Below, piece after piece: positions 1 to 64,000 of a stretch of 64,000 nucleotides of DNA. The number at the start of each line of letters is the position of its first letter. Positions within the stretch are counted from its first letter, which is position 1. The notes under the pieces were generated by a model that was given only the letters and a program-made list of their open reading frames with translations, was not told where the DNA came from and ran no database searches. The position numbers and the translations under genes are program-made. Source of the stretch: Candidatus Eiseniibacteriota bacterium (GTDB lineage Bacteria > Orphanbacterota > Orphanbacteria > Orphanbacterales > Orphanbacteraceae); contig JBDROZ010000042.1 of assembly GCA_043809585.1 (NCBI GenBank), forward strand, positions 1 to 64,000, written 5' to 3'.

Positions 1-180
1 TTTCATAAAATCTCGAGAGCAAACGCGTGAGAGTGCGTCAGATGCGGCAGCGCGCAGCATTCACCAAGCAGAGCATATCCAACGATATGTGAGCATTGGT
101 GAATGCGAGCACTGTCGCAGATGGCGTGCTATCATGCGAGCGTCAGCGTTTTGAGCCGAGATTTTGTGAAAGATCAAGGC
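1..180. mobile_element. Palindromic MITE-like element, copy 1 (left end cut by window edge)
   Basis: Near-identical reverse complement of 20530-20718; long imperfect palindrome ending ...AAAGATCAAGG. Confidence 0.85.
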
Positions 181-192
181 TGATTCGGAACA

Positions 193-930
193 CTAGAGGG
201 ACGAGTCCTTGTCCCGGTGAATCGGCGTGAGGGCCGAGTCCGTGAGATCGAATCGGGAGCGGAGGGCGGCGACAATCACCTGCTGGATGGTGCTGGGGTC
301 CATGCCTTCCGTGTTGATGACCAGGTCGTAGCTGAGGGGATCGTCGATGTCTCCGTGGAAGTTGCGGGTGATGTACTCCCTGCGGCGCCGGTCCTCCGCG
401 GCGATCTTGGCGCCGGCTTCCTCGGCGGGGGCGTCGAGCCGTCGCATGTACGCCTCGACCCGCCATGGGAGGGGGGCGGTGAGCCGGACGGCGAGGCGCT
501 TGTGGCGGGGGATCAGGAGGTGGGCCCCCCGGCCGATAACGATGGCGTTGCCCTCTTTGACGATGGAGACGAGGATCCGGGCCAGGCTCTTCATGTAGGC
601 GGTCTGGCCGACATAGTCGGCGAGGAAGATCTCGTTCGCCCAATCCTGAATATATTGGTAAACATTCTCGTCGAGCTCCTCGATCGCCCTGGCCTCGACC
701 TTGCGGTCCTTCGCGATCGATTCGATCAGCTCCCTGTCGTAGAGGTTCCAGCCGAGCTTGGCGGCCAGTTTCTTGGCGACCGTGCCGCCGCCGCAGAAGT
801 AGTCCCGCGAGATCGTCAGGAGCGGGCCGCCGGCGGGGGGGTGCTCCGCCTCTTCGAATGCGCGCTTCATCGCTTCCCGCCGGGCCATTTCCTTCGACGC
901 CAACCGATCGATCCCCTCATCTCGTTCCAT
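193..930 (-). CDS. Cytidylate kinase-like family protein
   Basis: TISRDYFCGGGTVAKKLA...YDRELI, IVIGRGA and YDLVINT motifs; start chosen at ATG 930 after GGAG. Confidence 0.8.
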   Translation of the reverse strand: MERDEGIDRLASKEMARREAMKRAFEEAEHPPAGGPLLTISRDYFCGGGTVAKKLAAKLGWNLYDRELIESIAKDRKVEARAIEELDENVYQYIQDWANEIFLADYVGQTAYMKSLARILVSIVKEGNAIVIGRGAHLLIPRHKRLAVRLTAPLPWRVEAYMRRLDAPAEEAGAKIAAEDRRRREYITRNFHGDIDDPLSYDLVINTEGMDPSTIQQVIVAALRSRFDLTDSALTPIHRDKDSSL

Positions 931-1223
931 GTCATCTCCCGTCCATCGAAAAGTGTAGCCCCAGGGATCGGGGGCGACAAGAGAAAGGGCCGGCTTCGCC
1001 AAACGGGCAGGACCCATGCCGGCCCTCGCGGGATCATCGGCAATCAGAGAAAACATTATATATTCTCTACGGTGCATATGTATAATTGGTTATGATGGCG
1101 TCGATTAGTCGCCCTGGATTCGATCCTCTCCCCGCCCGTCTCCGCCGGGTCCTTCATCCGTCCGAGGACGAAGCGGGCCGTCCCTGCAGCCAGCCGCAGC
1201 AGGAAGGGGTTTTGAAACGAGTT

Positions 1224-3347
<2,124 letters not shown>

Positions 3348-3567
3348 CGGACCTCGCGGAATTCGGTGGTTGCGGACATGGCCCTCCGGAGCCTCGCGGG
3401 CGGGAGGGAAAGCGGCGCTACTCCTGTAAATGTATGTAAAATCACCGTCCCCCGGTTTACAATCGAGAGCGGCGCCGCTGGAGCGCCGGAGTCCTTGATG
3501 TTAAGGGAGTTACGGCCCGCGGGCAACCCTTTTCGGGAGCGCCGGGCCTTTTCGTCCGGGAGACGAC

Positions 3568-4467
3568 GTGACCCTCGCCCGATTCCGAACCGCCGGGCCC
3601 CTGGCGCTGATCTTCCTCATCGGCGCGTTCGCGCTTTTCCGGGGGGGAGCCGGCGGACCGCGCCCCTCGGACATCGACACGGCCGGCCCGCTCCGCATCC
3701 TCTCCCTCTCGCCGAACCTGACGGAAATCCTCTTCGCCCTCGGCCTCGGCGACCGGGTCGTCGGCGTGACCGACTACTGCCGGTTTCCGCCCGAGGCGCG
3801 GGAGAAGCCGAAGGTCGGCGCCCTCCTCAACCCGAGCCTCGAGAGGATGTTCGCCTTGGAGCCGAACCTGATCGTCCTCTTGCCCGCCCACGGAGGCATC
3901 GGCGACCGGATGGCGGCCCGGGGCCTTCGGACTCTCATCCTGCCGAACGACACGGTGGGCGACATCTTCGCCTCCATCGATTCGATCGGCCGCGCCACGG
4001 GATCCGAAGAAGCCGCGAGGGTACTCGCCGATTCGCTCCGGAACGCCCTCGGCGAGGTAACCGCCGATCCGCCGGACCGGGTGCGCCGCGTGATGATCGT
4101 CGTCTCCCGCACGGAGGGAAGCGTGAAGGACGTCTTCGTCGCGGGGCCGGGCACTTACCTCGACGAGCTTCTCCGCCGCGCGGGGGGTGAGAATGTCTTC
4201 GGCCGGTCCGCCGCCCGTTACCCCGAGCCGAGCGTCGAGGAGATCCTCCACAAGAATCCGGAGGTGATCCTCGAGATCCGGCCCGAGGGGGACGGTGCCG
4301 CCGCGGAGACCCGCCTCGCCCGGGGGACGTGGGGAACGCTGCCGGGACTCGCCGCCGTGGAGAGGGGGAACGTTTTCGTCCTCACCGGGGACCATCTCGT
4401 CGTGCCGGGGCCGCGCATGGGAGAGACCCTCCGGGACATCGCCGCCGCCCTCCGGGAGGCCCGCTGA
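3568..4467 (+). CDS. ABC transporter substrate-binding protein, BtuF/helical-backbone type (cobalamin or iron complex)
   Basis: RILSLSPNLTEILFALGLGDRVVGVTDYC motif, PGPR near C-terminus, N-terminal hydrophobic leader. Confidence 0.85.
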   Translation: MTLARFRTAGPLALIFLIGAFALFRGGAGGPRPSDIDTAGPLRILSLSPNLTEILFALGLGDRVVGVTDYCRFPPEAREKPKVGALLNPSLERMFALEPNLIVLLPAHGGIGDRMAARGLRTLILPNDTVGDIFASIDSIGRATGSEEAARVLADSLRNALGEVTADPPDRVRRVMIVVSRTEGSVKDVFVAGPGTYLDELLRRAGGENVFGRSAARYPEPSVEEILHKNPEVILEIRPEGDGAAAETRLARGTWGTLPGLAAVERGNVFVLTGDHLVVPGPRMGETLRDIAAALREAR

Positions 4468-4469
4468 TC

Positions 4470-5258
4470 ATGGGGATGCTGCGCGTCGAGGGTCTCCGGC
4501 ATAGAAAAGGGGAAAAGGAGATCCTGGGGGGCGTCTCCCTCGCCGTGGACGAGGGGGAGTTCGTCGCCCTGCTCGGGCCGAACGGCGCGGGGAAGTCGAC
4601 GCTCTTGAAGCACGTCGCCGGCGTTCTTTCGCCCCCGCCGGGCGTCGTCTTCCTCGGCGGCCGGGACCGGGCCTCCATGCCCCCCCGCGAGGCGGCCCGC
4701 TTCACCGCGTACGTCCCTCAGGCCCGGGAGCCGGAGGTCCCCTTCTCGACCCGGGAGATCGTCGCCCAGGCTCGATACCCGTTTCTGTCGACCTGGCGCC
4801 CCTCGACGGAGGAGGACCGGCGGCGGGTGGGCGAAGCGATCGGGCTGGCCGGCGCCTCCCCTTTCGCCGACCGCCCTTTCTCGACCCTCTCCGGCGGGGA
4901 GCAGCAGAAGGCGCTCATCGCCGCCGCCCTCGCGCAGGACGCGCGGCTCCTCCTCGTCGACGAACCGACGACGTTTCTCGACCCGGCGTTCCAGGAGGAG
5001 GTGTTCCGCCTTCTCGGCGAGGTGCGCCGGGCCCGGCGTCTCGCCCTTCTCGTCGTCACGCACGAGGTGAACCGGGCCCTCCTCTCGGCGGACCGGGTCG
5101 TGGCGATGAGGGACGGGTCGATCGTGAAGGACGGTCCCCCCGGGGAGATCGCGAACGCCGACGCTCTCGAGGAGATCTACGGGGCGCGGTTCCTTCTCTC
5201 TCCTCACCCGGAGACGGGGCGGCCCCTCATCGTGCCCCGGAAGGAGGGGCGGAAGTGA
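4470..5258 (+). CDS. ABC transporter ATP-binding protein (BtuD/FepC-like)
   Basis: GPNGAGKS Walker A, LSGGEQQ signature, LLLVDEPT Walker B. Confidence 0.9.
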   Translation: MGMLRVEGLRHRKGEKEILGGVSLAVDEGEFVALLGPNGAGKSTLLKHVAGVLSPPPGVVFLGGRDRASMPPREAARFTAYVPQAREPEVPFSTREIVAQARYPFLSTWRPSTEEDRRRVGEAIGLAGASPFADRPFSTLSGGEQQKALIAAALAQDARLLLVDEPTTFLDPAFQEEVFRLLGEVRRARRLALLVVTHEVNRALLSADRVVAMRDGSIVKDGPPGEIANADALEEIYGARFLLSPHPETGRPLIVPRKEGRK

Positions 5259-6244
5259 ACAAGAAGAATCCGCTCCGCCTTCTCCTCCTCTTCACGTTCC
5301 TCTTCGTGATCGTGCTCCTCGGAGCCCCTTTCTTCGGTCCCGAGCCGATCGCGCCGGGGGACATCTTCGGCGAGTCGGGGACGACCCGGTTCTTCATCTT
5401 CTGGAGCCTCCGGGTGCCGCGGCTCGTCCTCGGGCTCCTTGCCGGCGCGAGCCTCTCCCTCGCGGGGCTGACGTTCCAATCTCTCTTCCGGAACCCGCTC
5501 GCCACGCCCTTCACGCTCGGCGTCTCGTCGGGGGCGGCCTTCGGCGCGGCCCTCGCGGTGATGGTCGGCGTCCGGGGGCTCGTCTTCGGGATGGACGCGG
5601 TGGCGTTCTGGGCCCTCGCGGGGGCGCTCCTCGTGGTGCTCGTGCTCTTCCGTCTCGGGCGGCGGGGACGGGGGCTCTCGACGCTCCATCTCCTGCTCGC
5701 GGGGGTGGCGATCTCCTACTTCTTCTCGTCCCTCCTTCTCTTCCTCCAGTACACGGCCGACTTCACGGAGACTTTCCGGGTGGTCCGCTGGTTGATGGGG
5801 CGGCTCGAGTCGATCGGGTTCGCTTCCTCCTTCACGATCCTGCCGGCGTTCCTGGTCGGAGTGGCGATGCTCTTCTATTACCGGCGGGAGCTGGATCTCC
5901 TGCTGACGGGGGAGGAGATCGCCCGGAGCCGGGGGGTGCCGGTCGACCGGGTGCGGGCGCACCTCTATCTGGTGGCGTCGTTCCTGACGGCGACGACCGT
6001 CGCCGCGTGCGGGCCCATCGGGTTCGTCGGGCTCGTGGTTCCCCACGTGCTCCGGCTCCTCCTCGGGCTCTCTCACGGCTACCTGATCGCCGGGTGCGTT
6101 CTCATCGGCGGGCCCTTCCTGGTCGTGTGCGACGGCATCGCCCGGAACCTGCTGACCGAAACGGAACTGCCGGTCGGCATCATCACGGCGCTCCTCGGCG
6201 GACCGTTCTTCCTCTGGCTGGTGGTGAGGAAGCGGGGGGAGTAG
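5255..6244 (+). CDS. FecCD/BtuC family permease
   Basis: LRVPRL, QSLFRNPLATPFTLGVSSGA, GPIGFVGLVVPH, LPVGIITALLGGPFF. Confidence 0.9.
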   Translation: MNKKNPLRLLLLFTFLFVIVLLGAPFFGPEPIAPGDIFGESGTTRFFIFWSLRVPRLVLGLLAGASLSLAGLTFQSLFRNPLATPFTLGVSSGAAFGAALAVMVGVRGLVFGMDAVAFWALAGALLVVLVLFRLGRRGRGLSTLHLLLAGVAISYFFSSLLLFLQYTADFTETFRVVRWLMGRLESIGFASSFTILPAFLVGVAMLFYYRRELDLLLTGEEIARSRGVPVDRVRAHLYLVASFLTATTVAACGPIGFVGLVVPHVLRLLLGLSHGYLIAGCVLIGGPFLVVCDGIARNLLTETELPVGIITALLGGPFFLWLVVRKRGE

Positions 6245-6427
6245 GGGGGGCGGCTCCCCGCCGGAGAGGACCGCGAGTATTTCGGGCTCTTTGCCTGAAT
6301 TCGGCGTCCGCCATATTGATTTTCTTCCCGCTTATTCATATCTCTTCGGCCGGCGTTGATAAAGATCCGGCAATTCGCCGGGAGAGCGGAATCCCCCCAG
6401 GCGGTTCCCCACCACGGAGGCCATCCA

Positions 6428-7141
6428 ATGTCGATGGTGAAAACTCGGTCGTCGAGGTTCTTGGCGGTCTTTCTCTTTCTGGGCGGTCTTCTGATGGCCC
6501 TGGGCGCCGTTACGGCGTCGGCGACGGAGGTGGTCGTCCTTCGGAGCGGAAACGCCCCCGCGGGGAATCCCGATCCGTCCATCACGATGCTCGTGGGTTC
6601 CGGCGGCGCCCCCCTGTCGCCCAACCTGTTCACTACGGCCGACTTCGACTCGGCGTGCACCGGCCCGAACGCCATGATCGCGCTGCAGCCGATCTCGGTC
6701 TGGGCCCAGCAGCTCGCGTGCGATCCCCTGGCCCAGTGGATCGGAATCGATGCGTTCAACACCCCCGCATCGGTGCTGTTCTGCCAACCCTTCGACCTCC
6801 AGACCTGCTGCATCGACCATGCGACGCTGACGTTCTGCTGGGTGGTCGATGACGGTCTCGGCGACTACCCCGGCGCCGGCGGTCCCAACACGGACGGCGT
6901 CTACCTGAACGGCGTCGCCGTCACTCCGAGCATTTCCGGCGGCAACTACGCGACCGAAACGACCATGGTGGCGGACGTCACCGGTCTCGTCCAATGCGGC
7001 GCGAACCGGCTCGAGGTCTACAACCGGGACCTCGGCTTCGCCGTCAGCGGCGTGATGTACAGTGCGACGATCGAGGTGGAAGGCTGCCCGACTTCCACGG
7101 AGCATTCGACCTGGGGCTCCATCAAGTCGATGTACCGCTAG
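6428..7141 (+). CDS. Secreted Cys-rich protein, probable jelly-roll/lectin-like domain, with C-terminal TWGSIKSMYR motif
   Basis: GGAGG RBS; signal peptide ending ASA; DD...VYLNG...GANRL pattern; C-terminal motif shared with 31344-33014. Confidence 0.7.
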   Translation: MSMVKTRSSRFLAVFLFLGGLLMALGAVTASATEVVVLRSGNAPAGNPDPSITMLVGSGGAPLSPNLFTTADFDSACTGPNAMIALQPISVWAQQLACDPLAQWIGIDAFNTPASVLFCQPFDLQTCCIDHATLTFCWVVDDGLGDYPGAGGPNTDGVYLNGVAVTPSISGGNYATETTMVADVTGLVQCGANRLEVYNRDLGFAVSGVMYSATIEVEGCPTSTEHSTWGSIKSMYR

Positions 7142-7147
7142 TTCTCT

Positions 7148-7187
7148 CGGGGCCGCGGGGCGACGTGCTCCGCGGCCCCGCTCTTTC
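7148..7187 (+). terminator. Probable intrinsic terminator
   Basis: CGGGGCCGCGGGGC-GACGT-GCTCCGCGGCCCCG hairpin followed by CTCTTTC, just after the stop codon. Confidence 0.55.
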
Positions 7188-7339
7188 ACCGCCCGCCACC
7201 GTCGATCTCCGATCCTCCTGATTTTCCTTGCCAGCGCACCCTCTTTTCCCATTCATTGAGAGCGGCAAGCCATCTGTTTCTCGCGAGTCGTCGGCCGATG
7301 CCGGACGGATCCCGCTTCCGGCCTACCAAGGAGAGTGCC

Positions 7340-7891
7340 ATGCGAAGAGCGTCCCCCCTGCCGTGGATCTTCCTCCTTCTCGCCGCGGCGCTTCTCGCGC
7401 CGGACGGGGCGGAGGCGAACGGCCTCCTGCCCGGCCAGTACACCTTCCGCGTCATGTGGGACGGGAAGGAGATGGCCGGGATCGACCGGGTCTCCGGCCT
7501 CGTGCGGCGGACCGAGGTGGTCCGGCCCCGGAGCGGCGGAGGGCCGAGCGGCGTCATGAACACGGTCGGGATCACCGCCCACGAGCCGCTCATCATCGAA
7601 CGCCGCCTGTCGCAGGACAAGGAGTTCGAGCGGTGGGCGAACAAGGTGTGGATGTACGGGGCCGGATTCGGGTCGGAGATGTCCCTCGGTGACTACCGGA
7701 AGGACCTCAAGATCGACCTCTACGACCACCAGGGGAAGCTCGCCATCTCGTACCGCGTTTACAACTGCTGGCCATCCGAGTATTTCGTGCTCGGCGAACT
7801 CGACGCGTCGGGGCCGTCCCTCCCCGTGGAGGTCCTCGTCATCGCCTACGAGGGCTTCGAGCGGGACTGGTCGGTCGTCCCGTCTCCTTAG
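7340..7891 (+). CDS. Phage/eCIS tail-tube (gp19/Afp1-5-like) protein with N-terminal signal peptide, paralog 1
   Basis: YTFRVMWDG, VSGLVRRTEVV, FERWANKVW, SLGDYRKDLKIDLY, NCWPSEY, EGFERD; leader MRRASPLPWIFLLLAAALLAPDGAEA; AAGGAG RBS. Confidence 0.85.
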   Translation: MRRASPLPWIFLLLAAALLAPDGAEANGLLPGQYTFRVMWDGKEMAGIDRVSGLVRRTEVVRPRSGGGPSGVMNTVGITAHEPLIIERRLSQDKEFERWANKVWMYGAGFGSEMSLGDYRKDLKIDLYDHQGKLAISYRVYNCWPSEYFVLGELDASGPSLPVEVLVIAYEGFERDWSVVPSP

Positions 7892-7976
7892 CGCCGGAAA
7901 GAGCGACGCCATGCGTGTTCGCATTCTCGATTGGAAATCACCAAGCCAACGGGCCCACTCCCCGAGGAGGTTCGCC

Positions 7977-8564
7977 ATGCGTTTCCGAACGGCCGTGCTC
8001 GGTTTCGTCGCCCTCGCGGCGCTCGTCGCGTCCTACGCCGCCGCGAACGAGTTCTCCGTCAACGTTCACCGCCACGACCCGTACAAGCGGTACAAGTTCC
8101 GCGTGAAGTGGGACGGCAAGTACGTCCCCGGCGTCATGTTCGTCAGCGGCCTGACGCGGACCACCGAAGTCGCCACCTACCGCAAGGGGAACGAGGCGAG
8201 CGGCATGACCCACACGCCGGGACCGACGACCTACGCGCCGATCATCCTCGAGCGGGGGCGGACCCACGACGACGCCTTCGAGACCTGGGTGAACAAGGTG
8301 TGGAACTTCGGCGCCGGGCTCGGCTCCGAGTCCTCGCTCGCCGATTACCGAAAGGACATCATGATCGAGCTCTACAACGAGGCGGGGCAGCTCGCGATGG
8401 CGTGGAAGGTGTACAACTGCTGGCCGTCGAAATACAGCGCCGTGACCGAATTCGACGCGGCGAGCCCGGACCTCGCCATCGAGTCGCTCACCCTCGAGCA
8501 TGACGGTTGGGAGCGGGACACGGCGGTCGCCGAGCCGACGGAGCCGACGTACACGACACCTTGA
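7977..8564 (+). CDS. Phage/eCIS tail-tube (gp19/Afp1-5-like) protein with N-terminal signal peptide, paralog 2
   Basis: FSVN..RHDPYKRYKFRVKWDG, ILERGRTHD, WVNKVWNFGAGLG, RKDIMIELYNEAGQ, CWPSKY, LEHDGWERD; leader MRFRTAVLGFVALAALVASYAAA; GAGGAGG RBS. Confidence 0.9.
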   Translation: MRFRTAVLGFVALAALVASYAAANEFSVNVHRHDPYKRYKFRVKWDGKYVPGVMFVSGLTRTTEVATYRKGNEASGMTHTPGPTTYAPIILERGRTHDDAFETWVNKVWNFGAGLGSESSLADYRKDIMIELYNEAGQLAMAWKVYNCWPSKYSAVTEFDAASPDLAIESLTLEHDGWERDTAVAEPTEPTYTTP

Positions 8565-8592
8565 GGTCTCAAGGGAAAGCCGGCGGGACGAT

Positions 8593-8752
8593 GGACCGGC
8601 ATCGGGAGGGGGCGGGGCATAGCCGGGGAGTTCTTGATGGCTTCCGCAACGCTGCCTCTGCGCGTCCGGAGAATGGGAGGGCTTTCTCCCGCCGCACGAC
8701 GAGCGTCCACGTCCGCCCCATCCCCCTCCCTCCTCCGATCCTCCGCCCCGCC
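8593..8752 (+). repeat. Dispersed ~160-bp intergenic repeat, family A
   Basis: Reverse-complement homologs at 42908-43070, 43157-43275, 59339-59500 and partial 20783-20856. Confidence 0.8.
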
Positions 8753-8814
8753 CGAAGAAGAGGAGGCGGAGTCAGCGGAGTAGGCGGCGCTCTGCCCCGC
8801 CTATGTATTGAAAT

Positions 8815-8869
8815 GTCATCCCCGCGAAGCCTGCCCCCGCGAAGGCGGGGGGCGGGGATCCAGGAAATC
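8815..8869 (+). repeat. REP-like palindrome GTCATCCCCGCG...GGGGATCCAG
   Basis: Nested hairpin; reverse-complement copy at 42799-42854. Confidence 0.75.
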
Positions 8870-8913
8870 TGATTCCGTTGGGCGGGATCCCTACCCGAAC
8901 CTCACCGAGTAGA

Positions 8914-9570
8914 TCAGCGGAAGGAGGGGCGGACGCCCAGGGCCGGACGGGGCGCCTCGTAGCCGAACCGTTCGCAGTCTCCGGCGCATGATCGGTAGAC
9001 CGCGCGGAGCCGGGTGGCATCGTAATGGTCCCGCCACGGCTTGTGCCGGGTGGCCGCCTCGCGGCCGAGGGGCACGGGCCGAAGGCCGATGCGGCGGCAC
9101 ACTTCGTCGAAGTCCTCTTGAAGCCGCTCGAAACGCCCGACGAAGTCGACGAGAACGTTCCCGGCCCCGTCGCCGAGCATCCACGACTGGTAGTCCCGAT
9201 CGAGGATCACCTCGCCCCGGACGATGCCGTCCAGGAAAGCCTCGAAATTCGGATAGGCCGTCCAGTCCCGTTTCCGCCACGGCACGTCCGGATCCGCCTG
9301 CTCGTGCATGCACCACTCCGAGAGAAGCCGGTCGAAGGGGTTCCGGACGAAGCCGAACGTGAAGTACCCGTCCCAGATCTCGTCGGCGACGATCTCCTTC
9401 AGCCGCGACGCGGCGATGTGCTTGCAGTTCTCGCCCGGCAGCACCTCGTCGGAGAGCCACGTCTCGTCGAAGCGGAGGCCGAGGAGAGGGGCGAGGGTCT
9501 TTTCGATCGACGTGCCCCCCGTCTTCCCCGGATGAACGAAGATCACCTTGTGGGTGTGGGAGAGAATCAT
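8914..9570 (-). CDS. Sulfotransferase family 2 protein
   Basis: MILSHTHKVIFVHPGKTGGTSI (5'-PSB loop), FVRNPFDRLLS (3'-PB), DFVGRFERLQEDF. Confidence 0.85.
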   Translation of the reverse strand: MILSHTHKVIFVHPGKTGGTSIEKTLAPLLGLRFDETWLSDEVLPGENCKHIAASRLKEIVADEIWDGYFTFGFVRNPFDRLLSEWCMHEQADPDVPWRKRDWTAYPNFEAFLDGIVRGEVILDRDYQSWMLGDGAGNVLVDFVGRFERLQEDFDEVCRRIGLRPVPLGREAATRHKPWRDHYDATRLRAVYRSCAGDCERFGYEAPRPALGVRPSFR

Positions 9571-9589
9571 GTCTTCTCTCCCCCGCTCA

Positions 9590-11230
9590 TCATTCGCTTC
9601 CGTTCCCGGTCGTCTCCACGAGAACGCGCAGGTTCTCGATGGCGATCTCGCTTTCGGGATCCCTTTCGAGCACGCGCTCGAAGGCGCGGAAGAGGGCGGC
9701 GACATCCGGGGGGAGCGGGAATTCCGGGCGCCCGTCCTTCTCCCACAGCTTCGCCCACGAGAGGAACCGGTAGTACGCCATGGCGCCGGCGAGGAAGAGG
9801 CTGCGGACGCCGTCCTTCTCCGGCTCGTACCGATCCTCGATCTCGAGTCGCGCCGCCCCGAGCATCCGGCCGAGGCTCCACCGCTCGCCCGCCTCGTGAA
9901 GCGCCGCCGCCTCGAAGTCGGTGTAGCGGTCGAGCCGCCCGGTGAAATCGGAAATCCTCTCGGCCCACCGGTGCCGGATGTGGGCCTCCGGCGGGAGGGG
10001 GAGGAGCCGGACTTCGCCGTCGATCTCCGGCGTTCCGTGAATCCTGTCGGTCCAGCGGACGCGCCCCCGCCGGAAGAGGCGGGGTTGCGCCTCCCGGTCG
10101 GGACCGAAGCCGCTCCCCTCGAGAGGGCGGCCGGCAAAGTGATTCCGGCGGGGGACGAGGAAGAGCGCCGTCCCCTCGTCCTCGGCGATCACGCGCCGGA
10201 CGCTCTCCGCGAGCTCGGGGGAGAGCCGTTCGTCCGCATCGAGGACGAAAACCCAGTCCCCCGTCGCCCGATCGAGGGCGAAGTTCCGGGCCGGCTCCAC
10301 GTATCCCACCGGCGGATGAGAGAAGACCTTGTCCGTGTACCGCCGGGCGATGTCCGCCGTTCCGTCGCCGCTCTCCATGTCGACCACGACGATTTCGTCC
10401 GCCACGGGGGCGGCGCTCGCGAGGCACCCCTCCAGATGGACCGCGGCGTTTCGGGTGTTCACGACGAGCGAGAGGGTGGGGCCCGGCGATTTCGCACCGG
10501 GGACCTCGCCTCCGGCGGGGCCCGCTCCGGGGAGCGTCAACGTTTCGCGGTTCACGATCGACGGGTCGACCCACTCCCGGATCCGATCCTCGGGGGGCGC
10601 GTCGATATCGAGGAACGAAACGATCTCGCTCATCACCGCCGCCGGGTCGGCCACGAGGGCGTCGAAAGAGACCCTCATGTGCGGAAGGCCCCCGCTCCGC
10701 AAAATCCCCTCGCCGAAGGCGCGCCACCGGTCGATGTACTCGGCCACGAAATCGCGCGACGCATGGCGGCGGACCGGATCCTCGGCCCCGCGCCACACCC
10801 GGAGGAGGGAGGCGATCTGGTCTTCCCGGATCCTCTCCATATAGAGGACGCGCACGTCGAACTCGTCCGTCATCTCCCGGAGGAAGGGGAGGGTCAGGCA
10901 CCACTGGGACTTGACGGCGGCGGGGTACCGGCCGCCGAAGGAGTCGTCCAAGAGACGCCGGTAGACGGGGGTCCGCTCCGCGGCGATCCGGTCGACCATG
11001 CGGTCGGCCGGCGGGATCGAGACGTGGGGATAGATGACGGACCAGGTCTCCCTCAGGAAGCGCTCCTGTTCGGGGAGCTCGAAGAAACCCTTCGGGTTCA
11101 TGGCGGCCGGCTCGAAGAGACGCCGGTCGGACCCGACGTAGAGGCCGGCGAGATGAAGAATGCCCATCATGGCGGACGAGCCGACCCGCCCGACCGGGTA
11201 GGCCACGGCGACGATCTTGCGCCTTTCCAT
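9590..11230 (-). CDS. Sulfotransferase-like domain fused to GT2 glycosyltransferase
   Basis: N-terminal GRVGSSAMMG and NPKGFFE; C-terminal DEIVVVDMESGDGT, ARNFAL, WVFVLDADER. Confidence 0.75.
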   Translation of the reverse strand: MERRKIVAVAYPVGRVGSSAMMGILHLAGLYVGSDRRLFEPAAMNPKGFFELPEQERFLRETWSVIYPHVSIPPADRMVDRIAAERTPVYRRLLDDSFGGRYPAAVKSQWCLTLPFLREMTDEFDVRVLYMERIREDQIASLLRVWRGAEDPVRRHASRDFVAEYIDRWRAFGEGILRSGGLPHMRVSFDALVADPAAVMSEIVSFLDIDAPPEDRIREWVDPSIVNRETLTLPGAGPAGGEVPGAKSPGPTLSLVVNTRNAAVHLEGCLASAAPVADEIVVVDMESGDGTADIARRYTDKVFSHPPVGYVEPARNFALDRATGDWVFVLDADERLSPELAESVRRVIAEDEGTALFLVPRRNHFAGRPLEGSGFGPDREAQPRLFRRGRVRWTDRIHGTPEIDGEVRLLPLPPEAHIRHRWAERISDFTGRLDRYTDFEAAALHEAGERWSLGRMLGAARLEIEDRYEPEKDGVRSLFLAGAMAYYRFLSWAKLWEKDGRPEFPLPPDVAALFRAFERVLERDPESEIAIENLRVLVETTGNGSE

Positions 11231-11383
11231 GATCCGATGATCGGCAATGAGGAGATTTTCTGTAGAAGTCCCACGGGGGAGAAGGGCCGGCGCAAAAAAA
11301 AGGGGCCGGACGATTGCCCCGCCGAGCGTCCCCGCGTTTTTCCCCTCCGTCCCAGCGGCCGCCATGCTCTTCCGCCGCGGGGC

Positions 11384-12571
11384 TCAGTGCGCGGAGAGGG
11401 CCGCTTCCTCGACTTTGACCTGCTGCACGTGGACACGCACGGTTTCGGGTATGCTTCCCTGGCGATAGAAGTTGGCGAGCCGGCCGGCGAAGGCCGGGTT
11501 CACCTCCTGTCCCTTGGTGGCCACGAGAATCCCTCCCGCCGTGCGGATGTCTTCGGCGAGAACCATCCCGTTCTTGAGGTTCTCCGTAGGAATGGAGCGG
11601 ATCACTTTCTGGTATTCGGGCAGGTGCACGCGGGAGGCCGCCTCGAGCACGGCGGGGTGATAGCGGTCCTTCTTCGCCTGGAACGACCTCACCGCCTCCC
11701 CGAGGTCGGTTCCGGAGCCGATGGCCCGGTCGAGATCGATCGATGCTCTCAGGATCCGCCCGCCGAGCACTTCCGGCGCCGTCTCCGCCACCGTCGATCC
11801 GGTGGCGGAATCGTGATCCTCGTTCTGGCGGCCGATCATCCCGGCCACGACCATGAGCCGCGGGATGCGCTCGATCAGGCTCTTCGCAATCTCCGGCGCC
11901 GCCGCGGCCATCGCCCGCTCCGTCTCGTCGAGTTCCTCTCCGCTGATCAGCTTCTCGAGGGTCTCCGCCGGAAGGGTGACGTGACCCACCTGGGAGAGCA
12001 TGGCCGCCACGTCGTACTGCCACCGGTCCGCGAGTCCCAGGGTCTCGGCGATCTGGGAGGCGTAGTGCTTGACCCGGAGGGCGGTGCTGAACGCGTCCGG
12101 GTTGGTGAGAGAGAGGATGTCGGTGAGGATCTTGATGCTGCCGGTGAGCGTGTTTTCGAGAAGCTCCTGCTCGGCCGTGAGGAGACGATACTGCTCCAGC
12201 CCGTCGTCGAGGGCGCGGCCGAGCACATCCGGCGTCGCCGGCTTCGTGAGAAAGCGGAAGATGTTCCCCTCGTTCACGGCGTTCATCGCCGTCCCCTGGT
12301 CCGAGAGCCCGGTCAGCATGATGCGAACCGTGAAGGGATACGTCTCCCGCACTTTCGTCAGGAGTTGGATCCCGTCCATGCCGGGCATGCGCATGTCCGA
12401 GACCACCACGGCGAACGGTCCCTTCTCCGCGAGCGCCTTGACGCCCTCCTCGCTTCCCCATGCGGTCTCGACGTCGTATTTCTTGCGGAGCTGGCGGCGC
12501 ACCGCTTCCAAGACGTTCATGTCGTCGTCGACAAAGAGGACCTTTTTGCTCACCGTCGGTTCCCTCTTCAT
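11384..12571 (-). CDS. Response regulator with HD/HDOD-like output domain
   Basis: VLFVDDD, SDMRMPGMDG, FLTKP receiver; AAMLSQVG degenerate HD region. Confidence 0.8.
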   Translation of the reverse strand: MKREPTVSKKVLFVDDDMNVLEAVRRQLRKKYDVETAWGSEEGVKALAEKGPFAVVVSDMRMPGMDGIQLLTKVRETYPFTVRIMLTGLSDQGTAMNAVNEGNIFRFLTKPATPDVLGRALDDGLEQYRLLTAEQELLENTLTGSIKILTDILSLTNPDAFSTALRVKHYASQIAETLGLADRWQYDVAAMLSQVGHVTLPAETLEKLISGEELDETERAMAAAAPEIAKSLIERIPRLMVVAGMIGRQNEDHDSATGSTVAETAPEVLGGRILRASIDLDRAIGSGTDLGEAVRSFQAKKDRYHPAVLEAASRVHLPEYQKVIRSIPTENLKNGMVLAEDIRTAGGILVATKGQEVNPAFAGRLANFYRQGSIPETVRVHVQQVKVEEAALSAH

Positions 12572-12589
12572 TTCGGCCGGAGGCCGCTG

Positions 12590-13840
12590 TCATCCCGTGG
12601 CGCCGCCCGCCGTCGTTTCCGCTTCTTCTCTCCGGTCGAACGGCTCGCAGAGATTCCGCCACGAGTCGGGACGGTCCGAGAGCCGGATCGATTCCAAATA
12701 CTCTTCATCGAACAGCGGCGCGTCTCCCAGGGGGCCGGCCGCCCGTGTCTCGTATTCGATCACGTTCGCCGCGTGGACCGCCGTCAGGGCGCTGAACACG
12801 GCGCAGAGGCTCTGTCTCGGCGCGTGGTGGAAGACGGCCGCCTCGACCACCGGGTCGGGGAATCCCCACAGGCCGAGAAGGTAGGCGCCCACCGACGAGT
12901 GGGTGGCACCGAACTCCTCCTTTTCCGCCTTCAGAAGAGAAACCCCTTCGTCCCGCACCCTTCCGATCACGGTCCGGTAGCGGTCCGGCATGTTCGCCAT
13001 GAGGATGAGCCGCCCCATGTCGTGGAGGGCGCCCGCGAGGAAGGCGTGGTCGGATATGCTCCTTTCCGAGGTCTCGGCCCTCGCGATGGCCCGCGCGAAG
13101 CTGGCTACCGACAGGCTGTGGTGATGAAGCGTCTCCACCGAAAGTCCAGGGAAATGGGGGGCGTTCGCCTCGGAGAAGACATGCACCACGAGGACCAACG
13201 ACTTCATGAGGTCGAGCCCGAGAAGGCTGACCGCATGGGCCGGGCTGGTCACGGGGGAACTCAGTCCGAAGAAAGCCGAATTCACGAGTTGCAGAATCTT
13301 GGCGCTCATGGCCACGTCCTGCTCGATCAGCTCGCCGACGCGCCGGACGGACGCGTCCTCGGAGGAGAGTTCGTCCTGCACCCGGACGAACAGGTCGGGA
13401 AGGCTCGGCAGGGAGTTGATCTGAGAGACGAGCTCCTTCAGTTCCTTGCTCTTGAGGACGCCGCGGAGGGCGAAGGCGCGGGCGATGGTGCTCTTGAGGA
13501 TGTCCGCGTCGCACGGCTTCGACATGTACTGGTGGGCCGGGCCGATGGAGCGGAGAATCGTTTCATTGTCCGACTGGCCGGAAAGGACGAAGCGGATCGT
13601 CTCGGGCCAGCGGGCGATCACCGCCTTCAGGAGTTCGGCCCCGTCCATGGTCGGCATGCGCATGTCGCTGACGACCACGTCGTAGGGTTGTACTTCCATC
13701 GATTGGAGGGCTTCGCCGCCTGTGGTGACGAAGGCCATGTCCCACTCGTTGCGCATCGGACGGAGCATGCGACGAAGGCCGTCGAGCACGTTGGTCTCGT
13801 CGTCGACGAATATGATCCGCTTCTTCTTCTCTTCCGTCAC
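12590..13840 (-). CDS. Response regulator with HDOD domain
   Basis: Receiver motifs plus LPSLP, KILQLVNSAFFG, LHDMGRL, LLGLWGFP. Confidence 0.85.
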   Translation of the reverse strand: MTEEKKKRIIFVDDETNVLDGLRRMLRPMRNEWDMAFVTTGGEALQSMEVQPYDVVVSDMRMPTMDGAELLKAVIARWPETIRFVLSGQSDNETILRSIGPAHQYMSKPCDADILKSTIARAFALRGVLKSKELKELVSQINSLPSLPDLFVRVQDELSSEDASVRRVGELIEQDVAMSAKILQLVNSAFFGLSSPVTSPAHAVSLLGLDLMKSLVLVVHVFSEANAPHFPGLSVETLHHHSLSVASFARAIARAETSERSISDHAFLAGALHDMGRLILMANMPDRYRTVIGRVRDEGVSLLKAEKEEFGATHSSVGAYLLGLWGFPDPVVEAAVFHHAPRQSLCAVFSALTAVHAANVIEYETRAAGPLGDAPLFDEEYLESIRLSDRPDSWRNLCEPFDRREEAETTAGGATG

Positions 13841-13859
13841 GGTCCGTCTCCGGATCGGG

Positions 13860-15647
13860 TCATTCGTCTTCCGCCCGCCTGAGGGGCAGTCGGACGATGA
13901 AGGTCGTCCCTTTTCCCGTTTCTGTTTCGAACGTCACTTCACCCTGGTGCTTGTTCACCACCGAGTTGTGGATGATGGCGAGCCCCTGGCCCGTCCCGCG
14001 CCCCACCGGTTTGGTCGTGAAGAAGGGATCGAAGATCTTCTTCCGGACATTCTCGGGGATGCCGCCCCCCGTGTCGGCGACCCGGATCTCGGCATGATCG
14101 CCGGCGAGCTTCGTGGAGATCCGGATCTTGCCCTTTTCGCCCTTCTCCGTGTCGATGACATCGCCGATCGCGTGGGCCGCGTTCGTGACGAGGTTCAAGA
14201 TGACCTGGTTGATCTCGCCGGGCAGGCAGACGACGGGGGGGAGGGCCGGGTCGAACTCTGTTTCCACGTCGGCCACGTACTTCCACTCGTTCTTGGCGAC
14301 GGTGACCGTGTTCTCGACCGCCTTGGTCAAATCGCAAACCGTCATTTCGGCCCCGTCGGGATGGGAAAACTCCTTCATGGCCCGCACGATGCTCGAAACG
14401 CGCGAGATCCCGTCCGAAGACTGCTCGATCGCCTTCGGGAGTTCGTCGATCAGATATTCGACATCCGCCGCTTCCCGGGCGCTCTCCACTTCGGCGATCA
14501 CGTCCTGGGTGACGGCGCTCTCTCTCGCCGCCCGGAGGAGGCGGTCGTAGGCACCGAGTAGGTTCGTGAGGTCGCCGACCGAATCGCGAAGGAAGGTCAG
14601 GTTGTCCCCGACGAACTGGGCGGGGGTGTTGATCTCGTGGGCGATCCCGGCGGCGAGGGACCCGATGGATTCCATCTTCTGGGCGTGAATGAGCTGGCTC
14701 TCGAGCGTCCGCCGCTCGGTGATCTCTTCGCCGACGAGCAGGTAGCCGGTCGGCTTCTCCGGGGAAGCGTGGAAGGGGTTCAGCGTGATGTCGAGAGAGC
14801 ATTCCTTCCCGTCCCGGCGCGTGTAGGAAAACGGATGGATGCGCGCCCTCTCTCTCGTCCGGCGGCAGTGCTCCACCTGCCGGTTGAACTCGTCCCAATC
14901 CCAATCGAGGGGCGCCTCCCGGAACCGCCGCCCGGCCATCTCGCCCTCCTCGACGCCGAAGACCTCCTCCGCCGGCCGGTTCCAGTGGGTCACACGGTCG
15001 TTCTCGCCGACCCCGACGAGAATCACGGGGATCGACGAGAGGAGGTAGGCGGTCTGGGCGTGGGCCTCCCGGAGCTCCCGCACGTCCGCGACGCGCTGGA
15101 GAATCATCCCGGTCGTGCCGAGGTAGGTCTCCACCACGTTTTCGAGGGGGAGTTCCCGCCCCGGCGGCATGTCGACCCCGAACAGGGCCACGAGGGAGCC
15201 GTCCCGGACGCACGAAAGCGTGTACCGGGCGCCGGTCTTCCGCTCCCGCAAGATCGCGGCGGGTTCCGAGTCGGGAAAGAGCGAAGCGAGGCAGGGACGC
15301 CGGTCGTCGCACGGGCGAATGACCCGCTTCCGGAGATCCTCCGCCCACTCGGGCAGTACGGTGATCCTGTGGGCGGGGTCCGGGCCGAGCCGCACGGGCG
15401 GCGCGTCCATTCCGTAATCAACCACTTCGAGCCGGAGCGAGTTCTTCGGGTGGTCGTGGGTCGCGACCGCGACGCTCTCGGCGCCGCACAGTTTCCGGAG
15501 ATTCCGGCAGAGGATTTCGAGGATCTCCCCTTCCGAAACGCCCTCCACTTCGCAGACCGTGTCGTAAAGAACCCGATACGCCCGGTTCCGGTGATCGAGG
15601 ATCCCGTCGGTCCGGCCGCTGGTCACGGCCGCCGTTTCGTCCGCCAT
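13860..15647 (-). CDS. PAS-domain sensor histidine kinase
   Basis: AHEINTP H-box, NLVTNAAHA N-box, DTGGGI, FDPFFTTK, GTGQGL; PAS segment WNRPAEEVFG. Confidence 0.9.
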   Translation of the reverse strand: MADETAAVTSGRTDGILDHRNRAYRVLYDTVCEVEGVSEGEILEILCRNLRKLCGAESVAVATHDHPKNSLRLEVVDYGMDAPPVRLGPDPAHRITVLPEWAEDLRKRVIRPCDDRRPCLASLFPDSEPAAILRERKTGARYTLSCVRDGSLVALFGVDMPPGRELPLENVVETYLGTTGMILQRVADVRELREAHAQTAYLLSSIPVILVGVGENDRVTHWNRPAEEVFGVEEGEMAGRRFREAPLDWDWDEFNRQVEHCRRTRERARIHPFSYTRRDGKECSLDITLNPFHASPEKPTGYLLVGEEITERRTLESQLIHAQKMESIGSLAAGIAHEINTPAQFVGDNLTFLRDSVGDLTNLLGAYDRLLRAARESAVTQDVIAEVESAREAADVEYLIDELPKAIEQSSDGISRVSSIVRAMKEFSHPDGAEMTVCDLTKAVENTVTVAKNEWKYVADVETEFDPALPPVVCLPGEINQVILNLVTNAAHAIGDVIDTEKGEKGKIRISTKLAGDHAEIRVADTGGGIPENVRKKIFDPFFTTKPVGRGTGQGLAIIHNSVVNKHQGEVTFETETGKGTTFIVRLPLRRAEDE

Positions 15648-15882
15648 GGTCTCCTCCGTCCGCTCGCGCTTCCGTCCGTCGATGAACCGGTGCGCGCTCC
15701 CCGCGTCGGAGAGCGAGGAGGGCTGAAAGCTCCGCGGCCGGCGCGGATCTCTCCGATTCAATCTACTCGGATGATCGGCAGGAGGGGCCGGGGGCAAAAG
15801 AACCAATCGCCGGCCGGTCGAAGGGATGGGGGAATGGGGGAGGGCGCCGGACCTATCCCGGTGCCGTCGCGCGGATTCGGGG

Positions 15883-16545
15883 TCAGATCGGGTCTTCGGC
15901 GGACGCGGCGCCGGCGGGGCTCGTCTCGCCGCTCCCGCTCTTCTCGTCGGCCTCGTCGTCGTCGGGATAGTACTTCTCGAGACACTCGGGGCAGAGGCTG
16001 TGGCTGAACTGGGCTTCCGAGTGCGCCTCGATGTAACTGTCGATCCGGTCCCAGCTTTCCGTGTCGTTACGGATCTTGTGGCAATGCATGCAGATCGGAA
16101 GAATGCCCTGGAGGGTCTCGATGTGCTGGGACGCTTCCTCGAGCTCCCGCACCCGCTCGGCGATGGTGTGTTGAAGCTCGACCACCCGGCACCCGACCCC
16201 GATGCGCGCCCGGAGCTCGCCCGGGTCGAAGGGTTTCACGAGGTAGTCACTGGCGCCCGCCTCGAGGCCTTCGATGATGTCGCTCTTCTCCGACTTCGCC
16301 GTCAGAAGAATGATATAGACCGGCTCCGACGTTTCGATCTCCCGGAGCTTCCGGCAGAGATCGACGCCGTCCATATGGGGCATCATCCAATCGAGGATCA
16401 CCAGCTTCGGGGCGTTCTCTTTCTGAAGGCCCTCCCACGCCTCTTTGCCGTCGCAGGCGATTTCCACTTCGAAGCCCTGCTTCTTCAGGGTTACTTCGAG
16501 GGTGCGTCGCGAGACGAGGTCGTCGTCGGCAATGAAGACCCGCAT
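15883..16545 (-). CDS. Response regulator (receiver plus C-terminal Cys/His cluster)
   Basis: LDWMMPHMDG, DYLVKPF; LPICMHCHKIR...SHSLCPEC. Confidence 0.85.
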   Translation of the reverse strand: MRVFIADDDLVSRRTLEVTLKKQGFEVEIACDGKEAWEGLQKENAPKLVILDWMMPHMDGVDLCRKLREIETSEPVYIILLTAKSEKSDIIEGLEAGASDYLVKPFDPGELRARIGVGCRVVELQHTIAERVRELEEASQHIETLQGILPICMHCHKIRNDTESWDRIDSYIEAHSEAQFSHSLCPECLEKYYPDDDEADEKSGSGETSPAGAASAEDPI

Positions 16546-16727
16546 GGAAATCCCTCCTGACCGAGAGGTTCGGTACCTGCCGCCGGACGCACCGATGCGT
16601 CCGCCTGTTTCTTCCTCCGAGGATCGGCCGGCCCGGAAGGTCCTTGAGGGCCGAAAAGCAGGGCCCCGGCCGGAGGGCCGGGGCTCGGGAAGTTCCGTTC
16701 AGATCAAAGAAGTTGCGCGGGCCGGCG

Positions 16728-17657
16728 TCAGTCCCCGTAGACCGGAAGGCACCAGTCCCTGTATCGGGGCTCCCGCCCGCGGACCACGTCGTCGTAAAGC
16801 GCGACGAGGGCGACGGTGATCGGCCCCGGCCTTCCGCTTCCGATCGGCCGGTCGTCGAGCTCGATCACCGGGACGATGCCCACGCCGGTCCCGCAGAGGA
16901 ACGCCTCCTCGGCGTGATAGATCTCCGAGCGGTCGATGGAGCGCTCGCGGCAGGGAATGCCCCGGTCCGCCGCGAGCTGCATGAAGGTCATGCGGCGGAT
17001 GCCTTCGAGAATGTTGTCCGTGACGGGGGGCGTGAGGAGCGCGCCCTCCCTCACGATGAAGAGGTTGGCCGCGCTCGCCTCGGCCACGTGACCGTCGGCG
17101 TTCAGAAGCAGGGCGTCGTCATAGCCGCTCGTGACCGCGTCGGTCTTGGCGAGGGCCGAGTTCACGTAGGCCCCGACGAACTTCCCCCGCGCGGGAATCG
17201 CGTTGTCGTCGATCCGGCGCCACGAAGAAGTGCGCAGGCGGCACCCGCCGGGCTTGTCGATGTAGGCGCCGAAGGGGATCGCGAAGATCGTCGCGTCGCA
17301 GTCGAGATTGTGAAGCTTCACGCCGATCACTTCGCTCGACTTGTAGGCGAGGGGGCGGATGTACGTGTCGGTCCGGTACCCCTCGCGGCGGATGAGGTCG
17401 ACCGTGATCTCGGAGAGCCGGTCCGCCGAGTAGGGCAGGTCCATCAGCAGGACCCGGGCGTTCCGGAGAAAGCGCTCGTAGTGCTCCCGGAGCCGGAAGA
17501 GGTAGAGCTCCTCGGTCCGGTCGCACCAGTAGGCCCGGATTCCCTCGAAGACCCCGAGCCCGTAGTTCAGGGCCGCGGTCATGACGCCGATCCGGGCCTC
17601 CTCGATCGGTACGATCTCCCCCTTGAAAAAGGCGAAGCGGTTCTTCGTCGACGACAC
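16728..17657 (-). CDS. ilvE: Branched-chain amino acid aminotransferase
   Basis: LNYGLGVFEGIRAY, YIRPLAY, GKFVGAYVNS, ILEGIRR, EAFLCGTG. Confidence 0.9.
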   Translation of the reverse strand: MSSTKNRFAFFKGEIVPIEEARIGVMTAALNYGLGVFEGIRAYWCDRTEELYLFRLREHYERFLRNARVLLMDLPYSADRLSEITVDLIRREGYRTDTYIRPLAYKSSEVIGVKLHNLDCDATIFAIPFGAYIDKPGGCRLRTSSWRRIDDNAIPARGKFVGAYVNSALAKTDAVTSGYDDALLLNADGHVAEASAANLFIVREGALLTPPVTDNILEGIRRMTFMQLAADRGIPCRERSIDRSEIYHAEEAFLCGTGVGIVPVIELDDRPIGSGRPGPITVALVALYDDVVRGREPRYRDWCLPVYGD

Positions 17658-17732
17658 GGTGGCGTGCCTCCTTTCTATGGGATGTTCGATGGGAACGGCG
17701 ATTCCCCTGCCGGGCCGACCGGGGCCCGATCC

Positions 17733-19223
17733 TCAGACGATCGGGCTCGCCGGCGCCTCCTCGGAAGGCGCGGGCTTCCGCACCCCCCGCTTCTGTATCG
17801 ACCTCGACGCGGCGCCGAGGCGCCTCACTCCCTCCTCGATCGTTTCCAGGCCGTGGGACGCGAAGTTCAGCCGGATCCGGTCCCGCCCCTGGCCGTCGGG
17901 GCAGAAGATCTCGCCGGTGATGAACGAGACCTTCTTGCGGAGCGACTCCCGGAGGAGCTCCCTCGCCCCGATTCCCCGGGGGAGGCGGCACCAGAGGAAG
18001 TAGCCCCCCTCGGGAATCGTGAACTCGAAACGGGGACAGTGGCGCCCGAGGGAATTCGCCATGCGGTCCCGCCGCCGTCCGTACTCGCGCCGGACCTTCT
18101 CGAGGTGCCGATCGAGAAGACCGCGCCGGCAGAACTCGTACACCACGGCCTGGGCGTGGGAGTTCGTGAAGAGATCCTGAAGGTACTTGGCCGGCGTGAT
18201 CGCATCGATGACCCGTTTCGGCGCCGCCATCCAGCCGACCCGGAGACCGGGGAAGAGGATCTTCGAAAACGAGCTCAGGTGGATGACGAATCCTTGGGTG
18301 TCCAGTTCCTTCAGGGTCGGCACGGGATTCCCTTCGTAGCGGAGGGGGGTGTACGGATCGTCCTCCACGATGGGCACCCCGTACCGGTAAGCCAGATCGA
18401 GCAGCCGCCGCCGGCTTTCGAGAGGCATGGTCGATCCCGTCGGGTTTTGGAAGGTGGGTACGGTGTAGATGAACTTCGGGGGCGTCCGGGAGAGGACGCT
18501 CTCGAGGATGTCCAGATCCATGCCGCCGTGGTTCACCGGCACCGCGGCGAGCCGGGCGCCCGCCCCGCGGAAGGCCTGAATCGCGCCGAGGTAGGTGGGG
18601 GACCCGACGGCCACCGTGTCTCCCGGCTCGATCAGGGCGCGGGCGACGAGGAAGATCCCCTGGGACGAGCCGCTCAGAATCATCACCTCGCCGGGCGCGG
18701 TGTTGGTGAAGCGGTCGGCCAGGGCCTTGCGGAGCGGTTCGTAGCCGAGGGTGTCGCACCAGTAGAGGAGGGAGCGGCCTCCCCCCTCGAGCACGGCCCG
18801 GGCGATGTCGGCCAGCTCGTCCATGGGGAAAAGGTCGGGCGCGGGAAGTCCCGCGGCGAGGGAGATGACGTCTTCCCGGGCGAGGAGGCGGACGAGATCC
18901 CGTACTTCGCCGTCCGCCTGCTCCCGGCCGGCCGCGAAAAGGGCCCCCCACGGCGGCGACGGGACCGGCGCGCCGGCCGCCGCGACCGACGGCCGCACCA
19001 CGGTCCCCCGGCCGACGAACCCCTCGGTGAGCCCCTCGGACCAGAGGGTCTGGTACGCCTGCACCACGGTGCTCCGGTTGACGCCGAGGGCTTCCGCCAT
19101 CTTCCTGCTGGCGGGGAGCCTCGCCCCCGCGGGAATGGCGCCCCTCAAGATTCGCTCCCGGAGACCGCGGGCGATCTGCAGATGAAGGGGGGTGGGGCTT
19201 CCGCGCTCCAGGTCGAGGTTCAC
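17733..19223 (-). CDS. MocR/GabR-family transcriptional regulator (GntR HTH plus PLP aminotransferase domain)
   Basis: LPASRKMAEALGVNRSTVVQAY; FQNPTG, EDDPY, SFSKILFPGLRVGW. Confidence 0.9.
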   Translation of the reverse strand: MNLDLERGSPTPLHLQIARGLRERILRGAIPAGARLPASRKMAEALGVNRSTVVQAYQTLWSEGLTEGFVGRGTVVRPSVAAAGAPVPSPPWGALFAAGREQADGEVRDLVRLLAREDVISLAAGLPAPDLFPMDELADIARAVLEGGGRSLLYWCDTLGYEPLRKALADRFTNTAPGEVMILSGSSQGIFLVARALIEPGDTVAVGSPTYLGAIQAFRGAGARLAAVPVNHGGMDLDILESVLSRTPPKFIYTVPTFQNPTGSTMPLESRRRLLDLAYRYGVPIVEDDPYTPLRYEGNPVPTLKELDTQGFVIHLSSFSKILFPGLRVGWMAAPKRVIDAITPAKYLQDLFTNSHAQAVVYEFCRRGLLDRHLEKVRREYGRRRDRMANSLGRHCPRFEFTIPEGGYFLWCRLPRGIGARELLRESLRKKVSFITGEIFCPDGQGRDRIRLNFASHGLETIEEGVRRLGAASRSIQKRGVRKPAPSEEAPASPIV

Positions 19224-19234
19224 GGCGGTCTCCT

Positions 19235-19314
19235 ATTGGATCGTTCCAATCGTCAGTATACAGGAGATCTCACGGCGATCAACGGCCAATTGGTTGGCAT
19301 ATTGACCATCCAAT
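19235..19314. promoter_or_regulatory. Candidate MocR operator repeats
   Basis: ATTGGA-tcgt-TCCAAT (19235-19250), CCAATTGG (19286-19293) and ATTG-n6-CAAT (19301-19314) around a minus-strand TATACT. Confidence 0.45.
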
Positions 19315-19577
19315 TCGCCCCGTTCCGGGCTTGCGAAGAGCGGATTTCTTCGGGTATCATAAAAGCGTTGCCATCCACGGTCTTCTATGAGACGCGGAAC
19401 GACCGGCGCCTCCCCGGCCTCGGGCGTCCTTCTTCTTCGGCTTTGTCCAAGACGAAGATCGGGAGGGACCGCGCCGCGCCTGTTCGGCATCGCCTCCCTC
19501 CCGCCGTGAACGAGATCCCGCATGGCTCCCGCCGGGGCCGAACCTCTCCGCGCGGGAAGTAAAGAGGGGAGTAACCC

Positions 19578-20150
19578 ATGAAATCGCGGTCACCGGTCCT
19601 CGCGGTTCTTCTCGCGGCCCTTCTCGCCTTCGCCGCGTGGGCGGATCCGCCGCCCGCCGAAAAGGAGACGAGGTCGGGTGAGCGGATTCCCTCGTCGGTG
19701 ATGAGCGCCGGCGGGCGCGCCGGCGGGAGCGCGAACTACGCCCTCCAGGGCACCCTCGGCCAGCCGACGCCTCCCGGCATCGGCGCGAGCAATAACTACA
19801 TCCTATCCGCGGGCTTCTGGCGGAAGGCCTCGGTCGCGACCCGCGTGCTCGAGGAGCTGCTTCCGCCGGTCTTCCGGAACGCGCTCTATCCGAACGTGCC
19901 GAACCCGTTCAACCCGGTCACGACGCTCCGGTACGAAGTGGAGGGGACGGCGCCCGTGGAGATCGGCGTCTTCGACGTCCGGGGCCGGCTCGTCCGGACC
20001 CTCGTGAATGAAACGATGGGGCCCGGCCGGCACGAAGCGGTCTGGGACGGGCGGACCGACTCGGGGGAGAGCGCTCCGTCCGGCGTCTATCTGTATCGCA
20101 TCCGGATCGGGAGCTTCGGCGACGTCCGGAAGATGGTTCTCGTGAAATAG
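19578..20150 (+). CDS. Small secreted protein with FlgD-Ig/T9SS-like C-terminal domain
   Basis: Signal peptide ending AWA; LYPNVPNPFNPVTTLRY...VFDVRGRLVRTL...WDGR...SGVYLYR...KMVLVK. Confidence 0.8.
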   Translation: MKSRSPVLAVLLAALLAFAAWADPPPAEKETRSGERIPSSVMSAGGRAGGSANYALQGTLGQPTPPGIGASNNYILSAGFWRKASVATRVLEELLPPVFRNALYPNVPNPFNPVTTLRYEVEGTAPVEIGVFDVRGRLVRTLVNETMGPGRHEAVWDGRTDSGESAPSGVYLYRIRIGSFGDVRKMVLVK

Positions 20151-20529
20151 GGCGGGCGGCGCGCCGCTTTTGCTCATAGCACGGGCAGGTCCTGTCCGGG
20201 GCGTGGGTGGGGGGATGGCGGCTCAGACAAGCCGGCCGCGCCTACTCGAGCTTCCGGTGGCCGGCTCGAAGCTCACCGGCGCTCCCGGCAACTCGCCGCT
20301 TCATCCCCCCACCCAACACCCCGGCCACCCGCCCGTGGCTGGGAATGATCAGCAAGGACTGCCGAAAACCCAAGACTATAGTAATTCCTTCCGTCCTGAG
20401 TAGGCCCGAGAGAAGCGAGGGCCGTATCGAAGCCTGTTCTGGGGGGAAATTCGGGGACACGGGGGCTGTTGAAGAACCCCATGATTTTCTGAGGGGAGTT
20501 CCGGGGACGCCATACCGAACAGGGAATTA

Positions 20530-20718
20530 ACCTTGATCTTTCATAAAATCTCGGCTCAAAACGCTGACGCTCGCATGATAGCACGCCATCTGCGACAGTG
20601 CTCGCATTCACCAATGCTCACATATCGTCGGATATGCTCTGCTTGGTGAATGCTGCGCGCTGCCGCATCTGACGCACTCTCACGCGCTTGCTCTCGAGAT
20701 TTTATGGAGAATCAAGGT
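20530..20718. mobile_element. Palindromic MITE-like element, copy 2 (189 bp), TA-flanked
   Basis: Ends ACCTTGATCTT / AGAATCAAGGT, TA on both sides, whole element an imperfect palindrome; inverted copy at 1-180. Confidence 0.85.
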
Positions 20719-21019
20719 TAAGTATTGCGTCCCCCTGATTGCACCGGCCGGCCACGATCATCGGCGGGGCGGGGGGCCGGCTGAGGGAGGGATAGAGGGG
20801 CAGACTTGAACGCTCGTCGCACGGCGGGAAGGAGCCCTCCCATTCTCCGGGCTCGTAGAGGGGACACCCGAGGAAACTGGTACGTGAGAGTGAGTGGGGG
20901 AGATTTAGGCATCATCCTCCGCGCTTCCGCGCTCCGGATGCTTCCTCGCCCACCCACCTCCGCCTGCGGCTCCGGTGGGTACCCGGGCTCGGTCGCCTCC
21001 CGAAGCCGGACCACGGTCC

Positions 21020-21111
21020 CGCCCCCCTCCGGACGGGTATTGCCCACGAGCAGAACTGTTCCAAGGTGCAGAGGAAAAGTCCGAAGAAGTCAGCCACTTT
21101 GGAATAAGTGG
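21020..21111 (+). repeat. Dispersed ~90-bp repeat, family B
   Basis: CCCCTCCGGACGG.TA.TGC..ACGAGCAG..C..TTCCA.GGTGC.GAGGA..AGTCCGA; reverse-complement homolog at about 58970-59058. Confidence 0.7.
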
Positions 21112-21152
21112 TACACAACTTCTCCGGGGTGCAGAGGAGGAATCCGAGCAGG

Positions 21153-22865
21153 CTAGTCGGTGCGCGCCATCCTCTCCAACGCTCGCCTCAATCTGGTAGC
21201 CTTGATCATCCGCCGGGCGTACTCGGTCTCTTGGGGCTTGCCCTTGGCGCGGACGAGGGCGACCAACTCTCCCTTCTCTCCGGCGCTCCACCTTTCCAGG
21301 CCCCGGATCCGGGCGAGGGGAATCGCGAGACGCCCGAGCCATTCCCTCTCGGGCGCCGGCCATCGTTTCCATCCCCGGCACCCGAGGGCCCTCGCGACCG
21401 TCTCCGCGCACTCCCGGCGGGCGAGCCGCCCGTCGCCGCCGAAACGTTCTCCGATCCACTTGGTGGTCGAGGTCGAGAGGTCGGCGAGGGGAAACTCGTC
21501 CGGCATCTTCCGGGGATCGTGGCGGAGGTCGAAGAAGAGGTCGCTCACGGCGAGTTTCTCGAGCGTCCCGATCGGTGTCCGGTAGGAGCGGTCGCGACGG
21601 ATCTTCGCCGCCTCCTTCGCGGCGAGGCGTCGCACCGCCGGGTCCTTCGGCACGAAGCCGAGCTTGTAATAGAACCAGAAGGACCCCGACTTCAGCCCCT
21701 CGTCGTTCTCGTGGCCCACCTGGTAGCGTACGATCTTGAATCGCGTGCATCCGAAGTGCCGGTGAAAGGCGCGGACGAACTGGGTGAAGACGTATCCGGC
21801 CTCCCCCCCCCGCCAGGTGTCGAAGATGTTCACCGCGATCTCCATCTGCTCGAAGAGCATGGCGCCTACGCCGTAGCCGACGGGGTAGCCGTTCTTCACG
21901 AGGAGCGCGCCGTAGTCGCTTTCCCACGGGAGGCGGTGGGGGTGGCGCATGCCGTAGAGAACGAAGCGATAGCCTCGGCCCGGCTCGAAGACGAGCACGT
22001 CGTCGGGGTTGGCGTACTCGATCGGGTATAGGGCGCGGTGCCGGACGGCGAGGGAGCACCGGACCGATCGGATCAGGCGGTCCGCCTCCCGGCGCGAAAC
22101 CCGCGGCAGCTCCGGCGTGGGGCGGGTGATCTCCCGCCGGAAGTCGGTGATCTTCCGGAGCAGCGGTCCGTCGTGAAAGAAGAGCGGTCCGTCGGAGGCG
22201 CGCCCTGTGGTCCGGGATGCGTCCGAATCGCCGAGGGGCCAGACTACCGGGAGATCGATCCGGTCGTAGAGATGGCGCCTCACGAGATGGGGGGCTTTGA
22301 TCCGCTCGATGTTCTCCACGAGCCAGCGAAGATCGGAGACGGGCCGGCCCCCCTTGCGGAGGGCGATCCAGTCGCGCGTTTCCATCTCCGCGAGGTCGAG
22401 GCCGTCGTTCTCCACCCACTCGGCGACCAGGGCGAGCAGATTGTCGACCCCGCCCGTCTCCTCGATCTCGTCCCAATCCACCTCGAGATCGTCGCCGTAC
22501 CAACGGATGAGTTCCCCAGCCGTGACGATGTCATAGGAGTAATGCACCGGCGTGCCCGCGATCCCCGAATCGTCGAGCTCCGCCGCCCCGTCGGGATCGA
22601 GCCGCCGGAGCCGCCGCACCCGGCGAAGAAAGCGGTCGCACTCGCCTCGCACGAGATCGAAGATCTCTCGATCGTCCGGATAGGCCCGGAGGAAGAGAAG
22701 GGCCTCGTGATAGCGAAAGAGGAGGCGCGCTTCGTCGACCGGCTCCCGGCGGAGGGCCTCGAGGATGCGGAACTTCTCATCCCGCTCCTGCGGTCCGTAC
22801 CGGTTCCGGATCTTCTCGAGACGGCGGACCCTCCCCCGGGCGGTTTTCGGGATGTTCCGGGCCAT
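21153..22865 (-). CDS. Hypothetical protein with probable C-terminal GNAT-like fold
   Basis: 570-aa ORF after AGGAGG RBS; NIFDTWRGGEA and FWFYYKLGF resemble GNAT motifs A/B. Confidence 0.6.
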   Translation of the reverse strand: MARNIPKTARGRVRRLEKIRNRYGPQERDEKFRILEALRREPVDEARLLFRYHEALLFLRAYPDDREIFDLVRGECDRFLRRVRRLRRLDPDGAAELDDSGIAGTPVHYSYDIVTAGELIRWYGDDLEVDWDEIEETGGVDNLLALVAEWVENDGLDLAEMETRDWIALRKGGRPVSDLRWLVENIERIKAPHLVRRHLYDRIDLPVVWPLGDSDASRTTGRASDGPLFFHDGPLLRKITDFRREITRPTPELPRVSRREADRLIRSVRCSLAVRHRALYPIEYANPDDVLVFEPGRGYRFVLYGMRHPHRLPWESDYGALLVKNGYPVGYGVGAMLFEQMEIAVNIFDTWRGGEAGYVFTQFVRAFHRHFGCTRFKIVRYQVGHENDEGLKSGSFWFYYKLGFVPKDPAVRRLAAKEAAKIRRDRSYRTPIGTLEKLAVSDLFFDLRHDPRKMPDEFPLADLSTSTTKWIGERFGGDGRLARRECAETVARALGCRGWKRWPAPEREWLGRLAIPLARIRGLERWSAGEKGELVALVRAKGKPQETEYARRMIKATRLRRALERMARTD

Positions 22866-22876
22866 GATGGTTCCTC

Positions 22877-24205
22877 CTATGATCCTTCCACCTTCGGGAA
22901 GAGGACGCCGCCGAGCACGAGGGAACGGGCGCGGAGGCTGTAGAAGACGCCGTCGAAGAGTTCGCCGCTGATGAAGAGCGCCGTGCCGAGGAGCACGCCG
23001 TTCAGTTCCGGATAGCGCGAGACGAACCAGAGCCCGACGGCGGAGAGGAGGGCGATCTTCGAAAGGGAGACGCTCGTGAAGACGCCCGTTCGCCGCGCCT
23101 TGATGAGCAACCCCTGCGACGTGGACCGGGTGGCGAGGAACAGGGGTTCGAGCACGATGAGAAAGAGGGCCGGGGCCACCACCCGTTCCATCTCGGGGGA
23201 GAGGGAGAAGGCGCCCCGGAGCAGCGAGCTCCGGAGGGGCGTCCATGTGAGGATCACGACGACGAGGGCGAAGAAGACCGTCGACCATGCGCTGAAGCGG
23301 ATCACCCGGCGGAGGTCGGTCCGGTTCTCCGGGAGGATCAGCGTCACGTTTTGCAGCGCCCAGAGGGGGGAGCAGGTGAGGAGCAGGATCGGGATCACCA
23401 CGCCGAAGCCCCCCTGGGCGAGCTCCGGGTCGGGGAGGCGGCCGAGAATGCCGTTGATGACCGGCCGGATCGCCGTCCACACGTAGGCGGAGATCGCCAT
23501 GGGGGCCGAGACGCGCAGGATCTCCTTCGCCGTCAGGAAGACGTCGTTCCCGTCCCCCCGCCGCTCCCGGAAACGCCGCCGGATGTTCCTCGTGCCCCGC
23601 AGGATGAAGAGGAGCTCGACGAAGAGCCCCGCGTCGAGGGCCGCGCTCCCCGCCATGGCGCCCGACGAAGTGCCGGCCCCGACCGCGATGCCGACCACGG
23701 CGGCGAGAATCAGTATGCGATAGCCCGTGGCGCGGGCGATGAGGCCCGTCTTCTTCTCCACCAGGGCCATGGCGTTCGCGACGCCCCGGAGGGAAATGAT
23801 GAGCGGGATCGGCGAAAGCACGAGGAGGGTCTTCTTCGCCAGGTCCGCCGCCCGGGGCGTGGTGGTGACGAGATGCCGGAAGACGAAGTCTCCCGCCGGC
23901 GTCGCCGCGATGAGGATCACCGTGAGCGTCGACAACGCGCCGAGCAGCGCCGCCCCGGCGAAGAGGCGGCGCATCGACTGGTAGCCGTGGAGGAGAGTCG
24001 CCGCCGACTGCTGGATCACGAAACAGGGGGCCTCGATGAACATCATCACCGTGAAGCCGAGCCAGTACCCGGCGAACTCGAGCTTCGGGTCCGCCGACCG
24101 GCCGACCGCCACGTTGATGAGCGGCCCCGAGAGGGTCATCATCTGGGAGGTCAGAACGAGGGGAATGTAAAAGCGGAAGATCTCGCGGACGGGCAACGGC
24201 TTCAT
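22877..24205 (-). CDS. MATE/MOP-superfamily membrane protein (ANKH-like)
   Basis: About 12 hydrophobic segments in two repeated halves (IFRFYIPL...PLIN / ILRVSAPM...PVIN). Confidence 0.6.
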   Translation of the reverse strand: MKPLPVREIFRFYIPLVLTSQMMTLSGPLINVAVGRSADPKLEFAGYWLGFTVMMFIEAPCFVIQQSAATLLHGYQSMRRLFAGAALLGALSTLTVILIAATPAGDFVFRHLVTTTPRAADLAKKTLLVLSPIPLIISLRGVANAMALVEKKTGLIARATGYRILILAAVVGIAVGAGTSSGAMAGSAALDAGLFVELLFILRGTRNIRRRFRERRGDGNDVFLTAKEILRVSAPMAISAYVWTAIRPVINGILGRLPDPELAQGGFGVVIPILLLTCSPLWALQNVTLILPENRTDLRRVIRFSAWSTVFFALVVVILTWTPLRSSLLRGAFSLSPEMERVVAPALFLIVLEPLFLATRSTSQGLLIKARRTGVFTSVSLSKIALLSAVGLWFVSRYPELNGVLLGTALFISGELFDGVFYSLRARSLVLGGVLFPKVEGS

Positions 24206-25443
24206 CGAGCGTTTCCGGCCCGCTCGTCGACCGGGTCGATCCTATCGAGGACGGCGGCCCCTACCGTGTCGCCCCATACATTGACGGTGGTGCGGCACCG
24301 GTCGAGGAACCAGTCGATGGCGAGGATCATGCCGATCCCCTCGAGGGGGAGCCCGACCGCGCGGAGAACGATCACCATGGTGACGAGGCCCGCCTGGGGA
24401 ATGCCGGCGGCGCCGATCGACGCGAGGGTGGCGGTCAGGAAGATGACGACCTGATCCCCGGCGCTCAAGGGAATGTGCATCGCCTGGGCGATGAAGATGG
24501 CCGCCACCGACTCGTAGAGGGCGGTGCCGTCCATGTTGATCGTCGCGCCGAGCGGAAGGATGAAGAGGGACGAGCGGCGGGAGAGCTTCGCCCGCTCCTC
24601 GCAGGCCCGGATCGTGACGGGGAGGGACGCCGAGCTGGACGCCGTGGAGAAGGCGGTGGTGAGGGCGGTGGCGACGTGGGTGAAGTGCTCCCACGGATTC
24701 CGGCGGGCCACGAGGAGGAGGATCAGGGGGAGCACGATGACGCCGTGCACGCCGAGGCCGACCAGGACCGTGGTGGCGTAGAGGCCGATCTTCGTCACCT
24801 CCGCGAGAAACGCCTCTCCGCCCCCCGCGAGCCCGAGCCGGGAGGCGACGAGGGCGAAGACGCCCACGGGGGCGATGAAGAGGACGAGAAGCACGATTTT
24901 CAGAATCGCTTCGTTCATTCCGTCGAAGAAGCGGATGACCGGTTTCCCTTTGTCGCCGATCGTGGTGAGAACGCCCCCGAAGAGGAGGGAGAAGACGATG
25001 AGGGGGAGGATGTCCGTGTTCGCCGCCGCCTCGATCAGGTTCGGCGTCACGAAACTCCCGATGATGTCGACGAAGCCGGTCGCCTCCTTGCCCCGGACCG
25101 CCTCCGGCACTTCGCCGCCGAGCCACTCGAACCCGACGCCCGGTTTGATGATGTTGACGAGGACGATCCCGATGATCACCGCGATCCCCGTCGTCGTGAT
25201 GTAGTAGAGGATGGCGATCGTGCCGGTCCGGCCGAGGCGGCGGACGTCGCCGAGCCCCGAGATCCCGACGATCATGGAGGAGACGACGAGGGGGACGACC
25301 ATCATCTTGAGGGCGTCGAGGAAGAACTCGCCGATCCAGGTGACGGCGGCCATGCGTTCGCCGAAGATCCAGCCCGCGGCGCCGCCGAGGAGAACGCCGG
25401 CCAGGATGCCGTAGAGAATGATACGGTTCGTGCGTGGGCTCAA
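24202..25443 (-). CDS. Dicarboxylate/amino acid:cation symporter (DAACS, GltP-like)
   Basis: FSTASSSASLP, PLGATINMDGTALYE, DWFLDRCRTTVNVWGD; TTG start after AGGAGG. Confidence 0.9.
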   Translation of the reverse strand: MSPRTNRIILYGILAGVLLGGAAGWIFGERMAAVTWIGEFFLDALKMMVVPLVVSSMIVGISGLGDVRRLGRTGTIAILYYITTTGIAVIIGIVLVNIIKPGVGFEWLGGEVPEAVRGKEATGFVDIIGSFVTPNLIEAAANTDILPLIVFSLLFGGVLTTIGDKGKPVIRFFDGMNEAILKIVLLVLFIAPVGVFALVASRLGLAGGGEAFLAEVTKIGLYATTVLVGLGVHGVIVLPLILLLVARRNPWEHFTHVATALTTAFSTASSSASLPVTIRACEERAKLSRRSSLFILPLGATINMDGTALYESVAAIFIAQAMHIPLSAGDQVVIFLTATLASIGAAGIPQAGLVTMVIVLRAVGLPLEGIGMILAIDWFLDRCRTTVNVWGDTVGAAVLDRIDPVDERAGNAR

Positions 25444-25526
25444 TGCGACCTCCTGTCCGGGCCTACGATCTCCCGAGTATAGCGGACCGGAGTGAAAAGG
25501 GCAGCGGAGAAACGGCTCCCGGGAAA

Positions 25527-26462
25527 CTAGGGGCTCGTGGGGCGATTCGCTCTCAGGCGGTGGGCCGACAGAACGATCGCGAGGGCGATGATCTCGGAAA
25601 GGCTCGTGAAGAGCCGGGCCGCGAGCGCGAGGAAGAGGGCTTCCGGACCGGTGAGAAAGTCCTTCAGGCCGTAGACGAAGAGGCCTTCGCGAACCCCGAT
25701 CCCGCCGGGGGCGAAGAAGGCCACGAATCCCACGACGACCGAGAACGAGTAGATTCCGGAAAGCGCGGGGATCCGGCCGAGCGGAATGCCCGCCCCGAGG
25801 CCCGCCGAGAGGACCCAGATGCCGGCTCCGAGAACCAGCCAGGTGAGGGAGAACATGAACGCGTAGTAGGCGGAGCGTCGGCGGCTGATGCCCTCCCGAA
25901 CGGGTTCCCGTCCCGTCAGGACGATCACCCGATTCGCCGCCCGGACCAAGGCTCCCGGCGAGACGAGCAGGGCGATCATGAGCAGAATGCCGCATATTCT
26001 CTGAACGGCTTCGAGGCCGGGATAGGGAGGGGGGGCCGTGAGAAGGAAGAGAACCACGGCGGTGGTGATGATGTACACGTTCTCCAGACCGGCGGATGCC
26101 AGCACGATGCGGACCGGGACTCCTCTCTCCGCGAAGAAGGTGCTCCTCATGGTGAGAATCCAGACTTTTCCGGGGACGTACTTTCCGACGAGGGAGAGAA
26201 GCACGATGCGAAGCGTCTCGAGCGTTCCGATGCATGCCCCGAAGTAGCGGAGGAGATTCGACATCAGATAGCCCTGAACCATGTGGAAACCCGTGAATAC
26301 GAGGAGGGACAGGGCGAGCAAGGGCCCGTTCGATTCGGCGAGAACATCTCGGATGTCGGCGCGGCGGGAATAGACGAACCAGATCAGGAACAGGACGGCC
26401 GAGGCGATGAAGACCCGGTTGACAAGCCGGATCCACTGACTCCCCTGCGACTTCCTATTCAG
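25527..26462 (-). CDS. Lysylphosphatidylglycerol-synthase TM / flippase-like membrane protein
   Basis: GKYVPGKVW and APGGIGVRE motifs; frame is open upstream of TTG 26321 to a CTG at 26462 and encodes an extra TM helix; start uncertain. Confidence 0.7.
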   Translation of the reverse strand: MNRKSQGSQWIRLVNRVFIASAVLFLIWFVYSRRADIRDVLAESNGPLLALSLLVFTGFHMVQGYLMSNLLRYFGACIGTLETLRIVLLSLVGKYVPGKVWILTMRSTFFAERGVPVRIVLASAGLENVYIITTAVVLFLLTAPPPYPGLEAVQRICGILLMIALLVSPGALVRAANRVIVLTGREPVREGISRRRSAYYAFMFSLTWLVLGAGIWVLSAGLGAGIPLGRIPALSGIYSFSVVVGFVAFFAPGGIGVREGLFVYGLKDFLTGPEALFLALAARLFTSLSEIIALAIVLSAHRLRANRPTSP

Positions 26463-26895
26463 CGGCCTTTTCCTTCCGGCGAATCATGAGAACGCGCCCC
26501 GGTACGCCCATGACCACGGCGTAGGCGGGCACGTCCGCCATGACCACCGAGTTCGATCCGATGGTGGACATCCGGCCGACGGTGCACCCGGGAAGGATGG
26601 TGACCTTCACTCCGATGAAGACGTCGTCCTCGATGATCACCGGAGCCGACTTCCGGACGTTGAACTCGGCGTTCAAACGGGAATTGACGGCGGTCACCTC
26701 ACCCAAGAGGGACACGCTCTTCGAGACCGTTACGCGGTCGCCGATCGTGATGTTCTCCGCCTTGGTTACCTGTAGGTCCCGGTCGATGACTACGTTCTTT
26801 CCGATGCGCATCCCGGAAAGGCGGTATATCGCCGCGCGAAAACCGAGAGGCAACGGAAGCATCGACGCGATGTAGCGGATCAACTTTCCCGGCAC
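26455..26895 (-). CDS. Hexapeptide-repeat acyltransferase
   Basis: GMRIGKNVVI, PVIIEDDVFIGVKVTILPGCTVG, VVMGVPGR. Confidence 0.85.
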   Translation of the reverse strand: MPGKLIRYIASMLPLPLGFRAAIYRLSGMRIGKNVVIDRDLQVTKAENITIGDRVTVSKSVSLLGEVTAVNSRLNAEFNVRKSAPVIIEDDVFIGVKVTILPGCTVGRMSTIGSNSVVMADVPAYAVVMGVPGRVLMIRRKEKAAE

Positions 26896-26966
26896 GGGAC
26901 ATCTCCGTTCGGGTCGGGCCGGCCATTCGCGTTCCGGCCGCGACTCCGGGGCTACCGCCCCCGACG

Positions 26967-27194
26967 TCAGATCTTCTGGGCGATCAGTTCCTGGAGCCTT
27001 TCGAACGAAACCGCCTCGGCCACCTCCTCCGGGCTGAGGGAGACGCGAAACTCCTGCTCCACGCTGAGGAGAAGATTGATGTGCGCCATGGAGTCCCAGG
27101 CCGGGTGGTTCTCCATCGAGAGCCCGGGAACGTCCGCGTCGGGCGCGAGGCAAAACACGGTTCGAAAAATCGTCTGTAGGCGTTCTTGAACCAT
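26967..27194 (-). CDS. Acyl carrier protein
   Basis: 75 aa, WDSMAHINL phosphopantetheine serine motif, EQEF. Confidence 0.85.
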   Translation of the reverse strand: MVQERLQTIFRTVFCLAPDADVPGLSMENHPAWDSMAHINLLLSVEQEFRVSLSPEEVAEAVSFERLQELIAQKI

Positions 27195-29056
27195 CAGAAT
27201 CCCTCGAACTTGATCGTGTACAGCTTGTCGGTCTCGTCCGCCTGCAGGCGGGACAGGGGGAACTCGAACCGGTTATGGTCGTTCGTCCCGTCGACGAGGT
27301 CGAACCCGTTATCGGGGTAGTACTCCTTCACGAGCTTGTTCTTCTTGGTGAAGTAGTGGTGCGCGGTGACCCCTTCGACGCCCGACCCCTTCAGGTCGTG
27401 GAGGATGCGGTGAAGGAAGGCGTTTTCCACTTTCCGCCCGATGGCGCGGCAACTGAGCGCGAGGGTGTCCAACTCCGCATGAACCGGATCCTCCTCCCTC
27501 GTGACGATGCAGACCCCGATGATGCCGTAGTCGCCGAACCGGTCCTCCATTCGCATCGTGTAGACGTCGGACGTTTCCAGAAACCGCTCGATGTCGGTCG
27601 TCGTGTATCGCTTCGTCGTCAGGTTGAACTGGTTCGTTCTTTGGGTCATCTGGCTGACGCGCGGCGCCTGGTCCTTCATGTTCTTGTAGATCGTGAGCGT
27701 GATCTGGAGCTGCCGGATGAAGTCCGTGAGGTCCGTCGCGTCCTTGCTGAGGCGGTTCCGCTCCACGTTGGCGCGGTACGACTCGTTCCGCTCGCGATCG
27801 GTGTCGGTGACTTCGAGGAAATCGAGGTTCTCCAGCCGGTCGATGAAATCGAAAACCTCGAGGGGGTTGAGCGGGAACTGCTCGACCTGGACCGCGGGGA
27901 AGTAGGTGCGGATCAGGTTGCACTCGAAGTCGCTGTCGTCGACGTAGACCATCGAGTCGATTCCGATGTTGATCTCTTCGGCCAGTTCCCGGAGGTTCTG
28001 CGCTTTGTCGTTCCAATTCACGCGGTAGGAGACGAGATGCTTCTTCTTGATCAGCATCTCGGGAGTGTTTTCCATGTAGGAGAAGACGTCGTCCTCGTTG
28101 TTCTTGCTGTTGAGGGCGAGCAGGATTCCACGGGAATGGAGCCGGAGGAGGAAGTGTTGCCACTCGCTATAGGCGGACCCGGGATACTCCTCTCCGAGCT
28201 TGAGACCGGCGGGCCCGTCTTCCCCGAGAATCCCGCCCCAGAGGGTGTTGTCGCAGTCGAGAACCACGCATTTCTTGGCCGGCCGATACGGAAGAGCGAC
28301 CACCTTGGCGAGGACGCGGCTGAATCCCTGGATCGCCTCGAGGCGGAAGGGGTTCCTCGTGGTCAGGTACATTCGAAGGTCGACGGAGCCGCGAATCCCC
28401 GCTTCCGCCATGAGGTAGTTCAAGTCGAAAATGGAAACTCTCTGCTCCGATCCGAACTCCTCCGCGATCCGGAGGTTGATCGAGCGAAGGAGGTTCGGCC
28501 AGCCCGCGGCGGTCTGGAATGAATACGGCTTGTCGTACTCGTACGGGTAGTAGGGCAGGTTCGACAAGATGACCCGGGCTTTCGTCCCGGCGATGATCTT
28601 CGAGACGATCAGTCGGAGCTTCGCGAGAATCGTGTCGGCGAGGTCCGCCGCCGCCGAGAAGTACCGGTCTTTGACCAATCCCCGAAGATCGAACATCAGA
28701 ATCACGGCGTCGAACTCGGTCCGAAAGAACGCGGAATCCGGATCAAGAACGTATCCTTCGTAGACATCGAAGTCTCCGAGCCAGATCTTGCCGACGAGGT
28801 CCTTGCGGAGGAGCTCGGTGTGGAGACAGGGAAGCCACGGGTCGACCGTGAAATTTCGAAGGACTCCGATCCTGACCTGCTTGTGGGAATCGAGGCTCCC
28901 GTCGTATTCCTGGGAAGTCTTGTATAAGAGGTCCATCATCGAGTAGTTGACGTCTTCCGGCGCGACGACTTCCTTCGCGTGGGCGAAGAAGTCGCTCCAG
29001 CACCCGCTCGCGGCGGCTTCTCTGAGATTGGAGGCTACGTCGGCCATGACATACAC
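27194..29056 (-). CDS. FkbH-like HAD-IIIC glyceryl transferase/phosphatase
   Basis: VLDCDNTLWGG, SKNN, VNWNDK, YVDDSDFE, QRTNQFNLTTKRY, DRFGDYG, LSCRAIGR. Confidence 0.9.
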   Translation of the reverse strand: MYVMADVASNLREAAASGCWSDFFAHAKEVVAPEDVNYSMMDLLYKTSQEYDGSLDSHKQVRIGVLRNFTVDPWLPCLHTELLRKDLVGKIWLGDFDVYEGYVLDPDSAFFRTEFDAVILMFDLRGLVKDRYFSAAADLADTILAKLRLIVSKIIAGTKARVILSNLPYYPYEYDKPYSFQTAAGWPNLLRSINLRIAEEFGSEQRVSIFDLNYLMAEAGIRGSVDLRMYLTTRNPFRLEAIQGFSRVLAKVVALPYRPAKKCVVLDCDNTLWGGILGEDGPAGLKLGEEYPGSAYSEWQHFLLRLHSRGILLALNSKNNEDDVFSYMENTPEMLIKKKHLVSYRVNWNDKAQNLRELAEEINIGIDSMVYVDDSDFECNLIRTYFPAVQVEQFPLNPLEVFDFIDRLENLDFLEVTDTDRERNESYRANVERNRLSKDATDLTDFIRQLQITLTIYKNMKDQAPRVSQMTQRTNQFNLTTKRYTTTDIERFLETSDVYTMRMEDRFGDYGIIGVCIVTREEDPVHAELDTLALSCRAIGRKVENAFLHRILHDLKGSGVEGVTAHHYFTKKNKLVKEYYPDNGFDLVDGTNDHNRFEFPLSRLQADETDKLYTIKFEGF

Positions 29057-29059
29057 TCC

Positions 29060-30262
29060 CTAACTGTAGAGGATTCGTCCCCCGGACATGGGGATGTTCG
29101 CGCCGGAGATGAAACTTCCGCCTCTTTCGAGCAGAAAGAGAACGGTGTCGGCGATCTCCTCCTCCGAAACCAGCTTCTTGAGGGGGGTCGCGTTCTTCAC
29201 CATCATCTTGATGTTCTGAGCGTGGATGTTGGATGTATGGATGAGGCCGGGGGAAATGGTGTTTACCGAGGTGCCGATCTCTCCCAGTTCGAGAGAAAGC
29301 GCGTTGCGCAGGCCGTTCAGGGCCGCTTTGCCGACGATGTAGTGGGTCCAGTTCTTCTTGGGGGCCTGGACGGCTTCACTGCCGATCAGGACGACCCGCC
29401 CGGCCGCGGACCTCTCGAAGTCCGGGAGGCTCCGTTGAATGATCTCGATCGCCGACTTCACGTAGGTAGTGAGGAACTTGTCGCAGGCCTCCCATCCGAG
29501 ATCGCGAAACGAAATATCGGCGAGGGGCGGAGAAGCGCAGTGCACGAATGCGGTAAGCCCATCCGAGAATCCGCGGACGGCTTCGAAAAGCCCGTCGAGA
29601 TCGGAGGACGCGGCGATGTCGCATCGCACGGTTCGGAGGCGCGTGCCGGCGTCTCGAGACGCCGCGGCGGTTTCTTTCGCCGCTTCCTTGTCGGCTACGT
29701 AGGTGGCGACGACGCGCGCGCCGGTCTCGAGCAGGCTCGCGGTGATCGTTCTCCCGAGGCCCCGGGTGCCACCGGTGACGAGAACCGTCTGGTCTTTGAT
29801 CGGGATGAAGTTGCGTGGCATGGCTTCCTCCAAAATCCGGACCTTCGCGGTGCCCGTCAGCACCGTCTCGCCTCGGTCGTTTTCTACGTCCACCCCGATT
29901 ACGGCGATTTCGAGGCCGGGAGAAAAGTGCTCCACTTCCAGTCGGACGGTGACCGAGTCGCCGATGTGCACCGGAGCGTTGAATTCGAAATCAGCTGAAA
30001 ACCACAGGCTCCCGGGGCCGGGGAGATGAGTCCCGATCGCGCGGCTGACGAAGGAATAGAGAATCGCGCCGTGGGCCACGCGTGTAGGAAACCCGAGGCG
30101 GCGCGCGGTGGGCCGGTCGGTGTGAAGGGGATTGTCGTCTCCCGAGAACCGGACGAACGAGTCGACGAGATCTTCACTGATCGTCTCCCGGAATTCGTAA
30201 CGTTGCCCCGTCTCCAGGAAGGCGGGGCGGTCGGGGGTATTGCTATGCCCCTCTCTCTTCAT
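29060..30262 (-). CDS. MaoC-like dehydratase fused to SDR ketoreductase
   Basis: FSGDDNPLH...AHG...LPGPG hotdog domain; VTGGTRGLG, YIVGK, VNTISPG. Confidence 0.85.
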   Translation of the reverse strand: MKREGHSNTPDRPAFLETGQRYEFRETISEDLVDSFVRFSGDDNPLHTDRPTARRLGFPTRVAHGAILYSFVSRAIGTHLPGPGSLWFSADFEFNAPVHIGDSVTVRLEVEHFSPGLEIAVIGVDVENDRGETVLTGTAKVRILEEAMPRNFIPIKDQTVLVTGGTRGLGRTITASLLETGARVVATYVADKEAAKETAAASRDAGTRLRTVRCDIAASSDLDGLFEAVRGFSDGLTAFVHCASPPLADISFRDLGWEACDKFLTTYVKSAIEIIQRSLPDFERSAAGRVVLIGSEAVQAPKKNWTHYIVGKAALNGLRNALSLELGEIGTSVNTISPGLIHTSNIHAQNIKMMVKNATPLKKLVSEEEIADTVLFLLERGGSFISGANIPMSGGRILYS

Positions 30263-30287
30263 TGCTCGCTCGCGGAACGCGAACCGG

Positions 30288-31139
30288 TCATCGCCCGGTC
30301 TTCGCCCCCGACTCCCATCGCTTGGCGATCTCCTGCATGGTAACGACTTCGTAGCCTTGGTCCCGGGCGTGGTCGATCATGCCGCCGATGACGGGGAGGA
30401 CGGACGACGCGAACCCGGGATGACTGTAAATATGAGCGAACGGCTTGCCGTGCATGTCGCTCCGGATCGCCTCCAGCATCGCGTCTCCGCGAACTCCGTT
30501 CGCATGGAGCCACTCCTTGAACCCCACATTGCCTTCCGCCCGGATCGTGACCGGGATCTGAAGGTGCCGCAGTTTTTTTCCGCCCACTTCGGGGTGAAAG
30601 GGCTCGTCCCCGGGAAGTTCCCCCCCGTAGGCGAAATCGAATTCGTCGAGGAGGTGGAGAACACGCTCGTCGAACGTGAACCCGGGGGCCGTGAAACCCA
30701 CGGGCTTCCCGAAGAGGTTCGAGAATCTCTCGTACGCACTCTCGAAAGAGGAACGGATCTTTCTCCACGGCGCGCTCTTCAAGCGAACCTGCCACAAGGC
30801 ATGATCCATCCCTCCGTGGAGGCCGAGCTCGTGACCTTCGTCGATGATCCGCTGGAGGATGTCGATTCGTGAGAGGCCCACGTCCTTGTTCTCGAGAAGC
30901 AGCTTCCCGATGTTTCCGGATCCGATCTTTTCGCGGAGACCCGGCTTCGCCTTCTTCTCCTTGGCGAAGAACTCCTTCACATACCGGGACGCGGTGGCAT
31001 AATAGTTGAAGGCTTTCCCGAGGTTGACGAAGAAGCTGAAAGGGGCCTTCCGTTCGGCGGCGAGATCGAGGAGTTTCGGGACGCCCACCTCGAGGTCATA
31101 GAGGCTATCGATGTCGAGACGGTAGGAGAAGATCTTCAC
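30288..31139 (-). CDS. Polysaccharide deacetylase, ArnD-like
   Basis: RLDID...GVPKLLDL, FSFFVNLG, GHELGLHG, FTAPGF. Confidence 0.75.
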   Translation of the reverse strand: MKIFSYRLDIDSLYDLEVGVPKLLDLAAERKAPFSFFVNLGKAFNYYATASRYVKEFFAKEKKAKPGLREKIGSGNIGKLLLENKDVGLSRIDILQRIIDEGHELGLHGGMDHALWQVRLKSAPWRKIRSSFESAYERFSNLFGKPVGFTAPGFTFDERVLHLLDEFDFAYGGELPGDEPFHPEVGGKKLRHLQIPVTIRAEGNVGFKEWLHANGVRGDAMLEAIRSDMHGKPFAHIYSHPGFASSVLPVIGGMIDHARDQGYEVVTMQEIAKRWESGAKTGR

Positions 31140-31343
31140 GCGGCCCCCTTATCTCAATAAAGGCAAACGTATTATAGGCACCGCCCCCCGGGGGGTCAAC
31201 TCGATTCGCCGGCCCGGCGGTTCCGGGAAATGCACCCGGCTCCCGTCCGGAAGTTCCCCGGGGACATCGACGAAAGAGAGCCCGCTCGCGATCGCGAACG
31301 GGCTCATGAGAGGTTCGAAGGAGAAGGGGGGATTGCTCCCCCG

Positions 31344-33014
31344 CTATCGGAACATCGACTTGATCTGACCCCAGCTCGCGCCCTCGGTGCGGGTCGTCGG
31401 GCAGTCGGTCGGATCGAGAGCGCCCATCAGGCCGCAGTCGGCCGAGGTCGCCGCCGGGGACGAGTAGTCGATCCGGTAGTCGCCGTCCAAGGTCGGCGCG
31501 TCGAGGCACGAGGCGGCATCGCAGAAGAGCGGGTCCAGGAAGGTGTTGCCGGGCAGGTAGGAGACCGTCCCCATGCCTTCAACGCCCGAGTCGTCCACGT
31601 CTGAGCAGGCGAAGGTGAGGGACGAAGCGCCGTCCACGGTGTACGCCTCGTCCCCGCTGCCGCCGATATCCACGCAATTACCCCAGACGATGGCGTTCAC
31701 GAGGTTCAAGTCGGAGCCCTCCTCCACGTGAAGGCCGCCGCCGCGGGTCGCACGGTTTCCGGCGACCGTGGTCATCTCCGCGTCCGCCGACGAGCCCATC
31801 TCGACGAAGATCCCGCCGCCGTCCGCCGAGGTGTTTCCGGTCACGAGGCACCCGGAGATCGAGGCGGTCGACTGGCGGACATGAAATCCGCCGCCCGTGT
31901 TCGTCGAAGTGTTCCCCCGTACGGTGCATCCGGAAACCGTCGGATGGGAAAAGGCATTGAAGGCGAACCCGCCCCCCCAATCGTCCGAGCTGTTCAGCTC
32001 GACGATGCAGTCCTCCACGATCGGGCTCGAATCGTACGTGTGAATCCCGCCCCCCGACCAGCTGACGGAGTTCTCTCGCATCGTACAGCCCGTCACGTGG
32101 GGTGCGCCCTGGGTCGCGCAGGAGATCGCGCCGCCGAAGCGGGCGAGATTGTACTCCATCACGCAGTCGGTGATGGTCGGGCTCGCCCCGTCGCGGCAGT
32201 AGACGGCGCCGCCGTCGCCCGTGAAGGGGTCGATCTTGGTCGCCAGGTTGTTGCTGATCGTGCACCCGGACATGACCGTGCCGCACTCGAATCGGAACCC
32301 GACCCCGCCGCCGTCCTTGGCGGAGTTGTTCCTGATTTCGCAATTCGTGATCGCGCCGCCGGCGGAGTGGACCTGGATCCCTCCTCCGAGGCTGTCGCAG
32401 TCATTGAAGGTGATGAGACAGTCGTGCACGTTCGGGGCGCTGTCCGACCAGAAGTAGATCCCGCCGCCGGAACCGAGAGCGTCGTTCTCGGTGACCGTGC
32501 AGCCGCCGATGTCGGGAGCGGCGCCGGGAGCGGTGAAGATCCCTCCGCCGTACTTGGCCCGGCAGGTCCACACGCGGCAGTCGCGAATGGTCGGGGAGGC
32601 GCCGCTCAAGTAGATCCCCCCTCCGTAGGTCTCCGGCTCGTTCGTGGTCACGTCGCCGTTGGTGATCCCCACGCTTTCGAGGATCGATCCGGGTCCTTCC
32701 CCGCTGTGGAAGTGGAATCCGCGGTGGGGAGCGGCCTCGCTGCCTCCCGCGTCGATGACGCAGGCGGTGGGATCGCCGCTCTGGGAGTGAACGACGATTG
32801 CCAGTCCGAGAAAATCGATGTCCCGATTGCCCGGGCCGGAGAAGACCCCGTCACCGAGTCGGATCGTGTCGGAGTCGGCGGAAATCGCGATCGCCGCCTG
32901 AATCGTGGGATAGTCCCCGGTTCCGTCCGGAAGCACGACATGAGTCGCGGCGGCGGAGAGCCCCGGGACGAGAAGAAGACAGAACGAGGCAAGCAGCCGG
33001 CGGGAACAACGCAT
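31344..33014 (-). CDS. Secreted right-handed beta-helix repeat protein with C-terminal SWGQIKSMFR motif
   Basis: Signal peptide; DGTGDYPTIQAAI; repeated N.A..GGGI/SP.I..C units; DPLFC. Confidence 0.85.
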   Translation of the reverse strand: MRCSRRLLASFCLLLVPGLSAAATHVVLPDGTGDYPTIQAAIAISADSDTIRLGDGVFSGPGNRDIDFLGLAIVVHSQSGDPTACVIDAGGSEAAPHRGFHFHSGEGPGSILESVGITNGDVTTNEPETYGGGIYLSGASPTIRDCRVWTCRAKYGGGIFTAPGAAPDIGGCTVTENDALGSGGGIYFWSDSAPNVHDCLITFNDCDSLGGGIQVHSAGGAITNCEIRNNSAKDGGGVGFRFECGTVMSGCTISNNLATKIDPFTGDGGAVYCRDGASPTITDCVMEYNLARFGGAISCATQGAPHVTGCTMRENSVSWSGGGIHTYDSSPIVEDCIVELNSSDDWGGGFAFNAFSHPTVSGCTVRGNTSTNTGGGFHVRQSTASISGCLVTGNTSADGGGIFVEMGSSADAEMTTVAGNRATRGGGLHVEEGSDLNLVNAIVWGNCVDIGGSGDEAYTVDGASSLTFACSDVDDSGVEGMGTVSYLPGNTFLDPLFCDAASCLDAPTLDGDYRIDYSSPAATSADCGLMGALDPTDCPTTRTEGASWGQIKSMFR

Positions 33015-33251
33015 TACGACCCCTCCTTAATAATGTCCGTTCACGAGATTCGGCCGAGGATGATATCTGTTACGGCAATAATACCATGGGGTTCCACTAC
33101 ATGTCAATGATTCGGCCCCTTAGGCATGTTCGGTTGCCGCGGGGAGGGGGCCGATGGGCGCCTCGGCCCGCGGGGGCGGATCGAAGAGGGGGAGTCCTTC
33201 CGCTCACTCCCGATATCCGGCGCGAATCTCCGTCACGAGGGCTCGGATCGC

Positions 33252-33392
33252 CTATTTTCTCCCCGTCATCAGGATGCGCTTGATCTCGTCCACGTCCCGG
33301 GAAATGACGAAGATCTTCGCGATGGCGAGGACGACGGCGATGAAGAGGGCGAATTTCACGATTCCTACGATGGCCCCGATGAACCACTCCAT
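33252..33392 (-). CDS. Small single-pass membrane protein (46 aa)
   Basis: MEWFIGAIVGIVKFALFIAVVLAIAKIF...; purine-rich RBS AAGGAAGG. Confidence 0.55.
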   Translation of the reverse strand: MEWFIGAIVGIVKFALFIAVVLAIAKIFVISRDVDEIKRILMTGRK

Positions 33393-33695
33393 GGCTTTCC
33401 TTCCTTTCCGGATGCCGTTCCGTTGCCGGGGTTCGATGCTCGAAGTCCAGTCTAGGCCATCGAGGCATCCCGCCGCAATGGGCGCCCGGGTGTGCGGAAT
33501 CGACACGGCCCCGTGTGATCCGCCGTCTCGATCGGCCCGCGGCGGGGGATCCGGCCGGCATCCCCGCAATGCCGCATCTTCCTTTTCTTGAATGGGTTGG
33601 ACGGTTCATTCCTCCCGCGGCCCGGACGGCACGCCTCTTGCGCTGGGAAGGTGCCGGGATCGGAAACGGGTCCCCCAAAGGAAAGGGGCGGAACG

Positions 33696-35066
33696 ATGAA
33701 AAAGACGAAGGTCCTCACTGCGAATGGAGAAGAGATCCTGATCCTCCTCGCCGCGCTGGTGATCGCTCTCGGGGTCGCGTTGCGGGCCGAGGCGTACCCG
33801 GCCTACGGCATGCCCGGCGATAGGCCCGACTACGAGCCGGAGTGGATCTACGCCGTCGACGAGTACAACGCCGACCTGGATGGGTACGGGGAGTGGCGGT
33901 TCGTTTCCTCCGTGGGCGTGCAGCTCTGGTTCCCCTTCGTTGAGGTGTCGTGGCGTCCGTACCTGCACGGGCATTGGATCCACACCGACTATGGGATGAC
34001 CTGGGTTGCCTACGAGCCGTGGGGCTACCGCCCCCACCATTACGGCCGGTGGATCTGGGTCGACGGGTACGGTTGGGGCTGGGCCCCGGGCTTGGAGTAC
34101 GGGGCGGCCTGGGTGACCTGGGGCGTGGCGGACGGGCATATCGGGTGGGCGCCCCTCGCGCCGGTTTGGTACCGCTACCCGCATCGGCATAGCTACCGCG
34201 TGCGCCATGTTCCCGTGGCGTACGGGTACGGGGGGTTCTTCGCCTACGACGTGTCCGGCATCGCCTTCGACCTTTGGGTGTTCGTGCCGAACGCCCACTT
34301 CTACGGCGTGAACGTGTCGGTCCATGCGCTGCCCTCCTACCGGTGCGCGGACTTCTTCCGGGGCGAGCGGGTGCTTCCGGTGGGCCACCGCATACACGTG
34401 GACTACGTCCGGAAGAAAACGGGCCGCCGGATCGAGACGGTGGCCGTGGACCGGGTGATCGAGACGCGGGGGGACGCGAAGTACGAGCGCCGCATTCCGC
34501 GGGGCCAGGAGAAGATGATCCGAGAGGCCCAGCCGGCGGTGAGCCGGGTGGTGAAGGGCCGGGTGGGGGTCGAGCGGTCGAAGGGGACCGAGACGGCGAC
34601 GACGCCCCGGACCGTGACGAGAAAGTCCGACCCGGCGCCGAAGGCGGGGACGAGGACCGTCGCGAGGAGTTCCGAACCGGGCCGAAGGGTCGAGTCAGTG
34701 GATGTGAAGACGCGGAAATCCCCGGACTCCCCGAATGACGGCCGCGACATCAAGAGCCCCTCTTCGACGACAGGTAGGGTGGTGGAGCGGAAGGCGACGG
34801 AGACGAATCGGACCGCGCCGAACTCGGCGAAGAGCGTGGAGCGGAAAGTGACCGAGACGAAACGAACCGCGAAGGAAGCGGTGAAAGGCGCGCAGCGGAA
34901 GGTGACGGAGACGAAGCGGACCGCGCCGAACTCGGCGAAGAGCGTGGAGCGGAAGGTCTCGAACTCCAAGTCCCGCTCCGACGTCAAGGACGCGAAGAAG
35001 AGCGATCAGGGGAACTCCCGCTCCTCGGGGAGCCCGAGTTCCTCCACGAAGTCCAGGAAGCGCTGA
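33696..35066 (+). CDS. Secreted DUF6600-like Trp/Gly-rich protein with basic repetitive tail
   Basis: LDGYGEW...WRPY..GHW...EPWG..PHHYGRW...GWGWAPG...GWAPL; tail with repeated VERKVTETKRTA units. Confidence 0.7.
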   Translation: MKKTKVLTANGEEILILLAALVIALGVALRAEAYPAYGMPGDRPDYEPEWIYAVDEYNADLDGYGEWRFVSSVGVQLWFPFVEVSWRPYLHGHWIHTDYGMTWVAYEPWGYRPHHYGRWIWVDGYGWGWAPGLEYGAAWVTWGVADGHIGWAPLAPVWYRYPHRHSYRVRHVPVAYGYGGFFAYDVSGIAFDLWVFVPNAHFYGVNVSVHALPSYRCADFFRGERVLPVGHRIHVDYVRKKTGRRIETVAVDRVIETRGDAKYERRIPRGQEKMIREAQPAVSRVVKGRVGVERSKGTETATTPRTVTRKSDPAPKAGTRTVARSSEPGRRVESVDVKTRKSPDSPNDGRDIKSPSSTTGRVVERKATETNRTAPNSAKSVERKVTETKRTAKEAVKGAQRKVTETKRTAPNSAKSVERKVSNSKSRSDVKDAKKSDQGNSRSSGSPSSSTKSRKR

Positions 35067-35090
35067 AGTTCCGGCAGGCGCTCTTGGGTC

Positions 35091-35122
35091 GGGCGGGTCG
35101 TCTTCGGATGGCCCGCCCTTTT
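35091..35122 (+). terminator. Intrinsic terminator
   Basis: GGGCGGGTCGTC-TTCG-GATGGCCCGCCC-TTTT between convergent genes. Confidence 0.75.
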
Positions 35123-35125
35123 CAT

Positions 35126-35722
35126 TCAAGCGGGGAGCCCCCCTCTCTGGGGCTCCAAAGCGCGGACCGCCGCCCGGGCCGTCTCGTCGGCGGCCTCTTC
35201 GAAGGGGACGGTGATTCTCCCGAGCTGGGTGAAAGTGATGGAGCGCTGGGCCATGCCGACGACCCACGAGGTGGCGAGGGCCGGGTCCATCTCACGGAAG
35301 ACGCCGGCGTCGATGCCGGATCGGATCACGTCGACGAACAGGTCCTTGGGCAGGGGCTGGGGGTTCCGGATCGGGCCGGTGTCGAACTCGCGGTGATGGG
35401 TGAGGAGGATGAAGTTGAATGCGCCCGCCTCGTCCCGGGCGAAAGAGAATATCCCCCGGACGAGCGCGGCCAGCCTCTCCCTCGGACCGGTCTCCTTCTC
35501 GACCTCCTCGAGTAGCCTCTTCCGGAAGCGGCCGGCGCATTCCCCGAAGAGGTGCCGTGCGAGGTGGTCCTTGCTCGGGAAGTGCCGGTAGAGGTTCCCC
35601 TCGGCGGTGCCCGCCTTCTGGGCGATCTCTCTCGTGGTGGCGGCGGAGATTCCCTTCTCGACGAAGAGCCCGAGGGCGGCCTCGAGGATGGCGTCCCTTT
35701 TCGTGATGGCGGCCACGGTCAT
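35126..35722 (-). CDS. TetR/AcrR family transcriptional regulator
   Basis: ILEAALGLFVEKGISAATTREIAQKAGTAEGNLYRHFPSK. Confidence 0.9.
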   Translation of the reverse strand: MTVAAITKRDAILEAALGLFVEKGISAATTREIAQKAGTAEGNLYRHFPSKDHLARHLFGECAGRFRKRLLEEVEKETGPRERLAALVRGIFSFARDEAGAFNFILLTHHREFDTGPIRNPQPLPKDLFVDVIRSGIDAGVFREMDPALATSWVVGMAQRSITFTQLGRITVPFEEAADETARAAVRALEPQRGGLPA

Positions 35723-35744
35723 CCCCCCGTCGGAACGGCAATTC

Positions 35745-35790
35745 GCGAGCGATCACTCACAGAATAGAGGGCTCTGAGGGCTCGAGTCAA
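35745..35790 (-). promoter_or_regulatory. Sigma70-type promoter plus palindromic operator upstream of the TetR gene
   Basis: Minus strand TTGACT-N18-TATTCT followed by GTGAGTGATCGCTCGC. Confidence 0.65.
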
Positions 35791-35795
35791 CCGGG

Positions 35796-37034
35796 TCACT
35801 CCGAGTCGTATTGGAGCAGGCGGCGCTCTCCCTGGAGCCCGCGGAGGCGGGTCAGATCCTGGGTGACTTCGACGGTGCCGAGATACTCCCCCTCCGGGCT
35901 CCGGACCGGGAAGTAACGGATGTGCACGAAGCGCCCCCCGAGCTCGATCCAGAACTCGGCGACGCTCTGCTTGCCCGATCGGAAGTCGTTCAGGATGCGG
36001 TCGACCACATCCACGCTCGACGGCGGGTGGCAGTGCTGCACCTTCCGGCCGATGATGGAGCGGGTCCTCTCGAAGACGCGGTCGGGGCCTTCGGAGAAGA
36101 ACGCGACCCGGTCGTCGGAGTCGACGAAGGTGACGTCCACGGGAAGGACGCCGAAGAGGCCGTGAAGCTGGGCTTCGGTGAGCGCGCCGCTCGGGAAGAT
36201 CACCGCCCCCCCGGGGGGAAGCGTGCCCTCGTGCTTCAGAGGATCCGCCTTCGGGGGGCGGTATTCGTCCCCGGGTTCGGCGAGGCAGTAGCCGAAGCGG
36301 GGCGTCTCCCGCCAGATCGCGCCCCACTCCTCCTCGGTCAGCATCTCGAGGCCCGAGGGGAGGAGGATCGCCTCCTCTTTGTAGACCATCTCGTCGATCG
36401 CCTCGACGACGGGCGTGATCATCTCCGACGCGACCCGCTTCCACTCGTCCGGCGTGAGCCCCTCGGTGTGGACCGCCTCGTCCAGGGCGCGGACCATCTT
36501 ACGGATGTCGTCGTCCTTCGCCCACATCACCTTCGACGGGCCGGTCATGCCGTGCTTCTCGAGGTAGGGGAAGAGGAGGTTTTCTTTGCGGGCGTAGTGC
36601 TTGTCGAGCTCGAAGAGGCTCCGGGCCGCCTCCTGCCACCGGGCGAGCCCCCCGCCGCTGGTTTTCAGAGGGGAGTCGTCGTTCATCTCCCTGAGAAGAT
36701 TGCGGAGCGCGGCGGTCGCCTTCCGGATCTCCCGGTTCTCCCGGACGAAGGTGTCGACCGGATGACCCGCCGGGGTCTCGGGCGCGGCCACCTCGCCGAC
36801 GATCTCCCGGAGCACCTGGGAGTGAAGGTCGCACATTCCCTTCACTTCCATCGGGTCCATGCCGTCGGCGATCAGCCGGTCCTCCATGGCCACGATCTCG
36901 GCCCCGCTGGTCCGGCCGACGAGGTCCTTCAACTTCTTCTTCACCGGCCCCACGTCGGCGCCGGAATGGAGGTCCTTGATGATGTTCTTCAGAGTCTCGA
37001 TCCGGTTGTCCCGGTTGTTGATGAGCTCGCTCAC
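35796..37034 (-). CDS. DUF438 / hemerythrin-like / PAS domain protein
   Basis: IIKDLHSG, MCDLHS, GHPVDTF..EN, HYARKENLLFP, VMWAKDD, KEEAIL, GRKVQHCHPP. Confidence 0.85.
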   Translation of the reverse strand: MSELINNRDNRIETLKNIIKDLHSGADVGPVKKKLKDLVGRTSGAEIVAMEDRLIADGMDPMEVKGMCDLHSQVLREIVGEVAAPETPAGHPVDTFVRENREIRKATAALRNLLREMNDDSPLKTSGGGLARWQEAARSLFELDKHYARKENLLFPYLEKHGMTGPSKVMWAKDDDIRKMVRALDEAVHTEGLTPDEWKRVASEMITPVVEAIDEMVYKEEAILLPSGLEMLTEEEWGAIWRETPRFGYCLAEPGDEYRPPKADPLKHEGTLPPGGAVIFPSGALTEAQLHGLFGVLPVDVTFVDSDDRVAFFSEGPDRVFERTRSIIGRKVQHCHPPSSVDVVDRILNDFRSGKQSVAEFWIELGGRFVHIRYFPVRSPEGEYLGTVEVTQDLTRLRGLQGERRLLQYDSE

Positions 37035-37215
37035 GGCTTCGTCTCCCGGGGATCCCGAATCCCCATTCCGATCCGCCCGATCGCGGGTTTGTCGTCGCTT
37101 CCCCGGCCGGCCGGTCCGGCCGGGACTCCCTGCCCGGGGAGTGGAACGGCGGCACGAAGCGCCCACGCCATCAAGTGTTATCACAACCAAATCACTCGCC
37201 ACTGGGGTCCAAAAA

Positions 37216-37260
37216 GCGAGTGAACACTCACAAAATAATGTGAATCATGAATCGAGTCAA
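37216..37260 (-). promoter_or_regulatory. Sigma70-type promoter plus palindromic operator upstream of the DUF438 gene
   Basis: Minus strand TTGACT-N17-TATTTT followed by GTGAGTGTTCACTCGC; matches the 35745 site at 19 of 22 positions. Confidence 0.65.
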
Positions 37261-37327
37261 GGGGGGAATTCCGGAGGCTGGCGGTGGGGGATTGTTGCGT
37301 CGAGTTCGCCGGGACAAGTTCAAAGAG

Positions 37328-37428
37328 GGCTGACGGCCTGCGGATGAGCCGCGGCCCGGCACCGCTTCACAAACGAAATGGGGCATCAACCTGATGCCCC
37401 GCCGTCAGTCTCCGTCCGCTTGATCGGT
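37328..37428 (-). other. Degenerate attC site (distal end of array)
   Basis: Plus strand GGCTGAC-n8-GATGAGC...CGCTT-GATCGGT; same layout as the 41199 site but decayed. Confidence 0.45.
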
Positions 37429-37673
37429 TGCCCTATGGCTATTTCGATGCGGGCAAGTTGCCCCGACTCCAGGTCTCGACCGTATAATCGCTTGAGGAGC
37501 GCCCTCCGCAAACGCAGGCCAGCCAGATCGCGGTTGCGGGCAAGCAGACCAGCAACAACGAGCGCTCGTCCCGTGGAGAACATCCGGCACGCCATCGCAA
37601 GCCGATCGACGGGACTGAGTCGACGCAGCATCTCGCGAAATTGAGCGTCCACATCTCGGGAGTCACGGATCAC
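37386..37673 (-). CDS. Small partner protein of the nucleotidyltransferase (putative toxin-antitoxin partner), cassette-borne
   Basis: GTGA overlap with upstream gene; LRRLSPVDRLAMACRMF pattern. Confidence 0.55.
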   Translation of the reverse strand: MIRDSRDVDAQFREMLRRLSPVDRLAMACRMFSTGRALVVAGLLARNRDLAGLRLRRALLKRLYGRDLESGQLARIEIAIGQPIKRTETDGGASG

Positions 37674-38227
37674 GACCCGGTCGCCTCATCGAGCAGTTGC
37701 GCCAAGCCCAACTGTTCCGTCCATTTCCGTAAGTAGTCCCAGTCCAGATCATCTACTGCAGCAACGATAGCGCGGACGTCGCGCATCTGCAACTCCGACG
37801 ACGACGGCCTCGCCCAGTCCAGCTTCGATATTACGAGATCCTCGGGGGATACGACCGAAATGGCGACACCCTCGACGTCGATTGTGCGCCGGCGAGAGAA
37901 CTCCAACTCTCGATACTCACCACTCCTGCGGGATATGAAATCGGCCTTGATAATCCACGCGCTGTGTACAATGTTGAACATGCCCTCGTGGCGCGCGGCC
38001 TCTTCAATCATGGCAGGGTCCACATAGCTGATATCCTCAAAGAGCCGCGCGATACGATTGGCGTCACTCGGGCGGTATTCAATGACAATGTCAATATCTC
38101 GGGTCATGCGCGGCTCCGCATACGTCGCCATGGCAAGCGACCCCGTCAGCATATACGGTATGTCGGCACCGGCCAATCGGGTACCGATGATCTTCAGAAA
38201 CTCGAGCTGCTCGTTCATGTACATCAC
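37670..38227 (-). CDS. Nucleotidyltransferase-family protein, cassette-borne
   Basis: YMLTGSLAM..Y.EPRMTRDIDIV, SPEDLVISKLDW, DWDYLRKW. Confidence 0.75.
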   Translation of the reverse strand: MMYMNEQLEFLKIIGTRLAGADIPYMLTGSLAMATYAEPRMTRDIDIVIEYRPSDANRIARLFEDISYVDPAMIEEAARHEGMFNIVHSAWIIKADFISRRSGEYRELEFSRRRTIDVEGVAISVVSPEDLVISKLDWARPSSSELQMRDVRAIVAAVDDLDWDYLRKWTEQLGLAQLLDEATGS

Positions 38228-38319
38228 CTGATCGCAGCTGCGATACTGTAGTGAAGCATCTGTGTCAACCTAACGGGCGGCGGCACTCCGCCTCCCGATG
38301 GCTCGGCGCGAAGCGTCCG

Positions 38320-38416
38320 CGCCATCGATTGCCATAACTTGAGGTCGCCTGTGCATGGTGAAGCGCCTCTCTAACCTCGCCACTGGCCGGCCGCCAAGTT
38401 CATGGCGTAGTTAGGG
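38320..38416 (-). other. attC site with GAT at R'
   Basis: Minus strand CCCTAAC-n5-CATGAACT...AGTTATG-n6-GATGGCG. Confidence 0.7.
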
Positions 38417-38633
38417 CAACTGAGTAACGGCAGATGTTAGCACTCATCTAGTGTCTCCCTATCTTCGATGCTCGCTCCTTCACAGCCCGGAGTAGTAAGT
38501 CAAACCCTCTGGCTTGTCAACTGCCACCCACTGAAGATGCCTCATTCTCTCTGGAACGAGACATTCCTCGAGCTTCACTGGAATGGGGAAGATCTCACGG
38601 GAGGGTCGCATCTCAGCGGCAACGGCCCCGGTG

Positions 38634-39200
38634 CTAACCTGCGCTGTAGCGTCTCTTCAACTCCTCGTGTAAGAGCGTCTCCGAGTGGCGTCCCGCATCT
38701 TCCAAGATCGACGTAACAGCCGAGGGCATCCCAGTGGGATCGCTCGCGTCAATTGCCTGCGTCACGGCCACAATCGTATCTTCGATGGCCTGTCGAATGA
38801 TACCGCCATTGACCGGATTGACTTGGTCGAGGAACTCCTTGAAGGTCTGCTCCCCCTTGAGTTGAAAACTCCTGACAGAACTCCGCGTGTTGGCTATGAC
38901 GGCGCCCGCCGTGTTGAGGACAGTACTTCGCGCGGCCGCCTTGTCTTCCTTCTCACGATGAGTGGGGAATTCCTTCCTGAGGTAATCGCGTACAGCGATC
39001 GCCAGTTCTCTCTGGATCGCCTTTATGTAGAGGCTGGCAAGGTCCTGGGCCTCTTCTAGAGTAAGTACTCCGGCTTGCCTCTCCAACAGGACGTCAAGCT
39101 TGCGGTTAATGTCGGCTCGGAGACTCAGAAGTGTCGCCATGATGCTGCCCAGACCGATGATGAGACTCAAGATCGCTAGAATCAACGCGATGAGTTCCAT
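38634..39200 (-). CDS. Hypothetical membrane-anchored protein, cassette-borne
   Basis: 188-aa ORF, N-terminal TM helix, GGGAG RBS, AT-richer codon use than flanking genes. Confidence 0.65.
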   Translation of the reverse strand: MELIALILAILSLIIGLGSIMATLLSLRADINRKLDVLLERQAGVLTLEEAQDLASLYIKAIQRELAIAVRDYLRKEFPTHREKEDKAAARSTVLNTAGAVIANTRSSVRSFQLKGEQTFKEFLDQVNPVNGGIIRQAIEDTIVAVTQAIDASDPTGMPSAVTSILEDAGRHSETLLHEELKRRYSAG

Positions 39201-39363
39201 ATGCGTCTACTCCCGCACGCAGCCATCGAATGAACAACCTGCAGGGCGGCTTGGCGCGACCCTGACGGAGCGAAAGCCGCGTCCTGGCCAACCTCCCTCC
39301 GCCGCAAGCGTCGTGACAGAGCGCCGGCGGAGGCATATCATGGGATCAGGGCGGCATGATAAA

Positions 39364-39422
39364 CTGACGGAGTCCACCTTAAACCAGCCGCCAAGCTGTC
39401 CAAAGAAGGGGGTCCACCTCTC
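39364..39422. mobile_element. Possible IS3-family terminal remnant
   Basis: CCACCTTAA...CTGTCCAAAGAAGGGGGTCCACCTC resembles IS3-type right ends as recalled; no transposase present. Confidence 0.35.
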
Positions 39423-39448
39423 TCATCGCTCAACCTCCCCTTCTGGGC

Positions 39449-39514
39449 GCCTAACGTTGTGCTTCACCTGCAAGCGTGGCTGGCGCGACTATCTGGTGCA
39501 AACACTTGTTATGT
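39449..39514 (-). other. attC site
   Basis: Plus strand GCCTAAC-n6-CTTCACC...GGTGCAAA-n5-GTTATGT. Confidence 0.75.
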
Positions 39515-39545
39515 TTTCGCACTCACGATGTCCCCTTGCCACACT

Positions 39546-40283
39546 TCAATCTGTTGCCCTAACCCCTGACTGCACAATATAGAATTCGTGAACTCGCGCC
39601 ATATGGGCTGAGTGATAGAGAGCACTACCAACCAATAGCAAACACACGACGAGCAGCAATGACAGTGCGGCTGCTGAAATACCATTTACAAGACTAATAG
39701 CCAAACCGACGTGTAGCGCCACGCTCGCCGACAACCCCCAGTAGATGTAATTGTGAAACAGTTGCCATTCCCAGTGAGCTTTTGCCGCCGGCATCTTGAA
39801 CAACCACGACATAAGCGGTACATATTCTGGCTTCCCATAGAAATCAGCTGCAAGTAAAGGCGGGCTCAGCTCGGCCCTCAGCGGATGGTCTACTTCGCCA
39901 TTTTTTGGAACTCGACGCACGACCCTTCTGCAGACCAAGTATAAGGGATACAGAAGAAAGCGAATAAGCTGGAGGACTAAGAACCTAAAGAGACGTTCAA
40001 AAGGCGAAACAAGGAATCCGGTAAGCATGCAAAACAACAAAAGCAAAGTCAATGCGGGCGCAGTTCCCACGCTTTTCAATGCGCTTGCAATTGTACTGCC
40101 AATCTCTGCTAGCAAAGCCGAATATGTAGCTTTCGTGTCCCCCTTCATTCGCATGTATAGTAGAGGCGCCACCAGGAAAATGAACGAACTCCCGCGAACG
40201 AATACGGAGGTCATAACCATCACGAATGGGAACTTGCCCGAGTTCTGCCCAACCTCGTCGGCGATCGCAATACCGTTAACCAT
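39546..40283 (-). CDS. Hypothetical multi-pass membrane protein, cassette-borne
   Basis: 245-aa AT-rich ORF bounded by attC sites; several hydrophobic segments. Confidence 0.65.
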   Translation of the reverse strand: MVNGIAIADEVGQNSGKFPFVMVMTSVFVRGSSFIFLVAPLLYMRMKGDTKATYSALLAEIGSTIASALKSVGTAPALTLLLLFCMLTGFLVSPFERLFRFLVLQLIRFLLYPLYLVCRRVVRRVPKNGEVDHPLRAELSPPLLAADFYGKPEYVPLMSWLFKMPAAKAHWEWQLFHNYIYWGLSASVALHVGLAISLVNGISAAALSLLLVVCLLLVGSALYHSAHMARVHEFYIVQSGVRATD

Positions 40284-40308
40284 GCTTCATCCACCCCTTC
40301 TCAAATAG

Positions 40309-40423
40309 ACCTAACGGTAGGGATAACCTGCAAAACGCGTCCTGCGAAGCAGCAGGCTGTCATGCCCCTTGCTATGCAAGGGGCATGACAGAGCGTTTTG
40401 TCAGGTTCATCCCATTGTTATAC
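40309..40423 (-). other. attC site
   Basis: Minus strand GTATAAC-n5-GATGAACC...GGTTATC-n6-GTTAGGT with extrahelical bases and a perfect internal stem CTGTCATGCCCCTTGC/GCAAGGGGCATGACAG; R'' complements the cassette start GTTATAC at 41199-41205. Confidence 0.9.
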
Positions 40424-40443
40424 TGCTTACTTCTGATACGTGC

Positions 40444-41181
40444 CTAATAATTGATCACCAGTGGCAGAATTGGCCGAATATCCAAAGTTTTCTCTTGACG
40501 GCCTCCATCGAATTCCAGTTCAAGCATATGATTTTCAGCAGTTTTGAATTGGACCAGACCATGCTCGAACACATATTGAACGGCCGGCGACGGAGATGGC
40601 AGTCCAGGGCCGTGCAAACGTACACCTGTGACTTCACTGAAAGCGAGTTGATGAACTGCAGCCGCCAAAACCTCAGGTTTGCTCGCAACTGTAACGTCCC
40701 ATCCCATGTAACGAGGAACAACAAAAATACTTGGATCAGTCAAAGCCTCAGTCCCAGTCTGTGCTACTTCTATTGAGGTCCCCTCCTTCATCCACTCGGC
40801 CCAACGAGGGGAAGTTGGGAACGGCATCCTGTCAAGTTCCGGATCGACCCGCCGCAGACCGATACCGAATGGGGAAGCTTTCGGTCCCCCCAACAGTGTA
40901 GCGGCAAACTCCGGGGCTTTCTGACGGAGAACTTCAGGTTCGTCTACCCAGATGAGCTCAAGGTAAGCATTCTGAAACAAGAAGAATACCGATGAGGTGC
41001 CTTGTCCAACATGGTGCGCCGTCCTCGGGGCGAGCTGGAAACCAGAATCAATCAAAGCCTTTGCTTCAGGTGCGTCTTTGACAACGTGGATCCAGACGTG
41101 GTCTAACATAATTTCCTGCCCCATAGAAATATCTGTCACCCCAATTAGAAGCAAACTGATCAAAATGAGGTATTGATACAT
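40444..41181 (-). CDS. Secreted glyoxalase-like (VOC) protein, cassette-borne
   Basis: LDHVWIHV, HHVGQGT...FQNAYLELIW, SPFGIGLR; hydrophobic leader. Confidence 0.75.
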   Translation of the reverse strand: MYQYLILISLLLIGVTDISMGQEIMLDHVWIHVVKDAPEAKALIDSGFQLAPRTAHHVGQGTSSVFFLFQNAYLELIWVDEPEVLRQKAPEFAATLLGGPKASPFGIGLRRVDPELDRMPFPTSPRWAEWMKEGTSIEVAQTGTEALTDPSIFVVPRYMGWDVTVASKPEVLAAAVHQLAFSEVTGVRLHGPGLPSPSPAVQYVFEHGLVQFKTAENHMLELEFDGGRQEKTLDIRPILPLVINY

Positions 41182-41198
41182 TGTGTAAATTCCGAGCT

Positions 41199-41282
41199 GT
41201 ATAACGGGCGGCGGATCAGCCGCACGGACCGGAGAAAGCGCAGCTTTCGCAGGGCCGAGTCGGCTGCATTCGCTTGATGGAC
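41199..41282 (-). other. attC site with ATC (not AAC) at R''
   Basis: Minus strand GTCCATC-n5-AATGCAGC...GCTGATC-n8-GTTATAC, both extrahelical bases present. Confidence 0.65.
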
Positions 41283-41348
41283 GGCGCGAAGCGCCGGACA
41301 GAAAGCGGATGGCGATCCGCCGCCCGATGGCGCGGCGCGAAGCGTCCG

Positions 41349-41380
41349 CGCCATCTACTATTAGACAGTTCTCCATACTC
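41349..41380 (-). other. Putative attI site
   Basis: AACTGTCTAATAGTAG|ATGGCG between the integrase 3' end and the first cassette; positional inference. Confidence 0.35.
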
Positions 41381-41556
41381 CCCAAGAAACGGCCTGCTTC
41401 GCCGTATAGCATTCAACGCGCTCGTCGCACCGGCGGCGCAATCCCTTGTGGGTGAACTGGATATGCCAGTGCCGTCGAACCATGTCCGGAGCTAGGCTGC
41501 GGCATGTCGCCTCATAGTCGCCGATTAGAGAGTTCTGCATAGCTCCGCTTTCTTCT

Positions 41557-42608
41557 CTAGCGATCCAGCGGGCTTCGCACTCCAGCCCACCCGTGGCCCA
41601 AGACATGGGTGTAGATCATCGTTGTTCGCACATCTTTGTGGCCGAGAAGCTCCTGGACCGTTCTGATGTCATACCCGTCCTCCAGGAGATGGGTCGCGAA
41701 AGAGTGTCGGAAGGTGTGACAGGTTGCCGGCTTGGTGATTCCCACACGACGCACCGCCACCTTCACGGCCCGTTGAAGGACGGTTTCGTGGAGATGGTGC
41801 CGCCGGACCTGTCCGGTTTCCCTGTCCCGATAAGTTCGGGTCGCCGGGAAGACCCACTGCCAACCCCTCTCTCTTCCCCCGTTCGGGTACTTCCTCTCGA
41901 GGGCGCCCGGCAGTTCCACCCATCCGGACCCACGAGCGAGGTCGGTAGAGTGGAGCCTCGCCGCCTCTTCTATCTGCTGGGTGAGGCGCGGCTTGATGGT
42001 TCGAGGGAGGAGGGTAACCCGGTCTTTGTTTCCCTTGCCGCAACGAACGAGGATCCTCTCCTTCTCGAGGTCCACGTCCTTGATCCGAAGGTCCGCGCAT
42101 TCTCGAAGGCGAAGCCCGGAACCGTAGAGCAACGCCGCCATCAACCCCGGAACACCACGGATTTCGCCGAGTACGCGCCTCACCTCTTCCCGGGACAGCA
42201 CGACGGGCAGACGCTCCGGGCGCTTCGCCCGGACGATCCCATCCACCCAATCGATCTCCTTCTGGAGCACATGCCGGTAGAGGAACAGAATCGCGCCGAG
42301 CGCTTGGTTTTGAGTCGACGCACTCACCCGGCTTTTCGTCGCCAAGGCCGAAAGAACTGGGAGATCTCCCTCTCCCCGAGTTCGGCAGGGTGGCGCTTCT
42401 TGTGAAAGAGAATGTACCGTCGGATCCACCCGAGGTAGGCGCGCTCGGTGCGGGGGCTGTAATGCCGAATTCGGATCGCCGTCCTGACCTGGTCGAGGAG
42501 GCGTGGTTTCGGAAACGGTGACCGGTCTTCTCGGAGGAAGAGAGGGGACGCTGACCGGAAGGCGAGGCGAAAAGGAAGCGCGGTGCGATTCGAAGAGGTT
42601 GCTGTCAT
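41557..42608 (-). pseudogene. intI: Integron integrase, frameshifted near 42355
   Basis: Frame 1 [21 protein letters not shown]...EISQF; frame 2 LSALA...[16 protein letters not shown], IntI patch [14 protein letters not shown]...[29 protein letters not shown]. Confidence 0.9.
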
Positions 42609-42643
42609 TCCTGCTCTCCGTGCCCATGAGCGAGCCCGAACGC

Positions 42644-42673
42644 AGTATACATAATCCAAACCATTTGTGTCAA
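42644..42673 (-). promoter_or_regulatory. Integrase promoter
   Basis: Minus strand TTGACA-N18-TATACT. Confidence 0.65.
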
Positions 42674-42712
42674 AGATGATGAGCGGGCACATATGTCGGC
42701 TCCACGCCCGCC

Positions 42713-43330
42713 CCCTTCGACAGGCTCAGGACAGGCTTCGATACACCGCCGCCTCCGGCCGTGGCACTCAGGACGAACGGGGGGGGACTACGGAATTGGA
42801 TTTCCTGGATCCCCTGCCCCCCGCCTTCGCGGGGGCAAGCTCCGCGGGGATGACAATTGGATACTGCGCGGGGGCAGGCTGCGCGGGGATGACAATCTTA
42901 TGAAATCGGCGGGGCGGTGGATCGGAGGAGGGAGGGATCGGGGCAGGCTGGAACGCTCGTCGTGCTGCGGAAGGAAGCCCTCCCATTCTCCGGGCTCGCG
43001 GAGATTGCGTTGCGCAGGCCGTTGACGGCTCCCCGTCTATGCCCCGGTCCCTCCCGATGCCGGTCCGCCCCCCGCCGTGAGCGAAGGACCGGTGGATGTC
43101 CCTGGTTTCCACTCGCAATTTCGGGGGACACGAAACAAGTTCATGTCCCCCGAATACGCTCGTCGTGCTGCGGAAGGAAGCCCTCCCATTCTCCGGGCTC
43201 GCGGAGATTGCGTTGCGCGGACCGCCAACAACTCCCCGTCTATGCCCCGGTCCCTCCCGATGCCGGTCCGCCCCCCGCCACGCAAAGAAGATCGCGGCCG
43301 TCCCTTCCCCCCTCGTCCTTCGCTGCCCGC
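42713..43330. repeat. Composite repeat cluster (CTTCGA...CTCAGG hairpins, REP-like palindrome, two family A copies, GGGGACAC hairpin)
   Basis: Modules match 8593-8869, 58893-59500 and 20391-20856. Confidence 0.8.
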
Positions 43331-43368
43331 CCACCGAAATCAAAGCTCCAGTTCCGCGGAACCAAGAC

Positions 43369-44817
43369 CTAATGCCGCCGGTCGCGGAAGCGGAAGGGGC
43401 GGAGGGCGGTCTGGGTGATCAGCCGGGCCGCCCGGTTGCGGGTGAAGTAATTCCAGGCCCACTGGAGGAGGACGAGGACCCGGTTCTGGAACTCGACCAT
43501 GGAGAGAAGGTGGACGAAGAGCCAGAGGAACCATGCCGTGACGCCCGAGAAACGGAGGTCCTTGATCATGGCGACGGCGTGCTTCCGGCCGATGGTCGCC
43601 ATGCTCCCTTTGTCCTCGTAATGGAAGGCGGGGAGTTCTTGGCCCTCCCTCAGCCTCGCCCGGATCAGGCCGGCCACATACCTTCCCTGCTGCATCGCCA
43701 CCGGCGCGACACCCGGCAGGGGTTCGTCCCCCTTGTGGCGGAAGCAGGCGAGATCACCGATGACGAAGATCTCCGGGTGGTCCATCACGGTCAGGTTCGG
43801 CCGGACCACCACCCGCCCCGCCCGGTCGAGTTCCGCCCCCGTCTCGTCCGCGATCGCCTTTCCGAGGGGGGACGCCTGCACGCCCGCCGCCCAGAGAACC
43901 GTGTGCGCCGGGATGCGCTCCTCCCCGTCGCCGGCCCGGACCGTGACCATCTCCGGCTCCAGATGCTTCACCATGGCCCCCGTGCGCACCGTGACGCCGA
44001 GCTTCTCGAGGGATCTTCTCGCCTTCTCGGAGAGTTCGGGCGGGTACGAGGGGAGGACCCGGTCGGCGGCGTCGAGAAGGAAGATGCGCGCCCCCGCCGG
44101 ATCGATGCGGCGGAACTCCTTCCGCACCGTGTCCCGGGCGATCTCGGCGAGGGCGCCCGCGAGCTCCACGCCGGTCGGCCCCGCGCCGATCACGGCGAAC
44201 GTGAGCAGGCTTCTCGCCTTCCCCGGATCTTCCTCCCGCTCCGCTTCCTCGAAGGCGAGGAGGATCCGCGCCCGCATCTCCGTCGCGTCCTCGATCGTCT
44301 TCAGGCCCGGCGCGATCTCCTCCCAGTGGTCGTTGCCGAAGTAGTTGTGGCTCGCGCCGGTCGCGATCACGAGGGTGTCGTACGTGAGAACTCCCGTGCG
44401 AAGGAACACCTTCCCCTGTTTCACGTCGAATCCGGTCGCCTCGCCGAGGAGCACCCGCGCGTTCTTCTGGCGTTTCAACACCATGCGAAGGGGCGCCGCG
44501 ATGTTCGCCGGCGAAAGGCCGCCCGTCGCGACCTGGTAGAGCAGGGGCTGGAAGAGATGAAAATTGCGGCGGTCGAGGAGGGTGATCCCGACCGGCGCCC
44601 GCCGAAGGGAGCGGACCAGAAAGAGGCCGCCGAAGCCGCCGCCGATCACGACGACATGATGGCGCCGCGTGTCGAAGGCCGCCTCCGCGGGGGCGTCTTT
44701 CGACCGGGAACGGGAGACGGCGATCCCCCCCCGGCGGCCGAGAGCGGTCGCTTCGGCGAGAGAAGGGTCGAAGGGCCAGGTCCCGCCCCACGCCCCGAAA
44801 CCGGCGGGTAAGTTCAT
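43369..44817 (-). CDS. ndh: Type II NADH dehydrogenase family FAD-dependent oxidoreductase
   Basis: VVIGGGFGGL, HLFQPLLYQVATG, IGAGPTGVELAG, FVIGD, APVAMQQG, DKGSMATIGR; start uncertain. Confidence 0.85.
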   Translation of the reverse strand: MNLPAGFGAWGGTWPFDPSLAEATALGRRGGIAVSRSRSKDAPAEAAFDTRRHHVVVIGGGFGGLFLVRSLRRAPVGITLLDRRNFHLFQPLLYQVATGGLSPANIAAPLRMVLKRQKNARVLLGEATGFDVKQGKVFLRTGVLTYDTLVIATGASHNYFGNDHWEEIAPGLKTIEDATEMRARILLAFEEAEREEDPGKARSLLTFAVIGAGPTGVELAGALAEIARDTVRKEFRRIDPAGARIFLLDAADRVLPSYPPELSEKARRSLEKLGVTVRTGAMVKHLEPEMVTVRAGDGEERIPAHTVLWAAGVQASPLGKAIADETGAELDRAGRVVVRPNLTVMDHPEIFVIGDLACFRHKGDEPLPGVAPVAMQQGRYVAGLIRARLREGQELPAFHYEDKGSMATIGRKHAVAMIKDLRFSGVTAWFLWLFVHLLSMVEFQNRVLVLLQWAWNYFTRNRAARLITQTALRPFRFRDRRH

Positions 44818-44979
44818 GAGCCTCCCCGGATCCCCCCAAGCAGCGGGCGGAGGGGAATTACCATCGTTCCATCACGATAGGCCACGGGCGGTCGTTTGTC
44901 GATCTCTTCGAGGCGGGGCCGTTTTCCTGTCCGGTGGCCGCCCCGTTCTGCGAGAATGAAAGTCGAGAAGGAGGGGCCC

Positions 44980-46734
44980 ATGAAGGAGCGCACGATCGCC
45001 TACTTTTCGATGGAGATCGCCCTGGAGCCGGGGATGCCCACGTACAGCGGGGGGCTCGGCGTCCTCGCGGGGGACACGATCCGGTCCGCCGCGGATCTGA
45101 ACGTGCCGATGGTGGCGGTGACCCTCCTGCACCGGAAGGGCTTCTTCTATCAGAGTCTCGATCCGGACGGGACCCAGAGGGAAGAGCCGGCGGATTGGCC
45201 GGTGAACGATTTCGTCCGCGAGGTCCCCGGCCGCCCCACCGTCATCATCCAAGGCCGGACCGTCCAGGTGCGCGTGTGGGAGTACGTCGTCGCGGGCGTT
45301 CGGGGGGAGGGAACGGTCCCCGTCTATCTCCTGGACACGGACCTCCCCGAGAACGACGCCTACGACCGCGCCCTCACGGACACCCTTTACGGCGGCGACA
45401 AGAAGTACCGCCTCTGCCAGGAAGCCGTTCTCGGCATCGGCGGCGTCCGCGCGCTCCGGGCCCTCCACCACGACGGGATCGAGCGCTTTCACATGAACGA
45501 AGGACACGCGGCGCTGCTCACCCTCGAACTCCTCAGGGAGGAGGCGACCCGGAACGGACGGTCCGACATTCTCGCCGCCGACGTGGAGGCGGTCCGGCGG
45601 AAGTGCGTCTTCACCACCCACACGCCCGTCCCCGCCGGGCACGATCACTTTCCGATCGATCTGGTGCGGGAGGTTCTCGCGACCCGGGGCGAGATCGACA
45701 GCCTGAGAGAGGTCATCTGGCTCGACGTGGCGACCCACATGAAGAGTTTCCGCGAACGGAGCCTGGACACGGGGAAGCTCGTGGAGGAGGACGCGGAGTT
45801 TAACATGACCTATCTCGCCCTGAACCTCAGTCACTACGTCAACGGCGTGGCGAAGAGGCACGGCGAGATCTCGCGGATGATGTTCGCCGACTATCCGATC
45901 GACTCGATCACGAACGGCGTCCATCTCGGAACCTGGGCGTCGCCGCCGATCGCGGAACTGTTCGACCGGCACGTGCCGGACTGGAGGCAGGACAACTTCG
46001 GCCTCCGGTACGCCCTCGGAATCCCCGGGGAAGAGCTGTGGGAGGCCCATGTCCGGGCGAAGAGGGATTTGCTCCTCGTCGTGAATCGCGAGACCAACGC
46101 GGGATTGGATCAGGGCGTTCTGACCATCGGGTTCGCCCGGCGCGCCGCGGCGTACAAGCGCGCCGATCTCCTGTTCACCGACACGGACCGGCTCCGGAGG
46201 ATCGCGCGGGAGAAGGGGGGACTCCAGATCGTGTACGGCGGCAAGGCCCATCCGAAGGACGACGGGGGGAAGGAGATGATCCGGCGCATCTTCCGGGCGA
46301 AGGAGGAGATTCGGGAGGAGATCAAGCTCGTCTACCTCGCGAATTACGACATGGAGACCGCCCGGCTCATGGTGGCCGGTGTCGATCTATGGCTCAACAC
46401 GCCGCAACCCCCGAACGAAGCGTCGGGCACGAGCGGCATGAAGGCCGCCCTGAACGGCGTGCCTTCCCTCAGCGTTCCGGACGGGTGGTGGGTTGAAGGG
46501 TGCATCGAGGGGGTGACGGGTTGGTCGATCGGGGACGGAAGGCCCGCGCCGGGCGACTCCGGTGGAGACGGGGCCCGGCTCTACGAGAAGCTCGAAAACG
46601 TCGTCTGCCCTCTCTTCTACGGCAATCGTTCCGGCTTCGTCGAAGTCATGCGCCACTGCATCGGCCTGAACGCGGCGTTCTTCAACACCCACCGCATGGT
46701 GCTGCAGTACGTGACGCGGGCCTATTTCGCCTGA
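44980..46734 (+). CDS. glgP: Alpha-glucan phosphorylase
   Basis: [56 protein letters not shown]. Confidence 0.9.
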
Positions 46735-47360
46735 TCCGCCCCGGCGAGGCCGGCCGCGTAGTTCGCGATCTCCCGGACGAGCCGCGCCGCCGCCCGGTTC
46801 GTCGCCTCCACGCCGCCCACGGGGTCTTCCGTCGCCGCCTCCTCGACCGCCTCGAATGTGCGGACGCCGAGCAACCGCTCCCGTGTCCGGTCGAGCACCT
46901 GGATCCGGAGGGTGAGCCGGACACGGCTCGGCTTCGCGTCGAACTCGTGCCGGAGGCAGAGGAGCTTCCCCTCGACAAAGAGATCCCCCCGAACCGGCGT
47001 CGGGTAGGCGACCACCGCGCCGAACGACCCCGTCGCTTCGGCGGCGCCGACGAGGAGAGGAAGGATCATCTGGACCGGCGGCTCGGCCCATCGGTTCTCG
47101 GCGAACCGCTGCAGACGGTACGGCTCGCGAAGGTAGATCATGTGGAACGTCTGGTAGCCCGGGGCCGCGTAGAACGGCCCGAACACGGCGATGGGGCCGC
47201 CGGTGGCCGCCGCGGCCGCCGCGGAGGCGGGCGTGGGAGGCTCGAGGACGTACGTTTTCAAAAGCGCCTTTTCCGGTTTCGGGATCACCGTGCAGCCCGT
47301 CGCGGCCAGGACGGGGAGAAGAAGGGCGGCGGCGAGTCGGGTTCGGTTCCGGCGGTTCAT
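46722..47360 (-). CDS. ABC transport auxiliary lipoprotein (PqiC-like)
   Basis: Lipobox ATGC, NRWAEPP; last gene of the Mla-type operon. Confidence 0.75.
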
Positions 47361-48253
47361 TCCTTTTTCTCCGTCCGTTCCCCCGGTCCGGGGGGAGGCG
47401 ATTTTCTGCCGAAGGCGAAGACGCTCGGGTCGTCGCCGAGTTCTTCCAAAGTCCCTTCGAGCCGCTGCAAGACCGACCGGAGCTCGGCCGCCGTCATGCG
47501 CAGATCGACGCTGAAGGCGCTCGCCCCGTCGGCGGAGCGGGAGACGTCGTCGAGGAGCGTGTCGAACCCCTCGAGCGATTCCTCGGCTTTCTTGAAGAGC
47601 GCCGGCAGCTGGTCGCTCGCCTCCGCCGTCCGGTCCATGGCGTGGCGCACGTCCGCCATGACGAGATCCATCGACTCCGCCTGGGTCCGAAGGGCCGCAA
47701 GCACGCTCTCCAACTCGCCGAGGACCCGGCCGAGGGCTTCCCGGTTCGGTTCGCTCAGCAGGGCGCGGACATCGTCGGAGGTGGCGGTCAGGCTGGTCAC
47801 CAGGCGGGTCATGCCGGTGTCGAGCCTCGTGAAGAGGGAGGGGCCGCTCGGGATGACCGGGTACTTCTCACCCCTCCGGGCGAGGAGGAGGGGCGCGGCC
47901 GGATCACCGCCGTTCAGGTTGAGGAAGGCGATTCCCGTCAGGCCCTGGGACTCGAGGAAGGCGATCGTCCCCTCCCGGATCGGGATCGTCTTGTCGATGA
48001 GAAGCTCGATCCGCACCCGGTCGGGATGCTCCAGGTCGAGGTCGATGGCGATGACGCGGCCGATCGTGACGCCCCGGTATTTCACGGGCGCGTCCTCGCC
48101 GAGACCGGAGACCGACTCGGTCATGTCGACGTAGAAATGGTTGTACTCGCGGCCGGGCTGGCTGAAGCCGATCCACATGGCGGCGGCCACGAAGGCCACG
48201 CCGAAGAGGATGACGAAGAGCCCTACGAGCGTGTAGTTTACGTGCGTTTTCAT
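47357..48253 (-). CDS. mlaD: MlaD/MCE family protein
   Basis: NYTLVGLFV, ESVSGL...VKYRGVTIGRV, QGLTG. Confidence 0.85.
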   Translation of the reverse strand: MKTHVNYTLVGLFVILFGVAFVAAAMWIGFSQPGREYNHFYVDMTESVSGLGEDAPVKYRGVTIGRVIAIDLDLEHPDRVRIELLIDKTIPIREGTIAFLESQGLTGIAFLNLNGGDPAAPLLLARRGEKYPVIPSGPSLFTRLDTGMTRLVTSLTATSDDVRALLSEPNREALGRVLGELESVLAALRTQAESMDLVMADVRHAMDRTAEASDQLPALFKKAEESLEGFDTLLDDVSRSADGASAFSVDLRMTAAELRSVLQRLEGTLEELGDDPSVFAFGRKSPPPGPGERTEKKE

Positions 48254-49041
48254 CTCGGCAAGGCCCCCCGAGTCGCGGCGCGTCCGCGCGGTCCCTGGAA
48301 ATACTCTCGAATCCAGGGATGGCCGGCCACCGCCACCACCTCTTTCGGACCGATCGCCAGGATCCGCCCTTCGCCCAGGACGGCGATCCGGTCGGTCACC
48401 CGCCACAGAGTATCCAAGTCGTGGGTAACCATCAAGAGCGTCAATCCGAGATCGTGGGCGAGTTGGAGAACGAGATCGTCGAAGGCGGCCGCCCCGATCG
48501 GGTCGAGACCCGCCGTCGGCTCGTCGAGGAGGAGCAATTCCGGGTCGAGGGCGATGGCCCGGGCGAGGGCGGCGCGCTTTCTCATGCCCCCCGAGAGCTC
48601 GCTCGGGTACTTCGCGGCGGCGCTCTCGGGCAGACCGGCGAGGGCGATCTTCACCATTCCGATCTCCCGGATCGCCCCGTGGCTCAGATTCGTGTGCTCC
48701 TTGAAAGGGACGCCGACGTTCTCGAGAACCGTGAGGGAGGAGAAGAGGGCGCCGTATTGGAAGAGGACGCCCATGCGGCGCCGGATCCGGTGGATGCCGG
48801 CGGATCTCATCTTGCCGGTGTCTTCCCCGAAGAGGAGGATCCGCCCGCCCGCCGGCTCGTGAAGGAGAAGGATCGTCCGGAGGAGGGTGGTCTTTCCGCA
48901 GCCGCTCTCGCCGACCAATCCCAGGACTTCGCCTTTGCGGACGCCCAGACTGAGGTCCCTGAGGACGGGCGTGTCGTCGAACCCGACCCGAAGATCCTCC
49001 ACCTCGACGATGTTCGGGACCTTGTCGTTCCGTTCTTCCAT
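48250..49041 (-). CDS. mlaF: MlaF-type ABC ATP-binding protein
   Basis: GESGCGKT, LFQYGALFSSL, LSGGMRKRAALARA, DEPTAGLDPI. Confidence 0.85.
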   Translation of the reverse strand: MEERNDKVPNIVEVEDLRVGFDDTPVLRDLSLGVRKGEVLGLVGESGCGKTTLLRTILLLHEPAGGRILLFGEDTGKMRSAGIHRIRRRMGVLFQYGALFSSLTVLENVGVPFKEHTNLSHGAIREIGMVKIALAGLPESAAAKYPSELSGGMRKRAALARAIALDPELLLLDEPTAGLDPIGAAAFDDLVLQLAHDLGLTLLMVTHDLDTLWRVTDRIAVLGEGRILAIGPKEVVAVAGHPWIREYFQGPRGRAATRGALPR

Positions 49042-49042
49042 G

Positions 49043-50158
49043 TCAGATTCCCAACCAGCTGAACACAACCGAGAAGAGGGCGTCGGTCAGGATGATCAGG
49101 AAGATCGCCTGCACGACGCTCACCGTCGTTTGCCTGCCGATGCTGTCGGCGCTCCCCTCGACGCGGAATCCCTGGTAGCAGCCGACCGTGGCGATCAGCG
49201 CCGCGAAGAGGGTCGCCTTCCCGACGCCGATGAGGTAGGACTCGGTCGTCACGACCTCGGGAAACCGCGCGAGGAAGGCGGTCGGAGTGATGTCGGTGAG
49301 GATCACCGTCATCACCAGGCCGCCGAGAACGCCGACGGCGTCCGCGTAGACCGTGAGGAGAGGAAGCACCACCCAGAGAGCGCCGAGCCGGGGGACGACG
49401 ATCGAGTCCATCGGATCGATGCCGAGCGTGCGGAGTGCGTCGAGCTCCTCGGTGATCTTCATGGTCCCGATCTCCGCGGTGAAGGCGGAGCCCGTGCGAC
49501 CCGCCACGATGATGGCCGTGAGAAGGGGCGCCAGCTCCCGGAGGACCGAGAGGCCGATGAGATCGACGACGAATATGTCGGCGCCGTAGCGCTTCAGCTG
49601 GAGGACGCTCTGGTACGAGATGACGACGCCGAGGAGGAAGATGAGGAGGCCGACGATCGGAAGGGCGTGAAGCCCGGCGGTCTGGATGACCAGAAAGAGC
49701 TCCCGCCAGTTCCCCCGCCACGGCCGTATGATCGTCCGGTGCCACGCCACCGCCACCTGGCCGGTGAAGGAGAGGAAGCGCACCGTCCGCAAGGCGAGCG
49801 TGGAGGCAGCTGCGCCGAGATCGTGGAACGGCCGGAACGGTCTGTCTTCCGGCGGCGGCCGGAGATTGCCCCACCGCGCCACGAGGTCGAGGAGCGACTG
49901 GTGTTCGTCCCGGAAGCCGAGAAGGCGGACGGCCCCGCCCCCCCTCTCGAGCCGGCCGATCTCCCGCCGGAGGAGCCAGGCCCCCGCCGTGTCCATCGCC
50001 TCGATGCCGCTCCCGACGAGGACCACTTCCCCATCCGCCGGCCACGAAATGCGGTCCGCCCCGGCCTCGAGACGGCCGATGCCCGAGACGGTCCAACGGC
50101 CGGAGCAGTGAAACTCCGGCTTACCGCCCGCCGACTCGAGAATCATCGCTTCGTTCAT
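49043..50158 (-). CDS. mlaE: MlaE permease with N-terminal STAS-like domain
   Basis: MDTAGAW STAS segment; RELAPLLTAIIVAGRTGSAFTAEIGTMK..EELDAL. Confidence 0.88.
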   Translation of the reverse strand: MNEAMILESAGGKPEFHCSGRWTVSGIGRLEAGADRISWPADGEVVLVGSGIEAMDTAGAWLLRREIGRLERGGGAVRLLGFRDEHQSLLDLVARWGNLRPPPEDRPFRPFHDLGAAASTLALRTVRFLSFTGQVAVAWHRTIIRPWRGNWRELFLVIQTAGLHALPIVGLLIFLLGVVISYQSVLQLKRYGADIFVVDLIGLSVLRELAPLLTAIIVAGRTGSAFTAEIGTMKITEELDALRTLGIDPMDSIVVPRLGALWVVLPLLTVYADAVGVLGGLVMTVILTDITPTAFLARFPEVVTTESYLIGVGKATLFAALIATVGCYQGFRVEGSADSIGRQTTVSVVQAIFLIILTDALFSVVFSWLGI

Positions 50159-50368
50159 GACGCCCCTCTCGCTTCCCCGGCCCACGATACCGGGGGGAAG
50201 ACGGGGACACAATACCAATTTCGCGGACCGAATCAGTTGCTGCGCGCGAAGTTGAAGGCCCGCGTGGATGGCGGGTCACGGGCTGCTCCGGTTCCGTTCT
50301 TCCGCTCGTGGATGGGGGATCTCGAATCTGGTATTGTGTCCTCGAACCGAGGAGGACGGTGAACGTCG

Positions 50369-50995
50369 ATGATTCTACCGCGCGAAGCGATCGAGCGCCT
50401 GCGGGAGGGGAACCTGCGCTTCGTGTCCGGCGCCCCGAGCGGGGAGGAAGCGCGGGAACACCCGGGCCGCCTCGCCGAACTGGCGTCGGGCCAGGAGCCG
50501 TTCGCCATCATCCTCGGGTGTTCCGATTCCCGGGTCCCGGCTGAAATCGTCTTCGACCAGGGCCTCGGCGATCTCTTCGTCATCCGGGTGGCGGGAAACA
50601 TCGTCGCTCCCTCTCAGATCGGAAGCGTCGAGTTCGCCGCCACGAGATTCGGAACCCGGCTGGTAGTGGTTCTCGGGCATTCCCAGTGCGGAGCCGTCCT
50701 GGCTACTCTGGAAGAGCTCTTGCAGTCGACGGAGTTCCGGTCGGCAAACCTCCGTTCCATCGTGGATCGCATCCGGCCGTCCGTGGAGACCGTGCTTGCG
50801 ACGGAGGGGGGGAAGGACCTGGATGCCCTGGTGCGGCAGGCGGTTCGGGCCAACGTCCGGGCGTCGGTGGGGCAGCTTCGTCATGGATCGGAGATCCTCG
50901 AGCGTCTGATCGAGAACGAAGGCCTGCTCGTCGTCGGCGCGGAATATTCACTCGAGACCGGGGTCGTCGATTTCTTCGACGGTGTGGAGGAGTAG
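50369..50995 (+). CDS. Beta-class carbonic anhydrase
   Basis: LGCSDSRVP, RVAGNI, LGHSQCGAV. Confidence 0.92.
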   Translation: MILPREAIERLREGNLRFVSGAPSGEEAREHPGRLAELASGQEPFAIILGCSDSRVPAEIVFDQGLGDLFVIRVAGNIVAPSQIGSVEFAATRFGTRLVVVLGHSQCGAVLATLEELLQSTEFRSANLRSIVDRIRPSVETVLATEGGKDLDALVRQAVRANVRASVGQLRHGSEILERLIENEGLLVVGAEYSLETGVVDFFDGVEE

Positions 50996-51056
50996 CGGCA
51001 GTTCCCGTGAGAGGGCATGGGACTCTCGAGTCCCGCCGCCGGAACCCCGGTTTCCG

Positions 51057-51980
51057 CTACGTTCCCAGCTCCGCCCGGAGCGTCTCATCCAGATCACCGT
51101 GCAAGAACTCGAACCCCGCTTCAATGAGCCGGGTGGGACGGGCGCGGGTGCTCGCGAGGAGCGTCTCCCGGCCCATCCTTCCGAAGAGAAGGGAAATGGC
51201 GAAGGCGGGGACCCGGAAGAACGCGGGGCGGCCGAGGGCGGCGGCGAGGGAGCGCGTGAAGTCGGCGTTCGTGACCGCTTCGGGGAGGACGGCGTTCCAT
51301 GGCCCGTCGGCGCCCTCGCGGTCGGCCAGGAAGAGGAGGACCCGGACGAGATCGGCGAGGCCGATGCAACTCATGTACTGCCTGCCCGAACCGATCGGTC
51401 CGCCGAGACCGAGGCGGAAGGGGAGGAGCATCTTGGCGACGGCGCCCCCTTTCGGCGTGAGTACGACTCCGGTGCGCGGATGAACGACGCGGATCCCCGC
51501 CTTTCGGGCCGGGTCCGCCGCCCTTTCCCACGCAGCGCACACCTCGGCGAGAAACCCCGTCCCTCGCGTACTCTCCTCGGTCACGATCCCGTCCCCCCGG
51601 TCGCCGTAGTAACCGACGGCCGAGGCGGAGACGAAGACCCGGGGCTTTCGTTCGAGAGAGGCGAGGGTTTCCGCGAGGAGACCGGTTCCCTTCACGCGGC
51701 TCTCACGGATCGCCGTCATCCGGGCCTCGGTCCACCGTCCGGATGCGAGGCTCTCCCCGGCGAGATTCACGACGGCATCGACCCCTTCGAGCGCCTTCCC
51801 GTCGATCTCCCCCGATCGGGGATTCCAGTAAACCTCGTTTACGTCGCCTGCCGGTTTCCTCCGCACCAGGCGGAGCGCCCGGTCCCCACGCTCTTCGATC
51901 GCCCGGACCAGCGCCGACCCGATCAGCCCCGACGCGCCTCCGACGGCGAAGACCCTTGGCCGGTGGGCGCCGTCAGTCAT
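51057..51980 (-). CDS. TIGR01777/YfcH-like NAD-dependent epimerase
   Basis: GGASGLIG, VVNLAGE, SASAVGYYG, GLGGPIGSGRQ, VTNADF. Confidence 0.88.
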   Translation of the reverse strand: MTDGAHRPRVFAVGGASGLIGSALVRAIEERGDRALRLVRRKPAGDVNEVYWNPRSGEIDGKALEGVDAVVNLAGESLASGRWTEARMTAIRESRVKGTGLLAETLASLERKPRVFVSASAVGYYGDRGDGIVTEESTRGTGFLAEVCAAWERAADPARKAGIRVVHPRTGVVLTPKGGAVAKMLLPFRLGLGGPIGSGRQYMSCIGLADLVRVLLFLADREGADGPWNAVLPEAVTNADFTRSLAAALGRPAFFRVPAFAISLLFGRMGRETLLASTRARPTRLIEAGFEFLHGDLDETLRAELGT

Positions 51981-52071
51981 CGTCCCGCGCTCCTTTTCGT
52001 GATCTCCGGATCGTTCCGCCAGAGCAGGGCATTCTCGATCTGCTTCTCTTTGTCGAGGGGGACGAGCCGGG

Positions 52072-52219
52072 GGGGGATGGGGACACAATACCGAATACCC
52101 AATTGGGGGGGGATGGGGACACAATACCGAATAGCCAATTGAGTATTGTGTCCCCCGAATAGCGAATTGAGTATTGTGTCCCCCGAATAGCCAATTGAGT
52201 ATTGTGTCCCCCGAATTCC
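52072..52219. repeat. REP-like cluster: two GGGGACACAATAC units followed by three inverted 28-bp tandem units
   Basis: GAGTATTGTGTCCCCCGAAT(AGC.AATT) at 52141, 52169, 52197. Confidence 0.85.
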
Positions 52220-52239
52220 TCTTTCGTTCTCGGACAGGG

Positions 52240-53256
52240 CTAGTACGAGAACTTGCCGATTTCGACCTTCCCCCGGAAGACCCAGTAGATCACGGCCGTG
52301 TAGGCGAGGACGAAGGGCATCCCGACGATGGCGATGACCCGCATGATGCCGAGGGTCTTCGCCGACGAGGCGGCGTTGTAGACGTCCAGGCTCCACTCCG
52401 GGCTTAGGCTCGACACGACAAGATTCGGAAAGAGGGCGACGCCGAAGAGGAAGACCAGCGCCGCGATGGTCGCCGATGACGAAAGGAACGCGTACCCCGG
52501 CCGCCCCTGAAAGATCGCCCGGGGAATGTTGGCGATGGCGAGCACGTTCAGGACCACCACCGCCCAGCCCCACGGCAGGTCCCGGAAGTGGCGGATCGCG
52601 TCGGGCACGAGGGCGAGGGTGAAGATCGTGGTGAGCAGATAGAGCGCGAGGAAGATCCCGAAGGTGCGCCACATCCACCCCCGCATCCGCTCCTGCAGCG
52701 CCCCCTCCGTTTTCAGATAGAGATAGATCGACCCGTGCATCGCGAAGATGGCGACCGCGAAGAGCCCGACCAGGAGCGGATAGGGGCCGAGGAGATCGAA
52801 GAACGATCCCGCGAACTCCATGTCCGGGCCGATCGGCATTCCCTTGATCAAGTTGCCGACGGCGACCCCGAAGAGAAGCGTCGCCGCGGCGCTCGCGGCG
52901 AAGAACGCGCCGTCCCAGAACGACCGCCACCGGGGGGAGTCGTTCTTGCTCCGGAACTCCATCGAAACGGCCCGGAAAATGAGCGCGAAGAGGAGGAACA
53001 TGAACGCGAGATAGAAACCGGAGAATACCGTCGCGTAGGCGTGCGGAAAGGCGGCGAAGAGGGAGCCGCCGAAGGTGACGAGCCACACCTCGTTCCCGTC
53101 CCACAGGGGGCCGATGGAATTCATGAAGACGCGCCGCTCCCCGTCGTTCCGGGCGAGGGGGTGGAGGATTCCGACGCCGAGGTCGAAACCGTCGAGGATG
53201 GCGTATCCCGTGAGCAGGATGCCGAGCACGCCGAACCAGAACATGTTCAGGTCCAT
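52240..53256 (-). CDS. cydB: Cytochrome bd oxidase subunit II
   Basis: YAILDGFDLGVG, IGPLWDGNEVWLV, AFPHAYA, FRGKV. Confidence 0.95.
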   Translation of the reverse strand: MDLNMFWFGVLGILLTGYAILDGFDLGVGILHPLARNDGERRVFMNSIGPLWDGNEVWLVTFGGSLFAAFPHAYATVFSGFYLAFMFLLFALIFRAVSMEFRSKNDSPRWRSFWDGAFFAASAAATLLFGVAVGNLIKGMPIGPDMEFAGSFFDLLGPYPLLVGLFAVAIFAMHGSIYLYLKTEGALQERMRGWMWRTFGIFLALYLLTTIFTLALVPDAIRHFRDLPWGWAVVVLNVLAIANIPRAIFQGRPGYAFLSSSATIAALVFLFGVALFPNLVVSSLSPEWSLDVYNAASSAKTLGIMRVIAIVGMPFVLAYTAVIYWVFRGKVEIGKFSY

Positions 53257-53262
53257 CGTTCA

Positions 53263-53478
53263 ACCTCGATTCTTCAAACAAACCACCAGTCTTTTGCCGG
53301 CTTGGGGAGCCTGGGGGTTAGGCTTAAGCGGCGAGTTCCGCAGCGCGCCGGCCTCATTCTGTATGACGGAACGCCTCGATGCCTGGGCCGGCGCGCGAGG
53401 ACTGTTCGAGCAAGCCGGCCCTGATCCCCTCGGTCCCGCCCACCGAATCCGGGGCCGTAGTTCCCGCAAGATCAAGGT
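53263..53478. mobile_element. 216-bp MITE-like insertion between cydA and cydB
   Basis: Minus-strand ends ACCTTGATCTT / AGAATCGAGGT match the 20530 element; TG on both sides. Confidence 0.7.
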
Positions 53479-54917
53479 CAAGCCCCCTTTCGGTCCGAGG
53501 CGCTTTCGCCGCCGGTCATGGAGTGCCCGTTTCCCGCCGCCCCCTTCACGAAACCGGTCCGCGGGTCTTCAAGGCCGCCCGGCCCGCCGGCCGGCTCCGG
53601 TCCGTGCTGGATCTTGCCGTTCATCACCCAGACCCAGATGATGAAGAGCAGGAGGTAGATCAGGGAGTAGAGCACGATCGAGCCGAGCACCTGGGAGCCG
53701 GGCACCGACTTCGACACGGCGTCGCCCGTCCGGAGCAGGCCGTAGACGATCCACGGCTGGCGGCCCACCTCGGCGGCGACCCAGCCGAGCTGGTTCGCGG
53801 CGTACGGGCCGATCACGGAGAAGACGAAGATCCACATCATCCATCGGAGGTCGAAGAGCCTCCCCCGCCACCGGAGAAAAGCCGCTACGAGGGTGACGGC
53901 GATGAAGTACATGCCGAAAAGGACCATGAGGTGGTAGGTATGAAAGCTGAGCGCCACCGGCGGGCGGAGGTCTTCGCAGAATTGATCGAGGGCGACCACC
54001 GGCCGGGAGGCGTCGCCGTAGATCAGAAAGCTGAGCATCCCCGGGAACCCGATGCCGAGGCGGACCTTCTCCTTCTCGTCGTTCGGGAAACCGTATAGAT
54101 AAAGGGGCGCGCCCCCCTCGACCGTGCGGTAGTGGCCCTCGAAGGCGGCCATCTTCGCCGGTTGCGTTTCCGCCACCGTGACCGCCTGGTCGTGGCCGGA
54201 GAGGAGCTGCCCGAGGGATGCTACGGTCGCCACCACGAGGGCCATGGTGAACGTCTTCTTCGCGAAGTCGAGGTGTTTCCCCTTCAGGATGTACCAGGCC
54301 GCGATGCTCATGGCGAAAAACCCGCCGAGGATGAACGCGCCGATCAGCGTGTGACCGAGCCGGTTCATGCTCGACGGGTTGAAGACGACCGCCCAGAAGT
54401 CGGTGATCTCGGCGCGCATACCCGTCGCCGTCTCCACGAGGTGGAAGCCGGCCGGCGTCTGCTGCCACGAGTTGGCGATCACGATCCAGACGGCGGAAAA
54501 GACGGAGCCGAGGGCGACCATGATCGTCGAGAAGAGGTGCATCCGGGGCGACACCTTGTCCCACCCGAAGACGAGCACGGCGAGAAACCCGGACTCGAGA
54601 AAGAAGGCGAAGATCCCCTCGGCGGCGAGGACGGACCCGAACACGTCCCCGACGAAGCGGGAGTAGGTCGCCCAGTTCGTCCCGAACTGGAATTCCATCA
54701 CGATCCCCGTCGCGACGCCCATGGCGAAGTTGACGGCGAAGATTTTCGTCCAGAACCGGGCCATCGCTTCGTATTGGCGGTCTCCGGTCTTGTGGAACAT
54801 GGCCTCCATGAAGACCATGAGCGCCCCGAGCCCGATCGTGAGGGGGGGGAAGATGTAGTGGAACATGATGGTGAGCGCGAACTGGATTCGCGAAAGAAGA
54901 ACGACGTCCATGTCCAC
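53478..54917 (-). CDS. cydA: Cytochrome bd oxidase subunit I
   Basis: [59 protein letters not shown]. Confidence 0.95.
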
Positions 54918-55134
54918 CTGCGAATACCCCCTTCCCGCTCACGGGGGAATGTAGCCAAGGGCGCGCGGCCTTCTCAAGGGAGGTGAAAAGGGCCGCCGCT
55001 GGTTTTCGAGGAAGGGGCTTTCCCGCACCCGGGGAGAGTGATAGCTTTACCTGCGCCCCGATCGGCGGTTCGGCTCTTTCTCCCGCGCCGCCGGGATTAG
55101 TGGTGAGAATACCGAACATCAGAAGGTTTTGTCC

Positions 55135-56067
55135 ATGGCCGCCGCGAAACGTCCGTACTACCTCTCTCTCGGGCCTTTCGTCCCCTGGCGGGGCGGTCCG
55201 CACCCGTGCGACTGGGCGGGGCGATTCGGCCGGAAGGCCCCCCTCGAATTGGAGATCGGTTTTGGGAACGGGGAGACCCTGGTCGGTCGGGCGGCGGAGT
55301 TTCCGGAGCGGGACTTCGTGGGCATCGAGCTGATGTGGGAATCGGTGAAGCGCGCCCTCCGCCGCATCGCCAAGGGGGGCCTCACGAACGTGGCGCTTCT
55401 CGAGGCGCCGGCCCACATGGTCCTCGAGTGGGCGTTCGCCCCCCGCTCGATCGACCGGGTCCTCTGCCTCTTCCCCTGCCCATGGCCGAAGGAGCGGCAC
55501 GAGCGGAACCGGCTCTTCGGGACGCCCTTCCTCCGGCTCATGAACAGCCGGCTCGAGGATGGCGGAGAGGCGATGGTGGTGACCGACTTCCTCCCCTACC
55601 GGGACTGGCTCCGGCGGCAGATCCCCGGCACCGGATTCGAAGCGGCGGAGAGGGAGATCCCGGCGAGACACGGGACCAAGTACGAACGGAAATGGAGCGA
55701 GCTCGGCCAGGACCGGTTCTTCGAGATCCTCCTGACCAAGAGAGAGCACGTCGGCGTTCCGCCGCGGGAAGGACGGGAGATGAAGATTCACACGCTGGAC
55801 AGGTTCGACCCGTCGCGGTTCGATCCGAAGGGGGTCTCGGGGGAGCCCACGGTCCGGTTCAAGGAGTTCCTCTACGATCCGGCGCGGCGGAAGGGGATGG
55901 TCCGGGTCTTCGTCGGCGAGGAGGGGCTCCGCCAGGAGTTCTGGATCGAGATCGTCGAAGAGGAGGGAGGGGCTTGGAAGGTCCGCCCCGGTCACGGGTG
56001 CTCGATGCTCCCCACCGCGGGGGCCCAGCGGGCGCTCGATTTGGTGAAGGAGTGGGCCGGTGAGTGA
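55135..56067 (+). CDS. trmB: tRNA (guanine-N7)-methyltransferase with C-terminal extension
   Basis: LEIGFGNG, FVGIE, FPCPWPKERH..NRL, VTD, TKYERKW. Confidence 0.85.
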   Translation: MAAAKRPYYLSLGPFVPWRGGPHPCDWAGRFGRKAPLELEIGFGNGETLVGRAAEFPERDFVGIELMWESVKRALRRIAKGGLTNVALLEAPAHMVLEWAFAPRSIDRVLCLFPCPWPKERHERNRLFGTPFLRLMNSRLEDGGEAMVVTDFLPYRDWLRRQIPGTGFEAAEREIPARHGTKYERKWSELGQDRFFEILLTKREHVGVPPREGREMKIHTLDRFDPSRFDPKGVSGEPTVRFKEFLYDPARRKGMVRVFVGEEGLRQEFWIEIVEEEGGAWKVRPGHGCSMLPTAGAQRALDLVKEWAGE

Positions 56068-56707
56068 CCGGAAATCCATCGACGAAATCCGCGAGCGCAT
56101 CGTCGGCGACGGCGTGATCCTCTGCGTCCGTTTCGGGGGGATGGGCGGGGTCGTGGACGCGTGCCGCGCCGCGGCCCGGGGGGGCCTCCGGATTCTCGAG
56201 ATCACGCTCACCACTCCGGGCTGGTCGGAGGTGATCGAGGAGCTTTCGGGCGACAAGGACCTCTCGGTCGGCGGCGGCACGGTGCTCACGGTGGAGGAGG
56301 TCCGGGCGGTCGCGAATGCGGGCGGGCAGTTCGCCCTGTCGCCGGTTTTCGACCCCGCCGTGGTGGATGAGGCCCTCCGCCTCGGACTGCTGCCGATGCC
56401 GGGGGCGGCGACGCCGGGGGAGATTCTCGCCGCCCACCGTCACGGCGCCCCCCTCGTCAAGATCTTCCCGGCGGGGGCCCTCGGCGGACCGGACTATATT
56501 CGCGCGATCCGCGGGCCTCTCCCCCAGGTTCCCCTGGTCCCGACGAGCGGGCCGTCGTCGGAGACGATCGCCGACTACGTCGCCGCGGGGGCCGTCGCCG
56601 TCGGGGTGGGCCGGGAAGTCTTCCCGCCCGGCTTCGATCTCGATGGGGCGGAGGCGGCGGCGCGCCGGGTTCGTTCCGCCATGGACCTCGCGAAGGGAAG
56701 GGTGTGA
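56060..56707 (+). CDS. eda: KDPG/KHG aldolase
   Basis: LEITLTTP, VGGGTVLT, PGAATPGEI, VKIFPA, VPTSG. Confidence 0.85.
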   Translation: MSDRKSIDEIRERIVGDGVILCVRFGGMGGVVDACRAAARGGLRILEITLTTPGWSEVIEELSGDKDLSVGGGTVLTVEEVRAVANAGGQFALSPVFDPAVVDEALRLGLLPMPGAATPGEILAAHRHGAPLVKIFPAGALGGPDYIRAIRGPLPQVPLVPTSGPSSETIADYVAAGAVAVGVGREVFPPGFDLDGAEAAARRVRSAMDLAKGRV

Positions 56708-56979
56708 GACCGGCCCTCTCGGCCACGTACCGGACGGCCCGGCGGGTGGTCGTCGCCGTCGTCGGCGGGACGGTGCTCCTCCTCGGCGTCCTCATGATGA
56801 TCGGCCCCGGTCCGGGGCTCCTCACGGTCGCCGCCGGCCTCGGCATCCTCGGCATCGAGTTCGCCTGGGCCCGCCGGTGGCTCCGCCGCGTGAAGGAAGA
56901 GTCGATCAAGGCGGCGCGAAAAGTGCGGGCGAAGCGGAAGGGCCGCGCGGATCGAAGCCGGCACGGCGCCGCGGATTGA
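56704..56979 (+). CDS. PGPGW-family small membrane protein
   Basis: VGGTVLLLG...GPGPGLL...LGIEFAWARR. Confidence 0.75.
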   Translation: MRPALSATYRTARRVVVAVVGGTVLLLGVLMMIGPGPGLLTVAAGLGILGIEFAWARRWLRRVKEESIKAARKVRAKRKGRADRSRHGAAD

Positions 56980-57042
56980 TCGTCCTGCTCCCCATCGCCT
57001 TCGGCGACGGAGATTTGTGCACAATCCAGGCTCGCCCCCCCG

Positions 57043-57939
57043 TCACCCGAAAAAGACGAGCGCCACGCCGAGGGCGCCGGCCGCGAGGCCGGCGATTCGT
57101 TTCTTGGTCACGGGCTCTTTGAGCAGAAAGGCGGCGAGGAGGAAGGTCCAGAGCGTCGACGTCTGGTTGAGGGCGGACGCGATCGACGCGAGGGTGTATT
57201 TCATCCCGGCCAGCCAGAAGAGCAGGGAGACGTAGGTACCGAGGATCGATCCGGGGATCATGACGGGCCAGACCTTCGGGTTCCGGAGCGTCGCGAGGGC
57301 GCGGCGCCTCCCGGGAAGGAGGGGGAGGAGGAGGACGCTCATGGCGAGCCCGCCGAGGAGACGCCAGCAGTTCGCCCACAGAATGGGGTAGTCGCCGAGC
57401 AGCGGCTTGATCATGACGATCGAGACGCCCTGGGTCGACGTGGCGAGCACGCCGAAGAGGATACCCGCCACGAGGGTCCGCCGGGGCAGCTCCGACCGGG
57501 GTCCCCCCATCCATCCCACGGATAGCACCGCGTTCAGAATGAAGATCACTCCCACGATCTGGACGGCGCTCATCCGCTCGCCGAGAAAGAGAAAACTGAG
57601 GAGGATGATCGACGGGCTGTACGACGTGGTGATGATCGCCTGCAGCCCCGCGCCGACCCGGTTCAGGGTCATGAAGAACAACGTGTCCGAGATCCCGATG
57701 CCGAGGGCGCCGCTCGCGAGGAGGAGAATGGTATCCCCCCTCGGGACCGGCCCCTCGGGAGATTGCCCGGCGAGGAGCAGGGTTCCGAAGAAGAGAACGA
57801 TGGCGAGCACGTTCTTGAACAAGTTGAGCGCGAGAGCGGGGACCGACTCGCCCGTCTTCCGGAAGAGGATGATCGCGAAGGACCAGCAGACCGGCGCCGC
57901 GAGGGCGAACATCTCTCCGATGTAGGGAACGTCGGTCAT
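57043..57939 (-). CDS. DMT/EamA family transporter
   Basis: About 10 TM segments in two repeats ending FLGE and LLKE. Confidence 0.85.
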   Translation of the reverse strand: MTDVPYIGEMFALAAPVCWSFAIILFRKTGESVPALALNLFKNVLAIVLFFGTLLLAGQSPEGPVPRGDTILLLASGALGIGISDTLFFMTLNRVGAGLQAIITTSYSPSIILLSFLFLGERMSAVQIVGVIFILNAVLSVGWMGGPRSELPRRTLVAGILFGVLATSTQGVSIVMIKPLLGDYPILWANCWRLLGGLAMSVLLLPLLPGRRRALATLRNPKVWPVMIPGSILGTYVSLLFWLAGMKYTLASIASALNQTSTLWTFLLAAFLLKEPVTKKRIAGLAAGALGVALVFFG

Positions 57940-58392
57940 CCGGTTCTGCTCACTCCGAAGTTACCGGCCCCGGATTGCTGGAACTCGGGGACGTAGCCGC
58001 GTTGCGTGCGTCATGGGGCTTCACTTCATTGGGAACCTGACGTGCATTTTCGAAACGCACCCGACGCAAGTGTCGCACCTACGCCCCCCCCTCCCCCCCC
58101 CGAGTCGTCGGAGGAAGAAGGGTTCGATCCCCGGCGGTCGCCCGGACCGGCAAACCGTCCCGGGAGGCCGGATCCCGGAGACCCGGCCATTGTACTCCCG
58201 GCCGAAGCGCCGTCGAATATCATTCCCCGCCGTCCTGGCCGAGTTGTCGCCGCCCGCGCCAGAGGATAAGCTGAGAAACGGGGGAGGGATCGCCCTCCGG
58301 GCCGCCCATCCCGCGCTCCGCACCCCGGCCGGCCGGAACCCGCCGGTTTCTCCTCTTGCATTCCACCCCCGTCCGATGGAAAGGAGGGCGCC

Positions 58393-58857
58393 ATGCCGGC
58401 CCGCAAGCTGAAGGAGTTCCTCGACCGGAACAAGGTCAAGTACGTGACCGTCGTTCACTCCCCGGCCTACACGGCCCAGGAGGTAGCCGCCTCCGCCCAT
58501 GTCCGGGGGAAGGAGATGGCCAAGACGGTGATCGTCAAAATCGACGGCAGGCTCGCCATGGCCGTCCTCCCCGCCGCGCAGAAAGTGGATGTGGAGAAGC
58601 TCCGGGATGCGACCGGGGCGGGCCATGTGCTGCTCGCGAGCGAAAGGGACTTCGAGGACGCCTTCCCGGGATGCGAACTCGGGGCCATGCCCCCCTTCGG
58701 AAATCTCTACGACATGGATGTCTACGTCGCCACGCGGCTCGCCGAGGATGACGAGATCGTCTTCAACGCGGGCACCCACACCGAGCTTGTCCGCATGAAA
58801 TTCGCCGATTTCGAGAGGCTGGTGAAGCCGAAGGTAATGAGACTGTCGGTGGCGTGA
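58393..58857 (+). CDS. YbaK/EbsC aminoacyl-tRNA deacylase family protein
   Basis: MAKTVIV, LASE, GCELGAMPPFG, FNAGTH. Confidence 0.88.
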   Translation: MPARKLKEFLDRNKVKYVTVVHSPAYTAQEVAASAHVRGKEMAKTVIVKIDGRLAMAVLPAAQKVDVEKLRDATGAGHVLLASERDFEDAFPGCELGAMPPFGNLYDMDVYVATRLAEDDEIVFNAGTHTELVRMKFADFERLVKPKVMRLSVA

Positions 58858-58892
58858 GGGTGCACGTCCGGAGGAACTCGAGGCTCCGCCGC

Positions 58893-59160
58893 GGAATACG
58901 GGGGACACGAAACGAGTTCATGTCCCCCGCATTCCGCCCGTATCGAAGGGCTCGGGCGGAACCAGTCCCCCACTCACTCCGATGTGACTATTCTCCTCGG
59001 ACTCCTCCTCGGCACCCTGGAATGGTCCTGCTCGTAAGCAGTATCCGTCCGGAGGGGCTTGAGGGTCCGCCGCGGAGGAATACGGGGGACACGAAACGAG
59101 TTCATGTCCCCCGCATTCCGCCCGTATCGAAGGGCTCGGGCGGAACCAGTCCCCCACTCA
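58893..59160. repeat. 84-bp perfect direct repeat (58893-58976, 59077-59160) flanking a family B copy
   Basis: GGAATACGGGGGACACGAAACGAGTTCATGTCCCCCGCATTCC...CCCCACTCA occurs twice. Confidence 0.85.
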
Positions 59161-59338
59161 TTGCAAAGCCACGAGCGCGGTAAGACTGATGAGGAGCCCA
59201 CGTGCCCAGGTGGGCGGACGACTCTCTCCCCTCCACCGCCGGGATTCGTCCGGCCTTTCCTGCCGGTCCCCGGTTCGACCCTTCGATACACCGCGGCCTT
59301 CAGCCGCGGCACTCAGGGCGAACGGGGGGCGTGATTCA

Positions 59339-59500
59339 GGCGGGGCGGTGGATCGGAGGAGGGAGGGGATCGGGGCGGACTGGGACGCTCGTCGTGCTAC
59401 GGAAGATAACCCTCCCATTCTCCGGCCTCGTACGGCTAGCGCTGTGCAGGCCGCCAACAACTCCCCGGTTATGCCCCGTCCCTTCCCGATGCCGGTCCCC
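59339..59500 (-). repeat. Dispersed repeat family A copy
   Basis: Matches 42908-43070 and the reverse complement of 8593-8752. Confidence 0.8.
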
Positions 59501-59531
59501 GGCCCGCCGTCCGAGTTTCGAAGCCCGCCCC

Positions 59532-60959
59532 CTACCGGTCCCGCACCACCAGCATCCGGATCTCCGACATGTCCTCCATCGCGAACCGTACCCCTTCCCG
59601 CCCCAGCCCGCTCTCCTTCACGCCCCCGTACGGCATGTGATCGACCCGCCACGACGGCACGTCGCCGATGACGACACCGCCCACTTCGAGCCGGTCCCAC
59701 GCCCGGTTCGCCTTGTGGATATCCCGGGTGAAGACCCCCGCCTGAAGACCGAATACGCTGTCGTTGATCTCGCGGAGGGCCTCGTCGAAATCCCGAAACA
59801 TCGAGAGCACCGCCACCGGCCCGAACGCCTCGAGGGCGCAGACATTCTCTTTCTTCGGCACGTTCTCGAGAAGCGTCGCCTCGAGCATCGCCCCCTTCCG
59901 GCCGCCGCCGCAGAGCAGTTCCGCACCCCCGCTCACCGCCGACTCGATCCACCCGTGCAACCGCTCCGCCTCCTTCTCGGAGATCATCGGTCCGATGAAC
60001 GTTTTCTCGTCCTTCGGGTCCCCCGCCTTCAGCCCCCGGGTCGCCTCGACGAGCTGGTCCCGGAAGTTCCCGTACAGCCGCTCATGGACCAGGATACGTT
60101 GCACGCTGATGCAGCTCTGCCCCGACTGATAGAACGCGCCGAAGACGATCCGCTCCACCGCGTCCTCCACGTCGACCCCCTCGTCGACGATGACGCCCGC
60201 GTTGCCGCCGAGCTCGAGCACCACTTTCTTCCTTCCCGCCTTCGCCTTCAGGTCCCAGCCGACGCCGGGCGACCCGGTGAAGCTGAGCAGCTTGAGCCGC
60301 TCGTCCTCGGTGAAGAGGGCGGCGCCGTCCCGCCGGCAGGGGAGGATCGAAAACGCCCCCTTCGGCAGGTCCGTCTCGGCGAGGATCTCGCCGATGATGA
60401 GCGCCCCCACCGGTGTCAGGCTCGCCGGTTTCAGCACGAAAGGGCAGCCGACGGCGAGGGCGGGCGCCACTTTGTGGGCGACCAGATTGAGAGGGAAATT
60501 GAACGGCGAGATGAAGGAGCAGGGGCCGATGGGGACGCGCTTCCACATCCCCCGGTACCCGCGCGTGCGGGGGCTGATATCGAGGGGCATCACGCGGCCG
60601 AGATCGGAAGCCGTCTCCTTCGCGGCGATCTTGAAGGTGTCGATCAGCCGCGTCACCTCGCCCCGGCTATCCTTGATCGGTTTGCCCGCCTCGACGCACA
60701 GGGAGAGGGCGAGCTCGTCGAACCGCTCCGTGAAGCGGCGGACGCAGTGGTTCAGGACCTCCTCCCGCTCGTAGGCGGGAAGCGACGCCATCGCTTCGTT
60801 CGCCTCCACGGCCCTCCCGATCGCCTCGTCGATCGCCGCGGCGTCCGCCAGGGCGACCCGGGCCGCGACCTTTCCCGTGTACTTGTCGGTCACCTCGAGG
60901 TCCCTGTTCGGCCTCCTCGGTTCGCTCCCGAGATAGTAGGGATACGATTCTTCCGTCAT
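59532..60959 (-). CDS. Aldehyde dehydrogenase family protein
   Basis: ISPFNFPLNL, LKPA, FTGS, LELGGNA, GQSCISVQR, EAFGPV, MPYGGVKESG. Confidence 0.92.
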   Translation of the reverse strand: MTEESYPYYLGSEPRRPNRDLEVTDKYTGKVAARVALADAAAIDEAIGRAVEANEAMASLPAYEREEVLNHCVRRFTERFDELALSLCVEAGKPIKDSRGEVTRLIDTFKIAAKETASDLGRVMPLDISPRTRGYRGMWKRVPIGPCSFISPFNFPLNLVAHKVAPALAVGCPFVLKPASLTPVGALIIGEILAETDLPKGAFSILPCRRDGAALFTEDERLKLLSFTGSPGVGWDLKAKAGRKKVVLELGGNAGVIVDEGVDVEDAVERIVFGAFYQSGQSCISVQRILVHERLYGNFRDQLVEATRGLKAGDPKDEKTFIGPMISEKEAERLHGWIESAVSGGAELLCGGGRKGAMLEATLLENVPKKENVCALEAFGPVAVLSMFRDFDEALREINDSVFGLQAGVFTRDIHKANRAWDRLEVGGVVIGDVPSWRVDHMPYGGVKESGLGREGVRFAMEDMSEIRMLVVRDR

Positions 60960-60984
60960 GGTCTTGTTCCCTTCCGATGAGGGG

Positions 60985-62145
60985 CTACGAATTCCCTCTT
61001 TCCGGGGCGGGGAGTTTCGGGGAGAGGGCGAGGCCCTTGCGCTCGGCGTGGCGCTCCAAGGCGTGCAGGATCAGGCGGTCGAGAAGCTCGGCGTAGGGGA
61101 CGCCGGTCGCCTCCCATAGCTTGGCGTACATGCTGATCGACGTGAATCCCGGGATCGTGTTCAGCTCGTTGATGTAGAGCCGCTCCGACTTCCGCTGAAG
61201 GAGAAAGTCGACCCGGGCCATGCCGGAGCAGTCGAGGGCGCGGAAGGCGCGCACCGCCGAGTCGCGCACCTCCGCCGCCTTTTCCGGCGGCAGGTCGGCC
61301 GGGATGATCAAGTCCGACTTCCCGTCCACGTACTTCGCGTCGTAGTCGTAGAACTCGCCCGACGGGACGATCTCGCCCGGCACCGACGCTTCCGGGGTTT
61401 CGTGACCGAGAACGCTCACTTCGATCTCCCGGGCGTCGATCGCCTCCTCGACGAGGATCTTCGTGTCGTACCGGGCCGCCTCGTCGATGGCGGCTTCGAG
61501 TTCGGCTTCATTCTTCGCCTTGCTGATGCCCACCGACGAGCCGAGGTTCGCCGGCTTGACGAAGCAGGGGAAGCCGGACTTCTTCGCCTGGGCGAGGGCG
61601 GTGGGGCGCTCCCTCTCCCACCGGTGGCGACGGAGCAGCACCCAGTCGGGAACGAGAAGTCCGGTGGACCGGAAGATGCGCTTGGCGAGGTCCTTGTCCA
61701 TGGCGACGGCCGAGGAAGCGACGCCGCTCCCCACGTAGGGAATGCCCGCGAGCTCCAGGAAACCCTGCACCGTGCCGTCCTCCCCCTTCGGCCCATGGAG
61801 CACGGGGAAGACCAAGTCGAGCCGCTCCGGACCGGTCCCCTTCCCGGCGGGAACGAGGGCGCTCCGGTCGCCGTCCGGAACGAGGGCGGCAGGCTCGTCT
61901 TCCCCCGCCCGGGCCTTGGCGGCGGCGGGCGAGTCGCGGAAGCGGAGCTCCGCCTTCGACGCGAGGATGGCGAGGGCGTTCGGATGGACGATCCACCGTC
62001 CCTCCCTGGTGATGCCGACGGGGACGACGTCGTACTTGCCCGACGCCCGGAGCGCCTCGATCACCGCCCGCGCGGAGGAGAGCGATACCTCGTGCTCCCC
62101 CGATTGCCCGCCGAACAGGACCCCGACCCGCAACTTCTTCGTCAC
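60985..62145 (-). CDS. ddl: D-alanine--D-alanine ligase
   Basis: GGQSGEHEVS, LHGPKGEDG, FVKPANLGSSVG, FYDYDAKY, ELNTIPGFT. Confidence 0.95.
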   Translation of the reverse strand: MTKKLRVGVLFGGQSGEHEVSLSSARAVIEALRASGKYDVVPVGITREGRWIVHPNALAILASKAELRFRDSPAAAKARAGEDEPAALVPDGDRSALVPAGKGTGPERLDLVFPVLHGPKGEDGTVQGFLELAGIPYVGSGVASSAVAMDKDLAKRIFRSTGLLVPDWVLLRRHRWERERPTALAQAKKSGFPCFVKPANLGSSVGISKAKNEAELEAAIDEAARYDTKILVEEAIDAREIEVSVLGHETPEASVPGEIVPSGEFYDYDAKYVDGKSDLIIPADLPPEKAAEVRDSAVRAFRALDCSGMARVDFLLQRKSERLYINELNTIPGFTSISMYAKLWEATGVPYAELLDRLILHALERHAERKGLALSPKLPAPERGNS

Positions 62146-62161
62146 CCTCGATCCTCCGCGG

Positions 62162-63271
62162 TCATTGCCAGTAAGGCGTGAAGTCCGCCCGGTAGACGTC
62201 CGTTTCCCCTCCGGTCGGGTCGGCCCGGTTGGAGCAGAAGAGGAGTGTCTTCCCGTCGTCGGAAAAGTGGGGAAACCCGTCGAATCCCCCCGTGTAGGTA
62301 ATCCGGGTCAGCTCCGTTCCGTCGATCTTCATCATGTACAGGTCGAAGTCGCGCGGGTCCGCCCCGTCCATGTTGGACGAGAAGACGATGCGATCCCCGT
62401 CCGGGTGAAAGTAGGGGGCGAAGTTGACCTTGTCGTTGTTCGTCAGCCGCCGGTGCTCCTTCCCCTCGGCGTCGCACACGTAGATCTGGAGGTCCCGGTA
62501 GTTCCCGGTCCGCGAACCCCGGTAGACGATCATCGACTCGTCGGGGGAGTAGAAGGCGCCGCCGTCGTACCCTTCGGAGCGGGTGATCCGCTTCACGTCG
62601 GTCCCGTCCATCTTCATCGAGTAGACCTCGAGATCGCCCTCCCGATTGGAGGTCCAGACGAGGCGCGTCCCGGAGGGGGAGACGGTCCCCTCGGCGTCGT
62701 AGCCGTGGGTGTCGGTGAGGCGCTTGATGACCTGGCCGGAGAAGTCGGCGAGGAAGATGTCGTACGCCTCGTCGAACGCCCATTCGTAGCCGCCCCGTCC
62801 CGCCGGTTTCGGGGGGACCTTTTCCCGGAGGTGGGTGGATGCGTAGATGAATGTCTCCGTGCCGGGCACGAAGTAGGAGCAGGTGCATCGCCCCCGCCCG
62901 GTGCTCACCATGCGCTTCTCCGAGCCGTCCCGGTTCATCATGTAGATCTGGTCGTAGGGATGCCTGTCCTCGACGGCCGTCTGCCAAAGGATCCTGGCCG
63001 CCTCGCCGTTCCAGTACGCCTCGCCGTTGTCCCCCTTGAAGGTGAGGCGCACGAGATTCGAGAGGGCCGTCTCCTTCGGGTCGATCAGCTGCGGCACGTT
63101 CTCGAACTCGTCCGCCTTCGACGCGGCCGGGGCCGCTTCGGTTCGGGCCTTCGGAGGCTCGGCCTCGCCGCCCCCCCCTCCGCCGCAGCCCGCCGCGCCG
63201 AGAATCAGGAATCCCGCGATGAGCACGGCGCCAAAGGCGACCGTTCGCCGACGTGTCGGTGTAACGTTCAT
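62162..63271 (-). CDS. TolB-like PD40 beta-propeller lipoprotein
   Basis: Lipobox AAGC; repeats GYDAE..VSPSG, GYDGGAFYSPD, FAPYFHPDG, FDGFPHFSDDG. Confidence 0.85.
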   Translation of the reverse strand: MNVTPTRRRTVAFGAVLIAGFLILGAAGCGGGGGGEAEPPKARTEAAPAASKADEFENVPQLIDPKETALSNLVRLTFKGDNGEAYWNGEAARILWQTAVEDRHPYDQIYMMNRDGSEKRMVSTGRGRCTCSYFVPGTETFIYASTHLREKVPPKPAGRGGYEWAFDEAYDIFLADFSGQVIKRLTDTHGYDAEGTVSPSGTRLVWTSNREGDLEVYSMKMDGTDVKRITRSEGYDGGAFYSPDESMIVYRGSRTGNYRDLQIYVCDAEGKEHRRLTNNDKVNFAPYFHPDGDRIVFSSNMDGADPRDFDLYMMKIDGTELTRITYTGGFDGFPHFSDDGKTLLFCSNRADPTGGETDVYRADFTPYWQ

Positions 63272-63297
63272 GGTTCGTCCGTCCTTGTCTAGACTTG

Positions 63298-63621
63298 CTA
63301 CTTCAGGTGAAGCCGGATGTCGTCTTCGAGGGCCGTGATCCGCAGCCGCGCATCTTGAAGCAGAGGCTCGAGATCTTCCGCGTCCGCCGCCTCCCGGAGG
63401 AATTGCTCGAGGGCCGCGACGTAGTCGTCCAGGAAGAGCTCGTACTGAGGCTCGCCGGGGAACTCGTGCTGCCCGTTCCGGGCGCGAGCGACGGCGGCCC
63501 GGATGCTCTCGAAGAGGATGCCCCGGTCCGCTACCGGGTCGACGCCCCGCGAATACAGGGAGTGAGCGTTGAAGAAGGCGGACCGTAGAAGCTCGAATAT
63601 CCAGTTGAAACGGTTCTTCAT
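63298..63621 (-). CDS. Hypothetical protein
   Basis: 107-aa ORF with host-like GC-rich third positions, co-oriented with neighbours. Confidence 0.55.
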   Translation of the reverse strand: MKNRFNWIFELLRSAFFNAHSLYSRGVDPVADRGILFESIRAAVARARNGQHEFPGEPQYELFLDDYVAALEQFLREAADAEDLEPLLQDARLRITALEDDIRLHLK

Positions 63622-63763
63622 GGTTCCCGTCCGTTCGTTTCCGGGGGGAGCATATCAGCCGTCCCGCGGCCGGGCAAGAGAGAACAGAGCCCGACCCTCT
63701 CCCCGCGCGTTTCGATGCCTCGTGACGAATTCTAGTGAGACGGGCGGGCTCTCGAAAATCATA

Positions 63764-64000
63764 TTATCGAAACGGGGTTTCGGCGATTTCCGCCGGGGCG
63801 TCGCCGCCGCCGGTCCTCGCCCGGAGGGGTTCCCCTTTCTCGATCGCCGACGTGCGGACCACGGCGAGGGCCACGATCCCGCCGAGGTGGGGGGAGCGGA
63901 CGGCCGACGTCACGCGGCCGACTTCCGCCTCGCCCATGAGGACCGCCGCGCCGGGGGCGGGCAGATGCTCTCCATCGATCTTCAGTCCGATCAATCGCTT
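63764..64000 (-). CDS. C-terminal part of a GcvT/YgfZ-family folate-binding protein (cut by window edge)
   Basis: EVGRVTSAVRSPHLGGIVALAVV...ETPF barrel motif. Confidence 0.7.
   Translation of the reverse strand, partial: KRLIGLKIDGEHLPAPGAAVLMGEAEVGRVTSAVRSPHLGGIVALAVVRTSAIEKGEPLRARTGGGDAPAEIAETPFR

Follow-up and report, generated by a model that had tools for sequence, protein, structure and literature searches.

What might a bacterium do with two tail-tube proteins that both carry predicted export signals and are encoded apart from any other recognizable part of a tail? The question is posed by a tandem gene pair, tube gene 1 and tube gene 2, in a 64,000-nt stretch of DNA (the window, meaning this stretch as a whole). 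The current genome annotation lists these genes as 'phage tail protein', a label that wrongly points to a prophage. To our knowledge, every tail-tube protein described so far, be it from phages, tailocins, extracellular contractile injection systems (eCIS) or the T6SS (Hcp), folds and assembles in the cytoplasm and depends on a sheath and a baseplate. Here, tail-tube proteins with export signals occur without other tail or injection parts, which suggests that a component otherwise confined to the cytoplasm has come to be employed beyond it. The explanation towards which we cautiously lean is that the pair descends from a Cis1-type eCIS inner tube, has gained Sec leaders and would now form periplasmic hexameric rings that give rise to a short sheathless tube.

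The two tube genes and their leaders

Tube gene 1 (7340–7891, + strand) encodes a protein of 183 aa and tube gene 2 (7977–8564, + strand) one of 195 aa, as read from the window sequence. The parts of the two genes are:

7328..7333, + strand: Shine–Dalgarno sequence AAGGAG of tube gene 1, 6 bases 5' of the ATG, read from the sequence
7340..7417, + strand: tube1 leader, residues 1–26, MRRASPLPWIFLLLAAALLAPDGAEA, from the translation and from orthologues with the same kind of leader
7418..7891, + strand: predicted mature tube1 domain, residues 27–183 plus stop, from PF06841, TIGR02241 and AF2/Foldseek
7964..7970, + strand: Shine–Dalgarno sequence GAGGAGG of tube gene 2, 6 bases 5' of the ATG, read from the sequence
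7977..8045, + strand: tube2 leader, residues 1–23, MRFRTAVLGFVALAALVASYAAA, from the translation and position statistics over 95 homologues
8046..8564, + strand: predicted mature tube2 domain, residues 24–195 plus stop, from PF06841, TIGR02241, PDB sequence matches and Foldseek

Tube1 and tube2 are paralogues of 51% identity, tube1 being the divergent copy that lacks the N-terminal EFSVN..R.DPYK arm. A preliminary description of this DNA had pointed to two tandem reading frames, each with a strong ribosome-binding site, to tube-family motifs in both products and to leaders on both, that of gene 2 being one that no alternative start codon would remove. All of this held on inspection: AAGGAG and GAGGAGG are spaced identically from their ATGs, the motifs occur as described (with YEGFERD in gene 1 and HDGWERD in gene 2 for EG[WF]ERD), and the sole in-frame start between the ATGs and the tube domains, the GTG that forms codon 7 of gene 2, falls within the leader, so that no downstream start sheds either leader.

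The tube1 leader is composed of a basic n-region and a hydrophobic core followed by AEA; judged from the residue pattern, the exact cleavage point would lie between MRRASPLPWIFLLLAAALLAPDGAEA and N. In tube2, A-A-A occupies positions −3 to −1, and cleavage is predicted between MRFRTAVLGFVALAALVASYAAA and N. Both window proteins show the basic n-region, uncharged h-region and small −3/−1 residues of Sec/SPase-I leaders. The predicted cleavage of the gene 2 product had been said to fall where leaderless homologues start, and it does: leaderless relatives begin with M-[AP]-[QE]-F-[ST]-V-N, which aligns with N24-E-F-S-V-N of tube2. The length of the N-terminal extension is bimodal among 230 full-length homologues (1 residue in 69, 26 residues in 56). 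Across the 95 leader-bearing homologues, the leader measures 25–27 residues in 83 and follows the Sec/SPase-I pattern, marking both leaders as real and conserved: basic residues occupy −25 to −23 (K/R in 52–55% at −24 and −23), charged residues amount to ≤1% at −17 to −6, mean hydropathy is 2.0–3.2 over −17 to −8, position −3 is A/V/S/T/I/G in 89/95 and position −1 is A/S/G in 90/95, followed by A-E-F-T-V-N at +1 to +6. A test for a Tat-like motif ([ST]RRxFL) returned 2 of these 95 homologues, which does not identify the leaders as Tat signals, and a lipobox pattern was found in 5/95, the common +1 residues being A, T, S and Q and never Cys. Relatives keep the leader, so that the counterargument raised in the preliminary description, homologues in relatives without it, does not apply. 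A hydrophobicity rule additionally flagged L111, L058 and L070 as leader-bearing; these are false calls on leaderless loci, caused by upstream non-coding read-through that looks hydrophobic, and L111 begins with MAQFSVN and has a sheath. Taken as sequence patterns, the leaders make export of both tube proteins well supported, and they predict cleavage and localisation of the mature proteins outside the cytoplasm.

If the leader stayed uncleaved, it would act as a signal anchor that tethers the tube domain to the outer face of the inner membrane. The AF2 model of tube2 (pLDDT 80.3), with a 21-residue helix at positions 2–22 followed by a flexible, low-confidence linker, would suit such an anchor, as would the linkers of 20–60 residues between hydrophobic segment and domain in the homologues P0160, P0177 and P0219. 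However, the conserved small residues at −3 and −1, a hydrophobic core of only ~10–12 residues and the uniform leader length are features of cleaved signal peptides and make anchoring very unlikely.

Assignment of both proteins to the CIS inner-tube family with the tail-tube beta-sandwich fold is supported by profiles and structure models alike. In the HMM comparison that had been proposed at the outset, both proteins scored above the cut-offs of PF06841 (28.2 bits) and TIGR02241 (62.4 bits) and covered nearly the whole PF06841 model: tube1 reached 102 bits (E 2.9e-29, model positions 3–134 of 134) and tube2 135.7 bits (E 1.1e-39, positions 2–134 of 134) with PF06841, and 84.8 and 136.5 bits, respectively, with TIGR02241. 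Scores stayed below the cut-offs of the NCBIfam equivalogs CIS1_fam (cut-off 220; tube2 53.7, tube1 19.4 bits) and CIS5_fam (cut-off 260; tube2 59.5, tube1 41.1 bits). PDB sequence matches of tube2 are the 7adz, 7b5h, Afp1 and Pvc1 tubes. The gp19 fold, on which the preliminary description depended, is present in the models: tube2 matched best to 7adz_1a and 7b5h_AN in Foldseek (TM by target 0.78–0.82, E down to 1.2e-10) and tube1 (pLDDT 73.1) to 7b5h_AM and Pvc5 6j0n_n (E down to 8.8e-08), the best matches of both being CIS or phage tube chains throughout, with eCIS inner tubes foremost. An ESM Atlas search returned ordinary 'phage tail protein' clusters only. When 100 leader-bearing and 103 leaderless tube domains were compared column by column, one column was conserved in a single group only and none had group-specific fixed residues.

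Search for sheath, baseplate and cap genes

The window had been described as free of sheath, baseplate and spike genes, and widening the search from the 64 kb to the whole genome produced no match either. Profiles detected no sheath (PF04984, PF17482, VipB/TssC and a custom HMM from 43 sheaths), no baseplate or spike (Baseplate_J, gp25 and Phage_GPD, applied to the window's own genome only) and no Pvc16-type cap (custom Pvc16 HMM), while a custom AAA HMM gave just two generic matches (60 and 28 bits), neither of Afp15 type. A sheath or baseplate locus elsewhere in this genome, which had been named as a point that would speak against the idea, was thus not encountered in the profile searches, and the orphan state ascribed to the pair extends to its relatives: the sheath C-terminal domain (Sheath_1C) was found in 0/17 leader-bearing genomes and Pvc16_N (PF14065) in 0/12 other leader-bearing genomes, compared with Pvc16_N in 4/5 control genomes with leaderless forms. 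In a phylum of 167 genomes, 24 of which carry Sheath_1C, sheath plus cap occurred in 0/9 leader-bearing genomes versus 7/7 with a leaderless close homologue, the latter count becoming 5/5 without the two unpublished genomes G207 and G211. Likewise, the custom sheath HMM matched 53/69 leaderless loci versus 0/12 leader-bearing locus entries. Leaderless relatives of 57–64% identity lie directly downstream of sheath genes, near a Pvc16-type cap and an AAA ATPase. Some leaderless tube genes likewise stand by themselves, the ~10 kb to each side being free of CIS genes, so that orphan status within the locus is in itself nothing special. The own genome is a MAG, 97.5% complete and in 123 contigs, and gene absence in MAGs accordingly falls short of proof. 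It has 9 Omp85-family matches, which indicates a diderm host.

The pair would not be a stand-alone system if it worked with partners beyond recognition by these searches, be it a strongly diverged sheath or baseplate or some other machine whose genes lie at another site. Very divergent families escape HMM searches, the genomes are MAGs, and the ORF at 6422–7141, upstream of the pair, encodes an exported protein of unknown family. Yet the identical searches did find sheath and cap in all seven genomes with a leaderless close homologue, the tubes are the only gene family to recur in the 21 leader-bearing loci, and relatives lack the ORF at their orthologous loci. We hence consider hidden partners highly improbable. 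The ORF at 6422–7141 was rejected as a partner, tblastn having given no match in the loci of five relatives.

Distribution, neighbourhood and descent of the cassette

The stand-alone pair is a widespread two-gene cassette in several candidate phyla and no one-off. Tube2 bears a leader in 21/21 leader-bearing loci examined; 16 of these hold the complete pair in the order tube1–tube2, each tube1 there with a leader of its own. Genomes labelled Eisenbacteria, KSB1 and Latescibacterota are among those with the cassette, and 6/10 genomes of the window's phylum have the pair. In the genomes G133 and G134, the pair lies on contigs of 3.6 and 6.5 Mb, respectively. Beyond the tubes, the 21 loci share no gene family. 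Neighbours are variable and of the housekeeping kind, including FecCD/ABC transporters, secreted S8 and C25 peptidases, FtsX, GNAT, PNPOx and an esterase. Synteny is partial across genera of the family, the same FecCD transporter adjoining the pair in two genera, and in L015 the gap between the FecCD permease and tube1 is only ~240 bases. An Rfam search of the pair's region and of three single-gene loci yielded nearby tRNAs only and no regulatory RNA, and a promoter/terminator scan of 6200–9000 revealed nothing above shuffled expectation. A metagenome scan with the tube1 alignment gave 5 leader-bearing loci among 80, with peptide patterns that are not specific to tube1.

These surroundings bear on a possible role in defence, in which periplasmic subunits would cap, extend or jam the tips of incoming contractile tails (the tubes of myophages, tailocins, eCIS or T6SS) once past the outer membrane. 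In favour of such a decoy, 57–64% identity to functional CIS tubes has been kept; the periplasm is the very site where foreign tubes arrive, and CIS-bearing genomes are many in the phylum of 167 genomes, as the Sheath_1C count above illustrates. On the other hand, none of the PADLOC models matched either tube protein (0 families), the neighbourhoods are housekeeping regions rather than defence islands, and the partial synteny beside FecCD in two genera points to long vertical inheritance. We also know of no precedent for the mechanism and regard a decoy as quite unlikely.

Descent of the cassette from eCIS inner tubes, as proposed in our favoured explanation, was considered in two trees. Among the rows of a FastTree clade with support 87, 88 bear a leader, 3 are leaderless and 5 unclear; a further 28 rows with a leader fall outside it. 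On a quick IQ-TREE tree, the leader requires 14 changes versus a mean of 33.8 after shuffling, none of 500 shuffles being as low; this tree, poorly resolved with 6 of 111 branches starred, places tube1 within the Cis1-like lineage, few branches being well supported. With trees of such poor resolution, the leader may have been gained once or several times.

A putative sheathless tube outside the cytoplasm

According to the explanation we favour, an inner-tube protein of the Cis1 type acquired Sec-type signal peptides. The precursors would pass unfolded through Sec across the inner membrane and be cut by signal peptidase I, and the mature proteins would fold in the periplasm. Hexameric rings probably still form, considering that sequence constraints almost equal those of true CIS tubes, and would pile up as a short tube that has no sheath, with tube2 as its main subunit. 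Tube1 may serve as a nucleating or capping partner, an idea suggested by its faster evolution, its missing N-terminal arm and its leaning to the Cis5 adaptor type; the scores behind this leaning are weak and far below the NCBIfam cut-offs, and the tree puts tube1 in the Cis1-like lineage. A complex predicted for mature tube2 and mature tube1 scored 0.25, compared with a mark of 0.32, in a run without controls, and speaks neither for nor against binding. The putative assembly might be a scaffold of the envelope, or else serve as conduit or carrier.

Known tubes grow from a hub in the baseplate, and their length is set by a tape measure. Neither came to light in the genome, where the profiles applied were those for sheath, baseplate, spike, cap and ATPase, so that polymerisation could be uncontrolled or absent. 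This leads to the alternative that the exported proteins do not polymerise and instead remain in the periplasm as single hexameric rings or heteromers, serving small proteins or ligands as chaperone or carrier. Export leader and tube fold would fit such rings too, the lack of a detected hub or tape measure argues against long ordered tubes, and there is a parallel in Hcp, whose rings act as effector chaperones with effectors held in the lumen. Against this stand the nearly identical sequence constraints of polymerising CIS tubes and the 21 loci, in which no conserved cargo gene adjoins the cassette; we judge free rings to be unlikely.

The favoured short tube can be set against known assemblies. 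With the Cis1 inner tubes (Alg1 of AlgoCIS, 7adz; All3324 of the Anabaena tCIS, 7b5h; Afp1; Pvc1), the cassette shares Pfam/TIGRFAM family and fold, and with the 57–64% identical leaderless tubes adjoining sheath genes also the mature N-terminus and the C-terminal tail. It differs in its Sec leader, in a second leader-bearing paralogue (complete pairs at the 16/21 loci), in the lack of any sheath, baseplate, cap or Afp15-type ATPase found in locus or genome, and in the distance of tube2 from the CIS1 equivalog (53.7 versus 220 bits). Tube1 resembles the Cis5/Afp5/Pvc5 adaptors in scoring higher with CIS5_fam than with CIS1_fam (41 versus 19 bits), in a model that matches 7b5h_AM and Pvc5 first, and in being the minor, divergent paralogue whose gene adjoins that of the main tube; in contrast to them, it is far below the 260-bit cut-off, carries a Sec leader and, being 51% identical to tube2, is by sequence a copy that arose by duplication inside the Cis1-like lineage. 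T6SS Hcp and phage T4 gp19, which form hexameric rings that stack, have the same tube fold at greater distance (Foldseek ranks 16–50), but they lack signal peptides, are made and assembled in the cytoplasm and depend on a sheath for their work. A search of the own genome for TssC (VipB) gave no match. For curli and chaperone-usher pili, there is only an analogy in working mode and no sequence or fold relationship to the tubes: their subunits are Sec-exported unfolded, lose their leaders by cleavage and polymerise outside the cytoplasm, the major subunit typically being encoded next to a minor nucleator. Unlike these pili, the cassette has no adjoining usher, chaperone or secretion-pore gene that was seen in the 21 loci.

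A full-text literature search, with the supplementary tables of eCIS surveys outside its scope, found no description of tube proteins with Sec leaders; in the available parts of PMC12210884 and PMC10598620, 'signal peptide' refers to an eCIS cargo-loading tag and Sec-leader tubes are not mentioned. A conserved multi-phylum lineage of Sec-leader tubes in genomes devoid of other tail parts would show use of the tube as a stand-alone module across a membrane. It opens the questions of whether the tube fold can refold and polymerise after Sec transport, how nucleation and length would be set without hub and tape measure, and what purpose a protein tube of 4-nm bore would serve in the bacterial envelope. 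The far-reaching version, a previously unseen Sec-exported, self-assembling and non-contracting sheathless tube or filament in the periplasm or at the surface, made of two CIS inner-tube paralogues, is put forward tentatively and appears doubtful to us at present. If true, it would represent a new class of bacterial nanostructure across several candidate phyla and the first phage-tail part re-used outside the cytoplasm, and could provide engineers with a simple protein nanotube that takes two genes, is secretable and assembles itself.

As a minor observation, a search of sequencing runs listed no RNA run and returned three DNA runs, all from one study and with small shares of 0.05–0.14.

The two genes and their leaders

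Each of the two tandem genes is preceded by a strong Shine-Dalgarno sequence:

7328-7333: AAGGAG, Shine-Dalgarno sequence of tube1, six-base spacing to the ATG
7340-7891, forward strand: tube1, 183 aa
7964-7970: GAGGAGG, Shine-Dalgarno sequence of tube2, six-base spacing to the ATG
7977-8564, forward strand: tube2, 195 aa

Both proteins matched Pfam Phage_T4_gp19 over nearly the whole model (E 2.9e-29 for tube1, 1.1e-39 for tube2) and passed the TIGR02241 cut-off, with scores far below the NCBIfam CIS1 and CIS5 equivalog cut-offs. The tube2 sequence matched inner tubes of known structure, namely those of AlgoCIS (7adz) and of the Anabaena thylakoid contractile injection system (CIS; 7b5h), Afp1 and Pvc1; PHROGs assigned both proteins to tail tube, and the top Foldseek matches of both AlphaFold models (pLDDT 80.3 for tube2, 73.1 for tube1) were CIS tube chains. 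The family assignment made in the preliminary description was thus borne out. Tube2 shares 57-64% identity with leaderless CIS tubes and 51% with tube1, and the genome contains no PF06841 match besides these two proteins. Sources that name such proteins call them 'phage tail protein'.

The N-termini read MRRASPLPWIFLLLAAALLAPDGAEA|N for tube1 and MRFRTAVLGFVALAALVASYAAA|N for tube2, the bar marking the predicted cleavage. In the AlphaFold model of tube2, residues 2-22 form a helix, followed by low confidence at residues 23-38. As a homology query, tube2 retrieved at least 7998 homologues at E <= 0.001 among 8000 candidates scored. The best 120 were of two kinds: those of about 198 aa have a basic-hydrophobic-AxA N-terminus, and those of about 174 aa begin M-[AP]-[QE]-F-[ST]-V-N; among 230 full-length homologues the N-terminal extension was bimodal, with peaks at 1 residue (n=69) and 26 residues (n=56). 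When 95 leader-bearing sequences were aligned at the domain start, K/R made up 52-55% at positions -24 and -23, charged residues fell to <=1% from -17 to -6, and mean hydropathy was 2.0-3.2 from -17 to -8; position -3 was A/V/S/T/I/G in 89/95 and position -1 A/S/G in 90/95. From +1 to +6 the sequence is A-E-F-T-V-N, the same residues that leaderless forms show after Met. This is the pattern of a Sec/SPase-I signal peptide, presumably cleaved, and export of both proteins is well supported at the sequence level. That both carry leaders, that the tube2 cleavage point coincides with the start of leaderless homologues and that no alternative start removes the leader had all been proposed from the window alone, and all held: the sole in-frame start between either ATG and the domain, the GTG that forms codon 7 of tube2, still falls within the leader.

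In the 95 leader-bearing homologues, a lipobox pattern occurred in 5 and a Tat-like motif in 2. A rival reading takes the proteins as membrane-anchored. Returning to Sec export with cleavage, the nine Omp85-family matches in the host genome indicate an outer membrane, so that export would reach the periplasm. In five homologues (P0160, P0177, P0178, P0219 and P0225), a low-complexity linker of 20-60 residues separates the signal peptide from the tube domain, which suggests tethered or spaced variants.

A cassette independent of contractile injection systems

Leader-bearing tubes were examined at 21 loci (the window, 4 relatives, 5 genome contigs, 4 metagenome loci and 7 loci in a second phylum), and tube2 carries a leader in all 21. 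Sixteen hold the complete pair in constant order, tube1 first and then tube2, often with a gap of a few bases, and every tube1 in these complete pairs has its own leader; at L116, tube1 is cut by the contig end. Six of the ten genomes examined from the window's phylum carry the pair. A single tube gene is found at L188 and in one clade:

L022, 2820-3539: single leader-bearing tube
L023, 1003-1647: single leader-bearing tube
L099, 400-1119: single leader-bearing tube

In this clade tube1 is absent and the leader reads MKKLRVALAGVVVICCFAV...ADS|TPF. Records labelled as different phyla share a conserved stretch directly before the start codon; tRNA genes lie close by, and no Rfam family matched at these three loci.

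Besides the tubes, no gene family is common to the 21 loci. The window's pair lies between a Peripla_BP_2/ABC/FecCD transporter upstream, the same transporter being found beside the pair in one further genus, and glycosyltransferase, sulfotransferase and response-regulator genes downstream. Neighbours elsewhere include secreted S8 and C25 peptidases, FtsX, GNAT, PNPOx or an esterase. The large secreted peptidases adjoining the pair at L017 (6057-9854, reverse strand) and L019 (1768-5715, forward strand) are C25 gingipain-like and S8 subtilase proteins with a C-terminal FlgD_ig/Por_Secre_tail-type domain; this adjacency may be chance.

A tube2 scan of species-representative genomes yielded 75 loci, six of them leader-bearing (L019-L023 and L082, the latter on the same contig as one relative's locus) and 69 leaderless or N-terminally cut. 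The usual gene immediately upstream of leaderless tubes encodes a 500-670 aa protein, confirmed as Phage_sheath_1/1C in two examples; on the downstream side come genes for Pvc16_N, eCIS_core proteins and an AAA ATPase that has a winged-helix domain. Custom HMMs built from these neighbours matched in the 69 loci as sheath (53), cap (38), ATPase (35) and eCIS_core (26), and in none of 12 leader-bearing locus entries. Among 80 metagenome loci, the five leader-bearing ones had no CIS genes. At four metagenome loci (L097, L119, L147, L160) a leaderless close homologue of the tube is likewise isolated: its neighbours are housekeeping genes (XseA, aldehyde dehydrogenase and URO-D, ThiC, an HlyD-type protein), and about 10 kb to either side contains no CIS gene. 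Orphan cytoplasmic tube genes thus seem to exist too, and a tube gene without nearby CIS genes is not peculiar to the leader-bearing kind.

The preliminary description had noted no sheath, baseplate, spike or ATPase gene in the window, which extends to the whole genome (4.24 Mb, 123 contigs, 97.5% complete): Phage_sheath_1, Phage_sheath_1C, Baseplate_J, gp25, VipB/TssC and Phage_GPD gave no match, nor did the custom sheath, cap and eCIS_core HMMs among all six-frame ORFs, and the ATPase HMM found just two generic AAA matches. Phage_sheath_1 was found in none of 5 pair-bearing relatives, sheath_1C in none of 17 leader-bearing genomes and Pvc16_N in none of 12; in the control, 4/5 genomes carrying a leaderless tube had Pvc16_N. 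The phylum of genome G042, with 167 genomes, provides the clearest test: sheath_1C and Pvc16_N were absent from 9/9 leader-bearing genomes and both present in 7/7 genomes with a leaderless close homologue (5/5 if the unpublished G207 and G211 are left out), G136, a truncated match, being placed in neither class. Three further genomes had only distant tube matches, with CIS genes present. A rival explanation is that partners of an unrecognised kind are encoded elsewhere. The core observation of the preliminary description is confirmed and extended: these tail-tube paralogues, predicted to be exported, form a pair that is conserved, widespread and independent of CIS. Full-text literature searches and passages of eCIS papers yielded no description of a Sec leader on a tail-tube or Hcp-like protein, though such genes may be listed without comment in survey tables.

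Constraint and possible assembly

Trees were built from the tube domain alone, leader excluded, and the leader trait clustered strongly on them. With FastTree, one clade (support 87) held 88 leader-bearing, 3 leaderless (one of them, P0026, a miscalled start) and 5 unclear rows, and 28 further leader-bearing rows lay outside it. A quick IQ-TREE run (114 rows) required 14 changes, the shuffled mean being 33.8 (0/500 shuffles as low), and placed tube1 orthologues as one clade within the leader-rich half. Tree resolution is poor, so that there may have been one leader gain or several.

Compared column by column, 100 leader-bearing and 103 leaderless domains showed a single column whose conservation was confined to one group, and in no column were residues fixed group-specifically. 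The exported proteins are therefore constrained nearly like true tubes, from which we infer that they would still form rings and stacks. On the favoured reading, tube1 and tube2 precursors would be exported by Sec, lose their leaders to signal peptidase I and build a sheathless periplasmic ring or tube in which tube2 predominates and tube1 is the minor partner; tube1 is without the N-terminal arm and leans weakly to the Cis5 adaptor type. Two further rival readings are a non-polymerising periplasmic ring serving as carrier or chaperone, and a decoy against incoming contractile tails.

Other observations in the genome

Two further frames lie upstream of the pair:

1086-4187, forward strand: open frame of 1034 aa, upstream of the transporter
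6422-7141, forward strand: Cys-rich 239-aa protein that has a Sec-like leader and separates the FecCD transporter from the tube pair

The first has no Pfam match, overlaps long opposite-strand frames and is possibly not the true gene at that position. For the second, neither Pfam, NCBIfam, PADLOC and PHROG nor tblastn at five relatives' loci gave a match. This protein ends in a C-terminal tag, ~[PT][ST]T[EQ]xx[ST]WG.[VI]K.[LM][FY]R followed by the stop codon, which is absent from tube1 and tube2. The other carrier in the window is a 560-aa minus-strand ORF, and across the genome 57 ORFs of >=100 aa share the tag. Internally the pattern occurred only 4 times in about 5 million positions, so that about 0.06 C-terminal matches are expected by chance; the tag looks like a proteome-wide C-terminal sorting signal without a transmembrane helix.
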